Source of the DNA: Pseudomonadota bacterium
GTDB taxonomy: Bacteria > Pseudomonadota > Gammaproteobacteria > UBA9214
Assembly: GCA_029287615.1 (NCBI GenBank)
Contig: JARFQV010000223.1
Coordinates: 1-60,703, forward strand
DNA length: 60,703 bases
Reading direction: 5' to 3'
The translations under genes were made by a program, and so were the position numbers. The notes beneath the pieces were generated by a model. That model ran no database searches. It saw nothing but the letters and a program-made list of their open reading frames with translations, and was not told the origin of the DNA. Shown in pieces: positions 1-60,703 of the stretch. Position 1 is the stretch's first letter. Each line of letters begins with the position of its first letter.

Positions 1-618
1 TCTTGGCCAGTATTCACCGGCATTATGGGCAATCGGTACCACCGGATAAGCCGATTGCTCTGCCAGCACAGCACCTCCAATCCGGTAACGGCCGACCGTG
101 CCCGGTGCAGTTCGGGTACCTTCGGGGAAGATCACGACACAACGTCCTCTCTTCAGTCGGGTGGTTCCATCGCGTACCAGCCGTTCTACGGCACGCCTGC
201 CTGCACCGCGGTCCAGTGCGATTGGCTCCATGGTGGCAAAGGCCCAGCCAAAAAACGGTAGCCACAACAATTCTCGTTTCGCAACCCATACCGTTCGGGG
301 GAAAAATATCTGTAGGGCGATGGTCTCCCAGGTAGACTGATGCTTGGAAAGTATGATGAAACTTCCTTCCGGTATATTCTCCGTACCCTGAATCTCGTAT
401 CCAAGCTTGCAGGTCTTCAGTAACCACCAGTTTGTGAATCTGCTCCAGAGAACCAGTAATTTGCTCCGGGTTTCAAAGGAAAATGGTGCCATGAACAAAA
501 TCACTAAAGACCACAAGACTATCGAGACAAGAAAAACGATCCAGAAGGCGAAAGAGCGTGCAAAGAGGATAGCCTTGCCGGGTAGTATTGCTTCGCCGTT
601 ATCTTCCCGTCTTTTCAT
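1..618 (-). CDS. plsC: 1-acyl-sn-glycerol-3-phosphate (lysophospholipid) acyltransferase; the 3-prime end runs off the window
   Basis: Absent from the ORF track because there is no stop in the window. My reverse-strand translation from the ATG at 618 reads MKRREDNGEAILPGKAILFARSFAFWIVFLVSIVLW...FIILSKHQSTWETIAL...RCVVIFPEGTRTAPGTVGRYRIGGAVLAEQSGYPVVPIAHNAGEYWP. It contains the acyltransferase H-x4-[DE] block (HQSTWE) and the FPEGTR block. Confidence 0.85.
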   Translation of the reverse strand, partial: MKRREDNGEAILPGKAILFARSFAFWIVFLVSIVLWSLVILFMAPFSFETRSKLLVLWSRFTNWWLLKTCKLGYEIQGTENIPEGSFIILSKHQSTWETIALQIFFPRTVWVAKRELLWLPFFGWAFATMEPIALDRGAGRRAVERLVRDGTTRLKRGRCVVIFPEGTRTAPGTVGRYRIGGAVLAEQSAYPVVPIAHNAGEYWPR

Positions 619-766
619 GTGACCAGGGTTTCCTGCCTCAGTATTGCAAACTACCTGTCTCGAATTGGTACATCAGTCCTGTATTGATCTGACCAGGTAT
701 CGCCGGATCAACAAACGATGCGGTTCCGGAAGCGCAGATTGTCCAGGATCGGATCCTGCCTGAGAA

Positions 767-1102
767 TCAGACATTCCTGAACTCAGATACACGGATGCGG
801 CCATTCACCATCCTTGATTTTCTTTTCATCAAGGCGTCCATTTTTTTCCAGAATGCATCACGCAGGTCGAAGTCTGCCGATATCGCGGTTCCGATCAGAA
901 GGATGAAAAGATCAGCGCATTCCTCGGACAATTGTTCCGTTGATTTACCCTTGGTTATGCATGACGATATTTCACCCAGTTCCTCGGTCATGAGCGCAAT
1001 GCGGTAGGGCAGATCCTCCCCGCCTGTATTGCTGAAATCATGCTTGTCATGAAATTCCTGGACTGATTTCAACATGGCCTCATAGGAATCATGCTTGTTC
1101 AT
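767..1102 (-). CDS. small MazG-type nucleoside-triphosphate pyrophosphohydrolase domain protein
   Basis: 111-aa ORF with a helical MazG-like pattern and acidic metal-binding helices (ALMTEELGEIS, EECADLFILLIG). Confidence 0.65.
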   Translation of the reverse strand: MNKHDSYEAMLKSVQEFHDKHDFSNTGGEDLPYRIALMTEELGEISSCITKGKSTEQLSEECADLFILLIGTAISADFDLRDAFWKKMDALMKRKSRMVNGRIRVSEFRNV

Positions 1103-1144
1103 GAAGATGCTCCATCTGACTATTGTGAACAGGTTTGCTTGAAT

Positions 1145-3217
1145 TCATTGCAGACGCGAAATGTCCGCGACCTGCAGAAACAGATTGCTGAGTGATTGAA
1201 GCAGAGCCAGTCTGTTGTCGCGCAGGTCTTCCTGATCCGCCATTACCAGTACCTTGTCGAAGAAATGATCCACGGGCTGTTTCAGTTCAGCAAGCAGGTA
1301 CAGGCCCCGGGTATAGTTGCCTTGCTCAAAAAGGGGACTGGCGGATTCAGCCAGCTGGGCAATCGCTGTCGCGAGTTCCTGTTCCGCCGTTTCCAGCAGC
1401 AAACCGGTATCGACTCTCGCGCTGACGGTCTGACCCGACTTGCGCAGTATATTGCGTATACGCTTGTTCGCAGCAGCAAGGCTCTCTGACTCGGGTAGTT
1501 GCTTGAATTCACTGACGGCCTTGATACGACGATCAAAGTCCAGTGGATTTGTCGGCTGGCGGGAGTGTACGGCATCGAAAACATCAGGCTTGATACCCGA
1601 ATCCAGGTAATAGCCACGTAACCTTTCCAATGCAAAACAGAGCACCTCGTCAATGATAGATTCTGCATCCAGTTGAGGAGGAAGATGTCTGGCGGCTTCC
1701 CTGAGCAATCTATCGAGATCGAGATCGAGTTGTCGCTCGATCATGATACGGAGTACACCCAGCGCCGAGCGGCGTAGTGCGAATGGATCCTTGTCACCGC
1801 TGGGTGGCTGACCGATGGCGAATATACCAACCAGGGTATCCAGGCGGTCCGCAATGGCCAGTGCCTGGCCGGTGCGGGTCGAAGGCAATTCATCACCAGC
1901 GAATCGCGGCTGGTACTGCTCATCCAGTGAGAGTGCTACCTCCTCGTTTTCGCCATCCAGTTGCGCATAGTAACGTCCCATGATTCCCTGCAGTTCCGGG
2001 AATTCATAAACCATGCTGGTCATCAGGTCACACTTTGACAGGGCACTGGCGCGCCTGGCGTTTTGCGGATCCCCTCCTGTCTGATCGGCGATAGACGAAG
2101 CGAGCTCGCCAATCCTGAGCTGCTTGTCGGCAAGGCTGCCCAGCTTGTCCTGAAAGACGACATGGCGTAGTCGGTCGACTCGCGAGGCCAGCGTTTGCTT
2201 ACGGTCCTGTTCCCAGAAGAAGGCGGCATCGGCCAGTCTGGGTCGAATAACCCGTTCATTGCCAATCCGCACCTGTTCCGGATCCAGACTGTCTATGTTG
2301 GAGACGGCAATGAAATGCGGCAAAAGCCTTTTATCACTGTCGAGAATGGGGAAATATTTCTGGTGTTCCTGCATGCTCGATATCAGTGCCTCTGCGGGTA
2401 TGTCCAGGAACCTTTCATCAAAGCTGCCAGGCAGGGCAACCGGCCACTCCACCAGGGCGGTGACTTCATTCAGCAGATCCTCTTCGATCTGTGTGGTGCC
2501 ACCCAGATCCCTGCCGATGTTTACGATCTGCTGGCGTATGGAATCACGGCGCTCGTTAAAGTCGGCCAGCACGCGTCCTCTGTTTTGCAGGCTGGTTGCA
2601 TAATCTGCAGGACTGTCCAGTGCGATGGAATCCGGATGATGGAAGCGATGGCCGCGTGTATGGCGGCCTGCGCTGATCCCCATGATCTCTGCCTCTATAA
2701 CCTCATTTCCGAACAGCAGGACCACCCAGTGTACCGGGCGGACAAACTCGACATCGCCCGCCCCCCAGCGCATCCGTTTCTGAACCGGCAGTGACTTGAG
2801 TGCGGATTCAATAATCTCCGGTAGCAGTTCTGCAGCCGGTTTACCGCGTTGAACGGAACGAAAGGCGAGCCAGCTACCCTTGTCTGTCTCTAGTCTTTCC
2901 AGGTCTTCTACGCTGACCCCGCAGGAGCGTGCAAAGCCTTCGGCAGGGCGGGTTGGATTGCCTGAATCATCATAGGCAGCCTTGAGGGCGGGTCCGCGAC
3001 GGATTGACTCCTGGTCCTTCTGAACCACATACAGGTCGCGAATCAGTACGGCGAGTCTGCGTGGTGTGGCAAAGTTCTGCATACCGGTTGAAGCGAGCCC
3101 GGCTTCTGTGAGGCGCTTCCGGATACCGGTGAGGAATGCATCGGCAAGTCGCTGCAGAGATTTGGGTGGCAGCTCTTCAGTGCCGATCTCGATCAACAGG
3201 TCACGCGTCTCGGCCAT
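1145..3217 (-). CDS. glyS: glycine--tRNA ligase beta subunit
   Basis: ORF 1145..3271, start trimmed to the ATG at 3217. [19 protein letters not shown] matches the conserved GlyS N-terminus. It overlaps the glyQ stop by 17 nt. Confidence 0.95.
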
Positions 3218-4115
3218 GATGGTCTCCGCTACTGGCAAGCATAGGGAAACCAAGTGCCTCCCTGCGATCATAATAGGCGCGGGCTACAGAACGAGACAGC
3301 GTTCTGACTCGCAGTATATAGCGCTGTCTTTCGGTAACCGAGATTGCGTTACGCGCATCCAGCAGGTTGAATGTATGTGAGGCCTTGAGCGCCATTTCAT
3401 AGGCCGGTAGTGGCAGGTTTGCCTCGATCAGCCGCTGGCTTTCCCGTTCGCAGGTATCGAACCAGGCGAACAGATCATCCGTGCAGGCATAATCGAAATT
3501 GTAGGCGGACATCTCCACCTCGTTCTGATGGAATACATCACGGTAGGTAACGGGTCCCGTGTCGCTATCGGTCCATACAAGATCAAATACACTTTCGACG
3601 CCCTGCAGATAGAGGGCGATGCGTTCCAGCCCATAGGTGATTTCGCCGGTTACCGGGCGACACTCCAGACCACCCACCTGCTGAAAATAGGTAAACTGGG
3701 TGACCTCCATGCCATTCAGCCATACCTCCCATCCCAGGCCCCAGGCACCCAGGGTAGGGGATTCCCAATTATCCTCCACGAAGCGGATATCGTGGACCAT
3801 TGGATCGAAACCCAGTGCGCGGAGCGAATCCAGATAGAGCGTCTGGATGTCGAGTGGTGAGGGTTTCAGGACCACCTGAAACTGATAGTAATGCTGCAGC
3901 CGGTTTGGATTTTCCCCGTAGCGCCCGTCTTTGGGTCGCCGTGAAGGTTGTACATAGGATGCCCGCCAGGGTTCCGGTCCGATCGCGCGCAGAAAGGTCG
4001 CCGGATGAAATGTACCGGCACCTACCTCCATGTCATAGGGTTGCAGGATGACACATCCCTGATCAGCCCAGTATGACTGCAGTGAAAGGATCAGGTCCTG
4101 AAAGGTAGTTGGCAC
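3201..4115 (-). CDS. glyQ: glycine--tRNA ligase alpha subunit
   Basis: ORF 3201..4220. The conserved GlyQ N-terminus ([35 protein letters not shown]) begins 3 residues after an in-frame GTG at 4115, which has AGGA 8 nt upstream. The upstream part of the ORF ([19 protein letters not shown]) looks non-coding. Confidence 0.93.
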
Positions 4116-4638
4116 GTCGGGAATCCTGTGGAGTAGATTTTCTGGTAAGTGGAGGGGACTATCGCAGCAGCAGGCCCGGGTCGGGTATGGATTTCCCCCG
4201 AGGCGCCGGCTGTACCGCAAAATACTCCCTGAAATATTTTATATTACAACTAGTTAAAAAATAATTTCCGCACCCGAACGATCACTGTATGGATCAAGGA
4301 ATACGCTGTGTTATGCACAGTTCGCCCTTTCTTTCTGCTCTTGAGGAATCTCCGGGCGCCTGATCGGGCGAGTATAACGTGCAGGCTGGCAAATTTCCTT
4401 ACCTGGTGGCCTGATCAGGGCGCATGGTTGACGAAAATCCGTCTAGCAGCTTGAATGGTAGTCAGGTAGAGCAATTTGCGAGATGCTGTACAGACATAAT
4501 TAAAGGGTTCATCAGGGACTGTCGACATGTTACGGGAGTCTATCGGCCCCGGTGATACGCGCATGTTTCATCCCGGATCCAATACCGGATGAGATACCGG
4601 AGCACGGGAACGGTCTGATATTCACAGCGGGGTATGCC

Positions 4639-5211
4639 ATGAAGCAGCTAGTTCTGGAGCCCACAACGCAGGCACAATGGCGGTTACTGGTCCATGAGGC
4701 ACAGTCGGTTTGTGCACGCAGGTTGGACGAGGTGCTGGAAAGCTACCTGGTATTTCTTTTGATGCGCTTTACCGACAAACCGGAATTCACGGCCAGGATT
4801 ATGGCGAAGGAGTTCCTGCACAGCCAGAATAGCAGTGGGCGTAAACAGGTCGATCAGCTGAGGGATGTCGGTGACCAATGCCTGCTGTTTTCCGGTTTGT
4901 TTCCCCAACTGGCTGAAAAAAGGCTCGTGCGAATCAGCTATTATGTCAATCTCGGAAAGTCCTCCTACCACCAGCTCTCCGGGTTGCTGGATCGCGGCAG
5001 CGCCATGGTCTACAGTCACCTGTCGGAGGCATTTGTGGTGCTGATGGATATCCTGCAGGCCATGCGTGAACTGGGTGGCGAAAGGGTGTTGACTCCCTTG
5101 CAGGCAATGGAACTCTGGGAAGATACAGGAAGTGAGCGTGCCTATCACGCCGTTTGTACCCGGACTGACAGTATCCCGATCCCGATAACCGGGAACACAT
5201 CCCGGCACTGA
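4639..5211 (+). CDS. hypothetical helical protein, family not recognised
   Basis: ORF 4552..5211 starts at a GTG; the first in-frame ATG is 4639 (MKQLVLEPTTQAQWRLL). Composition is protein-like, unlike the antisense ORFs 4684..5208 and 4946..5278. I recognise no motif. Confidence 0.55.
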   Translation: MKQLVLEPTTQAQWRLLVHEAQSVCARRLDEVLESYLVFLLMRFTDKPEFTARIMAKEFLHSQNSSGRKQVDQLRDVGDQCLLFSGLFPQLAEKRLVRISYYVNLGKSSYHQLSGLLDRGSAMVYSHLSEAFVVLMDILQAMRELGGERVLTPLQAMELWEDTGSERAYHAVCTRTDSIPIPITGNTSRH

Positions 5212-5313
5212 GCAAGACGTGTGGTCTCCAGCACGGGCGGGTCAGTACAACTGGCTGTCCGGCTTCGGTTACAATCATCTCCTGGTAACCTCATATCCCG
5301 GTAGGAACCGATA

Positions 5314-6357
5314 ATGTCACAGCCACGCAAAGCTGTTGCCCTGATCTCTGGCGGCCTGGATTCCATGCTTGCCGCCAGGGTTGTTATGGAGCAAGGCGTG
5401 CATGTGGAGGGCATAAATTTCTTCACAGGGTTCTGTGTCGAGGGGCATACGCATGCGATTCGCAAAAAAGACCGTTCAAGGCCCAAGCGCAATAATGCAC
5501 TGTGGGTTGCAGAGCAACTCGGAATAAAGCTGCACATCGTCGATGTCATCGACGAGTACAAGGCAATCGTGCTGAATCCGCAGCATGGATATGGCGCCAA
5601 TCTGAATCCGTGTCTGGATTGCAAGATCTTCATGGTTAACAGGGCACATGAGTGGATGCAATCAAATGGCTTCGATTTCATCATTACCGGGGAGGTGATC
5701 GGTCAGCGGCCCAAGTCACAGCGACGCGATACCATGCCGGTTATCGCCAGGGAATCCGGTGTCGGTGAGTATCTCGTTCGTCCTCTCTGTGCGCGCAATC
5801 TGCCGGAGACGATCCCTGAAAGGGAGGGTTGGCTGGATCGTGAGAAACTGCATGATTTCAGCGGCAGATCACGCAAGCCGCAGATCAGGCTCGCGAGCAG
5901 TTTTGGCTTCGAAGATTACGCACAGCCGGCAGGGGGCTGCTGTTTTCTGACCGACAGGCAATACGCGGTCAAACTTGAAGACCTGTGGAGCACGCGTGGC
6001 ACGCGGGACTATGAACTGGACGATATCATGTTACTGAAGGTCGGGCGCCATCTGCGACCGCGGCCCCACTTCAAACTGATTATTGCACGTGAAGAAGGCG
6101 AGTGCCGTTTCCTGGAGGGTTATCGAAAGCAATTCACACACTTCATCACTCTCAGCCACAGCGGACCGCTGGCCCTGCTGGATGGCAATGCCGACAGTGA
6201 TGATCTACAACTGGCTGCCCGTCTGATAGCGCGTTTCAGTCAGGGACGGGATGCCGATCAGGTCAGCGTACAGATCACAGGTACCGATGGCGAGTCAAGG
6301 GTGATCGAGGTGGCACCCCTGTCCTCCGCTGAGATACCTGAGGAGTGGTACGTGTGA
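5314..6357 (+). CDS. PP-loop ATP pyrophosphatase of the ThiI/MnmA tRNA-thiolation type, lacking THUMP and rhodanese domains
   Basis: PP-loop SGGLDS at residues 12-17. A NPCLDCK (C-x2-C) block sits about 100 residues in. KPQIRLASSFGFEDYAQPAGGCCFLTD resembles the K-x2-[IV]R-x-A...CC[TF]LF block of ThiI/MnmA. The C-terminal ~120 aa are unassigned. Confidence 0.75.
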   Translation: MSQPRKAVALISGGLDSMLAARVVMEQGVHVEGINFFTGFCVEGHTHAIRKKDRSRPKRNNALWVAEQLGIKLHIVDVIDEYKAIVLNPQHGYGANLNPCLDCKIFMVNRAHEWMQSNGFDFIITGEVIGQRPKSQRRDTMPVIARESGVGEYLVRPLCARNLPETIPEREGWLDREKLHDFSGRSRKPQIRLASSFGFEDYAQPAGGCCFLTDRQYAVKLEDLWSTRGTRDYELDDIMLLKVGRHLRPRPHFKLIIAREEGECRFLEGYRKQFTHFITLSHSGPLALLDGNADSDDLQLAARLIARFSQGRDADQVSVQITGTDGESRVIEVAPLSSAEIPEEWYV

Positions 6358-6359
6358 CG

Positions 6360-6587
6360 ATGAAGGTTGTTGATGCTCGCAATATTCTTTGTCCTCTACC
6401 GGTCATACGAACCCAGGATGCAGTGAATACCCTTCAACGGGGTGACTCATTACGGGTGCTATGTACCGATCCCGGCGCTACCGTGGATATTCCGACCTGG
6501 TGTCGCATTAATGGTCACAGGGTCGTCGATACCCAGGAACGGGAAGGACAGATTACGATTACCATAGAGGTCGGTGACAGCGATTGA
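6360..6587 (+). CDS. TusA/SirA-family sulfur carrier protein
   Basis: ORF 6345..6587, trimmed to the ATG at 6360 (MKVVDARNILCPLPVIRTQ). It has the C-P-x-P active-site motif. The ATG lies 2 nt after the TGA of the PP-loop gene. Confidence 0.85.
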   Translation: MKVVDARNILCPLPVIRTQDAVNTLQRGDSLRVLCTDPGATVDIPTWCRINGHRVVDTQEREGQITITIEVGDSD

Positions 6588-6721
6588 AGCTTGTCCTGCA
6601 AGTGACCTTTTCATCTTGTATTATATGCTTGCATACCAGGGTAAATAATACCCAGCGCAGATCATCACGCTTGCAATCACGGTCGTACTGAACGATCTGC
6701 ATTACCCCACTGAACAATCCA

Positions 6722-7882
6722 ATGAGTAGCCATACCCATATACCACCAGTAAATGACGCAAGATACCGTGAGGTGCGAAATGTAACCCTGGTGGGTTCTG
6801 TCGTTGACCTGTTGCTGGGTATTGCCAAGATTATTGTTGGATTTACAGCCCATTCACAGTCCCTGATCGCAGACGGCTTCCATTCGCTGTCCGATCTGGG
6901 TACGGATCTGATGGTGCTGTTCGCTGCGAGGCACTCTCACCGTGCTGCCGATGCAGAGCATCCTTACGGACACGGCAGGATTGAAACCGTTGCCACGGTA
7001 TTGCTTGGGATAGCACTGTTTGCAGTCGCAGCAGGTATCAGCTTCGATGCCGTCAGACGACTTTTTCAACCCGAACTGCTGCTGCAACCGGAACCGATGG
7101 CTATCGTTATAGCGATCATCTCCGTGATTGCCAAGGAAGCGATCTATCAGTACACCGTCCGGGCGGCCAGGCGCCTGCGTTCGAACATGTTGCACGCCAA
7201 TGCATGGCACAGTCGATCCGATGCTATTTCATCCATAATCGTGGTTATCGGGGTAACCGGGACAATGTACGGGTTGCCTTACCTCGACGCTATTGCCGCA
7301 GTCGGGGTATCGCTGATGATCATCAAGATTGGTTGGGATCTCATGTGGTCCAGTATGCAGGAATTAATCGATACGGCTCTGGATGCCGGAGAGGTGAGCG
7401 CGATACGCGATGCCATCATGGAAGTAAACGGGGTGCAGGCATTGCATATGCTGCGCACAAGGCGCAGCGGCAGTGATGCCCTGGTCGATGTTCATCTTCT
7501 GGTCGACGGAGCGCTCAGCGTGTCGGAAGGACACCAGATCGGGGAGTCGGTACGCGGCAGGCTGATGAATGATTTTGATGAAATCACTGATGTCACGGTC
7601 CATATCGATCCGGAGGATGATGAAAGGAATTCACCCTGTCATGACCTGCCAATGCGCGAGGACATGTTGCTGCGCCTGAAGGAGCAATGGAAAGGACTTG
7701 ATACCGGTGATGCCATTGAAAAGGTCATCATTCACTACCTGGGAGGCAAGGTTCACCTGGAGCTGGTGCTCTCACGCAAGGCGATACCGGAAGCCACAAG
7801 ACAGGGCATCACAGAATCCCTCATTGAGGCGGCGAAGCGACTGGACGAAGTTGGTGACGTAAAGGTATACATTCATTGGTAG
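6722..7882 (+). CDS. cation diffusion facilitator (CDF) family metal efflux transporter
   Basis: HSQSLIADGFHSLSDLGTDL and HPYGHGRIE motifs, six hydrophobic segments, and a C-terminal cytoplasmic domain with an extra ~90-aa tail. Confidence 0.88.
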   Translation: MSSHTHIPPVNDARYREVRNVTLVGSVVDLLLGIAKIIVGFTAHSQSLIADGFHSLSDLGTDLMVLFAARHSHRAADAEHPYGHGRIETVATVLLGIALFAVAAGISFDAVRRLFQPELLLQPEPMAIVIAIISVIAKEAIYQYTVRAARRLRSNMLHANAWHSRSDAISSIIVVIGVTGTMYGLPYLDAIAAVGVSLMIIKIGWDLMWSSMQELIDTALDAGEVSAIRDAIMEVNGVQALHMLRTRRSGSDALVDVHLLVDGALSVSEGHQIGESVRGRLMNDFDEITDVTVHIDPEDDERNSPCHDLPMREDMLLRLKEQWKGLDTGDAIEKVIIHYLGGKVHLELVLSRKAIPEATRQGITESLIEAAKRLDEVGDVKVYIHW

Positions 7883-7887
7883 TGATT

Positions 7888-7934
7888 TGCACTAAAGTGG
7901 GGCATTTTGTGGTGATTTGCACCGCCTGTGTGCG
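7888..7934 (+). promoter_or_regulatory. two tandem NtrC-type enhancer boxes upstream of glnA
   Basis: TGCACTAAAGTGGGGCA (7888-7904) matches 12 of 14 defined positions of TGCACCA-N3-TGGTGCA. TGCACCGCCTGTGTGCG (7918-7934) matches 10 of 14. Both are embedded in an 11-nt direct repeat GTGATTTGCAC spaced 30 bp apart. Confidence 0.5.
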
Positions 7935-8163
7935 CGATGATGGCGGTCTAGTCCGTGGGAACGGCTGGGATAAGGATTGGCCAGGATATTTCACCAACTA
8001 CGCTCTGATCTCGCAGGATATTGGTTAAAAAAGAAAATTATCACAGCTGCGAGGTAACGGTAATACTGGCGGTTTGATCGTTTATTTCTATCTAAATCAA
8101 TAGATTAGTATGATTTTCCGAGATCTGCGGATTTCCCGGCTTGGTTGTATAGATGCGGCACTG

Positions 8164-8179
8164 TGGCATAATTCGTGCT
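8164..8179 (+). promoter_or_regulatory. sigma-54 (-24/-12) promoter for glnA
   Basis: TGGCATAATTCGTGCT: GG at 8165-8166 and GC at 8177-8178 have the canonical spacing of TGGCAC-N5-TTGC. It lies about 85 nt upstream of the glnA ATG. Confidence 0.7.
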
Positions 8180-8261
8180 TCCTTTCTGGGGAACCCGATT
8201 TTTTGCCGGCCATCCAAGAGGTGGACGGCTGAACACTGTAATCCGATTTGGAGGAGAGTAC

Positions 8262-9671
8262 ATGTCTGCAACGAAAGTATTGAAAATGATCAAGGATAAC
8301 GAAGTCAAATTCATCGATTTTCGTTTTACGGATACCCGCGGCAAGGAACAGCATGTAACCGTTCCGTCTCACACGATTGACAACTCTACCTTCAAGGAAG
8401 GAAAGATGTTTGATGGTTCCAGCATCAGTGGCTGGAAGGGTATCAACGAATCGGACATGATCCTGATGCCGGATACCGATACGGCAGTAATGGATCTGTT
8501 CAGCGATGAATCAACACTGAATCTGCGCTGTGACATCCTGGAACCGACAACCATGACCGGATATGAGCGTGATCCCCGCTCGCTGGCCAAGCGCGCCGAG
8601 GCCTACCTGAAATCGACGGGTGTGGCCGATACGGCCTTTTTCGGGCCGGAGAACGAATTCTTCATCCTCGATGATGTGCGCTGGGGAGCCGACATGGGCG
8701 GTGCCTTTTACAAGGTGGATTCGGAAGAGGCCTCATGGAACTCGGAGCGGGTATTCGAGGATGGCAATATCGGTCATCGCCCGACTGTGAAGGGCGGATA
8801 CTTCCCGGTGCCGCCTGTGGACTCACTGCATGACATGCGCTCGGCAATGTGCCTGGCACTCGACGAGATGGGCACCAAGTCGGAAGTACATCATCATGAG
8901 GTCGCCACGGCCGGCCAGTGCGAGATCGGGGTAGAGTTCAATACGCTGGTACGCAAGGCGGATGAAGTTCAGATCCTGAAATATGTGATCATGAATGTGG
9001 CCCACAGTTACGGGAAGACAGCAACCTTCATGCCGAAGCCACTGGTGGGTGATAATGGTAACGGCATGCATGTCCACCAGTCACTGGCGAAAAAGGGCAA
9101 GAATCTGTTTAGCGGTAACAAGTATGGTGGCCTGTCCCAGCAGGCCCTGTATTACATCGGCGGTATCATCAAGCATGCGCGCTGCATCAACGCCTTCGCC
9201 AATGCAAGCACCAACAGCTACAAGCGACTGGTGCCTGGATTCGAGGCACCGGTCATGCTGGCCTACTCGGCGCGCAACCGCTCCGCATCGATCCGCATCC
9301 CCTTTGTCGCCAATCCCAAGGCACGCCGTATCGAGGTCAGGTTTCCCGACTCAACAGCCAATCCCTATCTGGCCTTCTCCGCCATGTTGATGGCGGGACT
9401 GGATGGTATTCAGAACAAGATCGATCCGGGCGATTCCATGGACAAGGACCTCTACGACCTGCCTCCGGAAGAAGAGGCAAAGATCCCGCAGGTGTGCTGT
9501 TCTTTCGAAGAGGCCCTGGAGGCGCTGGACAAGGATCGCAAGTTCCTCAAGGAGGGTGGCGTTTTCACGGATGATGTAATTGATGGATACATCGATCTCA
9601 AGATGGATGAAGTGACCAGGCTGCGCATGACGACCCATCCTGTGGAATTCGACATGTATTACAGTCTGTAG
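8262..9671 (+). CDS. glnA: glutamine synthetase type I
   Basis: ORF 8175..9671, trimmed to the ATG at 8262, which is preceded by [40 protein letters not shown] is a typical N-terminus. The adenylylation-site context [10 protein letters not shown] is present. Confidence 0.96.
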
Positions 9672-9699
9672 GCTGATTCTGTTCAGAACACTCAGATAG

Positions 9700-9727
9700 C
9701 GCCCCCTGTTCAGGGGGCGTTTTTTTT
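9700..9727 (+). terminator. intrinsic terminator after glnA
   Basis: CGCCCCCTG/CAGGGGGCG GC-rich stem followed by eight T residues (9720-9727). Confidence 0.85.
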
Positions 9728-9862
9728 CACCCGGATTTCTCATCGCGCCACCCGGTTAATGCCGGGCTGTTTCGTGGAGAAATTGCCCGCAACCCAGACA
9801 GGTGGTAGCGATGAGCCGACAGGGTGTATTGCATCTATTCCTGATCCTGATATGGTAAAAGG

Positions 9863-10408
9863 ATGATACGAGGATTATTCATCGTCCTGATCTTGTCGGT
9901 CTACCAGGCGCAGGCTGCCGTTTATCGTTCGGTTGATGAAGAGGGTAATGTAACCTTCACTGATCAACCATCAAAGGGATCCGAGCGTGTGAAAATCCCC
10001 TCGTTACCGACATTTACGCCACCACCAATGCCAAGATTCAGCCCGACGCCGACAGTGACCGAAGAGGCGAACAAGGCGATTTATGAAAAATTCTCCATTA
10101 CCAGACCGGAGAATGACCTTGCCTTCTGGGACAATGAAGGATTCGTGGATGTAGAGTTATTACTTGAGCCGGGGCTGCAAACCGGTCTTGGTCACAAGGT
10201 AGTGATCTATATGGACGGCGAACCGGCCACCTCACCCATGGATGCGATGAATTTTCGATTCAAGGATGTGGATCGTGGTACCCATACCCTTGCCGCAAAA
10301 GTGGTGGACAGCGATGGCAAGGTACTGATGAATACAGGGGATGTAATTTTCCACCTCAAAAGGCAATCCATCAATTTTCCGAACCGCAACCGGCCGACTC
10401 CCTTCTGA
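9863..10408 (+). CDS. DUF4124 domain-containing exported protein
   Basis: Signal peptide (LILSVYQAQA) followed by VYRSVDEEGNVTFTDQP, the DUF4124 signature. It occupies the glnA-ntrB intergenic slot. Confidence 0.8.
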   Translation: MIRGLFIVLILSVYQAQAAVYRSVDEEGNVTFTDQPSKGSERVKIPSLPTFTPPPMPRFSPTPTVTEEANKAIYEKFSITRPENDLAFWDNEGFVDVELLLEPGLQTGLGHKVVIYMDGEPATSPMDAMNFRFKDVDRGTHTLAAKVVDSDGKVLMNTGDVIFHLKRQSINFPNRNRPTPF

Positions 10409-10664
10409 TTTAGATGGCCGTCTGGTTTGGCCCGGCTGAATAAATCGGTACCACCGAACCTGATTAACCATGATCTGCCGTCCCGCTTGAGTAATACCCA
10501 GCAAGCTGGTTTTCTTTCCAATACAAGTGCTACACAACCCGATTCCCTGGAACGTATCATCATAGTCTGATGACGGGCCGCGGTGATACCCGGTTGCTGG
10601 TCTTGTCCCTCATGCACCGTTGACTCAGTAGCCGCACTGTTTGATTCGGTGAGCTTTCCCAGTT

Positions 10665-10699
10665 TTTTCAGGTTGTTCTTTTTGCACTATAATGGTGCA
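10665..10699 (+). promoter_or_regulatory. NtrC box overlapping a sigma-70-like promoter upstream of ntrB
   Basis: TGCACTATAATGGTGCA (10683-10699) matches 13 of 14 defined positions of the NtrC consensus and contains TATAAT (10688-10693). TTTTCA lies 17 nt upstream as a possible -35. Confidence 0.6.
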
Positions 10700-10817
10700 A
10701 CATATCTGTGTTATGGGCGGTGCATACCGGCCTGCTTATTATCGCATTATATGTAATTACTTATAATACATATGGTTAAGTGCGCTGTAACAACGGCAGT
10801 ACGGTCTCGATTATAGC

Positions 10818-10833
10818 TGGTTTGTTTTTTGCA
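10818..10833 (+). promoter_or_regulatory. possible sigma-54 -24/-12 element immediately before the ntrB ATG
   Basis: TGGTTTGTTTTTTGCA has GG and TTGCA at canonical spacing. The -12 GC is only 12 nt from the ATG at 10845, so function is doubtful. Confidence 0.3.
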
Positions 10834-10844
10834 TAAGAGCCACT

Positions 10845-11924
10845 ATGGGCATCACTTTAGACTGGATTCACCAAAATACACGGAATCTGCTCGACGGATT
10901 GAATACCGCAGTATTTGTGTTCGATAACGACTTGCGGCTCGTCTACATCAATGCGGCGGGTGAAATGCTGATGGACAACAGCGCCAGCCATTGCATAGGG
11001 CTCGATATCGATGGGCTGGTAGTTGACTCGGATTATATGCAGAAACACCTCAGGCAGGCCCTGCAGACCGGTCAGCCCTATATGCAGCGAGGCTGCCGTC
11101 TGCAACCCAATGGCCGGGATACCGTTACAGTGGATTGTACCGGCATACCCTTGTACCTGGACGGAGAAATTCAAGGGCTCCTCGTTGAGATGCTACAGGT
11201 AGACAGACAGCTTCGAATCAACCTCGAGACTCATTTACTGGACCAGCAACAGGCAACCCGGTCACTGGTCCGGGGGCTTGCCCACGAAATCAAGAATCCA
11301 CTGGGTGGCTTGCGCGGTGCAGCGCAATTGCTGGAGCAGGAGATAACCGATGAGTACCTGAAGGAGTACACAAGGATCATTATCGGTGAGGCGGACCGTC
11401 TGCAGAATTTGGTGAATCGCATGCTGGGTCCGAATAACGTACCCCGCATGCGATCAGTCAATATCCACGAGGTGCTGGCGCACGTGTGCAGCCTGGTACA
11501 GGCAGAGAATCTTCCCGGGCTGGTAATGAAGCAGGACTATGATCCCAGTATCCCGGAGTTATGGGCAGACCGCGATCTGCTGGTGCAGGCAGTGCTGAAT
11601 ATTGTGCGCAATGCAGTTCAGGCATTGCAGGGAAAAGGTCTTGTTTACCTGCGTACGCGAACATTGCGTCAGTACACGATTGGTAACCAACGCTACCGTC
11701 ATGTAGTCAAGGTTGAAATCCTTGATAACGGACCGGGTATTCCGAAAGAGATGCTGAAGCAGATATTTTTACCGATGATTACCACCAGCCCGGAGGGTAC
11801 CGGTCTGGGACTGTCCATAGCGCAGTCTATCCTCAATCAGCACAAGGGTTTGATTGAATGCCAAAGCGAGCCAGGCAATACCAAATTTACCTTGTTGTTA
11901 CCGTTGGAGTCAGAACATGAGTAA
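10845..11924 (+). CDS. ntrB: nitrogen regulation sensor histidine kinase NtrB
   Basis: PAS-like N-terminus, H-box LAHEIKNPLGGLRGAAQLL, and an HATPase C-terminus (GTGLGLSIAQ). Confidence 0.94.
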   Translation: MGITLDWIHQNTRNLLDGLNTAVFVFDNDLRLVYINAAGEMLMDNSASHCIGLDIDGLVVDSDYMQKHLRQALQTGQPYMQRGCRLQPNGRDTVTVDCTGIPLYLDGEIQGLLVEMLQVDRQLRINLETHLLDQQQATRSLVRGLAHEIKNPLGGLRGAAQLLEQEITDEYLKEYTRIIIGEADRLQNLVNRMLGPNNVPRMRSVNIHEVLAHVCSLVQAENLPGLVMKQDYDPSIPELWADRDLLVQAVLNIVRNAVQALQGKGLVYLRTRTLRQYTIGNQRYRHVVKVEILDNGPGIPKEMLKQIFLPMITTSPEGTGLGLSIAQSILNQHKGLIECQSEPGNTKFTLLLPLESEHE

Positions 11925-13335
11925 GGCACAGTCAATCTGGGTCATCGATGATGATCGTTCCATTCGATGGGTGCTGGAAAAAGCGCTCGGCAAGGCTGGA
12001 ATGGAGGTAAACAGTTTCTCATCGGCCACCGGGGTGCTGGGAGCACTGGCTGATAAACGACCCGATGCACTGATCACCGATATACGAATGCCGGGTATGG
12101 ATGGACTGGAATTACTGGACCGGATCAACAATCAGTATCCCGATTTACCAGTCATCATAATGACGGCTCACTCGGATCTGGATAGTGCGGTGGCCTCCTA
12201 TCAGGGGGGGGCTTTCGAATATCTGCCCAAGCCATTTGATGTCAACGAAGCGGTAGCCATGGCTAACCGTGCTGTTGAGCATGGACGGCGGAATTCCGGT
12301 ACGGCCGTAGTGGAAGAAAAGTTGAGCACTCCCGAGATCATCGGCAAGGCGCCGGCCATGCAGGAGGTTTTTCGTGCGATTGGTCGTTTGTCACAGTCCA
12401 ATATAACGGTATTGATCAATGGCGAATCCGGTACCGGTAAGGAACTGGTTGCGCAGGCACTGCATCAGCACAGTCCGCGTGCCAGCCAGGCGTTTGTCGC
12501 CCTGAACATGGCGGCTATACCGCGCGATTTACTTGAATCTGAGTTATTCGGGCATGAACGGGGCGCCTTTACCGGTGCGCAGAACCGGCGTATTGGACGC
12601 TTTGAACAGGCGGATGGTGGCACCCTGTTCCTGGACGAGATCGGGGATATGCCGGCCGAATTACAGACACGGCTTTTGCGTGTACTGGCAGACGGTGAAT
12701 TCTACCGGGTAGGCGCACACACCCCGGTCAAGGTCGATGTACGCATCATAGCCGCAACGCACCAGAACCTGGATCAGCGGGTCAAGGATGGCCTGTTTCG
12801 CGAGGATCTTTATCATCGTCTTAATGTAATTCGTATCCATATCCCTTCGTTGAGGGAACGCCGCGAGGACATACCGTTGTTGATGAGGTACTTCCTGGAC
12901 TTGGCTGCACAGGAACTCAATATGGAATCCAAGGCACTGGACCCGATAGCAGAACAACGTCTTGTGGAGATTGACTGGCCTGGTAATGTTCGTCAGCTGG
13001 AAAACCTGTGTCGCTGGTTGACCGTGATGTCCTCCGGACAGGATATCCTTCTGGAAGATCTGCCTGCTGAAATCCGGGAACCAGCGGAGGAGACAACTGG
13101 TGGCGCGAGTGGCTGGGTTGCCGTGTTGCGGAACTGGGCCCGTCAACAACTGGCAGCCGGTCGCAAGGGTTTGCTGGAAGAGGCCATGCCGGATTTCGAG
13201 CGTGCCATGATCGAGGTGGCCTTGCAGCAGACGGGTGGCAGACGCCAGGAAGCGGCGAGGTTACTCGGCTGGGGGCGCAATACCCTGACTCGCAAGATCA
13301 AGGAACTGGATATGAATGATAATGCTCGTGCCTGA
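11917..13335 (+). CDS. ntrC: nitrogen regulation response regulator NtrC (sigma-54 activator)
   Basis: ORF 11854..13335, trimmed to the ATG at 11917 (MSKAQSIWVIDDDRSIRWVLEKAL). It has a receiver domain, Walker A GESGTGKE, GAFTGA and a C-terminal HTH. It overlaps the ntrB stop by 8 nt. Confidence 0.95.
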   Translation: MSKAQSIWVIDDDRSIRWVLEKALGKAGMEVNSFSSATGVLGALADKRPDALITDIRMPGMDGLELLDRINNQYPDLPVIIMTAHSDLDSAVASYQGGAFEYLPKPFDVNEAVAMANRAVEHGRRNSGTAVVEEKLSTPEIIGKAPAMQEVFRAIGRLSQSNITVLINGESGTGKELVAQALHQHSPRASQAFVALNMAAIPRDLLESELFGHERGAFTGAQNRRIGRFEQADGGTLFLDEIGDMPAELQTRLLRVLADGEFYRVGAHTPVKVDVRIIAATHQNLDQRVKDGLFREDLYHRLNVIRIHIPSLRERREDIPLLMRYFLDLAAQELNMESKALDPIAEQRLVEIDWPGNVRQLENLCRWLTVMSSGQDILLEDLPAEIREPAEETTGGASGWVAVLRNWARQQLAAGRKGLLEEAMPDFERAMIEVALQQTGGRRQEAARLLGWGRNTLTRKIKELDMNDNARA

Positions 13336-13397
13336 TCTGTTTTCTGCTGCCTGATACCTCAGATTTTCAAGTTCGCAATTTAGCCTTTAAAATACGC

Positions 13398-13423
13398 CCC
13401 CAGTTCGAGTCTACGAATTGGGG
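13398..13423 (+). terminator. hairpin downstream of ntrC (no U-tract)
   Basis: CCCCAGTTCG-AGTCTA-CGAATTGGGG: a 10-bp stem with one G-T pair. No T-run follows, so its terminator status is uncertain. Confidence 0.3.
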
Positions 13424-13493
13424 ACGGCATGCTGACCGTACGATGTCACCAGGTGGCGGTTCTGAATAAGCCCGTTACGGCTCGCAACAATCC

Positions 13494-15518
13494 GTGAGGA
13501 TGAGCCATTCACGCGGTTTGTTGTGGCAGGTACGCGGATGCCATGCCTATCTGATCTTCCTGTGCCTCATGCAAATCGCCGGTACCGGCATGGCTGAAGA
13601 GCAGGGTGTTGAACCCGGCGTTCAGTCTGCTGATACCAGTGAAGTCTATACCGACCAGCTGATCGACCCCGGAGTGGCAGACGAGGTTTTCGATTCCCGA
13701 ACAGATGGTTTTTTCGAGGAACCCGAGGGACGACGTTTTTTCAATGTACAATACCGTCACTTCCTGGAAGACCTGGATGAGGCAGGTACTTCCTACGAAG
13801 ATGGTATTCTCTTGCAATGGCGGCGCGAGACGCAGGATCTGGGTGAACTGGACATGTTTGCCACGCTGCGGCATCTGCGTGGTGATGATCTCGACATCAG
13901 GGGACCGTCAACCGGTGGAGTGCTGACTCTCAGGCAGCATGGATTCGCGCTTAGCAACCGGTGGCTGATGGATAACGCGGCAGGGGTGCTGCGTACCACC
14001 GCCGATCCCGTAATCAGTTCCAGTTACCGGATCAACCTGCCCTCAAGCCTGATGGCTGGCGCACAGCTTCTTCTCGATGATGGCGTTTCACAATGGCGCT
14101 TCAATGCAGGTAGGCTGGGTTCCCTGGGAACGGGACAGGTCGATGCGTTTGACAGCAGGGATGGTTTGCTGGCAAACCTTGGTTACAGTCGTCAATTCAA
14201 TGTTCGCTGGCGCGGAGGCCTGCACCTCGTTCATCTCAATGATCACGACCGGGTCGAGGATCATCAAAGTGTTGTCGGACTGCTGCAGTACGAAACACCT
14301 GATAGAAACCAGCGATATCAGATACACACCCTTAATGACAGTAAGGGAAATTTCGGCGTGTGGCTTGATGGTGAGAACCGCATTGGTCGGTGGAGACACC
14401 GGTACGGGACTTTCCGGCTGGAACCGAACCTGCTCTGGACCGATGTGCCGGTTACCAATGACCAGCAGGGACTCTATGCGCGATCCGAGTTTCGTACCTT
14501 CCGCTTTTTCATGTCGGGTGGTGCCGATTACCGTGAAACCGATATCAAGGATGATCCGCGCCGGACGGGTACCCGAACCACCAGTGGATTTATCAATGGT
14601 ACATGGCGGGTGCGCGCCAGCACCAGTCTGGGTGGTACGCTGAGCGCGGTAGACTCACGGCCGCACAATGGTGGTGATGGAGATGATAATCGGACGGTTC
14701 GTCTCACCGGTTTTGTCTCGCAATCCGTTCCGATTGGTATAACCCGTTTGCAGCTATCCGTTGCCGATCTCAATGAAGGGAATGACGGCGATGGTCAGAT
14801 CTATGGTGTGATATGGGATCAGGACTGGAATTTTATCAGGACGCTTTCCCTGTCAACCTCACTCTCTCATGCGCGTAGCAGCGGATCCCTGGATGAGGAC
14901 AGACGTGATTCCGCCAGCCTGTTGTTACGGCATGATTTCAGTTCACGCTTTAACTGGAACAGCAGTTTCAGTTATACAAGAGTCGAGATGAATACCAGCA
15001 ATACCCAGGACGGCTACAACGCAAACCTGGGCGTGGGATGGCGATTCCTTCCTGACTGGGATGCCGGGCTGCAATTGGTGTGGAACCGGACTGATACGGA
15101 TTTCGGCAGATTGTCAGATAATGAGCGATCGGTGACCGACAAGTCACTCATGCTCAGTATACGACACAGTCGACGTAGCGGGCGTCCCATTGTCGCAGAG
15201 GGGCAGCGTCATAGCGGACAGGGTTACGGGAAGGTTGCCGGCCAGGTCTTCTATGACAGGAACGGCGATGGTGTGCGTCAGGCCGGTGAGGAGGCAGCGG
15301 AAGGAGTCCCTGTCTATCTTGACGGGCGATACGAACGTTTAACAGATCATGAGGGCCGTTTCCTGTTTAGCCCGGTTCCCGTGGGTGAACATCATTTGTC
15401 ACTGGCGCTGGAAGACGTGCCGCTGCCCTGGGGTTTGGAGGATGAGACACCGCAACCGGTAAGTGTATCGGTTCGCGAACAAACGGAGCATTCGGTTGGA
15501 CTGGTCCGGATTGAATAG
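13494..15518 (+). CDS. putative large beta-barrel outer-membrane protein with a C-terminal Cna-B/SdrD-B-like beta-sandwich domain
   Basis: Signal-like segment AYLIFLCLMQIAGTGMA, then an acidic linker. About 480 aa follow with alternating aromatic/Arg-rich short strands. The C-terminal GKVAGQVFYDRNGDGVRQAGE...LTDHEGRFLFSPVPVGEHHLSL has a Cna-B-type pattern. The ATG at 13500 is an alternative start. Confidence 0.6.
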   Translation: MRMSHSRGLLWQVRGCHAYLIFLCLMQIAGTGMAEEQGVEPGVQSADTSEVYTDQLIDPGVADEVFDSRTDGFFEEPEGRRFFNVQYRHFLEDLDEAGTSYEDGILLQWRRETQDLGELDMFATLRHLRGDDLDIRGPSTGGVLTLRQHGFALSNRWLMDNAAGVLRTTADPVISSSYRINLPSSLMAGAQLLLDDGVSQWRFNAGRLGSLGTGQVDAFDSRDGLLANLGYSRQFNVRWRGGLHLVHLNDHDRVEDHQSVVGLLQYETPDRNQRYQIHTLNDSKGNFGVWLDGENRIGRWRHRYGTFRLEPNLLWTDVPVTNDQQGLYARSEFRTFRFFMSGGADYRETDIKDDPRRTGTRTTSGFINGTWRVRASTSLGGTLSAVDSRPHNGGDGDDNRTVRLTGFVSQSVPIGITRLQLSVADLNEGNDGDGQIYGVIWDQDWNFIRTLSLSTSLSHARSSGSLDEDRRDSASLLLRHDFSSRFNWNSSFSYTRVEMNTSNTQDGYNANLGVGWRFLPDWDAGLQLVWNRTDTDFGRLSDNERSVTDKSLMLSIRHSRRSGRPIVAEGQRHSGQGYGKVAGQVFYDRNGDGVRQAGEEAAEGVPVYLDGRYERLTDHEGRFLFSPVPVGEHHLSLALEDVPLPWGLEDETPQPVSVSVREQTEHSVGLVRIE

Positions 15519-15531
15519 GCTGGAAATTCGT

Positions 15532-16371
15532 TTAGCGCTGGCTTGCCTCGACCATCCTGTCAAGACGCTCCCTGCCGCCGTCCCATTCAATAACACCCTT
15601 CAGCTCCAGTGGAGGCCTCAGAGTTACCGGTTCATCCTGGTCCAGAGTCGCCTGCCAGATCGGGATGGCGCGGGTATGCCCCGGCAGGACGGGGGAGGGT
15701 GATACACTGAACTCCAGGCGCTTGCCACTTGCATCCCTTCCTTGCAGTAATCCCTGCGGCCTGCCATGGGCGTTTCCCTTGTTGTGGAAAACGGCGACGG
15801 GTGTCAGACGGCCATTGACCTCGTCCAGTTTCAGCTCCTTGAGATCCAGGTCGGCTTTTGCATCTCCCACCACCACATAGATGATAACCGCGATGCGGCC
15901 ATGTATCGGGAAACTGATATTTTGCGCCTTGGCCATCAAAGCGTCTTCTTCCGCGGACTCGAGCAGCAGGGCGAGTCGACACTCTCCCGCAGGCGCATCC
16001 TCAGGTACCCTGATTTCAAACCGGTAGCGTTTGCTGGCCTGTGCAGCAAGCCTGATCTTATGACGTTCAATCCGCGCCCAGGGCCGACAGCTGTCGGGCT
16101 GCAGGGCGGGTGGATGAATAACCACACCGCCCTGATCGTTGAGCATCCAGTCTGCGGTTCGCAGCTGAAAGGTGTTCGGCTGGTCATCGGAATTCTGGAT
16201 TTCAACTATATCGCGAATAGACTGGCCTGGTGTGGCCTTCAGTTCAAAGCGTGGCGGCGAAACCTGGGCTGCAAAACCGGATGCACGAACTGCAACCGGT
16301 ATCGTCAATAGAGACAGCAGCAGGATCTTGAGCAGACTGCGGAAATCAGGGGCTAATAATTTCGATATCAT
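15532..16371 (-). CDS. PapD-like periplasmic pilus chaperone-like protein
   Basis: ORF 15532..16416, trimmed to the ATG at 16371 (MISKLLAPDFRSLLKILLLSLLTIPVAVRASG signal). VSPPRFELKATPGQSIRDIVEIQNSDDQPNTFQLRTADW fits the domain-1 pattern of fimbrial chaperones. It overlaps the upstream gene by 26 nt. Confidence 0.6.
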   Translation of the reverse strand: MISKLLAPDFRSLLKILLLSLLTIPVAVRASGFAAQVSPPRFELKATPGQSIRDIVEIQNSDDQPNTFQLRTADWMLNDQGGVVIHPPALQPDSCRPWARIERHKIRLAAQASKRYRFEIRVPEDAPAGECRLALLLESAEEDALMAKAQNISFPIHGRIAVIIYVVVGDAKADLDLKELKLDEVNGRLTPVAVFHNKGNAHGRPQGLLQGRDASGKRLEFSVSPSPVLPGHTRAIPIWQATLDQDEPVTLRPPLELKGVIEWDGGRERLDRMVEASQR

Positions 16372-16828
16372 AGACAGGTACAAAGCGCATGGTTTTGGAG
16401 AGGAAGCGTGCATCAATTTCTACCGTAAAGTCGAATCTGTCAATCATAACCTCGTCAGTTATGACTCCTTCAAAAATGGTTTCAGCAAATCCCGGCGTAA
16501 CGGATCCGCTGTTGAACAGCCCATTGGTAATCCAGCTGAGACGCAGACTGGACGGATCTTCGAGCCCACGTATTACAACCGGCAGCAGCAGGCTGATCCG
16601 TGCTCTCTGGCCCACGTACGCAGAAGTATTGAGCCGTATTTCCACATTACGTGCCTGTCCGAACATTGCCTGAAACTGTGCCTCGTCGAGTTGTTCGAGC
16701 CGGTTCTGGTATTTCCACTGCAGATCCAGGTCCAGTTGCTGGCGTGGCGAGAGGGAATCGTCCAGTCTCTCGGCCAGGATAGGCTTGTTCAGGAATAATA
16801 GTGCGGGAAAGATCCAGTAAAGCTTCAT
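16346..16828 (-). CDS. small secreted protein of the fibre locus, function unknown
   Basis: 160 aa with a signal-like N-terminus MKLYWIFPALLFLNKPILA. An ATGA start/stop overlap joins it to the upstream 174-aa gene. The C-terminal half is beta-rich. Confidence 0.55.
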   Translation of the reverse strand: MKLYWIFPALLFLNKPILAERLDDSLSPRQQLDLDLQWKYQNRLEQLDEAQFQAMFGQARNVEIRLNTSAYVGQRARISLLLPVVIRGLEDPSSLRLSWITNGLFNSGSVTPGFAETIFEGVITDEVMIDRFDFTVEIDARFLSKTMRFVPVYDIEIISP

Positions 16829-17349
16829 GGAAAAGCCAGTGTGTAGACAACACGGCCGGTATAGGTGCCAGCCTCCAGGATGCGTGTATTGGCGTAGATG
16901 AATGTCAGCCTGTCATTCACACGAACGGAGCTAGGATAGGTGACCAGCACCTGGTATGCGGTTCCGTCGAAGGTACCGCCCGGTATATCACCGTCACGTG
17001 ACGTCCAGCTGATATCGCCAAAGGGCAGGGTGCTGCTGCCATTGGACAGGGGCGTTGAGGAGTCTGCGGACAGGATACCCGTCAATGGACTTGAAGCGCG
17101 TGCCCGGATCACCATCTGGAAGCTGATCGAAGAAGTGCTGGTGATCGGGTTACCGTTACCCAGATCGGCAAGCGGGACGGTGAAGTCGACCTCATCGATT
17201 CTGGGACCGCTGCTGCCCACGATCAGCCGAAGCCTCGGCACAGTGCGGTCGGGAATATTAAACACAATAGCGACTGTCTGCTGGCACCAGGCGGACAGCA
17301 TGATATACAGGAGTGTATGTGCAGTTACTCTCAGCCAATGCCTGTTCAT
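16825..17349 (-). CDS. pilin-like secreted subunit (paralog of the 202-aa protein)
   Basis: 174 aa with a hydrophobic N-terminus. It shares three blocks with ORF 17506..18114, including the C-terminal EAGTYTGRVVYTLAFP. Confidence 0.6.
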   Translation of the reverse strand: MNRHWLRVTAHTLLYIMLSAWCQQTVAIVFNIPDRTVPRLRLIVGSSGPRIDEVDFTVPLADLGNGNPITSTSSISFQMVIRARASSPLTGILSADSSTPLSNGSSTLPFGDISWTSRDGDIPGGTFDGTAYQVLVTYPSSVRVNDRLTFIYANTRILEAGTYTGRVVYTLAFP

Positions 17350-17466
17350 GAAGTAACCCGGCAGGACGCAAGTTTCAAAACCTGAATGCTACCGCCAAAG
17401 CGGCAATCAACCAAGTGAGAATTCCGTGAAACCGGATCGAGTCAGACTGGACAGGATTGGGAACAG

Positions 17467-17497
17467 AAAAAGCCCGCCCCGCTTTTCCGGGGCGGGC
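17467..17497 (-). terminator. strong intrinsic terminator directly after the 202-aa subunit gene
   Basis: On the minus strand: GCCCGCCCCG-GAAAAG-CGGGGCGGGC, a 10-bp perfect GC stem, followed by TTTTT. It begins 8 nt after the stop codon. Confidence 0.8.
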
Positions 17498-17505
17498 TCC
17501 TGCAA

Positions 17506-18114
17506 TCAGGGATTGCTGGCGGTGTAGGTCACACGACCTCCACGGGCACTGGTGCCATACGTACCGGATTCATACACCGCGGTATTCAGGTAGGCGTATG
17601 TCCAGGTAGCATTTTCAATGGTCAGGCTACCATTTATAGTCGGGCTGGACGTGTTGGTGCCTGAATTGGAAAGGACCGGTGGACTGAGGTCCGAATTGTC
17701 GCTGATTGTGCCGATTTCGGCGTAGGGAATTCGATTGCCCACGAGGTTGGCGAGACCGGCCCCGCCGCTGTTGTTACTCTCGGTGATGGTAATCACACCT
17801 GCATTGCTGATAATTTGAACAGAAACATCACCAGGTGTGCCGGTATCGCCGCCGGAGGTCGCAGATACCGGGTTCAACGGGTCGCCCAGGGTCGCCGCCG
17901 GTGGATCGAAGATGATTTCGTTAATGGTACCACCGGGGGAACCTACCCGAAATCGCAACACCGATGGTATATTAATGCGAAAATCCAGATTGACCCCTGC
18001 CTGGATGTTACCGTTGCCGGTTACGGTTACAGCTTCTGAGGCGGCCTGTCCCGGTAACATGGCGATAGCCAGGCTGGTGGAACTGATCAGTAGAATATTC
18101 TTCAGTTTTTTCAT
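17506..18114 (-). CDS. putative major fibre subunit (secreted, pilin-like)
   Basis: 202 aa with signal peptide MKKLKNILLISSTSLAIAMLPGQAAS. The mature part is rich in Ser/Thr/Gly/Asn. The C-terminal ESGTYGTSARGGRVTYTASNP resembles a pilin strand F. There are no cysteines. Confidence 0.6.
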   Translation of the reverse strand: MKKLKNILLISSTSLAIAMLPGQAASEAVTVTGNGNIQAGVNLDFRINIPSVLRFRVGSPGGTINEIIFDPPAATLGDPLNPVSATSGGDTGTPGDVSVQIISNAGVITITESNNSGGAGLANLVGNRIPYAEIGTISDNSDLSPPVLSNSGTNTSSPTINGSLTIENATWTYAYLNTAVYESGTYGTSARGGRVTYTASNP

Positions 18115-18263
18115 TGCGCACCCTGTTGATCGGTAGGTTTCGGGAATGATGCTTCATTACTCGAACCTAGCTATCGGCACAAAAGCTGATACATTGAGCC
18201 GATTTCTCCCCCACCACACAGCGGGGTGCGGGTCGATTTACAGTATGGGCTGAGGATCCGGGA

Positions 18264-19256
18264 TCAGAACGTACAGTGGGTGGAGGCGTCATTCAGTGAC
18301 AGTGTGCCGGTCAGGTCTGTTACCCGGCGAATATCATGTCGCTCCAGGTAGGCAAGGATGCCATGATTGATCTTCGGACAGACCAGCGGATCATAAAACA
18401 GGGCGGTGCCGATGCCCACGGCCGAGGCACCGGCGATCAGGAATTCCAGGGCATCTTCCGGTGTTGTGATTCCTCCCTGTCCGATGATCGGGACTGCGTG
18501 CGGCCTGGCTACCTGATAGACCTGGTGGACCTTCAGCAGGGCAACCGGTTTGATGGCGGGGCCGGACAGTCCGCCCTGATTATTTCCGATAACCGGTGTC
18601 CTGTTTTCGATATCGATGGCCATGCCCATCAGTGTGTTGATGACCGAGAAGGCATCGGTACCCGCATCGATACAGCGACGGGCATTTTCGGCAATGTCGG
18701 TCTGATTGGGCGACAGCTTGGTAATCAGGGGCTTGCTGGTGACGGCACGGCAGGCCTCTACCACTCGTGCCGACATATCCGGATCATTGCCAAAGGTGAC
18801 GCCACCTTCCTTGACATTTGGGCAGGAAATGTTGATCTCGATGCCGTCAATGGGCGAATCTTCGAAACGTCGGGTGACTTCGACATATTCCTCGAGGGTT
18901 GAACCGGAGACATTGGCGATAAAGCGGGTTTCCTCAAAATCCAGTTGTGTCAGAATGGTATCGATCACCTGATCGGTACCCGGATTTTGCAAACCGATGG
19001 CGTTGAGCATGCCCATCGGGGTTTCCGCAATACGGTGCGGCGGATTTCCCAGGCGTGCTTTCAGGGTGGTTCCCTTCAAACAGATGGCGCCGACGTCGCG
19101 GTTGGAAAAACCGTCTACCCGTGTGTATTCTTCTCCGAACCCGACACAGCCGGATAACAGTACCAGGGGTGTCGCCAGTGGCATGCCGCAGAGATCGATG
19201 GCAAGCCTGTCCACCCCGGTTTCATCCGGGACGGTGTCCTGTTTAGACGTGGTCAT
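18264..19256 (-). CDS. pyrD: class 1 dihydroorotate dehydrogenase-family flavoenzyme (PyrD type 1 / PreA-like catalytic subunit)
   Basis: PLVLLSGCVGFG, GIEINISCPNVKEGG (catalytic Cys typical of class 1) and GGLSGPAIKPVAL...IIGQGGI motifs. Confidence 0.8.
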   Translation of the reverse strand: MTTSKQDTVPDETGVDRLAIDLCGMPLATPLVLLSGCVGFGEEYTRVDGFSNRDVGAICLKGTTLKARLGNPPHRIAETPMGMLNAIGLQNPGTDQVIDTILTQLDFEETRFIANVSGSTLEEYVEVTRRFEDSPIDGIEINISCPNVKEGGVTFGNDPDMSARVVEACRAVTSKPLITKLSPNQTDIAENARRCIDAGTDAFSVINTLMGMAIDIENRTPVIGNNQGGLSGPAIKPVALLKVHQVYQVARPHAVPIIGQGGITTPEDALEFLIAGASAVGIGTALFYDPLVCPKINHGILAYLERHDIRRVTDLTGTLSLNDASTHCTF

Positions 19257-19260
19257 TGTA

Positions 19261-19752
19261 ATGTTCCATATTGTCCTTTTTCAGCCGGAGATACCACCGA
19301 ACACCGGTAATATCATACGCCTGTGCGCCAATACCGGTAGTCGTCTGCATCTTATTCATCCGCTCGGCTTTGATATGGATGACCGAAGGCTGCGCAGGGC
19401 GGGACTGGACTACCGGGAGTGGGCCGTGGTGCGTGAACATGCCAGTCTGGAGGAATTCATGAGTGCTGTGCAACCCGAGAGAGTGTGGGCAGCCTCTACC
19501 CATGGAAGATGCAACTATACCGATGTCGACTATCATGCGGGCGATGCATTGCTGTTCGGTCCCGAAACCCGGGGGTTGCCGCTGAAAGAGATGGGTTTTC
19601 TGGCAGAGAACCAGATCATAAGGATACCCATGGTGGAGGATAGTCGCAGTCTCAATCTTTCAAATGCCGTCGCGGTGGTGTGTTACGAGGCCTGGAGGCA
19701 ACTGGATTTCAGGCAGCAATCCGCTGATCCTGTTCGTCTGAAAAGGTCCTAG
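19261..19752 (+). CDS. trmL: tRNA (cytidine/uridine-34-2-prime-O)-methyltransferase TrmL
   Basis: ORF 18997..19752, trimmed to the ATG at 19261. MFHIVLFQPEIPPNTGNIIRLCANTG...SLNLSNAVAVVCYEAWRQL closely parallels E. coli TrmL (YibK). Confidence 0.93.
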   Translation: MFHIVLFQPEIPPNTGNIIRLCANTGSRLHLIHPLGFDMDDRRLRRAGLDYREWAVVREHASLEEFMSAVQPERVWAASTHGRCNYTDVDYHAGDALLFGPETRGLPLKEMGFLAENQIIRIPMVEDSRSLNLSNAVAVVCYEAWRQLDFRQQSADPVRLKRS

Positions 19753-20756
19753 AAACTTTCCGCCCTGGGCTGTCTGGAGAGCAGGGTATGCACGGCATCC
19801 CGGGGAGCGAGGCCCTTGTTGAGCACACGGTGTACCTGGTCGGTGATCGGCATGTCGATTTGATGTGCAGTGGCCATCTTCTCCAGTTCGCTCGTGGTGT
19901 TGACACCTTCGACCACCTGACCGATGGCCGTTATGGCCTCTTCCAGGGATGCGCCCCTGCCCAGCGCCAGGCCAAGTCTGCGGTTACGTGACTGGTCATC
20001 GGTACAGGTCAACACGAGGTCACCCAGGCCTGCCAGTCCCACAAAGGTTTCTCTTTTTCCGCCCAGGGCATTGCCCAGACGCATGATTTCAGCGAGACCA
20101 CGCGTTATTAGCGCCGCCCGTGAATTGGCGCCAAAACCCAGGCCGTCAGCGATACCTGCTGCGATGGCCATTACATTCTTGCTGGCACCACCGAGTTCAA
20201 CGCCAAGGACATCCGTACTGGTATAGGCACGAAAGGTATTTCCATGCAAAAGGGCGGCCAGTTCGGTTGCAAAGCGGGGATGGCCAGACGCAACGGTAGC
20301 CGCTGCCGGCAGTCCCGCAGCGACCTCGCCCGCAAACGTGGGTCCGGAAATAATCGCGCTCTGATAGCGTGAACCAAGCACTTCCCCCACGACCTGATGG
20401 AGAAACTTGCCGGTGCCTGTCTCCAGCCCCTTGGTAGCCCAGGCAATCCGGGTGCTTTTGCTCAGCAGGGGCGCCAATGCCTGCAGTTGTTCTCGGAAAC
20501 AGTGGCTTGGTACCGCGATCAGCAGCGTATCGATACCGGTGACCGCGGCTTCCAGGTCGGCTTCGGGATACAGGTTATCCGGAAGGGTGTGCTCCGGCAG
20601 GTACACACGATTACAGTGTTCCACCTGCATGTTTTTGATCCGCTCGGGATTGCGTCCCCACAGGCGGACTGAATGACCATTACGCGCCAGCAGGATTGCG
20701 AGCGCGGTGCCCCAGGAGCCTGCACCCAGTACGGTGATTTCCGCTGCGCAGGTCAT
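19749..20756 (-). CDS. gpsA: NAD(P)H-dependent glycerol-3-phosphate dehydrogenase
   Basis: ITVLGAGSWGTALAILLARNGH Rossmann motif and full-length GpsA similarity. It sits downstream of secB, as in E. coli. Confidence 0.95.
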   Translation of the reverse strand: MTCAAEITVLGAGSWGTALAILLARNGHSVRLWGRNPERIKNMQVEHCNRVYLPEHTLPDNLYPEADLEAAVTGIDTLLIAVPSHCFREQLQALAPLLSKSTRIAWATKGLETGTGKFLHQVVGEVLGSRYQSAIISGPTFAGEVAAGLPAAATVASGHPRFATELAALLHGNTFRAYTSTDVLGVELGGASKNVMAIAAGIADGLGFGANSRAALITRGLAEIMRLGNALGGKRETFVGLAGLGDLVLTCTDDQSRNRRLGLALGRGASLEEAITAIGQVVEGVNTTSELEKMATAHQIDMPITDQVHRVLNKGLAPRDAVHTLLSRQPRAESF

Positions 20757-20818
20757 CGGGCCCTCAGCTGGCTGTATCGGTATTAATCCGTCCCGAATTC
20801 GGCTGGCTGGTCATGGGT

Positions 20819-21307
20819 TCAGTGGTTGGATTCCTGTTGTTGTTTGGCCAGGGCTTCCTCTTTCTGCCTGGCGTAAATCAGATCGAAATTGATCGGTGCC
20901 AGATTGATGGGCTCGAATCCACCACGGCCGACCAGACTGGAGATGGTCTCGCGGGCGTAGGGAAACAGGACCGTGGGACAGTAGACGGCCAGCATATGCT
21001 CCAGTTCCTGTCCCTCGAAACCCTCTATCCGGAAGATACCGCCTTGCTGCACTTCAACCAGATAGGCGGTCTTGTCTTCCAGTTTGGCGGTCACCGTCAT
21101 GGAAAGTAAGACTTCATGTACATTTTCCGCGATTATCGTGTGCAGGTTGTTCAACTGCAGGTTAACCGACGGTTTCCATTCCTGGGTGAATATCACGGGT
21201 GAATTGGGCGTTTCAAAAGAAAGGTCCTTGGTGTAAATCTTCTGAATGTCAAAGCGCCGCTGGTTCTCTTCCGACCGGCCGGCGTTTTCAGTTTTTTCGT
21301 CCGTCAT
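20819..21307 (-). CDS. secB: protein-export chaperone SecB
   Basis: ORF 20819..21349, trimmed to the ATG at 21307. FDIQKIYTKDLSFETPNSP...VQQGGIFRIEG...YCPTVLFPYARE parallels E. coli SecB. Confidence 0.93.
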   Translation of the reverse strand: MTDEKTENAGRSEENQRRFDIQKIYTKDLSFETPNSPVIFTQEWKPSVNLQLNNLHTIIAENVHEVLLSMTVTAKLEDKTAYLVEVQQGGIFRIEGFEGQELEHMLAVYCPTVLFPYARETISSLVGRGGFEPINLAPINFDLIYARQKEEALAKQQQESNH

Positions 21308-21417
21308 GATGTCGTTGTCCTGGTGGATTTCTTCTGTGTAAATTCGCAAATGCTGTGATGACTAATGGGTACAGCGTGACTGGTGACAGGGGTGTTGATC
21401 AAGTATCCGAAAACGTT

Positions 21418-21843
21418 CTATTTTTTTGTAATCGGCAGGTTCGCATTCTGCCATGCCATTATACCACCCTTCAGATTGTATACTTCCTGAAACCCCTTTT
21501 TCCGCAAGCGGCTGCAGAAGCCAGCGGACTGCTGGCCGGTACGGCAATAGGCAATTACCGGTTTGTCGTTCTTTAGCTTGCCGACTTCTGCATCCAGCTT
21601 GTCCTTTGGCATGTTGATCGCATTCAGGATGTGCCCGGATCGAAATTGCCCATCATCCCGGATGTCGATCATTACGGCATCGTTATGATTGATAAGGCGG
21701 GTTGCCTCCTGGCTGTCGATATGTTTCGCACCCCCCGCCAGGCGCTGGATTTCGCCACCGATCAGTAATACCAGGATGACTGCAAGAGAGACAAACAGCG
21801 CCCAGTGGTTGGTTATGAATTCGCTGATTTGATTGATATCCAT
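21418..21843 (-). CDS. membrane-anchored single-domain rhodanese (YibN-like) sulfurtransferase
   Basis: N-terminal TM segment (HWALFVSLAVILVLLIGG), a rhodanese fold and the active-site loop CRTGQQS. Confidence 0.88.
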   Translation of the reverse strand: MDINQISEFITNHWALFVSLAVILVLLIGGEIQRLAGGAKHIDSQEATRLINHNDAVMIDIRDDGQFRSGHILNAINMPKDKLDAEVGKLKNDKPVIAYCRTGQQSAGFCSRLRKKGFQEVYNLKGGIMAWQNANLPITKK

Positions 21844-21968
21844 TTCAATTCCGGATACTGGATCTGTGTCACCATGTGTCCAGCCTGTGGGCGGGCAGAC
21901 AGGGACGTCTATTCATGCCAGTCTGAGCACCCTGCTGACTGTTGTGTGGTGTGTTGTGGCCGGTGTCT

Positions 21969-22316
21969 TCAGCTGCAGAATACTTCACGCATCATACTGA
22001 TCAATCGCAGTGTTCGTGAGTCGCCAACCCGGTAATAAACGCGGTTGGCGTCCTTGCGCGAGGCCAGTATTCCCTTGTCCCTGAGGATAGCAAGATGTTG
22101 TGAGATATTGCTCTGTGAGGTTCCTACATGTTCGACAATATCCTGTACACTGACTTCGCGATCCCCCAGGGTGCACAGGATCTTCAATCTGAGCGGGTGT
22201 GACATCGCTTTCAGTGAGCGCGATGCACGATCGATATCCTCATCTTTCGTGATCAGCGGGTCATTGGTTTCAATCATCTCGTTGTGTCTCGCATACATGC
22301 CTGAATCTATGATCAT
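21969..22316 (-). CDS. ArsR/SmtB-family transcriptional regulator, YgaV/BigR/SqrR-like two-Cys type
   Basis: ORF 21969..22439. The start is uncertain (in-frame ATGs at 22316, 22298 and 22277). SLKAMSHPLRLKILCTLGD...NISQHLAILRDKG...MREVFCS parallels E. coli YgaV (LLKAMSHPKRLLILCML...NVYCP). Confidence 0.85.
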   Translation of the reverse strand: MIIDSGMYARHNEMIETNDPLITKDEDIDRASRSLKAMSHPLRLKILCTLGDREVSVQDIVEHVGTSQSNISQHLAILRDKGILASRKDANRVYYRVGDSRTLRLISMMREVFCS

Positions 22317-22523
22317 GGATCGTTTCCGGTGTGGTTTGATGCTGACATTTATAAATAAACCATTATACAATAATAATTCTTGCAAACCATAGATAAACAC
22401 TTGCCAGCAGTAATTTTGTTTCCGTTGTGCCTGGTGCAAAACGATCTGGTTGCATCAATCTCGAGTTAGAAAATACGCTCTGTGCAGTGCTATTCTGTTT
22501 TTGAATACAACTGACGTGATGAC

Positions 22524-24149
22524 ATGCCGAAGGTAGCCAAGAATAATCCGATGCCTGCTTCTCCAAAGCCCCTGGTCCTGCTCATTCTGGATGGTTGGGG
22601 ACACAGCGAATCAGAGCAACACAATGCCATTTTCGCCGCCAGGACGCCGGTCTGGGACCGATTGTGGGCCACTTATCCGCACACGCTGATTCGGACTTCC
22701 GGTGCCGCGGTCGGATTACCGGGTGATCAGATGGGTAATTCCGAGGTAGGGCATCTCAATCTGGGTGCAGGCAGAGTCGTCTACCAGGAGTTCACGCGAG
22801 TCAGTCGCGCCATCAAGACACGCTCTTTTTTCAATAACCGTACCCTGACGGATGCAGTAGATCTTGCCGTCGACAACGGAAAAGCTATACATATAATGGG
22901 TTTATTGTCCCCTGGCGGGGTACACAGCCACGAGGCACACATCCACGCCATGGTGGAACTGGCCGCACAAAGGGGATCCAACAGGGTCTATGTACATGCC
23001 TTTCTCGATGGTCGTGATACCTCGCCACGCAGTGCCCATGCGTCCCTGCAGGCCATGTGTGAGAAATACGAAAGCCTGGGGTGTGGACGGGTTGCATCGA
23101 TTATCGGTCGATATTATGCGATGGACCGGGATCATCGCTGGCCCCGTATCAAATGTGCCTACGACCTGATTACCCGTGGCAAGGCAGAGTTCGAGGCGGT
23201 GGATGCGATATCCGGACTGGAGATGGCTTATACGCGCAATGAAGGGGATGAGTTCGTGCAGGCAACGCGCATCGTTCCGCACGGTGGGCAGCCGGTGTGC
23301 GTAGAGGACGGAGATGTGATGATATTCATGAATTTCCGCTCGGATCGCGCTCGTCAGATAACGAGACCATTCATTGAGGACGATTTCGATGGTTTCGAGC
23401 GTGAACAAACGCCCAAGCTGGCCAGTTTTGTCAGCCTCACCGAATACAAACATGATTTCCATATACCGGTCGCCTTTCCACCGGAACGGCTGAATAACGT
23501 ATTCGGTGAATATATCGCCATGCATGGACTCCGTCAGCTAAGGCTGGCGGAGACAGAAAAATATGCCCATGTAACCTTCTTCTTCAATGGAGGTGTCGAA
23601 GCCCCGTTTGAGGGCGAAGATCGTATCCTTGTACCTTCGCCACTGGTTGCCACCTACGACCTCAAACCGGAAATGAGTGCTGTTGAGGTTACGGACAATC
23701 TGGTCAACGCCATAGAAGAGCAGAAGTACGATGTCATTATCTGTAATTATGCAAATCCTGATATGGTTGGGCATACCGGAAAGTTCCCGGCAGCAGTGAA
23801 GGCGATCGAGACCATTGATGTTTGCCTTGGCAGAATCGTCAATGCACTTGAACATTTTGGTGGTGAAATGCTGGTGACGGCAGATCACGGGAATGCCGAA
23901 CTTATGCAAAATATTGAGACTAATCAGGCGCATACGGCGCATACAGTCAATGTGGTCCCGCTTTTATATATCGGTAGGCCGGCGGTGATGATTTCCCAGG
24001 GTTCATTGTGCGATATCGCTCCCAGCATGCTGTATCTAATGAATCTTGACATTCCTTCTGAAATGACCGGAACACCCCTGGTGGAGCTGAACACGGCCTC
24101 AATCGAGGGCAAAGAGGAGATGTCTGAACTGGCGATGCGTGATGGCTAG
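22524..24149 (+). CDS. gpmI: 2,3-bisphosphoglycerate-independent phosphoglycerate mutase
   Basis: [24 protein letters not shown] and TADHGNAE motifs. It is divergent from the secB cluster, as gpmM is in E. coli. Confidence 0.95.
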
Positions 24150-24181
24150 TCCGTGCCAGGTGCATCTTTACAGTTCCCCTG

Positions 24182-25405
24182 ATGATGCAGACGGGATATC
24201 CTGCCAGATTGATGATATTCCTGTTCCTGCTCGTGGCGATGTATCCGGGGCTGGCCACTGCGGAGGACTCGGTAGCCAGCACTGACAAGTTGAATGAGTT
24301 GCGCCGGCAAATACAGGAATTGAAGGGCGCGATTCGAGCAGACCGGAAACAGGAAGCGGATCTTGACAGGGCGCTACGTGTGGCAGAAGAGGACATTGGC
24401 CGGATCAGCCTGGAAGTTCACAGGATCGATGCAGAGTTACGGGAGCAGCAAAGGCGGCGCGCAAGTCTGCTGACAGATCACAAAGAGCGGAAGGACATGC
24501 TTGCGAAATTGCGTCGTACCATCTCACGCCAGGCTCGGACAGGATTCGCACTGGGACAGCAGCAGCAAATAAAAATGCTGCTGAATCAAGAGGATCCGGC
24601 AATAATCAGCCGGATGCTGGCATACCACGGGTATATTTCTAGGGCGCAGTCCCGGAATGCGCGCGCCTTGCGGAATCAACTGGGAGAGTTGCGAGCCATC
24701 GAGCAGTCAATCGAACAGCAAAGCCTCCGGCTTGGCAAGCTGAGAGGACAGCGTGCCGAGGAAATACACGAACTTGAGACTGTGCAGCTTCAGCGTCAGA
24801 AGACGCTGGAGAGCCTGAAAAAGGAGATTCAGGACAAGGATCAGTTACTTGAAAGGTATGTACGTGATGAACAGCGTCTGGAAGACCTGCTTGCCTCCCT
24901 GCAGGACAACCTGGCAGATATCCCGAATAGTGCCGGACGTCCGCTATCGATCCGGTCCATGAAGGGAAAACTGCCATGGCCGGTATCTGGCCCGCTAATG
25001 GCACGCTATGGCCAGAGAAGGGCGGGTGCAGACTTGAGGTGGAGGGGTGTTATTATCGGTGCCACTGATGGCGCGGAAGTTCGCTCTATATCACACGGAC
25101 GCGTGGCCTTCGCAGACTGGCTGCGTGGTGTGGGCCTTCTTTTGATCATCGATCATGGTGATGGCTATATGAGTCTCTATGGCTACAATCAGAGTCTGTA
25201 CAAGGAAGTCGGTGACTGGGTGGAAGCCAATGAGGTGATTGCACTGGTCGGTGGCAGCGGCGGGCAGTCGCGGTCTGGCCTGTACTTCGAGCTCAGAAAA
25301 GAAGGCCGGCCCGTTAATCCCGCCAGTTGGTGCCAGGGTCCGGTGCCACAGGCGCGGGCCAGGGGTGTGTCGATTCGACTGGCGCATGCTGGTCAAGGCT
25401 TTTGA
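24182..25405 (+). CDS. envC: murein hydrolase activator EnvC-like (coiled coil + M23/LytM domain)
   Basis: Signal peptide, a long Q/E/R/L-rich coiled coil, and a C-terminal LytM domain (IIDHGDGYMSLYGYNQS...GLYFELRKEGRPVNP). Confidence 0.88.
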   Translation: MMQTGYPARLMIFLFLLVAMYPGLATAEDSVASTDKLNELRRQIQELKGAIRADRKQEADLDRALRVAEEDIGRISLEVHRIDAELREQQRRRASLLTDHKERKDMLAKLRRTISRQARTGFALGQQQQIKMLLNQEDPAIISRMLAYHGYISRAQSRNARALRNQLGELRAIEQSIEQQSLRLGKLRGQRAEEIHELETVQLQRQKTLESLKKEIQDKDQLLERYVRDEQRLEDLLASLQDNLADIPNSAGRPLSIRSMKGKLPWPVSGPLMARYGQRRAGADLRWRGVIIGATDGAEVRSISHGRVAFADWLRGVGLLLIIDHGDGYMSLYGYNQSLYKEVGDWVEANEVIALVGGSGGQSRSGLYFELRKEGRPVNPASWCQGPVPQARARGVSIRLAHAGQGF

Positions 25406-25510
25406 ACAAGGGGCCGATAGGGCTGTCTATACATCAATATAGCTACTTTTGCCGGGCAATCACCGGCGGGTGAAAACCTGCACGGAGTTGAAGCGGCTGG
25501 ATAATGACTC

Positions 25511-26821
25511 ATGAATTCAAAGCGAAGCAATATTCAACTTCTGTTTGTAGGTCTGGTACTGGGTATCCTGATATCCATCGGACATGGCGTGTTAGCCGAG
25601 CGCGAGAAAGCATCTCTTCCCGTTAAGGAACTGCGTACCTTCAGTGATGTATTCGGGCGCATCAAAAACGACTATGTCGAGGACGTTGAAGACAAGGAAC
25701 TGCTGGAGAGTGCCATTCGCGGGATGTTGTCAGGCCTGGATCCTCATTCGGCCTACCTCGATCAGGAACAGTTCAAGGAGTTGCAGGTAGGTACCAGCGG
25801 GCAGTTTGGCGGGCTGGGGATTGAAGTCGGTATGGAAGACGGATTCGTCAAGGTGATCGCGCCAATCGATGATACCCCCGCACAAAGGGCAGGTATCAAG
25901 GCGGGTGATCTGATCATTCGTCTGGATGATACACCGGTGAAGGGACTCACGCTTGGTGATGCGGTGAAGGTTATGCGGGGTAAACCGGGGACAAGTATTG
26001 AACTTACCATTGTGCGCGAGGGACTGGACAAGCCGTTGAAGGTGGAAATCGTCCGGGACACCATCAAGGTGAAGAGCGTGAAGAGCCGGATCCTGGAAGA
26101 CGGTTATGCTTATCTGCGCATATCACAGTTTCAGTCAAAGACCGCGGATTACGTCGATGATGCTGTTGCCAAGCTTCGAAAGGAAAACAAGGGCGAATTG
26201 AAGGGCATGATTCTGGACTTGCGTAATAACCCCGGTGGGGTACTGAACGGGGCGGTTGCGGTCTCGGATGCTTTTCTATCAAAGGGAATGATCGTTTATA
26301 CGGAAGGCCGGGTTGCGGATTCCAAATTACGATTTAATGCGACCCCCGATGATTTGCTGGATGGTGCACCGATTGTGGTCCTGGTCAATCAGGGATCAGC
26401 ATCGGCTTCAGAAATCGTTGCCGGCGCACTGCAGGATCACAAGCGCGCGATCATAATGGGCAATCAAACCTTCGGAAAGGGTTCTGTGCAAACCATTTTA
26501 CCTCTTACCAATGGCACAGCGGTGAAGCTGACAACAGCACGCTATTACACCCCTTCAGGACGTTCCATACAGGCAGAGGGAATTACGCCGGATATCGAAC
26601 TCGACAAGGTACATGTAGAGACTGTCGAGTCCTCGATTGACCCACTGAAGGAGGCGGATCTCAGCCATCACCTGAAAAACGGGAAATCCGGGAAAAAGAA
26701 TGGCAACAAATCCGAGTCCGAGGATGAGGAAGAAACGGAATCACTTGCGCAGTCTGACTACCAGCTCTACGAGGCGCTCAATTTACTGAAGGGACTCCAC
26801 ATTCTGCGCGAGCACATGTAG
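25511..26821 (+). CDS. ctpA: carboxy-terminal processing protease (S41 family)
   Basis: N-terminal TM segment, a PDZ domain (GGLGIEV...AGIKAGDLI), NPGG, the GSASASEIVAGALQD Ser motif and TFGKGSVQ. Confidence 0.92.
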   Translation: MNSKRSNIQLLFVGLVLGILISIGHGVLAEREKASLPVKELRTFSDVFGRIKNDYVEDVEDKELLESAIRGMLSGLDPHSAYLDQEQFKELQVGTSGQFGGLGIEVGMEDGFVKVIAPIDDTPAQRAGIKAGDLIIRLDDTPVKGLTLGDAVKVMRGKPGTSIELTIVREGLDKPLKVEIVRDTIKVKSVKSRILEDGYAYLRISQFQSKTADYVDDAVAKLRKENKGELKGMILDLRNNPGGVLNGAVAVSDAFLSKGMIVYTEGRVADSKLRFNATPDDLLDGAPIVVLVNQGSASASEIVAGALQDHKRAIIMGNQTFGKGSVQTILPLTNGTAVKLTTARYYTPSGRSIQAEGITPDIELDKVHVETVESSIDPLKEADLSHHLKNGKSGKKNGNKSESEDEEETESLAQSDYQLYEALNLLKGLHILREHM

Positions 26822-27021
26822 TAATTTCTCATCATCGCCTCGGGATCCGTTGACAGATGACCCCTGTCCAGTGCTTGAGAGGTGCTGGATAGAACGGGAC
26901 ACTGACCATGCCTCTTCACATTGCCGGCAATTCGCTACAATCTGAGACAGAAAGGCAGTCGATTTTTTTATGGCAAATGGAAATTTGCAGGATACAGGCT
27001 TATCCATCATCCAGGAGGTGA

Positions 27022-27585
27022 ATGATGCAAACTGCTGTCCTTGTTCCATTGGCACAGGGGTGTGAAGAACTCGAGGCGGTTACGGTTATCGATCTGCTGC
27101 GTCGCGCAGGTATTGAGGTTGTGACGGCAGGACTCGATGAACAACCGGTAGAGGGATCACGGGGTACGGTACTTGTCCCCGATACCACACTGGATCAGGT
27201 TCTGGGTCGGGATTTTGATATGGTAGTACTGCCTGGCGGTTTGCCAGGCTCGGACCATCTGGACAAGGATCAGCGTCTGAAGGATATGCTGGTGAGGATG
27301 AACGGGGAAGGGAAATATACAGCTGCTATCTGTGCAGCTCCAAGGGTACTTGCCAGTACGGGACTGCTGGATGGCAGGCGTGCCACCAGTTATCCTGGTA
27401 GTCTGGATCCGGATACCGTTCCGGGTATGGTATATGTCGAGGAGCCAGTGGTGAGGGATGGAACCGTGGTTACATCGCGTGGACCAGGTACAGCCATGGA
27501 TTTTGCTCTGGAGCTGATTGAAGTCCTGTCCGGGGTGGACGCGCGCGATGAGGTAGAGGCGGGTCTTCAACGCAGCGGTAAGTGA
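27022..27585 (+). CDS. DJ-1/PfpI family protein (YajL-like)
   Basis: LAQGCEELEAVTVIDLLRRAG with the nucleophile elbow AAICAAPRVL. Confidence 0.88.
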   Translation: MMQTAVLVPLAQGCEELEAVTVIDLLRRAGIEVVTAGLDEQPVEGSRGTVLVPDTTLDQVLGRDFDMVVLPGGLPGSDHLDKDQRLKDMLVRMNGEGKYTAAICAAPRVLASTGLLDGRRATSYPGSLDPDTVPGMVYVEEPVVRDGTVVTSRGPGTAMDFALELIEVLSGVDARDEVEAGLQRSGK

Positions 27586-27726
27586 ATCTGCCGAGTCACC
27601 GATGGTATCGGCGGTAAGGGATACGAATGAACTGGATCGTCTCCCTTATATCCAGGCAGACGTTTTCCGAACCGTTGCGGAAGCCGTAAAGCTGACCTGT
27701 CCTGAACGGTTGTGAAGAACTTCGTG

Positions 27727-29388
27727 CTACTTTCGGTTGTCAGGCCAGTTGAAAAGAAGGATTAGCAGGCCGGCTATGCCGAACAGCCAGGACAGCACCG
27801 GCGCACCGGCAATGAGCACCGCCTGGCCACCATGCAGTATATAGACCAGAGTGGCGCTGATGATCAGGCCCGTTCCGGTGACCGCGGCGTAATTACGTCG
27901 ATTGGCCTGCTTGAGATTCTGGCGCAGTTTCTGCAATTCATCCGATTTCCATTCTACCTGCATCTTACCCGAAGACAGCTGTTCCAGCGTGCGGTGAACA
28001 AGTTGCGGTATTTCGGGCAGGCTCTTGCTCCAGGTCGGGATGGTTTGCTCAAGATTACGCACAAGCGCCTTGGCGCCAACCTGTTCGCTCATCGAACGTT
28101 CCAGAAACGGTTTTGCTGTTTGCCACAGGTCGAGTTCCGGATCAAGTTGTCGGCCGAGACCCTCGATATTCAGTAGCGTCTTCTGCAACAGCACAAGTTG
28201 TGGTTGTATCTCCATATTGAATCTTCGCGCGGTCTGAAAAAGCCGCAGGAGCAGGTGTCCGAATGATATGTCTTTCAGCGGTTTTTCAAAGATGGGTTCA
28301 CATACAGTACGTATTGCGGACTCGAATTCATCAACACGGGTTCCGGCAGGGACCCATTCGGATTCAACGTGCAGTTCGGCAACCCTGCGATAGTCGCGGC
28401 GGAAAAAGGCGAGAAAGTTCTCTGCCAGATAGCGCTGGTCGACAGGGTTGAGTGTTCCCATGATGCCAAAATCAACCGCTATATACCGGCCATCCGAGCC
28501 AACGAATATATTACCCGGATGCATATCTGCGTGAAAGAAATTGTGATGGAATACCTGGGTGAAGAAGATCTCCACACCCTGTGCAGACAATCGCTTGATA
28601 TCAATATCCGGGCTTTTGCGCAGCTGGTCGATACTACTGATTGGTATGCCTGAAATACGCTCCATAACCATGATATTGTGACGGCAATACGGCCAGTAAA
28701 TCTGCGGGACATACAACAAGTCAGAATTGATGAAGTTACGCCTGAGTTGGGATGCATTGGCAGCCTCACGCATCAAGTCCAGTTCATCCAGCAGTGTTTT
28801 CTTGAATTCTGCAACGACTTCACGGGGCCGCAGTCTCCGTCCGTCTCTCCAGTAACGTTCCGCAAGTGATGCGATGTAGAACAGGAGGCCGACATCACGA
28901 CGGATCTGTTTTTTCACATGCGGCCGCAGTACCTTTACAACAACTGCGGTACCGTCGTGTAATCGGGCAGCATGAACCTGGGCAATGGATGCAGAGGCCA
29001 GTGGTGTTTCATCAAACTCAAGAAAAACATCCTGGACTGATTGTCCGTAGGTCTTCTCAATCATGGCGCGTGCCTGTGAACCCGGGAACGGCGGGACGTT
29101 GTCCTGAAGGCTGGCCAGTTCGATGGCTATATCATCCGGTAACAAATCCTGGCGTGTGGACAGTATCTGTCCAAACTTGACATAGATGGGACCGAGGTCT
29201 TCCAGGGTTCGTCTCAGTCTCACTGCGCGGGGTAATTTATGCTTGCGTATCCAGTTCCAGGGAGCCAGGTAAAGAAGGAAACGTATCGGTCTGAAAAGGT
29301 GCGTGGCAAATACAATCTCGTCCAGGCCATGGCGAACGAGTACCCAGTTGATATGTACAAGTCTCAGGAACTGTGATGTATTTATCAT
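27727..29388 (-). CDS. ubiB: ubiquinone biosynthesis protein kinase-like UbiB
   Basis: ABC1/UbiB kinase-like domain ([12 protein letters not shown]...[18 protein letters not shown]) with C-terminal TM helices. It sits downstream of ubiE-ubiJ. Confidence 0.95.
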
Positions 29389-29424
29389 TTGTGGTATCGC
29401 CTGTTGCGATTCAGTAATCGTAGT

Positions 29425-30060
29425 TCAGGTTGCGGTACCGTTATCCTGCGTTTTGATCAGCTTTTGCAATTGCACGATACGCGCCTCAAGGCGATCTGCA
29501 TGAAGATTTAATTCCGATACATCAGTGATGAAGTTTTCTATCAGTATTCGTGCCGGGAGCATCCTTGCCTCTTCCTGCAGGTATTCGGATACATCATCAA
29601 TGAACAGGTTCATGCCATGGCGTGCAAAGCGGCTGGTACTACGTATTATGCTACCCAGTTGATGTGCCATAACATCACCGCAGGCACTGGACAGAATTTC
29701 TTCCCAGTCTACATCCATACTGTTGAGGATTTCCCTGAAACGTTGCCCAGTATCAGTATCACCCGTGATTTCTACATCTCCGGCAAACAGGCCTTTGTCC
29801 AGGCCTGGATCGATTCCCAGACGCAACAGGGTAATGGGTGTGCCGCGAACCATGGTGTCAGGCTGACTTTCGTAATGCCCAAGGACCTGTATTCCATCAC
29901 GACCTGGTATCAGGTAGAAGGAGAGATCGAGGCCGCGCAAATCCAGCCCGATCACTTTCCCTTCCAGAGCCGCCATTCGTGAGCGGGTTTCGGGATCCAG
30001 TGACAGACAGCGGTTAATGGCGCCTTCAGCAATCCCTGCGAACATGGACGAGGCGTTCAC
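29425..30060 (-). CDS. ubiJ: ubiquinone biosynthesis accessory factor UbiJ (SCP2 domain)
   Basis: Position between ubiE and ubiB, an SCP2-like N-terminal region (LEGKVIGLDLRGLDLSFYLIP) and a C-terminal coiled coil. The GTG start at 30060 overlaps the RDD stop (GTGA); the ATG at 30045 is an alternative. Confidence 0.8.
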   Translation of the reverse strand: MNASSMFAGIAEGAINRCLSLDPETRSRMAALEGKVIGLDLRGLDLSFYLIPGRDGIQVLGHYESQPDTMVRGTPITLLRLGIDPGLDKGLFAGDVEITGDTDTGQRFREILNSMDVDWEEILSSACGDVMAHQLGSIIRSTSRFARHGMNLFIDDVSEYLQEEARMLPARILIENFITDVSELNLHADRLEARIVQLQKLIKTQDNGTAT

Positions 30061-30527
30061 CTGATTTCCCTGATCAGTACTTTCAGTGGTTTTCTGGATT
30101 CGTCATTGGTCACCACAAGTGTGTTGGCGATCCTGTCATGGAATCCCTGCTTGCGTTTATCCCAAATGATCCATGCGAAGCCCAGAAACAGCGGCAGGAT
30201 GGATGCAATATACGCGGCACATCGCAGCATGCACTGGCCAAGTCCTGGACGGTCACCGGTACGACGGTTCACGATGGAGCAATCCATCAGCATTTTGCCG
30301 GGGGTCGCCTGGAACCGGTACCAGAACCCTGTCAGCACGGGTACCACAAGAATCCACAGGGAGGACAGCACAGTGCGGTGTTTGTCCATGGATTCCTGGA
30401 TGGTGTCGCCGAAAACGGCCAGCAGAAAGAACCTGATAATTGCTATAACAAGTGACAGCAGAAATAAATCCAGCAGCATGGCCAGAAAACGACGCCAGAA
30501 GCCGGCGTATGCACCAGGGGCAGTCAA
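30057..30527 (-). CDS. RDD family membrane protein
   Basis: [18 protein letters not shown] ... [18 protein letters not shown] (R-D-D pattern) with three TM segments. The TTG start overlaps the ubiE stop (TTGA). Confidence 0.8.
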
Positions 30528-31291
30528 AATTTATACCCGCGGTGTATTGCCACGATACCGCCAGAAAGGTTTTGATAGCTGCAGTCCTCGAATCCGGCTT
30601 TGTCAATCATGCCTTTCAGCTTCTCCTGGTCAGGGTGCATGCGGATTGATTCGGCAAGATATCGGTAGCTATCTGCATCACTGGCAATCAGGCGCCCCAT
30701 CAGCGGCATTATTTTGAAGGAATAAAGGTCATAAAGTGGTCTGATGGCAGCGACTGGCCTGGAAAACTCGAGTATCAGAAGTCGACCGGCCGGCTTTAGT
30801 ACACGGTACATGGATTGCAAGGCAGTCTGCTTGTCAGTCACATTACGCAGGCCAAAAGCGATGGTGATGCAATGAAAGCTGTTATCCGGAAAAGGAAGCT
30901 GTTCTGCATTTGCCTGAACGAACAGAACATTTCCGGTTATCCCGTGGTCGATCAGCCGACCCCTTCCTTCACGCAGCATGTTGTGGTTAATATCGGCAAG
31001 AACAACATTTCCGGATGGTCCGGTGATTCGCGACAAGCTGCGGGTCAGGTCCCCCGTACCGCCTGCAAGGTCGAGAACTTGCTGGCCACGTCTAACGCCG
31101 GATGTCTCAATGACAATGCGTTTCCAGATGCGATGTATACCAAGTGACATCACATCATTCATAAGATCATATTTACCAGCCACGGAGTCGAAGACGGATG
31201 CTACATGCCGTGCCTTTTCTTCGACAGGTACCTTCCTGTATCCAAAATCGGTTGTCTCTTTTTCAACCGGTATATCAGATTTCTCACCCAT
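30524..31291 (-). CDS. ubiE: demethylmenaquinone / 2-methoxy-6-polyprenyl-1,4-benzoquinol methyltransferase UbiE
   Basis: [44 protein letters not shown] and the SAM motif LDLAGGTGD. Confidence 0.96.
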
Positions 31292-31302
31292 GGCGATATC
31301 GT

Positions 31303-31680
31303 TCAGTCGGTTGAAGCAGTCATGCGTTTGTGTCCAGCTGCTTCCAGACTTTCCAGGTATTCCTTCCAGTATCTTTCATGGTTTACTCCAAGATCATAGA
31401 GGGTTTCCCAGGAATAGATGCCTGTGTCATGGCCGTCATCAAAATGAGGTTGTATGGCATAACTGCCCACGGGATCGATTTTGGTGATTGATACTTTTTC
31501 CTTTCCCACCTGGAGCACACCCTGACCAGGTCCATGACCCCTTACCTCTGCGGAGGGTGAATAGACACGAAGGTATTCATAAGGGAGCTTGAATACATTG
31601 CCATTATCAAAGCTGATTTCCAGTATGCGTGATTTCTGGTGAAGGTTGATTTCTGTCGGGCGGGGAGATTTTTCGGGCAT
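31303..31680 (-). CDS. DUF971 (gamma-butyrobetaine hydroxylase-like N-terminal domain) protein
   Basis: ORF 31303..31785, trimmed to the ATG at 31680, because upstream it would overlap hsl[28 protein letters not shown]...[25 protein letters not shown] is the DUF971 pattern. Confidence 0.8.
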
Positions 31681-31714
31681 GTCTTGCCTCACTGTCTGGT
31701 TTGTTACAGCATCA

Positions 31715-33043
31715 TTAAAGTATATAGCGGCTGAGATCCTCATCATGTACCAGCTGCTCCAGCTGTGCATCCACATAATCGGCATCCACTTTCAGTGTGG
31801 TGCCAGGCTGGTCCGTGGCCGTAAATGATATGGACTCAAGCAAACGCTCCATGACGGTGTGCAGGCGTCTTGCGCCAATATTTTCTGTCTGCTCATTAAC
31901 TCCCCAAGCAACCTCTGCAATCCTTGCAATTCCGTCTTCAGTGAATGACAGGCTGACATTCTCTGTCTCCATAAGAGCGATGTACTGTTCTGTCAGAGAT
32001 GCGTCGGGTTCTGTGAGTATGCGGACAAAATCATCCGCACCAAGTGCATCCAGTTCGACTCGGATGGGCAGTCTGCCCTGCAGTTCGGGAATCAGATCTG
32101 ATGGCTTGGACAGGTGGAAAGCGCCGGAAGTGATGAAGAGAATGTGGTCCGTTTTTACCATTCCGTATTTGGTTGTAACGGTAGAGCCTTCAACCAGTGG
32201 CAGTAAATCACGTTGCACGCCTTCCCTGGAGACATCCGGTCCGCTGCTATTCGAGCGTTGCGTGACCTTGTCCAGTTCATCTATGAATACGATGCCATTC
32301 TGTTCCACATTCTCGAGAGCAGCCTGTTTCAGATCATCATCGTTGATCATGCTGGCAGCCTCTTCGTCACATAACAGTTTCAGTGCATCGCGTATTTTGA
32401 GTTTTCTGGTTTTTGTACGACCACCGGCCATGTTCTGAAACATGCCCTGGAGCTGACTGGTCATTTCCTCCATACCAGGAGGAGCCATTATTTCGACGCC
32501 AATGGGCGTTGCAGATACCTCTATTTCAATCTCTCGATCATCAAGCTGTCCTTCGCGCAGTTTTTTGCGAAATTTCTGTCGCGTTGCGGATTCATCGGTT
32601 TCTGTCTGTAAATCCGCTGTGCCCCTTGGTTGTGGAAGAAGTGCATCCAGTATTCGTTCCTCGGCGGCGTCCTCTGCGCGATGCTTGACCTTGGACATCG
32701 CCTCTTCACGGGCGAGCTTGATTGCTACATCCACAATGTCTCGAATGATGGAGTCTACATCACGTCCGACATAACCGACTTCCGTAAATTTGGTTGCCTC
32801 TATCTTTACAAATGGTGCATTCGCCAGTCTGGCGAGTCGTCGTGCGATCTCGGTTTTACCGACTCCTGTCGGGCCGATCATCAGGATGTTCTTGGGCGTG
32901 ATCTCGTAACGCAGTTCCTCACTTACCTGCATACGCCGCCAGCGGTTTCTCAGTGCAATTGCCACGGCACGTTTGGCAGCTTGCTGACCGATTATGTGTT
33001 TGTCCAGTTCCTGGACGATTTCTCTGGGAGTCATCTTGGACAT
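31715..33043 (-). CDS. hslU: ATP-dependent protease ATPase subunit HslU
   Basis: [34 protein letters not shown], Walker [16 protein letters not shown], and full-length similarity. Confidence 0.97.
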
Positions 33044-33242
33044 ATCAAGTTCTGATACAGCTTCTGTCTGGAATTAGAGGTCGGGAGATGGAATGAATCT
33101 GTGCAGGTGGTGCACAGGTTCACAGGTTTCGAAAGTAAATTTCCGAAACTTTGTCGTATCGGTGATAACGGACATCCGATGAGGTATTTCCGGTGGAATC
33201 AGGAGAAAAGCGTGTTTGTGCATGATGTGTGAATTTTCCGGA

Positions 33243-33812
33243 TCACGTTGTTCTACCGCCGGAACCAGAAGGTTTGCCTGACAGTTCTTCCATTGTCAGA
33301 TTGTGGTTAGTATAAATACAGATATTGGCGGCAATCCTCAATGATTTTTCCACGATGCTGCGTGCATCAAGTTTAGAGTTTTCCAGCAGAGCGCTTGCTG
33401 CTGCCTGGGCGAACGGACCTCCTGACCCGATGGCCATCAGTTCGTTTTCGGGCTCGATAACATCTCCATTACCGGTGATAATCAGGGAGGTATGCCGGTC
33501 GGCGACGGCCAGCAGAGCCTCCAGTCGACGGAGCATGCGATCGGTGCGCCAGTCCTTGGCAAGCTCTACAGCGGCGCGGGTCAGATTGCCGCTATGCTGC
33601 TCCAGCTTGCCCTCAAATCGCTCGAACAGTGTAAAAGCATCCGCTGTACCACCGGCAAAACCGGCCAATACCTTGTTCTGGTACAGACGGCGGACCTTGC
33701 GCGCATTGCCCTTCATGACGGTATTGCCCATCGATACCTGGCCATCACCCCCGATCACCACCAGGTGATCGCGACGCACGGAAAGAATAGTGGTGCCGTG
33801 AAGCTGTTTCAC
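33243..33812 (-). CDS. hslV: ATP-dependent protease subunit HslV
   Basis: [38 protein letters not shown]...[16 protein letters not shown] parallels E. coli HslV. It has a 6-residue N-terminal extension (MKQLHG) and a Gly/Ser-rich C-terminal tail. Confidence 0.95.
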
Positions 33813-33915
33813 TGGAAAAATCCCTTGCTGGGCAAGTTTAGAATTGTGTGTAATTGTACACCAAATACCTGTTTTGATTCAGCGAGCCACGGGGGGTGAT
33901 AAAGGCAAAGGCTTT

Positions 33916-34818
33916 TCAGCGGCGCTTTCTGGCTCGAGGATGGGCCTGGTCATAGACGCGGGCAAGATGCCGGAAATCAAGGTGTGTATATACCTGCGTG
34001 GTGCTGATATCCGCGTGACCGAGTAATTCCTGAACAGCCCTTAGGTCTCCACTTGATTCCAGCAGGTGGCTGGCAAACGAGTGTCTGAGCATATGGGGAT
34101 GAACGCCTTCTGGCAGGCCTTGTCGTCTTGACCAGACCTGAAGCCTCAATTGAACGGCGCGTGGTGTCAGCCGTTTCCCCCTGATACCGGTGAATAAGGC
34201 GGTTTCTCCCCTGTCCGGGAGGGAATGTCGTTCCTGTAACCAGTTGCGCAGGGCCTCCCTCGCCATACTGCCGACCGGCAATACCCGTGTTTTGGCTCCC
34301 TTGCCGGTTACCCGCACCAGCGCGCTGTCCAGATCCAGGTCGCTGATATCCAGTGCGACCAGCTCGGAGAGCCGCAATCCCGATGAATACAACAGTTCGA
34401 TTATTGCCAGGTCGCGAATGGACAGGGTGTCATTAGCATGGTCGGAGAACAGCTTCGCGACCTGGTCCACGCTAAGCGCATCTGGCAGGGGATGATGGCT
34501 GGATGGGGCGCTCACATCCAGGCCGGGATTGCATTCCACATGCTTTTCACGTAACAGATAATGGTAGAAGGTGCGCAGAGCCGACAGGCGTCGCTGAATG
34601 CTTCTTCCGCTCAGCCCGGTTCGATGTGCCTCGGCAGCCAGGCGGCGTACCCGGTTTGAATCGAGCTGATCCCAGGAATCGAGGCCATTACTGTCACAGT
34701 ATCGGGAGACTGAATCCAGTTCGCGCGCATAATGACGGATTGTATGGGGTGAGAGTCGGCGCTCTGTTTTGAGGTGGTTCAGGAACCGGTCCTTCCAGGC
34801 CAGCTCTTCCCTTCGCAT
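33916..34818 (-). CDS. xerC: tyrosine recombinase XerC
   Basis: The catalytic R...H-x2-R...H...Y set is present (GLRLSEL, HMLRHSFASHLL, LLGHADISTTQVYTH). Context is dapF-DUF484-xerC, as in E. coli. Confidence 0.92.
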   Translation of the reverse strand: MRREELAWKDRFLNHLKTERRLSPHTIRHYARELDSVSRYCDSNGLDSWDQLDSNRVRRLAAEAHRTGLSGRSIQRRLSALRTFYHYLLREKHVECNPGLDVSAPSSHHPLPDALSVDQVAKLFSDHANDTLSIRDLAIIELLYSSGLRLSELVALDISDLDLDSALVRVTGKGAKTRVLPVGSMAREALRNWLQERHSLPDRGETALFTGIRGKRLTPRAVQLRLQVWSRRQGLPEGVHPHMLRHSFASHLLESSGDLRAVQELLGHADISTTQVYTHLDFRHLARVYDQAHPRARKRR

Positions 34819-34863
34819 ACGGTACTCCCGATACCGGCTTGTCTGGCAGATGAAAGTGTTGTG

Positions 34864-35586
34864 TCAGTCTCTGGCCGTCTGTTCTTCGGGAATGAATTGC
34901 TGAACCAGGTCGCCAAGCAGTTCGCCCAGGTGGCTCAGGAACATGGTACCCATTCCCGGATGGAAGCGACTGGCTTCATGGCTACCGATTGCCAGTAGTC
35001 CTCTTGCAGCATCCTTTCCGAGTGGAATTACTGCTGCCGATTCAATCGCGGGAGCACCGTCACTGAACAGATAGTCCAGCTGTTTCGGCTTGAAACGGCC
35101 GCACTGTGGCAGTCCGGCTCTGAGAAAGCCCTTGAAACTCCCGTTTTGCCGGTCTTTCGCCGATAACTGTTCTGCGCCACAAGTCCGTGCCTCATCCTCC
35201 GTTAAGCCGGCAAGCCGAATGCTGACCGCATCCGCCTTGAACTCCCCCTGCAGGAGAGTGCGCAGGGTTTCGATCAGATCTTCCAGTGAGCCTGTCATGA
35301 GCAGCCCACGAGTGAGCTTGTGCATGCGCTCGTTGAGCCGGTCGTTATCCCTTGCTACCTGTATCAGGTCCATCAGTTTGCGTTTGAGCTGACGGTTCTG
35401 GTCTCGCAGTACACGTACCTGATGCTCGACCAGTGAGACGGCATTTCCGCAAGTGTGAGGGATTTCCAGCATGGCTAGAAGGCTGGGGTTCTCCACAAAA
35501 AAATCATTGTGGGTTGTCAGATAATCAACGACGCTGCCTTCGTCGATGCCTAGCTCATCCTGATCGGTTTTCCTTTGTGTGCTCAT
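34864..35586 (-). CDS. DUF484 family protein (YigA-like)
   Basis: [26 protein letters not shown]...[17 protein letters not shown] plus a GAF-like C-terminus. It overlaps the dapF stop by 4 nt. Confidence 0.85.
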
Positions 35587-36413
35587 ATCTCAATGCGACC
35601 CTCGAAAACACTGGTGGCTGGTCCGGTCATATGAACCGTATTATCTCCTCCCCCCCAGCTTATCACAAGATCACCACCCTGTAGCGATACATCGACATCA
35701 TTGGCAAGCAGGCCCAGTCTCTGTCCGCTGACAACAGCAGCACATGCGCCGGTACCGCAGGCCAGCGTCTCTCCGGCGCCGCGCTCATGAACACGAAGCC
35801 GTATGTGTGTGTTATCAAGTACCTGCATGAAGCCCACATTGACTCTTTCCGGGAATCTTGGATGACTCTCTATCAAGGGTCCCAGTGTTTCAACCGGTGC
35901 CTTGTCAATATCCTTGACCATCAGCACTGCATGTGGATTACCCATCGAGACTATTGCGATTTTGTACGGTTTCCCTCCTGCATCCAGTTCATGCAGGAGA
36001 GCCGGTTCGGATGCCTCGAAAGGGACATCAGCCGGATCAAACCGGGGAAGTCCCATGTCAACACTGACCATACCATCCTCCCGGAATGCCAGTTCAATCA
36101 GGCCGCTGATTGTTTCCACACAAATGCTCGTTTTGTCTACCAGACCCTTGTCGCGGACAAATCGGGCAAAACAGCGTGCTCCGTTCCCGCACTGTTCCAC
36201 TTCACCACCATCGGCGTTGTAGATCCGGTAACCGAAATCAGCCTTGTCAGACGATGCAGGCAGGATGAGCAGGACCTGATCACAACCGATACCAAGATGT
36301 CTGTCAGCAAGATAGCGAACCTGGTCCGCATCAAGAGAGACTTCCTGATGAATGGCATCAATGACAACGAAATCATTGCCCAGCCCGTGCATCTTGGTGA
36401 AGTGAACTAGCAT
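35583..36413 (-). CDS. dapF: diaminopimelate epimerase
   Basis: [15 protein letters not shown], with both catalytic Cys contexts present ([18 protein letters not shown]). Confidence 0.96.
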
Positions 36414-36443
36414 TATGCAGGAGTATCCGGAAATAGCTGGGAG

Positions 36444-37703
36444 CTAGTCCAGTGACGGTATGGGTTGCTCAAGGCGCAGCATCTCGTCGAACGACTCGCG
36501 TCGGCGTATTTCATGTATGCGATTACCATCTACCAGGATTTCGGCAGGGCGTGGTCTTGAATTGTAGTTGGAACTCATCGTAAAACCGTAGGCGCCAGCC
36601 GAACGTACGGCCAGCGTTTCACCGGGTTTTATCGCCAGTCGGCGTTCCTTGCCGATAAAATCACCCGTCTCACATACCGGTCCAACGACATCGTAGATTT
36701 TTGCCGATTCACCGCTGGATTGCTGTACCGGTATAATATCATGCCAGGCTGTATATAATGCCGGACGCAATAGGTCATTCATTGCGGAATCAACGATTGC
36801 GAAATTCCTGGTTTCCGTCTCCTTGAGGTAGAGAATATTCGTCAGCAGTATTCCTGCATTTCCCGCAATCGCGCGCCCGGGCTCGATGATTATTTCATAG
36901 CTGGATTCACCCAGCAGTTCCAGTAATGGATGCATGTATTCTTCAGGTGAAGGCATCCTGTCTCCCGGTCGATAGGGGATTCCAAGCCCTCCGCCAATAT
37001 CGATGTGGTGTATGCTGATACCATTCTGTTCCAGTCGAGACACGAGCAGGAGCAAGCGCTCAAGTGAGGCAGACAACGGACTGCTGTCAGTCAGTTGAGA
37101 TCCGATATGGCAATCGATACCGGTGATATTGATATAAGGCATATCCGCTGCATCACGATAGACATCAAATGCCGTTTCAATATCGATACCAAACTTGTTC
37201 TCCTTCAGGCCTGTCGATATGTAGGGGTGGGTTCCGGCGTCGACGTCCGGATTCACGCGTATGGATACCGGTGCCTGTCGCCCGCTTTGAGCGGCTATCT
37301 TGTTCAGAAGCTCGAGTTCACCATAAGACTCTACGTTGAAGCAACGGATGCCCTGCTCCAGCGCGATACGCATCTCATCGGCAGTCTTGCCGACACCGGA
37401 GAAGACCACCTTTCCCGGGTCGCCGCCGGCAAGTAGCACACGCTCGAGTTCTCCTCCGGAAACGATGTCAAAGCCCGAACCCAGCCGTCCAAGAATATGC
37501 AGTACCGACAGATTGGAATTGGCTTTTACGGCGTAGCAGACCAGGTGCCTGCGGCCGGATAGCGCGGAGTCGAATGCACGCCAGTGCCTTTCCAGGGTGG
37601 CACGGGAGTAGACATAGCATGGTGTACCCCAGGCCTTTACAATCTCCCGGATGTCGATATCCTCTGCATGCAGATGGCCATCATGGTAATGAAAATAGTC
37701 CAT
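36444..37703 (-). CDS. lysA: diaminopimelate decarboxylase
   Basis: ORF 36444..37949, trimmed to the ATG at 37703 (MDYFHYHDGHLHAEDIDIREIVKAWGTPCYVYS). The PLP-Lys context YAVKANSN is present. The upstream part of the ORF is occupied, in another frame, by lptM. Confidence 0.94.
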   Translation of the reverse strand: MDYFHYHDGHLHAEDIDIREIVKAWGTPCYVYSRATLERHWRAFDSALSGRRHLVCYAVKANSNLSVLHILGRLGSGFDIVSGGELERVLLAGGDPGKVVFSGVGKTADEMRIALEQGIRCFNVESYGELELLNKIAAQSGRQAPVSIRVNPDVDAGTHPYISTGLKENKFGIDIETAFDVYRDAADMPYINITGIDCHIGSQLTDSSPLSASLERLLLLVSRLEQNGISIHHIDIGGGLGIPYRPGDRMPSPEEYMHPLLELLGESSYEIIIEPGRAIAGNAGILLTNILYLKETETRNFAIVDSAMNDLLRPALYTAWHDIIPVQQSSGESAKIYDVVGPVCETGDFIGKERRLAIKPGETLAVRSAGAYGFTMSSNYNSRPRPAEILVDGNRIHEIRRRESFDEMLRLEQPIPSLD

Positions 37704-37714
37704 TGACGACTCGC

Positions 37715-37867
37715 TTATGGTGTTGGTTCCGATGGTTTTTCTTCGGATTGCTCTTCCGGAGGGGGCAGATAGAGCTTGCCTGTTCGACCGCAACCGGAAG
37801 AAAGGATCAAGGTAGTTGCGATAACGAACACGGTCCACATGCGAGTATATGGGTAGCGAACATTCAT
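37715..37867 (-). CDS. lptM: LPS-assembly lipoprotein LptM (YifL-like)
   Basis: Below the ORF-track size cut-off. My translation: MNVRYPYTRMWTVFVIATTLILSSGCGRTGKLYLPPPEEQSEEKPSEPTP. It has a lipobox LSSGC followed by G-x-x-G-x-LYLP, as in E. coli LptM (LTGCGLKGPLYFP). It lies directly upstream of lysA-dapF. Confidence 0.8.
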   Translation of the reverse strand: MNVRYPYTRMWTVFVIATTLILSSGCGRTGKLYLPPPEEQSEEKPSEPTP

Positions 37868-37947
37868 AGGAAACTCCCGAACAGAGCGAGTCAGATACGT
37901 CGTTCCAGTATAAGGCCGGTTTGCGTGAAACCCAATGGTAACAGGAC

Positions 37948-38634
37948 ATGAAGCAGAAACTCCTAGATGCGATAGTAATCGAACCTCGCTCCAGCGCTCA
38001 CGGGAGTCTTATTCTGCTGCATGGACTAGGCGCGAATGGTCATGATTTTGAGCCGCTGATTCCTGAACTGGATATAGTGGACAGGCTGGGTGTCCGGGTG
38101 ATTCTGCCGCATGCGCCACATCGTCCGGTTACCATCAATGCGGGTATGCGTATGCCGGCATGGTATGACATTACCGCTGCCAGCATGACAGAAGACGAAG
38201 ACAGCATCGGAATACGTGAGTCCGGGGAGGCGCTGGTGGCCCTGATTGAGCGAGAGCTTGAGACTGGACTGCCGGCTGAGCGGATTGTTCTGGCAGGATT
38301 CTCACAGGGTGGGGCAATCGCACTTCATGCAGGTATGCGCTTTCCGCAGCAACTGGCGGGAATTATGGTCCTGTCCGCTTATCTGCCCCTTGCCACGAAG
38401 CTCCCGGAAGAGGCTCATCCAGCAAACCAAGCAACGCCGATAATGATGGCGCACGGCACCGCGGATCCGATTGTACCACTCGCGCTGGCCAGTGATTCCT
38501 GTAGTCGGCTGAAAGGGATGGGTTACAAGATAGAGTGGCGTGAATATGCCATGATGCATAGCGTTTGTGCCGAGGAAGTTGAGGATATTCGGAACTGGCT
38601 GCATGCGCAGCTCACGCCAGACCGCCAGGTTTGA
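37948..38634 (+). CDS. alpha/beta hydrolase, phospholipase/carboxylesterase family
   Basis: LILLHGLGANGHDF, the nucleophile elbow GFSQGG, and the Asp/His contexts HGTADPIV and AMMHSV. Confidence 0.88.
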   Translation: MKQKLLDAIVIEPRSSAHGSLILLHGLGANGHDFEPLIPELDIVDRLGVRVILPHAPHRPVTINAGMRMPAWYDITAASMTEDEDSIGIRESGEALVALIERELETGLPAERIVLAGFSQGGAIALHAGMRFPQQLAGIMVLSAYLPLATKLPEEAHPANQATPIMMAHGTADPIVPLALASDSCSRLKGMGYKIEWREYAMMHSVCAEEVEDIRNWLHAQLTPDRQV

Positions 38635-38636
38635 TT

Positions 38637-39464
38637 CTACAAAACGTGCAGGTTACCCCTTCCGTTACCGCAGGCCGCTTCCAGTGCTGATTGCGCACGA
38701 TGCAAGAGTGAATCGGCGTTGTCATTTTTTCTGCAATCAGTGATTCCGTAGTATATATTGATCCGGTGATTGAGCTGATTGTCTGCAAGCTGCGCAAGAT
38801 GCTTGTTGAGCTTGCCTGACAGTTTCACAGCATCATCCCTTTCTGTTTCCTGAAGCACCACAATAAAATCATGTTGGTCATTACAGCCGACAAGGTCAGC
38901 CCATCGCAGTTGGTCCATCAGCAGCTCAGCAACCTTGTCCAGCAGGCTGATGTCCTTCTGCTGTGTTGAAATTGCAAGCATCACAACAGAGAGAGGGTTG
39001 TTGTACCGGCGGCTGCGGGCTACCAGAGGCTCCAGCAACAGCAGCATTCCACGTCGATTCAGGAGACTGGTTAGTGTACGATCCTTGAGAGAGAGTTCCC
39101 TGGTTTTCTCGATCAGCTGATTACGTTCGCGTTCAACCTGCTGGCGACTGGTTACATCACGGTAAAAGCGCACACTGCCCGCATCTTTTCCCTTCAGTGG
39201 GATAACATCGATTTCCAGAATCCTCATTCTGTCATTTGGATCTATCCAGCGCACCAGCGTGTCTGTACCGAGCAGGGGGGAAAGGCGCACGGCACCAGAT
39301 ATACTTGAAAACTTGTCCGGGCACTCGTGACCTGACTCTCCGATCAGTTCGAGCATCGCGCGGTTGCAGGCGCGTACCTTTCCGGCATGATCGAGTAGCA
39401 GCATTGCCAGTGGACTGGATTCCAGTATTTCGACGGCTTGGTTTGGTGCTAGTTGTTCCAGCAT
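38637..39464 (-). CDS. PAS domain protein with a degenerate (catalytically inactive) GGDEF domain
   Basis: The N-terminal PAS-like region is followed by DRTLTSLLNRRGM (the D-x-LTGL-x-NRR block). The GGDEF position reads NDQHDF, and the metal-binding D-x-D-x-FK block reads AISTQQ. Confidence 0.75.
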   Translation of the reverse strand: MLEQLAPNQAVEILESSPLAMLLLDHAGKVRACNRAMLELIGESGHECPDKFSSISGAVRLSPLLGTDTLVRWIDPNDRMRILEIDVIPLKGKDAGSVRFYRDVTSRQQVERERNQLIEKTRELSLKDRTLTSLLNRRGMLLLLEPLVARSRRYNNPLSVVMLAISTQQKDISLLDKVAELLMDQLRWADLVGCNDQHDFIVVLQETERDDAVKLSGKLNKHLAQLADNQLNHRINIYYGITDCRKNDNADSLLHRAQSALEAACGNGRGNLHVL

Positions 39465-39466
39465 AT

Positions 39467-39835
39467 TCAGTCATACTCCCCTGCGCGGCGCGCTGATCCT
39501 TTTACCTTGTGCGCCGGATACCGTTTTTCATTGATTCCGATCTTGTCCGCAGCAGCCTGCAGCAGATCAATATCCAGTCTGTCGGCAAGTCTGGCCAGAT
39601 ATATCAGGATATCGGCCAGTTCGAGGCGAATCTCAGCCTTCCTTCCCTCATCCAGATGGCAGCTTTCTTTTTCTGTAACCCATTGAAAATGTTCAACAAG
39701 CTCTGCCGCTTCCGCAATCAGTGCCATGCTCAGGTTTTTGGGTGTATGGAATCGATCCCACTCGCGTCTGGCTGCGAAGAGCGCCAGTTCACGTCGCAGG
39801 TCATCAAGATCGTTAATTACCGGTGAGTCGGTCAT
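39467..39835 (-). CDS. MazG-like nucleotide pyrophosphohydrolase
   Basis: ORF 39467..39847 (GTG start); the ATG at 39835 is likely. REWDRFHTPKNLSMALIAEAAELVEHFQW...EIRLELADILIYLARLADRLDIDL is a MazG/dCTPase-like pattern. Its stop lies 2 nt before the PAS-GGDEF-like ATG. Confidence 0.8.
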   Translation of the reverse strand: MTDSPVINDLDDLRRELALFAARREWDRFHTPKNLSMALIAEAAELVEHFQWVTEKESCHLDEGRKAEIRLELADILIYLARLADRLDIDLLQAAADKIGINEKRYPAHKVKGSARRAGEYD

Positions 39836-39957
39836 GGGTACCTGCACGAATAGTTCGGTGTGGACATTTCCCCAATATCAATAAACACATGGAGCTGCCG
39901 CTATAGAGATGCCGGGAGCCTGATCGTGAATAACGGGGTGGAAGTCAGAACAATACC

Positions 39958-40692
39958 ATGTTCAGCATATTGCAGGATAGACGGGGGTGTAATCGCGTAC
40001 TGGTTACTGTGCTGCTTGCGCTGACCAGCTACTGTTCGGTTGCAATTGCTGCTGCGGCCGAAATTCGTGGTGTGGTGAGTATAAAGAATACGGGTCTGTT
40101 TCATGCAGAAGGAGATACCGGACCAGTCAGAATAAGTGTCACCGCATTACCGCTGGATGCACAAACACTTCCAGAAACACCTGAGCAGGTACACGTCATG
40201 GTGCTGGAAGACAAGCAACTGCAACCGGCATTTATGACTATTCAGAAAGGGGACTATATTGAGTTTGTCAATAAGGATCCTGTCTATCATGAGCTGTTTT
40301 CTCTTTCAAAAGGTGCTCCTGTTGCGATGCAACTGGGTAAGGCAGGTACACACGGAATGAGGCGTGCTGTGCAGTTTGCAGAGAGCGCGGAGTGGCGGTT
40401 GTTCTGCCGTATTCACAGCAAAATGTATGCGCGTGTGGATGTAATTGATTCACCATATATCCGAATGATGGATGAAGGTGGTGACTTCGCATTCGATGGG
40501 CTTGATGCCGGAGAATGGCAGATCAGGGTGGCAGCACCTGGTGCAGTAACAAGTAGTGCCAATGTCATGGCCATGATTGCACCACCACCGGTACAAATTG
40601 ATTTATACACGCTGGGAGGAAGTTGGCAACAAAACCGGACCGGTCGTGATCATTCGAGGGACCTTGTGGAAACACTTTATCCGGAAAACTGA
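39958..40692 (+). CDS. exported cupredoxin-like protein (putative type-1 copper site) plus C-terminal beta-sandwich
   Basis: Signal peptide ending AIAAAA. GDYIEFVNKDPVYHELFS ... FCRIHSKMYARVDV provides His...Cys-x2-His-x2-Met, the amicyanin-type ligand spacing. Confidence 0.7.
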   Translation: MFSILQDRRGCNRVLVTVLLALTSYCSVAIAAAAEIRGVVSIKNTGLFHAEGDTGPVRISVTALPLDAQTLPETPEQVHVMVLEDKQLQPAFMTIQKGDYIEFVNKDPVYHELFSLSKGAPVAMQLGKAGTHGMRRAVQFAESAEWRLFCRIHSKMYARVDVIDSPYIRMMDEGGDFAFDGLDAGEWQIRVAAPGAVTSSANVMAMIAPPPVQIDLYTLGGSWQQNRTGRDHSRDLVETLYPEN

Positions 40693-40747
40693 TGTGACCA
40701 GGAATAAAGCGAATGCCCGTGAGGGCTGCTGATAGCCGGCACATGCA

Positions 40748-43522
40748 ATGTTAAATGCAAATATGAATATAGAACGAAAAAATACCCTGTTTGTTGTTGC
40801 ACTGGTTTTAATGGTGCTCGGCAGTGTAGCGGCGGTCGCCTACTCACTGATAAACAGTCATGTTCGCAATAGCATGGAACACGACATGAGGCGATCACAC
40901 CAGGTTCTGCGGGAGGCAGAGAAAAATAACTTCGAGCAATTGCTGACTACGGCAAAGGCCATCACCAGTGAACCTAGTCTGGTTGCAGCAACACTCACTA
41001 TGGATATCCCTACAATCAGCGGAATGCTGGAAGACCTGTATTTGCGACCGGGTATCGATATGCTGGCGATATATCTGGATACCGGGCCGGAGGGTGTGAC
41101 TGGTATGGGACGAAGACCTCATTTCTTCTCACCGCAGGTGCTTGCATCTCCAATACTGCAGGAACTGGTGAATAGTGTGATAAATGGCGAGGAATTTGCC
41201 TATGGCAACTCGCTTGTATTCGACACCTTGCTGAAACTGGTAGCTATTCCCATAGTAAATCCCATTGGTGGCAAGATCGGGGTTTTAGTAGCAGGTAATG
41301 CATTCGACCAGGCAAGTGTTGAGTACTTGAAACAGCTGGTCAGGACCGATGTCATGTTTTACCGGGGTAATGTTGTTCTTGGTACTACAGAACCTACCCT
41401 TGCCAAACTTGTGACAGGGCATGAGATTGATAGAAGAAGTACGAATGACCTGATCGATATATCAGCAGGTGGCGTTGAATATATGGTTCAGGTGCATCGT
41501 TTGATTTCCAGTATCGGCAATATGCAGGAAGCAGCCAAAATATTGCTCGCGCGACCAAAAAATGAATACTGGGAGTCCTATGCCAGCCTGGGCAGGAAGG
41601 CATTATATCTTTCGATGTTTATTCTGCTGATTGCGGCCTTCCTGGGGATTGCTATCAGTCGTGCTACATTGACACGTCCCATCAGTGAGCTGTTAGAGGC
41701 TACGCGCAAGATTTCCAGAGGTGATCTGAGCAGCAGGGTGCTGCTGCACAGTAAAGACGAACTGGGGGAACTGGCTGGTGCTTATAACGGAATGATGGCT
41801 AGCCTGCTGAAATCCCGCTCGGAACTCGAGAAGAGCCGGAAAAGATTCAGTGATTTCGCCGACAGTTCCTCCGACTGGCTTTGGGAAACAGACATAAGCG
41901 GTCGATTCATCTACGTATCACAAGGTGTAAAGTCTTCTCTTGGCATGCCAGCCGAAAATTTACTTGGCAGGTCGCTTGACGATTTGTTTCCGGAGAGCAA
42001 TCTGGACAAGCTGATGCAACAGTTACGTACTGGTGAGTGCAAACCTGAACCTTTCAGGGACCTGGAGTGCCTCGTTCGCACCTGCGAAGGGAAACAGCTA
42101 ACAATGCGACTGAACGGAATTCCTGTTTACAGCAAGAATGCTTGCACCGGTTATCGTGGTACTACTCGTGATATCACTCGTGACAAACAGGATCAGCAGC
42201 GGATGATGGTCCTGGCCAACCAGGACTATCTCACAGGCTTGATGAACAGACGTCGTTTTTTGAAGGATCTGGAGTATGAAGTTCACAGGGCGGATATGAG
42301 AGGGACTAATGGTGCGCTGATTCTGATCGACCTTGACCATTTGAAACTGGTTAATGACACCGCAGGGCATTCCGCGGGTGATGACATCCTTGTCCGTGTA
42401 GCAGAACTGTTGCGGCACATGTTTTCAGACCAGGACATGGTGGCCCGCTTGAGCGGAGATGAGTTTGCAGTTGCATTCAGTGAAATGGACGGGCAGCTTG
42501 CCAGAAACAAGGCGAAGGAAATACTGGCACAGATTAACAGCCTGAGATCGAATCATAACGGGCGCAGTATCAATGTGTCTGCAAGTATAGGTATTGTCGC
42601 CTTCCCGGCACAAGGCAATAATCCGGTGGAATTGCTGGCAAAGGCAGATACTGCCATGTATGCAGCCAAGGATGCAGGAAGGAATCGAGCACAGTTCTAC
42701 AATGAAGAGGATCTGAGCCGGGAGCGCATGGATAATCAGCTGACCTGGAAAAGCAGGATCAAGCACGCTCTGGATCAAGATCTTTTCGTTCTGGTATTCC
42801 AGCCGATTGTTGCTGCATATGGTGGTGGAGTTCACCATTATGAGGTCTTGCTTCGTATGCGCGATCAGGATGGCAGCCTGATCCCGCCGAGCCAGTTTAT
42901 TCCGGTAGCGGAGAGATTCGGACTGATCAATCAGGTTGACAGGGTGGTAGTGGTAAAAGCCATACGGTATCTCGCTGAGATAGGTGCCGGATCTTCAATC
43001 GGGCTTGCTATCAATCTGTCCGGAATTTCGGTTGGTGATGATGATATGCTGGGATTGATCAGGCATGAAATATCACATAGTGGCGTGTCGCCGGAACAGC
43101 TGACATTTGAAATTACAGAAAGTGCAGCCTGCGAACACTTGAACAGGGCATCACAGTTCATTCAGGACCTGAGACAAATGGGCTGTCATGCGGCACTGGA
43201 TGATTTCGGGGTTGGATTCTCCTCCTTCGCTTACCTGAAAAACCTCCATGTGGATTCCATCAAGATCGATGGCAGTTTTATACGCGAAATTCATGAAAGC
43301 AAGGCGGATCAGCTTTTTGTAAAAGCGTTGATTAATGTCGCCAGCGGACTCGGGATGACGACAACAGCAGAGTTTGTGGAAAACCAGCAGATATTCGATA
43401 CGGTACGGGATCTCGGTATAGATTATGTGCAGGGATACCACGTTGTGCGTCCGATGGGTTCGATTGACGCGGCTGTCGGGCAAGAAGCCGATGTGTTGGA
43501 TGAGGCGTTGGTGTCAGGATAG
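40748..43522 (+). CDS. membrane sensor: periplasmic domain-HAMP-PAS-GGDEF-EAL c-di-GMP turnover protein
   Basis: Two TM segments flank a ~250-aa periplasmic region, followed by a HAMP domain (RPISELLEATRKISRGDLSSRV...DELGELAGAYNGM) and a PAS domain. The GGDEF motif reads SGDEF. The EAL domain has YEVLLR, DDFGVGFSSF, KIDGSF and QGY. Confidence 0.9.
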   Translation: MLNANMNIERKNTLFVVALVLMVLGSVAAVAYSLINSHVRNSMEHDMRRSHQVLREAEKNNFEQLLTTAKAITSEPSLVAATLTMDIPTISGMLEDLYLRPGIDMLAIYLDTGPEGVTGMGRRPHFFSPQVLASPILQELVNSVINGEEFAYGNSLVFDTLLKLVAIPIVNPIGGKIGVLVAGNAFDQASVEYLKQLVRTDVMFYRGNVVLGTTEPTLAKLVTGHEIDRRSTNDLIDISAGGVEYMVQVHRLISSIGNMQEAAKILLARPKNEYWESYASLGRKALYLSMFILLIAAFLGIAISRATLTRPISELLEATRKISRGDLSSRVLLHSKDELGELAGAYNGMMASLLKSRSELEKSRKRFSDFADSSSDWLWETDISGRFIYVSQGVKSSLGMPAENLLGRSLDDLFPESNLDKLMQQLRTGECKPEPFRDLECLVRTCEGKQLTMRLNGIPVYSKNACTGYRGTTRDITRDKQDQQRMMVLANQDYLTGLMNRRRFLKDLEYEVHRADMRGTNGALILIDLDHLKLVNDTAGHSAGDDILVRVAELLRHMFSDQDMVARLSGDEFAVAFSEMDGQLARNKAKEILAQINSLRSNHNGRSINVSASIGIVAFPAQGNNPVELLAKADTAMYAAKDAGRNRAQFYNEEDLSRERMDNQLTWKSRIKHALDQDLFVLVFQPIVAAYGGGVHHYEVLLRMRDQDGSLIPPSQFIPVAERFGLINQVDRVVVVKAIRYLAEIGAGSSIGLAINLSGISVGDDDMLGLIRHEISHSGVSPEQLTFEITESAACEHLNRASQFIQDLRQMGCHAALDDFGVGFSSFAYLKNLHVDSIKIDGSFIREIHESKADQLFVKALINVASGLGMTTTAEFVENQQIFDTVRDLGIDYVQGYHVVRPMGSIDAAVGQEADVLDEALVSG

Positions 43523-43579
43523 CTTACTGCAGTGCCTGGATCAGAATTCTGTATGTCGAGAATGCAAATTCAGCATATG

Positions 43580-44980
43580 TCAGGCACTGTTTTCCATTCT
43601 GATTCGAGCTCGCTGCGCGGCCATTCGCACCTGCTCCGGTGCCGTTCCCCCGGTATGACTTCGTGCTGATACCGATCCATCGAGTGTCAGGAAATCGAAA
43701 ACGTCCTTGTCAATTACCGATGAAAATTCCTGTAATTTATCAAGTGATACATTGGCAAGGTCTTGTCCTGCCTCTATACAAAAGCGCACGGCACGCCCAA
43801 CGATCTCATGGGCGTCCCGGAAAGCCACGCCCTTGCGGACAAGATAGTCTGCGAGATCAGTTGCTGTTGAAAAGCCCTGTTTTGCCGCATTTCTCATCTG
43901 CTCATGCTTTATCCGAACGGATGGCATCATGTCAGCAAATACCCGAAGTGAACCGCTTAGCGTGTCAACCGTGTCGAACAAGGGTTCCTTGTCCTCCTGA
44001 TTGTCCCTGTTGTAGGCGAGAGGCTGTCCTTTCATGATCGTCAGTATGGAAATCAGGTCACCGGTTACCCTGCCGGTTTTACCGCGAACCAGTTCCGGTA
44101 CATCCGGTTTCTTTTTCTGCGGCTTGATGCTGGATCCAGTGCAGAAACTGTCCGGCAGCTCGATAAAATCAAAACGGCTGGAAGACCACAGTACAAGCTC
44201 TTCCGAGAATCTTGAGAGATGCGTCATGGTAATTGCGGCACAGGCGCAGAATTCAATTACGAAATCGCGATCGCTGACGGCATCCAGAGAATTTTCAGCG
44301 GGTGATGCAAAGCCCAGCAGTTGCGCCGTGTATTCCCTGTCTATGGGGAAAGTGGTTCCTGCGAGTGCGGCTGAACCGAGAGGCATGACGTTAACACGCC
44401 TGCGGCAGTCGCTTATGCGTTGGCGATCCCTTTCCAGCATTTCAAACCATGCCAGCATGTGGTGACCAAGGGTGACAGGCATAGCAACCTGCATGTGGGT
44501 AAAGCCGGGCATGACGGAGCCTGCTTCCCTTTCGGCAATGTCAAGGAGTGCCGATTGCAGTTTCTGCAGGATCACCAGTATAGAGTCTATTTCTGTACGT
44601 AAATACAGACGCATGTCTGTTGCAACCTGGTCGTTGCGTGACCTGCCGGTGTGGAGTTTTTTGCCGGTTTCACCAATCAGTTCAATGAGCCGTGCCTCGA
44701 TGTTCATGTGCACGTCTTCCAGCGCATCCGACCAGCGGAAATCGCCACTGTCGATTTCGCGCCGAATCTGTTCCAGAGCCGCAATGATCTTTTCTGTATC
44801 TTCCTGTTTCAGCACACCGACCCGCCCGAGCATGCGGGCATGTGCTATGGATCCCGAAATATCATGCGGGTACAGTCGCTGGTCGAATTTTACAGACGCC
44901 GTGAAGAGCTCAACAAAGCGGTCAGTTGACTCAGTAAAGCGGCCTCCCCAGGGTTTGCTGGTTTTATCGTCTTGTGACAT
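43580..44980 (-). CDS. argH: argininosuccinate lyase (signature loop atypical)
   Basis: ORF 43580..45022, trimmed to the ATG at 44980 ([19 protein letters not shown]). [12 protein letters not shown] and LDAVSDRDF are present, but the signature loop reads [12 protein letters not shown] rather than GSS-x-MPQKKNPD. Confidence 0.88.
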
Positions 44981-45087
44981 TGGTAAAAGTACGTGTTTGT
45001 GAACAGTTACAGTATAAACCAATTAGTAGCTTGTATGTGCCACTGGATTAATCACAGGCAGACTGAATATCCATTGCAGGCTGCATC

Positions 45088-46200
45088 ATGCAATCCGGAA
45101 TGGTTCGTAATCCAGGGCTGATGATGCAAGGCATGCTGGAAACCAGGCATATTGCAGTAAACGGGGATGACCGTTTGTTTCTGCCGAATTTCTGCGATGT
45201 TCGCATGGTATTCGCTGTGGTTGTTATCGTGGAACTGCTTGCCTTCGTTACCGTGCTGCTCTCTGACGGTATGATCACTGACCGTTGGAGCTATCTTGGT
45301 CTGGTGTCCCTCTTTCTGCAATGGGTGGGACTGACCTGCGCGGCTGTGCTGTGTGTGAGCAGGAAGCTGCTGACAAAACTTGGAAATACCGCTGCAGCAA
45401 TAGTCAGTTATCTGCTGCTGTTACTGGTGACAGCCTCACTCAGTGAAGCGGCTTTCTGGCTGATCAGCCGATATCCGGCTTTGGTTGCTCTGGATAGTCT
45501 GCAGCACGACGAATTCTTGCTGCACAACCTGGCTGTAAGCGCGATCATCAGCGCAGTGGCACTGCGCTACCTGTATGTACAGCATCAATGGCGTGTTCAG
45601 ATACAAGCTGAAGCACATGCCAGACTGCAGGCTCTGCAGGCGCGTATCCGGCCACATTTCCTGTTCAACAGCATGAATACCATCGCCTCACTGACACGCA
45701 GTGAGCCCGACGTTGCGGAAGAGGCGGTACAGGATCTGGCGGACCTGTTCCGAGCAACCCTGACGGATGACGATAATCGGGTGAAATTGTCGGATGAACT
45801 TGAACTGGCACACCGTTACCTGCATATGGAATCGCTTCGGCTTGGTGATCGCTTGCGTGTGGAATGGAACCTGTGTGACTTGCCAATGGATGCATATGTT
45901 CCGCCACTGATATTGCAGCCATTGCTGGAAAATGCGGTTTACCATGGTATTGAACGTCTGCCGCAGGGTGGCACGATTCAGGTGTCCGGCCGATACAGTA
46001 GAAACAGAATGTCACTGCAGATCAGTAATCCGGTCACAGGAAATGGTGTGAACCGGAGTCGTTCAGGGAACCGGATAGCGCTGGAAAACATAAGGCAGCG
46101 CCTGATTCTGGCATATGGTTCCAGGTCCCGTCTGATCAGCAAAATCAGGGAAGGCAGCTATCAGGTCGAGCTGTTGTTTCCGCTGGAGACTGCATTATGA
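45088..46200 (+). CDS. algZ: LytS/YehU-family sensor histidine kinase (AlgZ/FimS-like)
   Basis: Four or five N-terminal TM segments, the His_kinase block RIRPHFLFNSMNTIASL, and an HATPase C-terminus. It is directly coupled to the LytTR regulator (ATGA overlap). Confidence 0.8.
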   Translation: MQSGMVRNPGLMMQGMLETRHIAVNGDDRLFLPNFCDVRMVFAVVVIVELLAFVTVLLSDGMITDRWSYLGLVSLFLQWVGLTCAAVLCVSRKLLTKLGNTAAAIVSYLLLLLVTASLSEAAFWLISRYPALVALDSLQHDEFLLHNLAVSAIISAVALRYLYVQHQWRVQIQAEAHARLQALQARIRPHFLFNSMNTIASLTRSEPDVAEEAVQDLADLFRATLTDDDNRVKLSDELELAHRYLHMESLRLGDRLRVEWNLCDLPMDAYVPPLILQPLLENAVYHGIERLPQGGTIQVSGRYSRNRMSLQISNPVTGNGVNRSRSGNRIALENIRQRLILAYGSRSRLISKIREGSYQVELLFPLETAL

Positions 46201-46937
46201 AAGTTCTTGTTGTCGATGATGAGTTGCCTGCGCGGCAGCGATTGCGCAGTATGATCAATGAACTGGATGATTGTATTGTTTGCGCCGAGGCAGTGAATGG
46301 TAGTGAGGCGCTGGCCCGTACTGCCGAGCTGGAGCCTGATTTATTACTGCTGGATGTACGCATGCCAGACATGGATGGAATAGAGGTGGCTCGTCATATC
46401 CAGCAAATGAATCAGCCGCCTGCCATTATTTTCACTACTGCCTATGGAGAATACGCACTGCCGGCCTTCGATACACATGCAGCCGACTATCTGCTCAAGC
46501 CGGTACGCAAGGAACGGCTCGGTGAAGCACTGTCAAAGGCGCGTAGACTGTCACGAAACAGGAATGATGCCCAGGCATGTGAACTCGGTGTTGCTGCTGC
46601 ACGCAAGCAGATATGTGCACGCATTCGCGGTAACATGACCTTGATACCGGTAGATGATGTACGCTACTTTCAGGCAGACAGCAAATACATCACCGTAGGA
46701 TATGACAGCGGACAGGTGCTGATCGAAGATACTATCAAATCACTGGAAAATGAGTTCAGCGATTCCTTCATTCGGATTCACAGAAATGCACTGATATCGA
46801 TCCAGCATATTCAGGGTCTGGAAAGAACGGCAGAGGGGCGCTGTCAGGTTTGTCTGCTGGGTGTTGATGAGAGACTCGAGGTGAGCCGCCGTCACCTCTC
46901 CGCATTGCGCAGGTTAATCAGGGATCTGCATTCCTGA
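46197..46937 (+). CDS. algR: LytR/AlgR-family response regulator
   Basis: Receiver domain (MKVLVVDDELPARQRL...LLDVRMPDMDG) plus a LytTR domain (YFQADSKYITV...FIRIHRNALI...VSRRH). The argH/algZ-algR-hemC-hemD order matches Pseudomonas as I recall it. Confidence 0.85.
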   Translation: MKVLVVDDELPARQRLRSMINELDDCIVCAEAVNGSEALARTAELEPDLLLLDVRMPDMDGIEVARHIQQMNQPPAIIFTTAYGEYALPAFDTHAADYLLKPVRKERLGEALSKARRLSRNRNDAQACELGVAAARKQICARIRGNMTLIPVDDVRYFQADSKYITVGYDSGQVLIEDTIKSLENEFSDSFIRIHRNALISIQHIQGLERTAEGRCQVCLLGVDERLEVSRRHLSALRRLIRDLHS

Positions 46938-46973
46938 GCTTGCAAAACAGCCATACTACTCGCTATCCTCAGT

Positions 46974-46992
46974 CATGCTGCCTGGCAGCATG
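46974..46992 (+). terminator. perfect 19-bp palindrome between algR and hemC (possible weak terminator or attenuator)
   Basis: CATGCTGCC-T-GGCAGCATG followed by GTTTCT. It lies 37 nt after the algR stop and 36 nt before the hemC ATG. Confidence 0.35.
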
Positions 46993-47027
46993 GTTTCTCC
47001 GGCGTATTGCAGACTGACACATCACTA

Positions 47028-47951
47028 ATGGAAAAGATTCGCATCGCAACCCGAAAAAGTCCGCTGGCACTTTGGCAGGCGGAACATGTTCGGCACCGCC
47101 TTGAGGAGTATTATCCCGGCATCCAGATTGAACTGGTCACCATGACGACAAAGGGTGACAAAATACTGGATACGCCGCTGGCAAAGGTGGGCGGCAAGGG
47201 GCTTTTCGTCAAGGAACTGGAGAATGGACTGCTCGAGGGAAGGGCAGATATCGCAGTTCACTCCATGAAGGACGTGCCGGTTGATTTCCCGCCTGGCTTG
47301 AATATCACCGTCATACTTGCGCGCGAAGATCCTCGTGATGCCTTTGTATCCGGGAAATACCCAAACATCGAGGATTTGCCCCAGGGTGCGGTACTGGGTA
47401 CCTCCAGTTTGCGCAGGCAGTCGCAGATCAGGGCCATGAGACCGGATCTGGAGATAACCGACCTGCGTGGTAATGTAGGTACGAGACTCTCACGTCTGGA
47501 CAAGGGAGAATACGATGCGATTGTTCTGGCGTGTGCGGGCCTTAAACGACTGGCCCTGACAAGCCGGGTTACCAGACCGTTAGAGATCGAAGAGATGCTG
47601 CCGGCTATTGGTCAGGGCTCTATTGGTATCGAGTGTCGCGATGCGGATGACAGGGTGCTGAGCCTTGTGCAGGCGCTGGATGATAATGATACGCATGTCT
47701 GCACGCGTGCTGAACGTGCCTTCAATCACAGGCTTCAGGGGGGGTGCCAGGCACCTATTGCCGGTCATGCGCAGCTTGCTGATGGCATAATTACGCTGCG
47801 TGGTATGGTTGGGAGTGTAGATGGCAGGCAGTTGATCCGGGGTACGATAAGCGGGCAGGCCGCAGATGCGCACAGGCTTGGCAAGGAGTTGGCAGAGGAC
47901 GTACTGTCACGGGGAGCGGCGGAGATTCTCGAAGATATTCATGGCCGGTAG
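47028..47951 (+). CDS. hemC: hydroxymethylbilane synthase (porphobilinogen deaminase)
   Basis: ORF 47007..47951, trimmed to the ATG at 47028 ([21 protein letters not shown]). Cofactor Cys context GGCQAPIAG is present. Confidence 0.96.
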
Positions 47952-48753
47952 CCATGAAGAGCGCACGCTGGAGGGAGTCACCGTCCTGGTGACGAGGCCT
48001 GTCCATCAGGCTGACAGGCTTTGCAAGCTTATCGAGTTACGTGGTGGTCGGGCCCGTCGCTTGCCTGCACTGGAGATTCTGGATCCCGAGGACAGCACGA
48101 TACCGGACGAGATGATCGGGCAGCTCGAGCACTTCGACATCATCATCTTTGTCAGCGTCAACGCGGTGCGTGCGGGTATGCAGCGAATTCTGTACAGAAG
48201 GGATATGCCACGGAATCTGCAGATCGCAACGGTTGGTGCAGGATCTGCAAAAGAACTGGAACGATTCGGGTTATCGGTATCGATTCGACCGGAACATACC
48301 TATAACAGCGAGGCCTTGCTGGCACTTGATGAGATGCAGCAGGTGGCAGGGAAGCAGATTTTGATATTCCGGGGCAATGGTGGTCGCGAATATTTACGTA
48401 AATCACTGGAGGCCAGGGGTGCGAAGGTTCGCTACGCAGAGGTCTATCGACGTGTGCGACCCGATGTGGATCCAGATGATCTTATGCCACTGTGGAAATC
48501 CGGGGCGGTGGATATCATCACCGTCAGCAGCAACGAAACTCTGATGAATCTTTTTGATATGGCGGGTAAAAATGGGCAGCCGCTGCTGTGCCGGTTACCG
48601 CTTGTAGTGGTCAGCAAGCGCGCAGCAGTACTTGCTGCCAGACTGGGCTTCCGCCTGCCGGCGCAGGTGGCGGGTAATGCCTCGGACGATGCCGTGCTGG
48701 CAGCGCTGGAGTCCTGGTATCAGTCTGATGCCAGGGCGCATGAATCGATATAA
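47941..48753 (+). CDS. hemD: uroporphyrinogen-III synthase
   Basis: ORF 47866..48753, trimmed to the ATG at 47941, overlapping the hemC end by 11 nt. It has the HemD-like pattern (VLVTRP...) and sits after hemC. Confidence 0.85.
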
Positions 48754-48813
48754 TGCCCCGTTTTCTGATCTACCATTCGGCTCGTACCGCTGAATCAGTG
48801 TAGAGACAGGACT

Positions 48814-49845
48814 TTAATCCTGTGATGGACTGTCTGTGCGGGGTGCGAACTCGAATGCATCCGAATACATGTGTTCCTGCTGCATTCCATGGTTGAAAAA
48901 CAGGTTTTTTCCGGCCTCAATCATAACCGGCGGACCACTTACATAGATTTCGTGATCATTCAGGTCCGGATAGTGTCTGACCACACTATCAGTAACCAAA
49001 CCGGTTTCACCAGCCCAGTTGTCCTCTGGCAGCGGTTCCGAGAGGACCGGGGTATAGGTAAAATTGGCATGGTCATGCTCCCACTGTTCCGGCAAGTCGG
49101 AATACAGGTCCTGTTTTGCCCGAACACCCCAGAACAGGTGCATCGGTCTTGTCATTCCGGTAAAGAAGGCATGCTCGATCATTCCCTTGAGAGGGGCAAA
49201 GCCGGTTCCGCCACCGATCAGTATAATGGGGCGGGAGGAATTCTCACGCAGGTAAAAGGTCCCCAACGGCCCTTCCAGCCTCAATAGTGCCTTTTCCTGC
49301 ATCTGGTTGAATACAAATTCGCTGAAATAGCCGCCTTCGACCTGTCTTACCTGGAGGACGATAAAATCATCATCATGTGGTGCGTTGGCAATGGAAAAGC
49401 CCCTGCGCCGGTTGTCCTTGAGCAGTATTTCAATGTACTGACCCGCCAGGAACTGCAGGCGCTCTGCTGCTGGCAGCTTCAGCTTGATTTCCATGACATC
49501 GTGAGCAATCGCATTGAGGTGTGCAACCCTGCAGGGCAGAGTCTTGACCTCAATGTCACCTGTGGTATCGATTTCACGTACCTCGATAGTAAGATCGGTT
49601 ACTGGTCTTGCCTGGCAGAACAGGGCCCGGTTCTGTGACTGGTCATCGTCAGTCAGGGCAGGTATCCGCGCGTCATCATAATGCACTTGGCCAGTCAGCA
49701 GCGTACCCATGCAGGATCCGCAGGCTCCGTTGCGGCAGCCATAAGGTAGTACAATGTCCTGCCTCAGGGCAGCTTCCAGCACAGTTTCTCCATCGTTGAC
49801 GATGAACTGATGACCGCTGTGATCTATTCGAACGATATGAGGCAT
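48814..49845 (-). CDS. 2Fe-2S ferredoxin-FNR fusion oxidoreductase (CDP-6-deoxy-delta-3,4-glucoseen reductase-like)
   Basis: N-terminal plant-type ferredoxin C-x4-C-x2-C (CRNGACGSC), the FAD motif RGFSIA, and the NAD motif GGGTGFAP. Confidence 0.88.
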   Translation of the reverse strand: MPHIVRIDHSGHQFIVNDGETVLEAALRQDIVLPYGCRNGACGSCMGTLLTGQVHYDDARIPALTDDDQSQNRALFCQARPVTDLTIEVREIDTTGDIEVKTLPCRVAHLNAIAHDVMEIKLKLPAAERLQFLAGQYIEILLKDNRRRGFSIANAPHDDDFIVLQVRQVEGGYFSEFVFNQMQEKALLRLEGPLGTFYLRENSSRPIILIGGGTGFAPLKGMIEHAFFTGMTRPMHLFWGVRAKQDLYSDLPEQWEHDHANFTYTPVLSEPLPEDNWAGETGLVTDSVVRHYPDLNDHEIYVSGPPVMIEAGKNLFFNHGMQQEHMYSDAFEFAPRTDSPSQD

Positions 49846-49907
49846 GATGTTATAAAAAGGCGCAGGAGATATGGGATTGTCCCTGATTTTTGTGCGGAGA
49901 TAAACCT

Positions 49908-50789
49908 ATGCATTCTGTGTTAATTGTTGGTTGTGGTTATATCGGCAGACGTGTTGCGCGTGTCTGTATTGACCGGGGCTCCGATGTTATCGGCGTGGTG
50001 CGCAGCAATGAAAGCGCCGGATTGCTGGAAAATTCCGGGATCACTCCCTGCATTCTCGACCTGGATGTTGAGAGTGCAAGTCTTCCATACCGCTACGAGT
50101 ATAAGCAGGTGTTCTATTTTGCACCACCGCCACCCGAAGGCGATTCGGACAAGCGAATGGAGGTCTTCCTGAAGGGGATTCATGCAGACAGGCTGCCGAC
50201 TCGAATTGTCTACATCAGCACCACCGCGGTTTACGGTGACTGCGGTGGCAAATGGATCGATGAAGATCAGCCCGTTAGCCCGGGGACATCCAGAGGTAAA
50301 CGGCGACTGGCGGCCGAGCATTCGCTTTCGCGCTGGTGTCGGCGTCATGATGTGGAATACGTGATACTCAGGGTACCGGGTATTTATGGTCCAGGAAAGC
50401 TGCCGATCGACCGGATCAGAAAGGCATTGCCGGTATTGCGCTTGGAGGATTCCCCCTATACAAACCGGGTGCATGCGGATGATCTGGCCAGGGTATGTCT
50501 TGCGTCGATGGAGCGAGCCAAAACCGGTTCGATTTACAACGTCAGCGATGGACATCCCGGTACCATGACGGATTATTTTTTCCGGATCGCTGATCTGACA
50601 AAACTTCCAAGGCCACCTCAGGTGACCAGGAGAGAGGCAGAGCATGTCCTCTCGCCGGGCATGCTTTCTTTCATGAAGGAATCCAAGCGGCTGACGAACA
50701 GGAAAATGCTGGACGAACTGGGCATCCAATTGCACTATCCGGATCTGGTAGCTGGTTTGCCCACCTGTCTGGATACTTCGGCGCGGTAG
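49908..50789 (+). CDS. NAD-dependent epimerase/dehydratase (SDR) family protein
   Basis: ORF 49890..50789, trimmed to the ATG at 49908. Rossmann motif VLIVGCGYIGRRV. Substrate unknown. Confidence 0.75.
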   Translation: MHSVLIVGCGYIGRRVARVCIDRGSDVIGVVRSNESAGLLENSGITPCILDLDVESASLPYRYEYKQVFYFAPPPPEGDSDKRMEVFLKGIHADRLPTRIVYISTTAVYGDCGGKWIDEDQPVSPGTSRGKRRLAAEHSLSRWCRRHDVEYVILRVPGIYGPGKLPIDRIRKALPVLRLEDSPYTNRVHADDLARVCLASMERAKTGSIYNVSDGHPGTMTDYFFRIADLTKLPRPPQVTRREAEHVLSPGMLSFMKESKRLTNRKMLDELGIQLHYPDLVAGLPTCLDTSAR

Positions 50790-50951
50790 CCGGTTTGACG
50801 CGAATCTCCCGCTGCTATGACAGGCCCTGGTTGAAGACAGGTCGAGCTTCCCTCAGACCACTTGCGGCACCCACAACTCTGGCATGCTGCTTTAGCCTGT
50901 ATCCTGCTCACCGTTTTCATCCCGCCGGCGGCGCTTGCACTTCCCGTTCTA

Positions 50952-52418
50952 TCAAACGATCCCGAGTTCATCCCAGATGGAATCGATACGGCTTACCGTG
51001 GTTTCGTCCATATAGATCGGCTGTCCCCAGTTCCGTGTTGTTTCTCCCCTCCATTTACTGGTTGCGTCCAGGCCCATTTTGCTTCCCAGCCCGGAAACCG
51101 GGGATGCGAAATCCAGGTAGTCGATCGGGGTATTTTCTATGATGGTGGTATCGCGGACTGGATCCATGCGGGTGGTCATCGCCCATATTACATCCTTCCA
51201 GTCCCGTACATTGATATCGTCATCCGTGATGATAACGAATTTGGTATACATGAATTGTCGCAGAAATGACCATATGCCAAGCATGATCCTTTTTGCATGG
51301 CCCGGATACTGCTTCCTGATGCTGACACAGGCAACGCGATAGGAGCATCCTTCCGGCGGCAGGTAGAAATCAGTGATTTCAGGGAATTGCTTTTGCAGTA
51401 TCGGTATAAAAACCTCATTCAGGGCGACACCCAGGATGGAGGGTTCATCAGGCGGGCGTCCTGTATAGGTACTGTGATAAACAGGGTTGTTGCGATGGGT
51501 AAGGCACTCTATCGTGAAGACCGGGAAGCGCTCGACTTCGTTATAGTAGCCCGTGTGGTCCCCGAACGGACCTTCATCTGCCTCTTCTCCGGGCTGTATA
51601 TATCCCTCCAGAACAAATTCAGCAGTGGCGGGAACCTTCAAGTCGCATGTTACACACTTGACAAGCTCCGTTCTGGATCCTCGCAGCAATCCGGCAAAGG
51701 CATATTCGGAGAGGCTATCCGGTACCGGGGTAACGGCTGCCAGGATCGTGGCCGGGTCTGCGCCAAGGGCAACAGCAACCGGAAATTTCTTGCCTGGATG
51801 AGCATTGCACCAGTCACGGTAATCCAGGGCACCGCCGCGATGTGCCAGCCAGCGCATGATAACCTTGTTGGGGCCGATAAGCTGCTGACGATAAATCCCG
51901 GTGTTCTGTCGTTCCTTGTGAGGGCCCCTGGTCGATACCAGGGCCCATGTAATCAGCGGTCCGGCATCACCGGGCCAGCAGGTCTGGACGGGTAGCGTCG
52001 ACACATCTATGTCCGGTGCCCTGTAGATATTTTCCTGGCAGGGGGCGGAACGAACAAGCTTCGGAGACATGCTGAGCACCTGCTTGAATACCGGTAGCTT
52101 CTCCCAGGCGTCCTTCATTCCCCTCGGAGGGTCAGGTTCTTTCAGATAGGCCAGCAGCTTGCCGACTTCCCGCAAGGCATCGACCGAGTCCTCGCCCATT
52201 CCATAGGCAACGCGTTGCGGTGTACCAAACAGGTTTCCAAGAACAGGTACAGTGTGCCCTGATGGTTTTTCAAAGAGCAGGGCAGGTCCACCCAGCCGAA
52301 GAGTGCGGTCACAGATCTCGGTTATTTCGAGTCGGGGATCGACTTCCAGGCCAATGCGTTTCAGCTCAGCTTGCTGCTCCAGCACGGCTATGAATTCGCG
52401 CAGGTCCCGGTATTTCAT
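50952..52418 (-). CDS. ubiD: 4-hydroxy-3-polyprenylbenzoate decarboxylase UbiD
   Basis: [22 protein letters not shown], with full-length UbiD similarity (488 aa). Confidence 0.95.
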
Positions 52419-52437
52419 GGAAGGGCCTGGCCGGGTA

Positions 52438-53205
52438 TCACAGGTCGAACTCCGCGATCACCGGTGCATGATCGGAAGGGCGCTCAAGGCGTCTGGGTGT
52501 CTTGTCTACACTACAGGCAGTACAGGATTCCTGCAGAAGTTTGCTTGCCAGTATCAGATCGATTCGCAAACCCATATTGCGCCGGAAAGCTGCGGCACGG
52601 TAGTCCCACCAGCTGTAACAGTCATCCTCTTGCTCAAATAGCCGGAAAACATCAGACAGGCCGAGATCGAGAATACCTTTCAACGCTGATCTCTCCGCTG
52701 TGCTGCAGAGTATCTTTTCATGCCATGCCTCCGGGTCATAGACATCGCGGTCATCTGGTGCGATATTGAAATCCCCCGCAACCACTACCCGTTCATGGAT
52801 CTTCAGCTGGTCTGCTATGTAGGCAGTAAGCTTTTCCAACCAGTCCAGCTTGTATGCGAATTTTTCGGAACCAACCTCGGAGCCATTGACAACATACAGA
52901 TTGATAAGCCGTATGTCATTGACAGTTACCGCCAGGATGCGGCGTTGGGGATCATCGAGTCCTGGCACGTCAGTGATGATGTCAGTAGCTTCTTCCCTGC
53001 TCAGTAACGCGACACCATTGTAGGTTTTCTGACCCGAAAAGACCGCTTTGTATCCTGAATCTGCGATTTCAGCGACCGGGAATTTGTCATCGGTCAGCTT
53101 GGTTTCCTGCAGCGCGAGTAGATCGACGTCGCTATCCGAAATCCAATCAAGGACCTGAGGGAGTCGTACCTTGAGTGAATTGACGTTCCAGGTGGCGATT
53201 TTCAT
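52438..53205 (-). CDS. xthA: exodeoxyribonuclease III
   Basis: [18 protein letters not shown] ... [12 protein letters not shown], the EEP nuclease pattern. Confidence 0.94.
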
Positions 53206-53214
53206 TCTTGATGC

Positions 53215-55254
53215 TCAGGCGGCAAGGCCGCTATGACGCAGCAGTGCATCTATCGTGGGTTCGCGTCCACGAAAGGCGATAAATAACTCCATGGGATCAC
53301 GCGACCCGCCCTGCTCCAGGATACTGGAGAGAAACTTCGCGCCGGTTTCGGAATCAAATATCCCGTTTTCCTCGAAGGCTGAAAATGCGTCTGACGACAG
53401 GACTTCAGCCCATTTATAGCTGTAGTAACCAGCCGCGTAACCGCCGGAAAAAATATGTGTGAAGCTGTTCGGGAAACGGTTAAAGGCCGGCGGCTGGATG
53501 ACGGATACCTGATTGCGAACCTCTTCAAGAATCTCGGGGATGCGTGCACCCGCGGTTAGGTCATATTCCAGATGTATACGGAAATCAAAGAGGGCAAATT
53601 CAAGTTGCCTGACCATCTGCATGGCAGACTGGAAGTTTCTTGCATTGTGCATGCGCTGGAAAAGATCATCGGGCAGGTGTTCCCCGGTCTTGTAATGCGA
53701 GGCCATGAGATCAAGTGCCTCGCGCTCCCAGCACCAGTTTTCCATGAACTGGCTGGGTAACTCAACTGCATCCCAGGCGACGCCGTTGATTCCTGATATG
53801 CTCGAATAATCCACTTTTGTGAGCATGTGATGCAAGCCATGGCCGAATTCATGAAACAGGGTAATTACCTCGTCATGGGTGAAAAGTGCCGGATCATCAC
53901 CGATCGGTGGTGAGAAATTACAGGTTAGATAGGCTACCGGTATCTGGGATTTCCCTTCTGCCATCCGCCGACTGATACACTCGTCCATCCAGGCACCACC
54001 CCTTTTATGGGGGCGTGCGTACAGGTCAAGGTAAAACTGCCCCCGCAACTCTCCGGCGGCATCGAAAATGCGGTAGAACCGAACATCCTGGTGCCAGGTA
54101 TCAACACCATCGGCTTTTTCTATTCTCAGACCGTAGAGTCTTTCCGCTACGGAGAACAGACCGGACACCACATGTGGCTCCGGAAAATAGGGCTTCAGTT
54201 CCTCCTGGGAGATGGCGTAATTGTGCTGGCGCAGCTTCTCCGAATAATAGGGGATGTCCCATGCCTGAAGATCCTCCATCGCATGGTTGACACGGGCATA
54301 GTCGCGGACTTCCCCAAGCTCCGTTTCGGCCCTGCCCCTGGAGCGCTCTGCGAGGTCGTGGAGGAAATCCATAACCTGTCGTGTTGATTGCGCCATTTTT
54401 TTCGCCAGCGACCTTTCTGCGTGATTATTGAAACCCAGCAGCAAGGCTGCTTCATGGCGTAACGCCAGGATGCTTTCCATGATCGGTGTATTATCCCACT
54501 GACCCGCATATGGTCCCTGGTCCGAGGCTCTTGTTGCATAGGCGGTATACATTTCCTCACGCAGTTCGCGATTGTCTGCATAGGTTAATACCGGATGATA
54601 GGATGGGAAATCCAGTGTGAAGAGCCAGCCATCCATTTGCTTGTTTTGTGCAGCCTGTCTGGCCAGGGAACGCGCGGTTTCGGGCAGGCCGGAAAGCAGT
54701 TGTTCATCACTGATATGTCTGCTCCATGCATTGGTCGCATCAAGTACGTTGTCTGAAAATTTTGAAGCCAGCATGGATAGTTCCTGCATGATAATCTTGT
54801 AGCGTGTCCGTTTGTCTGCTTCCAGCTGGATGCCTGAGAGACGGAAATCACGCATTGCATTATCGATTACCTTTTTTTGAGAAGGATTCAGACGGTCATA
54901 TTCGGAACCCTCGGCAATCTGCCTGTATGCCCGGAAAAGGTCCTCGTTCTGACCCAATTCCGTTGCATATTCAGTAAGCAGGGGCAGGCAGGCATTATAG
55001 GCGTTGCGGAGGTCTTCTGTATTCACTACCGAATTCATGTGGCTTACCGGTGACCATGAGCGACTGAGTCGGTCATCCATGGATTCCAGCGGAGCGATCA
55101 GGTTATCCCAGGTATAATCGGTGTTTTCATCCAGCAGTCTCTGTACATTGCTCCTGTTTTCTTTCAGGATTTGCCTGACAGCCGGTTCTACCTGTTCGGG
55201 ACGGATTGCGGAAAAAGGGGGAAGTCCTCTTATCTCCAGTAATGGATTGGTCAT
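53215..55254 (-). CDS. prlC: oligopeptidase A (M3 family)
   Basis: The zinc motif HEFGHGLHH within a 679-aa M3A-type protein. Confidence 0.94.
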   Translation of the reverse strand: MTNPLLEIRGLPPFSAIRPEQVEPAVRQILKENRSNVQRLLDENTDYTWDNLIAPLESMDDRLSRSWSPVSHMNSVVNTEDLRNAYNACLPLLTEYATELGQNEDLFRAYRQIAEGSEYDRLNPSQKKVIDNAMRDFRLSGIQLEADKRTRYKIIMQELSMLASKFSDNVLDATNAWSRHISDEQLLSGLPETARSLARQAAQNKQMDGWLFTLDFPSYHPVLTYADNRELREEMYTAYATRASDQGPYAGQWDNTPIMESILALRHEAALLLGFNNHAERSLAKKMAQSTRQVMDFLHDLAERSRGRAETELGEVRDYARVNHAMEDLQAWDIPYYSEKLRQHNYAISQEELKPYFPEPHVVSGLFSVAERLYGLRIEKADGVDTWHQDVRFYRIFDAAGELRGQFYLDLYARPHKRGGAWMDECISRRMAEGKSQIPVAYLTCNFSPPIGDDPALFTHDEVITLFHEFGHGLHHMLTKVDYSSISGINGVAWDAVELPSQFMENWCWEREALDLMASHYKTGEHLPDDLFQRMHNARNFQSAMQMVRQLEFALFDFRIHLEYDLTAGARIPEILEEVRNQVSVIQPPAFNRFPNSFTHIFSGGYAAGYYSYKWAEVLSSDAFSAFEENGIFDSETGAKFLSSILEQGGSRDPMELFIAFRGREPTIDALLRHSGLAA

Positions 55255-55344
55255 ATCAATTGAAATACAGGCTGTGGAAAACGTCCTAATACTCTAGAGC
55301 ACAGGCAGTGCTGTTGTATAGCCCCGGGATTAATGGAGATCTGA

Positions 55345-56694
55345 ATGACTAGACATTATGACTTGATAGCGATTGGAGCCGGTAGCGGTGGATTATCGGT
55401 GGCGGAGCGCGCAGCGCGTTACGGCGCACGATGCGCGGTCGTGGAATCCGGCAAGCTGGGTGGTACCTGTGTGAACCTGGGTTGTGTCCCCAAGAAGGTC
55501 ATGTGGTATGCCGCCTCGATCGCCCATATCCTCGAGGAAGCGGATGGTTATGGTTACCGGATCGCCGGGAGCAGCTTTGACTGGTTTCATCTCAAGCAGG
55601 CAAGGGACGACTACGTCAATGGAATCAATGACTGGTATCACACCTATCTTGCTGATTCCAGTATCGATGAGATATCCGGGCTGGCACGTTTTTCAGACCC
55701 GCGTACGCTGGAAGTAGACGGGCAACGGTATAGTGCAGATCATATCGTTGTCAGTGTCGGTGGATATCCTGCCGTACCCGATATACCAGGCGCGAAGCTG
55801 GGTATCACTTCAGATGGTTTTTTCGACCTGGGCCAGCGGCCTGAACGAGTTGCAGTTGTCGGTGCCGGGTATATTGCCGTGGAACTTGCCGGCATGCTGC
55901 GGGCGATGGGCAGTCAGGTAACCATGTTTCTGAGACGCGAACAGTTGTTGCGTCGCTTCGATGCCATGTTGCGCGAAACCCTCATGGAAGAGTTGGTAAA
56001 TGATGGTATTGATATTCTCTCCAGCGTGAAGCTGAAAGAAATCAGGCGCGAATCAGATGGTACCCTGACAATCCTTTGCCAGGATAACACTCGTGTAGTT
56101 GGCTTTAATTGCCTGATCTGGGCAATCGGGCGAACCCCGGCCAGTGCGGCACTGAACTTGCAGAGTGCCGGTGTCGAGGTGGATGCAGAAGGATACATCA
56201 CGACAGATCGCTACCAGAATACCAGTGTTCCGGGTATTTACGCCGTGGGCGATGTGACCGGTCAGGCGCAATTGACGCCGGTAGCGATTGCGGCAGGGAG
56301 GCGTCTTGGAGATCGTCTGTATGGTGGTATGCAAAACCGCTACCTGCCGTATGAAAATATACCGACGGTAATCTTCAGTCATCCCCCGATCGGTACCGTC
56401 GGTCTCACCGAGGATGAGGCGAGGGATATGCATGGCGATGCAGTCAAGACATACCAGACCCGTTTTATCCCCATGTACCATGCGCTGACCGAGAGGAAGG
56501 TCAGGACAGCCATGAAACTGGTCACGGTGGGTGCACAGGAAAAACTGGTTGGTTGCCACATCATTGGTCTGGGAGCAGATGAAATGCTCCAGGGTTTTGC
56601 GGTGGCATTGCGCATGGGCGCGACGAAAAAGGACCTGGACGATACGGTTGCCATCCACCCGACGAGTGCGGAGGAACTGGTGACGATGAGATAA
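55345..56694 (+). CDS. gor: glutathione-disulfide reductase
   Basis: Redox-active [13 protein letters not shown] and the C-terminal [12 protein letters not shown] typical of Gor. Confidence 0.93.
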
Positions 56695-56951
56695 TGTGCT
56701 GATAAATAACATTATTATTCATTGATTCGGGTTACGTTGAGAGAAATGCAACTGTACGGTTTGAGGTGACAAAGAACCGGCAGGCGGACATGCGGCTGGC
56801 GTTTCTTCCGAGATCAGCGAGGCTTGACTGAAATTATTGATTTTAATGAAGGTGCCAGTCATCTATGATTATGGCATTGATTTAAAACCGTTCCTGGGGT
56901 TCGTGGCTTGTTCCGGCAATTCGCCAGTAGGGCACTGCAATCCCGATCCTG

Positions 56952-58454
56952 GTGAGAATTCAGGCTGTTAGTGCCTTTCGCTGTGAGCATATCGTGACGT
57001 TGTTCCGCCCAAAATCCATTCTGCGCCTGATCCTGATCGGTTTTATTCTGGTTGCGCTTCCCCTGATGGCGGCGCTGGTATACGCTGTGCTGCGCGTCGA
57101 CGAACTGGTTGATCAAAGCCAGCAAGCGCTCTTTCAGAGTGTTCGGGCAACCCGCAGAAGCCAGGCATTACTGGAGGCATTAACCGCTATGGAGCGTAAT
57201 GCGCGACAGTATCAGGTAATCGGTGACACAGGCCTGTTTGACGGGTATTCACAGAATTACGACAAGTTTGTGGAAACAGCTGCATCACTGTCGGATCTGC
57301 ATCTGGATAATTCACAACGGCAGATACTGGAGCCACTGCGCAGGGATGTGCGCTCCATTCATAGCACACTGAATGAGAAACCGCATGATGCGCCAGATAC
57401 CGAGAGCGCCGTTGCGCGGTTTGATGATCTGGTGCAATCGGCTCAGCAAATCCTGACGTATAATCGACGCCTGATCGATCGGGAAGTCGATAATGTGGAG
57501 GCAACTGCCGGTGAATTGCAGAGAACGCTGGTGTCACTGGCGGGGGCGCTGGTTCCGGTCACACTGGTGCTGACCGTTTTTTTCGCGATATTGATTACCC
57601 GTCCCATTCGCCAGATTGACAGGGCGATACGGCGGCTGGGTGACGAGGAGTTTGGCAAGCCATCCGTTGTCAGCGGTCCACGTGATCTGGTGCAGGTTGG
57701 CGAACGCCTGAACTGGCTGCGTACGCGCCTGCTTCAGCTGGAAGAGGAAAAAACGAAGTTTCTGCAACACATATCACACGAGTTAAAGACGCCACTTACC
57801 GCGGTTCGTGAGGGCGCTGAACTTCTGAATGAACAAGTTGTCGGCAATCTGAATGAACAGCAGCGGGAAATCGCCACGATTCTCCGTGACAATAGTGTGC
57901 AACTCCAGAAACTCATAGAGGACCTGCTGAACTTCAGCGTAGCACGCTCACGAACCTCGGAGTTACACCGAAGCAAGTTGAAACTGGACCGCGTTATAGA
58001 ATCCGTGCTGTCTGATCACAAGGTTGCGATGATGGCTCGCAACATCCGATTGCAGAAATCATTGCGGGAGATCGCCATGTGGGGCGACAAGGAAAAACTG
58101 CGTATTATAGTTGATAATCTCGTGTCCAATGCGGTCAAATACTCACCGGATGGCGGTGAGATCAGGGTGGGTCTGGACAAGCGGGGAAGGCAGGCGCTGA
58201 TCACCGTGGTTGACTCGGGGACTGGCATACCAGATGAAGAAAAGGAAAGGGTGTTCGAAGCCTTCTACCAGGGACGTGGGGCAAGTAACAGTCATATCAG
58301 GGGAACGGGCCTTGGGTTGTCGATCGCCAAGGAATATGTACAGGCGCATGGCGGTGAAATTACGGTTGGAAGCGGTATAGGAACAGGTGCACGATTGCGC
58401 GTTTGTCTGCCGCTGAACAACATGGCTCTTCGTTCCGCAGAGGTTGAAGCATGA
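56952..58454 (+). CDS. glrK: two-component sensor histidine kinase GlrK/QseE-like
   Basis: LFRPKSILRLILIGFILVALPLMAAL...AMERNARQYQVIGD parallels E. coli GlrK (PRSLRQLVMLAFLLILLPLLV...EMERSYRQYCVLDD). The H-box is ISHELKTPL. The start is uncertain (GTG at 56952 or GTG at 56994). Confidence 0.88.
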   Translation: MRIQAVSAFRCEHIVTLFRPKSILRLILIGFILVALPLMAALVYAVLRVDELVDQSQQALFQSVRATRRSQALLEALTAMERNARQYQVIGDTGLFDGYSQNYDKFVETAASLSDLHLDNSQRQILEPLRRDVRSIHSTLNEKPHDAPDTESAVARFDDLVQSAQQILTYNRRLIDREVDNVEATAGELQRTLVSLAGALVPVTLVLTVFFAILITRPIRQIDRAIRRLGDEEFGKPSVVSGPRDLVQVGERLNWLRTRLLQLEEEKTKFLQHISHELKTPLTAVREGAELLNEQVVGNLNEQQREIATILRDNSVQLQKLIEDLLNFSVARSRTSELHRSKLKLDRVIESVLSDHKVAMMARNIRLQKSLREIAMWGDKEKLRIIVDNLVSNAVKYSPDGGEIRVGLDKRGRQALITVVDSGTGIPDEEKERVFEAFYQGRGASNSHIRGTGLGLSIAKEYVQAHGGEITVGSGIGTGARLRVCLPLNNMALRSAEVEA

Positions 58455-58972
58455 TGAGGCTGTTTTGTATCACAATGATGATTCTGCTTGTCGGTGGCTG
58501 CAGCCAATGGTCATACGGGAGGCATACCACACCGGCGGTAGTGGAAGACCGTACAGGTGACACCATACTATGGCTGGCAGCATACCGGAATATCAGGGAG
58601 ATGACACCGGAGCAGCTTGAGCAGAAACTGGTATATGATGAAGAGGCTTACCTGAAAAACCAGGACGCCGAAACAAGCCTGAGGTTGGCGCTGCTGCTGG
58701 CAACGGCAGAACCACCTGTGCAGGACAGGCAGCGTGCAAGGGAGTTACTGGACGAGTTCAATCCGGAGCAGGCCACAGGAACCGAGGTATCCATGGCCAT
58801 GTTGCTGCAGCAAATGCTCAATGAGCAGCTAAACCGGGAAGAAAGGGAAAAGGCGTTACGCAACAGACTGGCAAATGGCGACAGGCGTATAACGGAGCTG
58901 GAAAACCAGCTCGATGCACTGACCTCTATCGAGCAGAGTATCAACAAGCGTGAACAGGGCAGCGAGGAATAG
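58451..58972 (+). CDS. qseG: QseG/YfhG-like lipoprotein
   Basis: Lipobox LLVGGCS, a helical region, and a C-terminal coiled coil ITELENQLDALTSIEQSI (compare E. coli LENLTDIERQL). It has an ATGA overlap with glrK and lies 3 nt before glrR. Confidence 0.75.
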   Translation: MMRLFCITMMILLVGGCSQWSYGRHTTPAVVEDRTGDTILWLAAYRNIREMTPEQLEQKLVYDEEAYLKNQDAETSLRLALLLATAEPPVQDRQRARELLDEFNPEQATGTEVSMAMLLQQMLNEQLNREEREKALRNRLANGDRRITELENQLDALTSIEQSINKREQGSEE

Positions 58973-58975
58973 CAA

Positions 58976-60340
58976 ATGAACGACAGCGGTCATCGGGTGT
59001 TGCTGGTTGATGATGATCCGGGCCTGCTGCGCCTTTTATCACTCAGACTGACTTCGATTGGATACGAGGTGTCGGCCGTTGAAAGTGGTGAACAGGCGAT
59101 GGCGCAGCTGCCTATATTCCGCCCGCACCTGGTAATTACCGATTTACGCATGGATGGAATGGACGGCATGGCCCTGTTCGAAATGATACATAATCGGAGT
59201 CCTGCATTGCCTGTGCTTATATTGACGGCGCACGGAAACATCCCGGATGCGGTCGCTGCTACGAAGAAAGGGGTTTTCAGCTACCTCACCAAACCATTCG
59301 ACAGCCAGATATTGCTGGAACAAATCGAGCGCGCCCTGGAAGTTTCGGGGGAGACTCACACCAATGAACTGGACAAGGCGGATAACGAATGGCGCAAGGA
59401 TATAATTACACGCAGTCCATTAATGGAGGAGTTACTGACACAGGCGCGCCTGGTAGCGGATAGCGAGGCGAGTGTGTTCATACACGGTCAGAGCGGAACC
59501 GGAAAGGAAATGCTGGCATCGGCGATTCACATGGCCAGTCAGAGGAAAAAAGGCGAATTCGTTGCACTCAATTGCAGCGCCATACCCGAGACACTGCTCG
59601 AATCAGAGTTGTTCGGGCATGCAAAGGGTGCGTTCACAGGCGCTTCTCGTGATCATCCCGGGCTCTTTCAGGCAGCGGATGGCGGTACCCTCTTTCTGGA
59701 CGAAATCGGGGACATGCCACCCGGCTTCCAGGTGAAGCTGCTGCGTGTCCTCCAGGAACGTATAGTGCGTCCGGTTGGTTCCACAAATTCCGTACCGGTC
59801 GACGTTCGTATCATCTCTGCATCACATCGTGATCTCAATGACGCACTGAAGTCGGGAGAATTCAGGGAGGACCTCTATTACCGGCTGAACGTGGTAACGC
59901 TGGAACTCCCGTCTCTGGTCGAGCGCAGGGAGGATATTCCGCTGCTGGTCAACCATTTTCTGCAGGAACTGGCAAGCGTCGGTAGAAAAGTTGTCAAGGG
60001 GTTCTCATCGGATGCAATGGAGGTGCTGGTTTCAGCACCCTGGCCGGGGAATGTGCGGCAGCTGTACAATGTGGTTGAACAGGCCATGGCCTTCACCACA
60101 ACGCCGATCATACCGGTAAGCCTGGTACACCGTGCCTTGCGGGACGAATCGGGGGAACTGCCGGCATTTGCCGATGCTCGCCGAAGGTTTGAAAGGGATT
60201 ACCTGATTCAGCTGTTGCAGATTACCAATGGGAATGTCAGCAAGGCCGCACGTATCGCAAAACGCAACCGTACAGAATTCTACAAGCTGTTGCACAAGCA
60301 CCATCTGAATCCATCGCAGTTCAAGCCTGCAGCTCCCTGA
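58976..60340 (+). CDS. glrR: sigma-54-dependent response regulator GlrR/QseF-like
   Basis: VLLVDDDPGLLRLLSLRLTSIGY...ITDLRMDGMDGMALF...ILTAHGNIPDAVAATKKGVFSYLTKP closely parallels E. coli GlrR. It has an AAA+ domain with GAFTGA and a C-terminal HTH. Confidence 0.9.
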   Translation: MNDSGHRVLLVDDDPGLLRLLSLRLTSIGYEVSAVESGEQAMAQLPIFRPHLVITDLRMDGMDGMALFEMIHNRSPALPVLILTAHGNIPDAVAATKKGVFSYLTKPFDSQILLEQIERALEVSGETHTNELDKADNEWRKDIITRSPLMEELLTQARLVADSEASVFIHGQSGTGKEMLASAIHMASQRKKGEFVALNCSAIPETLLESELFGHAKGAFTGASRDHPGLFQAADGGTLFLDEIGDMPPGFQVKLLRVLQERIVRPVGSTNSVPVDVRIISASHRDLNDALKSGEFREDLYYRLNVVTLELPSLVERREDIPLLVNHFLQELASVGRKVVKGFSSDAMEVLVSAPWPGNVRQLYNVVEQAMAFTTTPIIPVSLVHRALRDESGELPAFADARRRFERDYLIQLLQITNGNVSKAARIAKRNRTEFYKLLHKHHLNPSQFKPAAP

Positions 60341-60422
60341 AATCAGGTACTCCTGCATGGAGGGGTTTCAGCGATATAACCGGTGATTTTCACAAACGCG
60401 TGCATACGGACCGATTCCGCCT

Positions 60423-60703
60423 ATGTCGATACGTGATTTTGAAGGCAAGACGCCCCGAATACCGGCTTCAGTCTATGTGGATTCCTCTGCGCTGGTTATT
60501 GGTGATGTGAACATGGGAGAAGATGTATCGATATGGCCCATGTCTGTCCTGCGAGGTGATATCCATACGATTACAATCGGAGCACGCAGCAATATTCAGG
60601 ATGCAAGCGTTCTCCATGTCAGCCATGACAGCCGTTTTGCGCCCGGCGGTTATCCGCTTGATGTTGGCGCGGATGTAACGGTTGGACATCGTGTCATCCT
60701 GCA
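60423..60703 (+). CDS. gamma-carbonic-anhydrase-like hexapeptide-repeat protein (YrdA-like); the 3-prime end runs off the window
   Basis: Absent from the ORF track because there is no stop in the window. My translation reads MSIRDFEGKTPRIPASVYVDSSALVIGDVNMGEDVSIWPMSVLRGDIHTITIGARSNIQDASVLHVSHDSRFAPGGYPLDVGADVTVGHRVILH, which parallels E. coli YrdA. Confidence 0.85.
   Translation, partial: MSIRDFEGKTPRIPASVYVDSSALVIGDVNMGEDVSIWPMSVLRGDIHTITIGARSNIQDASVLHVSHDSRFAPGGYPLDVGADVTVGHRVIL

Follow-up and report, generated by a model that had tools for sequence, protein, structure and literature searches.

The question raised by this locus is whether five adjoining genes in the window (the whole stretch of DNA analysed here, 60,703 nt from an uncultured proteobacterium) encode a surface-fibre assembly system, and, if so, to which class it belongs. 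A sequence-only reading had proposed a locus of the fibre type whose gene order resembles that of Csu, and this core proposal is supported, with fibre formation itself remaining an inference. We assign a probability of about 0.6 to the reading that the five genes form a self-contained surface-fibre assembly system, similar to chaperone-usher systems and built from non-canonical parts, of which the polymerisation and donor-strand steps are inferred.

Gene organization of the locus

The five genes are flanked by housekeeping genes, ntrB/ntrC (with the domains Response_reg, Sigma54_activat and HTH_8) on one side and a gene for dihydroorotate dehydrogenase (PF01180) on the other. Four of them are encoded on the minus strand: p202 (17506–18114), the candidate major subunit; p174 (16825–17349), the second subunit; p160 (16346–16828), a conserved secreted accessory protein whose fold is unknown; and the gene for a chaperone-like protein (15532–16371), which has 279 aa from its ATG and a longer ORF from a TTG extending to 16416. 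The fifth, on the plus strand, encodes an usher-like outer-membrane protein (OMP) of 674 aa from a GTG start (13494–15518), or of 672 aa from the ATG at 13500 in public gene calls. All five ORFs are present in the ORF list where the sequence-only reading had placed them. Their coordinates bear out the overlaps of 4 nt between p174 and p160 and of 26 nt between p160 and the chaperone gene, and the 13-nt gap between the convergent OMP and chaperone genes is read directly in the sequence from the stop codons at 15516–15518 and 15532–15534. The N-termini of all five proteins read as Sec signal peptides; in the case of p174, this holds if the start is at 17349, and the signal peptide is lost in public gene calls because these begin at M17 (158 aa).

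A strong terminator had also been claimed behind p202. Indeed, a Rho-independent terminator or attenuator is located at 17462–17498 on the minus strand, 8 nt past the p202 stop codon, with an 11-bp GC-rich stem (17498–17471) followed by UUUUCUGUU. It escaped a simple pattern scan and was identified by reading of the sequence and by RNA folding (dG −31.3 kcal/mol, z −4.4 against shuffles).

The observed gene content and order follow a logic like that of archaic (sigma) fimbriae, for example Csu of Acinetobacter baumannii (csuA/B-A-B-C-D-E): a major subunit, a terminator, one or more minor subunits, a periplasmic Ig-type chaperone and a large outer-membrane pore, all Sec-exported. However, neither Pfam nor NCBIfam gives a match to PapD_N, PapD_C, Usher, SCPU or Fimbrial in the module, so that it is not a chaperone-usher system at the level of sequence families. 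It also differs from the sigma type in having an extra, unrelated 160-aa protein and in encoding no tip adhesin; the absence of the latter gene from the cluster, noticed earlier, counts against the fibre reading.

Conservation of the module

The same order, namely subunit, paralogous subunit, the 160-aa protein where present, chaperone-like protein and large OMP, is kept in 14 other loci. It is complete in L001–L010, L013 and L014, where an ORF homologous to p160 occupies the same position, while the distant loci L015 and L016 retain a four-gene core without p160; p174 is found in all related loci. Each of the five genes has many homologues with 30–60% identity across many lineages and, together with the order kept in 14 loci, this makes the cluster more than a chance assembly.

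Co-conservation of the OMP gene is of interest here, since its lack would have refuted the sequence-only reading. The gene is linked to the module in every related locus examined. It lies on the same strand directly downstream of the chaperone gene in 12 of the 14 and is co-directional and abutting or overlapping in L002–L006, L009 and L010; among the related loci examined, it is inverted only in the clade of the window itself. The suggestion of an "usher-less" system thus finds no support, since the OMP belongs fully to the operon, and merely its orientation has changed in this lineage.

The null hypothesis behind the "usher-less" wording is that the locus is a decayed classical chaperone-usher operon which has lost its usher and adjoins an unrelated porin by chance. 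We found no evidence for it. All of the genes remain intact, with conservation at the identities given above, the OMP is linked in 14/14 related loci, usually downstream on the same strand, and a search with the A3 profile gives 793 clusters at E ≤ 1e-10. Furthermore, L013 harbors the module adjoining a complete canonical sigma-type operon (SCPU/PapD_N/Usher), which indicates that the module is a system of its own and has not arisen by decay. The co-conservation data thus refute this explanation, and hardly any credence is left to it.

The chaperone-like protein

According to the sequence-only reading, the 279-aa protein was a PapD-like chaperone, and none of the five proteins could be placed in a named family. 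An Ig-type periplasmic chaperone is still the assignment, but the family is a different one. The protein matches PF06030 (DUF916) at 32.4 bits against a cut-off of 27.3, and in Pfam searches its homologues carry PF06030 in 22 of 42 cases and PapD_N in none. Its match in the PDB is EfmWxLIP1 of Enterococcus faecium (9i25_C, E 5.5e-5), and hhalign gives a probability of 95.8% with a WxLIP profile. The corresponding values are 66% with a sigma-type PapD_N chaperone, in a collinear alignment, and 22% with a mixed PapD profile, where R41, invariant and within the first strand, is aligned to R8 of FimC. On these profile comparisons, the protein belongs to DUF916/WxLIP, with a faint though collinear similarity to the PapD type. 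It has a signal peptide, two collinear domains and a long hydrophobic strand, G-R-I-A-V-I-I-Y-V, and JGI has named many of its homologues "fimbrial chaperone," "PapD" or similar.

This relationship raises another possibility, an unlikely one that nevertheless deserves weight: the locus may be the diderm counterpart of the WxL/WxLIP (DUF916-DUF3324) clusters of Firmicutes, to which EfmWxLIP1 (9i25, 9i1y) belongs, and form a non-polymerising surface-display complex without any fibre. In that case, the barrel would serve to export or to anchor p202 and p174, which would occur singly or in a small hetero-oligomer, and the DUF916-type protein would be a stable structural partner instead of a recycling chaperone. 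Its sequence is indeed nearer to WxLIP than to PapD, and both kinds of cluster hold one DUF916-type protein and two secreted beta-rich paralogues (PMC10599100; PMC9772566). These have about 180–200 aa, with conserved aromatic motifs near the C-terminus and Pro as the last residue. Binding of WxL proteins by WxLIP is reported, with a beta-hairpin strand of WxLIP inserted into them according to an AlphaFold2 prediction (PMC10599100). The WxLIP proteins, nearest to the chaperone in sequence, are presented there as stable scaffolds and not as chaperones that act transiently, which counts against the fibre reading. The missing tip adhesin would also fit. On the other hand, the module belongs to a diderm host and includes an outer-membrane barrel, its chaperone-like protein has neither the C-terminal transmembrane helix that anchors WxLIP nor a DUF3324 domain detected by Pfam, and the cluster encodes neither an LPXTG protein nor a large multi-domain adhesin.

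Subunits and the accessory protein

The subunits bear further on this choice. No Pfam domain is found in any of the 123 homologues of p202. The AlphaFold2 (AF2) model of p202 (pLDDT 87.6) is pilin-like, as had been supposed: in Foldseek against the PDB, the top 16 matches are all chaperone-usher pilins (CS20, FimA, FimG, the pilin domain of PapG, PsaA), although weak ones (E about 1e-2, prob 0.4–0.93, TM 0.23–0.45). The paralogy of p174 is observed clearly at the family level (hhalign 99.5%, E 2.5e-22), as claimed. Both subunits have phi-x-phi-x-phi segments near the mature N-termini and conserved extreme C-termini, that of the p202 family being conserved up to the stop (...W-T-Y-x-Y...G-T-Y-G...R-V-T-Y-T-A-S-x-P) and that of p174 reading ...G-T-Y-T-G-R-V-V-Y-T-L-A-F-P. 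Against the fibre reading, DSSP assigns no strand to the proposed N-terminal donor segment in the p202 monomer model. The C-termini loosely resemble the two WxL motifs, in favor of a WxL-type display complex, but no WxL domain is detected by Pfam or hhalign, the fold matches of p202 are polymerising pilins with neither 9i25 nor 9i1y among the top 50, and a terminator-boosted major-subunit gene beside an usher-like pore is a hallmark of polymer assembly.

The 160-aa protein had been read, from the gene order, as being in the place of a minor subunit, and in comparison with the subunit families it is not recognisable as a paralogue. At its mature N-terminus, the motif D-D-S is invariant, and a stretch of alternating hydrophobic residues, LDLDLQW, comes next. 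Searches of Pfam and of PDB sequences gave no match, nor did comparison with the subunits and the chaperone; by this measure, p160 is conserved yet like nothing known.

The outer-membrane protein

In the AF2 model of the OMP (pLDDT 81.7, 26 DSSP strands), the signal peptide is followed by a disordered N-terminal stretch, in which the motif Y-x-D-Q-L-I-D is conserved, then by a large beta-barrel (residues about 81–562) and a single C-terminal beta-sandwich similar to SdrD-B/CarboxypepD_reg (about 578–672). That this barrel serves as an alternative usher gains support from Foldseek, where ranks 1–11 in the PDB are all FimD and PapC ushers (E 1.7e-13 to 2.5e-9). However, no Pfam Usher match is found in 48 homologues, 47 of which have SdrD_B, and the protein differs from canonical ushers in its size (about 670 versus about 830 aa), its predicted strands (about 26, not 24) and its lack of the N-terminal domain, the plug and a second C-terminal domain. 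A weak alignment matches its one C-terminal domain with the region that holds CTD1 in a canonical usher. Most likely, as far as the model can tell, it is a stripped-down usher-like pore.

Large barrels cross-match generically, and the OMP might be a transport or sheath barrel that resembles TonB-dependent receptors, Occ porins or MtrB/LptD and serves to take up or export a substrate other than protein. The small secreted proteins would then act in the periplasm or at the cell surface as its binding partners or plugs. We consider this improbable. MtrB is matched with a TM-score similar to those of the ushers (TM 0.45, E 2.9e-8), LptD at E 6.7e-7, and TonB-dependent receptors and Occ porins at 1e-8 to 1e-6, and there is a weak match to the PEP-CTERM-associated OMP TIGR03016. 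The CarboxypepD_reg-like domain also occurs in SusC-type receptors. The barrels of MtrB-MtrA and LptD-LptE, which have a separately encoded lumenal partner, are similar in strand number, and p160, small, secreted and co-encoded, could by inference fill the lumen. In E-value, the ushers are nevertheless about five orders of magnitude better than any other barrel, the AF2 secondary structure has no plug or TonB-box region, and the partner proteins have no haem motifs or lipoboxes; cytochromes, a lipoprotein partner and LPS-transport genes are lacking. Nor would this reading explain why the OMP gene is so tightly linked to genes for a DUF916/PapD-like protein and for pilin-like paralogues.

Proposed assembly pathway

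In the preferred reading, of fibre assembly, Sec would carry all five proteins across the inner membrane, and the DUF916/WxLIP-type protein would capture p202 (major) and p174 (minor) in the periplasm. Its strand GRIAVIIYV would complete the subunit folds, and the invariant Arg41 would hold the strictly conserved subunit C-terminus, ...YTxSxP-COOH. The complexes would then move to the OMP and dock, as at usher C-terminal domains, on its C-terminal beta-sandwich, whose periplasmic topology is inferred. Polymerisation, also inferred, would take place at the OMP as the N-terminal segment of each incoming subunit, with its alternating hydrophobic residues, replaces the chaperone strand, and the subunits would be extruded via the barrel; for donor-strand complementation and exchange, there is no multimer prediction or experiment. 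The terminator behind p202 would keep the major subunit in high excess over the machinery. Possibly, p160 is a clade-specific accessory, acting as an initiator, a terminator or anchor subunit, or a separate plug for the plug-less barrel.

No paper describing the module was found in the literature, and the combination of a WxLIP-related periplasmic helper and a stripped-down usher-like pore matches no described pilus class. In the best reading of these data, with fibre formation inferred, the module is an undescribed and widespread variant of chaperone-usher fibre assembly.

Organization of the Gene Cluster

Five genes lie between ntrB/ntrC on one side and a dihydroorotate dehydrogenase gene (PF01180) on the other, and the GC content is even over the whole block, so that there is no sign of a recent island. 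An outer-membrane barrel protein (OMP) of 674 aa, with a GTG start, is encoded on the plus strand at 13494–15518. The minus strand carries the genes for three small secreted proteins named by their length, p202 (17506–18114), p174 (16825–17349) and p160 (16346–16828), and for a 279-aa chaperone-like protein (15532–16371). All five ORFs proposed in the sequence-only reading of this DNA are present at their positions, together with the overlaps and the gap described there: the ATGA overlap of p174 and p160 and the 26-nt overlap of p160 and the chaperone gene are both implied by the ORF coordinates, and the 13 nt between the convergent stop codons of the OMP and chaperone genes are read directly from the sequence. 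The strong terminator claimed after the 202-aa gene is likewise borne out by a hairpin 3′ of p202 (17498–17471, minus strand), in which an 11-bp GC-rich stem is followed by UUUUCUGUU and for which RNA folding gives −31.3 kcal/mol and a z-score of −4.4 against shuffled sequences. A pattern scan for promoters and terminators returned match numbers at the chance level and overlooked this real terminator, and an Rfam scan of the whole 60.7-kb window found no family at the gathering score (no tRNA, rRNA or riboswitch match).

A Sec signal peptide was read at all five N-termini, in p174 only with the 174-aa start. In public gene calls, p174 begins at M17 (158 aa) and loses the signal peptide, which the 174-aa start restores; the OMP is called there from an ATG at 13500 (672 aa), two codons after the GTG at 13494. 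Just upstream of ntrB, a separate 181-aa ORF (9863–10408, plus strand) encodes a signal peptide and a Pro-rich linker.

Conservation of the Cluster

The sequence-only reading had suggested looking for the five genes together in other genomes. A genome scan with the chaperone as query retrieved ten loci, from Gammaproteobacteria MAGs, Arenimonas and Steroidobacterales, and tblastn with ORF inspection indeed found the order p202-like, p174-like, p160-like, chaperone and OMP to be constant in 10/10, with p160-like ORFs of ~155–165 aa and an OMP of ~665 aa. Nine of the ten have the OMP gene immediately 3′ of the chaperone gene and on the same strand. In L002–L006, L009 and L010 these ORFs touch or share bases; the L003 OMP, for instance, starts at 8705, ahead of the chaperone's end at 8708. 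Among these loci and the window, the inverted OMP is found only in the window and its closest relative, L001. The OMP is also linked in four more loci that were inspected (L013–L016), being in the convergent form in L013, on a 2.87-Mb contig, and in the co-directional form in L014.

There are more distant cases. L015 and L016, reached via distant homologues of the chaperone, retain four genes as a core: those for two small subunits, for the chaperone and for a 750–850-aa OMP with an SdrD_B domain; p160 is absent from both. These two OMPs match the profile of the window's OMP family at E 7e-32 and 1e-16. The p174 profile is matched by both L015 subunits, at E about 1e-11 and with ...YTLSxP as their last residues, but by neither from L016, one of which nonetheless has ...FTITTP at its end.

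In L013, the cluster (9001–13789) adjoins, ~220 nt apart, a complete canonical sigma-type chaperone-usher operon (14012–18621, minus strand) consisting of SCPU, Usher, PapD_N, SCPU and SCPU. The intact operon beside the cluster argues that the latter is a separate system; that it is merely a decayed chaperone-usher operon is poorly supported and can practically be dismissed.

The cluster is not rare. A search with the chaperone-family profile against 1.84 billion representatives gave 97 clusters (at 50% identity) at E<=1e-30, 793 at E<=1e-10 and 5115 at E<=1e-3, the weaker matches probably including other DUF916-type proteins. Named matches come from Gammaproteobacteria (including Arenimonas), Steroidobacterales, Usitatibacter and a MAG labelled as Deltaproteobacteria, and the hosts found so far are all uncultured MAGs.

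NtrC-type sigma54 activators adjoin the cluster in the window (ntrC, 11854–13335), in L001 (10852–12258) and L015 (4178–5590), and also in the locus L012. The neighbor is a true ntrBC pair in the window's clade and an orphan regulator, co-directional and 300 nt upstream, in L015. Control of the cluster by sigma54/NtrC was considered and rejected: no −24/−12 promoter is found in the relevant intergenic regions of the window, and the genome-wide count of −24/−12 matches is no better than chance.

The Chaperone-Like Protein

PapD-like pilus chaperones have two Ig-like domains, and the C-terminus of the subunit is anchored by two of their residues, a conserved Arg of the A1 strand (R8) and a basic one of strand G1 (K112). 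WxLIPs consist of DUF916 (PF06030, PGBD), DUF3324 and a transmembrane helix, and are encoded next to at least two WxL-domain proteins. The window's chaperone has no match to PapD_N (PF00345) or PapD_C (PF02753) at E<=1, and neither profile is matched by its homologues (PapD_N in 0/42 close and 0/24 distant ones); only two of the 24 distant homologues touch the NCBIfam model PRK09918 (E 3e-4). PF06030 is matched by the chaperone at 32.4 bits (gathering score, 27.3) and by 22 of the 42 homologues. The sole solved relative is WxLIP1 of Enterococcus faecium (EfmWxLIP1; 9i25_C, 9i1y_A), reached at E 3e-4 with the single sequence and at 5.5e-5 with the profile (9i25_C), and comparison by hhalign with seven Firmicute WxLIPs, taken from plasmid loci and combined into a profile, gave a probability of 95.8% (E 7e-9). 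Judged by these sequence comparisons, the chaperone is a relative of DUF916/WxLIP and not a member of the PapD family.

This relative differs in build from the Firmicute proteins. No Pfam match to the second domain, DUF3324, was found in the chaperone or its 42 homologues, and a relaxed-threshold hhalign to WxLIP is collinear over both domains, with low confidence through domain 2. The chaperone and its homologues terminate soon after domain 2 in hydrophilic C-termini, without a transmembrane helix of the WxLIP type there, which fits a soluble periplasmic protein. C95 (SCRPW) and C131 (GECR), invariant in the window's clade and missing in the distant L015 and L016 homologues, suggest a periplasmic disulfide.

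A link to PapD-type chaperones may also exist, collinear and at best faint. Against the sigma-type chaperone of L013, hhalign gave a probability of 66% (E 5.6e-5, 185 columns), collinear over both domains but weak, and against a small mixed PapD profile of FimC, SfmC, YadV and the sigma chaperone the probability was 22%. In the latter, weak alignment, the invariant R41 of VSPPRFEL is placed on R8 of FimC, and K112 of FimC falls on an Ala, with a conserved R159 two residues upstream. Many homologues are labelled "fimbrial chaperone" or "PapD" in JGI. The faint similarity, these names and the PRK09918 touches make it understandable that the N-terminal half had been taken for a pilus chaperone domain; the likeness survives as faint collinear similarity, while the formal family is WxLIP-like, with no PapD_N match.

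Binding of WxL proteins by WxLIP has been reported, and an AlphaFold2 prediction has it occurring by insertion of a beta-hairpin strand into them (PMC10599100). By analogy, such a predicted strand insertion would be the same principle as donor-strand complementation.

Candidate Subunits and p160

Searches of Pfam, NCBIfam and PDB sequences gave nothing for p202, p174 or p160; of the 123 homologues of p202, 69 were searched against Pfam and, like p202 and p174, had no match, including to Fimbrial (PF00419) and SCPU (PF05229). The AF2 model of p202 (pLDDT 87.6, seven DSSP strands) was compared with the PDB by Foldseek, and the top 16 matches are all chaperone-usher pilins (CS20, FimA, FimG, FimF, FimI, the PapG pilin domain and PsaA among them), at a weak level (E 1e-2 to 1e-1, probability 0.4–0.93, TM 0.23–0.45). 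From family-to-family comparison (hhalign probability 99.5%, E 2.5e-22), p174 is read as a clear paralogue of p202.

Donor-strand systems require an invariant extreme C-terminus and a phi-x-phi-x-phi segment at the N-terminus. The sequences of both subunit families stop exactly at ...[YF]-T-x-x-x-P-stop; W-T-[YF]-x-Y and G-T-[YF] motifs come before this end, and alternating-hydrophobic segments are found near the mature N-terminus, VNLDFRINIP in p202 and IVFNIP or YTLTLAP in p174. The termini would thus fit donor-strand assembly, by inference from these motifs.

Two assignments by profile were rejected. As SCPU or type-1 pilins, the subunits reach a probability of <=16% in hhalign against E. 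coli pilins and SCPU. As WxL domains (PF13731), they have no Pfam match, and hhalign against a profile of five sequences from five Firmicute plasmid loci gave 9% for p202 and 1.5% for p174. Separately, a motif comparison of the window (16825–18114) with the Firmicute WxL loci L017, L019 and L021–L023 found that the subunit C-termini (...WT[YF]xY...GT[YF]...VxYTxxxP-stop) loosely echo the two WxL motifs of Gram-positive WxL domains (...GTWTL...TLTWxLxxxP), a profile comparison being not significant.

The third small protein, p160, is conserved throughout the five-gene loci; D23 D24 S25, W38, R77 I78 and W99, among other residues, are invariant. It resembles nothing in Pfam or PDB sequences, nor the pilins or the chaperone, and hhalign (probability <=7%) ruled out both a third paralogue of the pilins and a fragment of the chaperone. 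Its role could be that of an initiator, of a terminator subunit, or of a plug made from its own gene for a barrel without one; LptD with LptE and MtrB with MtrA are earlier cases of a separate plug.

The Outer-Membrane Protein

None of 48 OMP family members matches the usher families of Pfam (PF00577, PF13954, PF13953), and no Pfam family spans the barrel. The C-terminal ~95 residues are a beta-sandwich of the SdrD-B/CarboxypepD_reg type (47/48 and 45/48 homologues, respectively). In the AF2 model (pLDDT 81.7), a signal peptide is followed by a low-confidence segment (residues 29–74), 26 strands (81–562; counted as consecutive strands from the DSSP string only) and the beta-sandwich (578–672). 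Foldseek against the PDB places FimD/PapC ushers at ranks 1–11 (E 1.7e-13 to 2.5e-9, ~680 columns). Occ porins, MtrB and TonB-dependent receptors follow as fold matches from E 1e-8 on. The TM-scores are modest, about 0.41, with 0.45 for MtrB, so that it is the order of E-values, taken with the genomic context, that favors ushers. The alternative of a transport or sheath barrel is poorly supported and judged quite improbable. As modelled, the OMP meets the usher architecture of a large barrel with a periplasmic-type C-terminal beta-sandwich.

The OMP differs from ushers in having about 26 strands instead of 24 and one C-terminal domain instead of two. The usher N-terminal domain of ~125 aa is absent, only ~45 mature residues with pLDDT <50 preceding the barrel, and so is the plug, since the AF2 secondary structure shows no stretch longer than about 18 residues inserted between strands. 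Sequence homology of the barrel to ushers was rejected, because hhalign aligns the C-terminal domain only, with probabilities of 10% and 0.5%; 28% identity over 74 columns was obtained with the CTD1 region of the canonical L013 usher (probability 10%). Segment 29–74, probably disordered in view of the model, contains a nearly invariant Y52-x-D54-x-L56-I57 in 48 homologues, and may be a docking peptide replacing the usher N-terminal domain.

Proposed Assembly and Relation to Known Systems

The most economical reading, with a probability of roughly 0.6, is a chaperone-usher-like fibre system built of non-canonical parts; it is by inference only that fibres form, that donor strands are exchanged and that the domains and p160 have the topology and role given here. 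All components would be exported via Sec. The DUF916-type protein would bind the pilin-like subunits in the periplasm, with GRIAVIIYV as the candidate complementing strand and R41 as the candidate anchor for the subunit carboxylate. The complexes would be handed to the periplasmic C-terminal domain of the barrel or to its conserved N-terminal peptide, and the subunits polymerized by strand exchange and then extruded. The terminator after p202 would provide a surplus of the major subunit.

The main rival is a surface complex of the WxL kind that does not polymerize, with the DUF916 protein as its permanent scaffold. A DUF916 relative is indeed common to this cluster and the Firmicute WxL clusters, but the membrane anchor, WxL domains and LPXTG partners of the latter are missing here, and an outer-membrane pore is present in addition; such a complex remains conceivable, if unlikely. 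The preferred fibre system would work like archaic chaperone-usher (Csu) systems, although every sequence-level test of membership (chaperone, usher and pilin families) failed, and the N-terminal domain and plug of the usher are missing from its barrel. The earlier remark that none of the five could be placed in a named family has to be given up for the chaperone, a DUF916/WxLIP-type protein (PF06030), and stands for the subunits, p160 and the barrel.

Literature searches found no account of such a diderm cluster and no link drawn between WxLIP and the chaperones of chaperone-usher systems. A more tentative joint reading, possible but doubtful at present, makes this family an evolutionary bridge from PapD-type chaperones to WxLIP. 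If so, the cluster would represent an unrecognized, widespread clade of chaperone-usher-type machinery that falls into none of the alpha, beta, gamma, kappa, pi and sigma classes. The WxL clusters of Firmicutes would then descend from donor-strand fibre systems or be related to them, as their monoderm counterparts, and a WxLIP strand would hold the WxL domains in the manner of pilin-like subunits. The diderm form would have a minimal usher with neither plug nor N-terminal domain, its lumen being gated by p160 in the window's clade.

Chaperone-usher pili are among the best-understood surface-assembly machines of bacteria, and their classification is based on recognizable sequences of the usher and the PapD-type chaperone. 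This module appears to retain the operon logic and folds, yet all its components lie outside the known chaperone-usher families. If confirmed, it would be a new clade of fibre machinery overlooked by current annotation pipelines, and would define the minimum usher as a barrel with one periplasmic domain. The WxL/WxLIP surface clusters of enterococci, listeriae and lactobacilli, which are poorly understood, would in addition gain a mechanistic relative, and with it a testable hypothesis of strand complementation.
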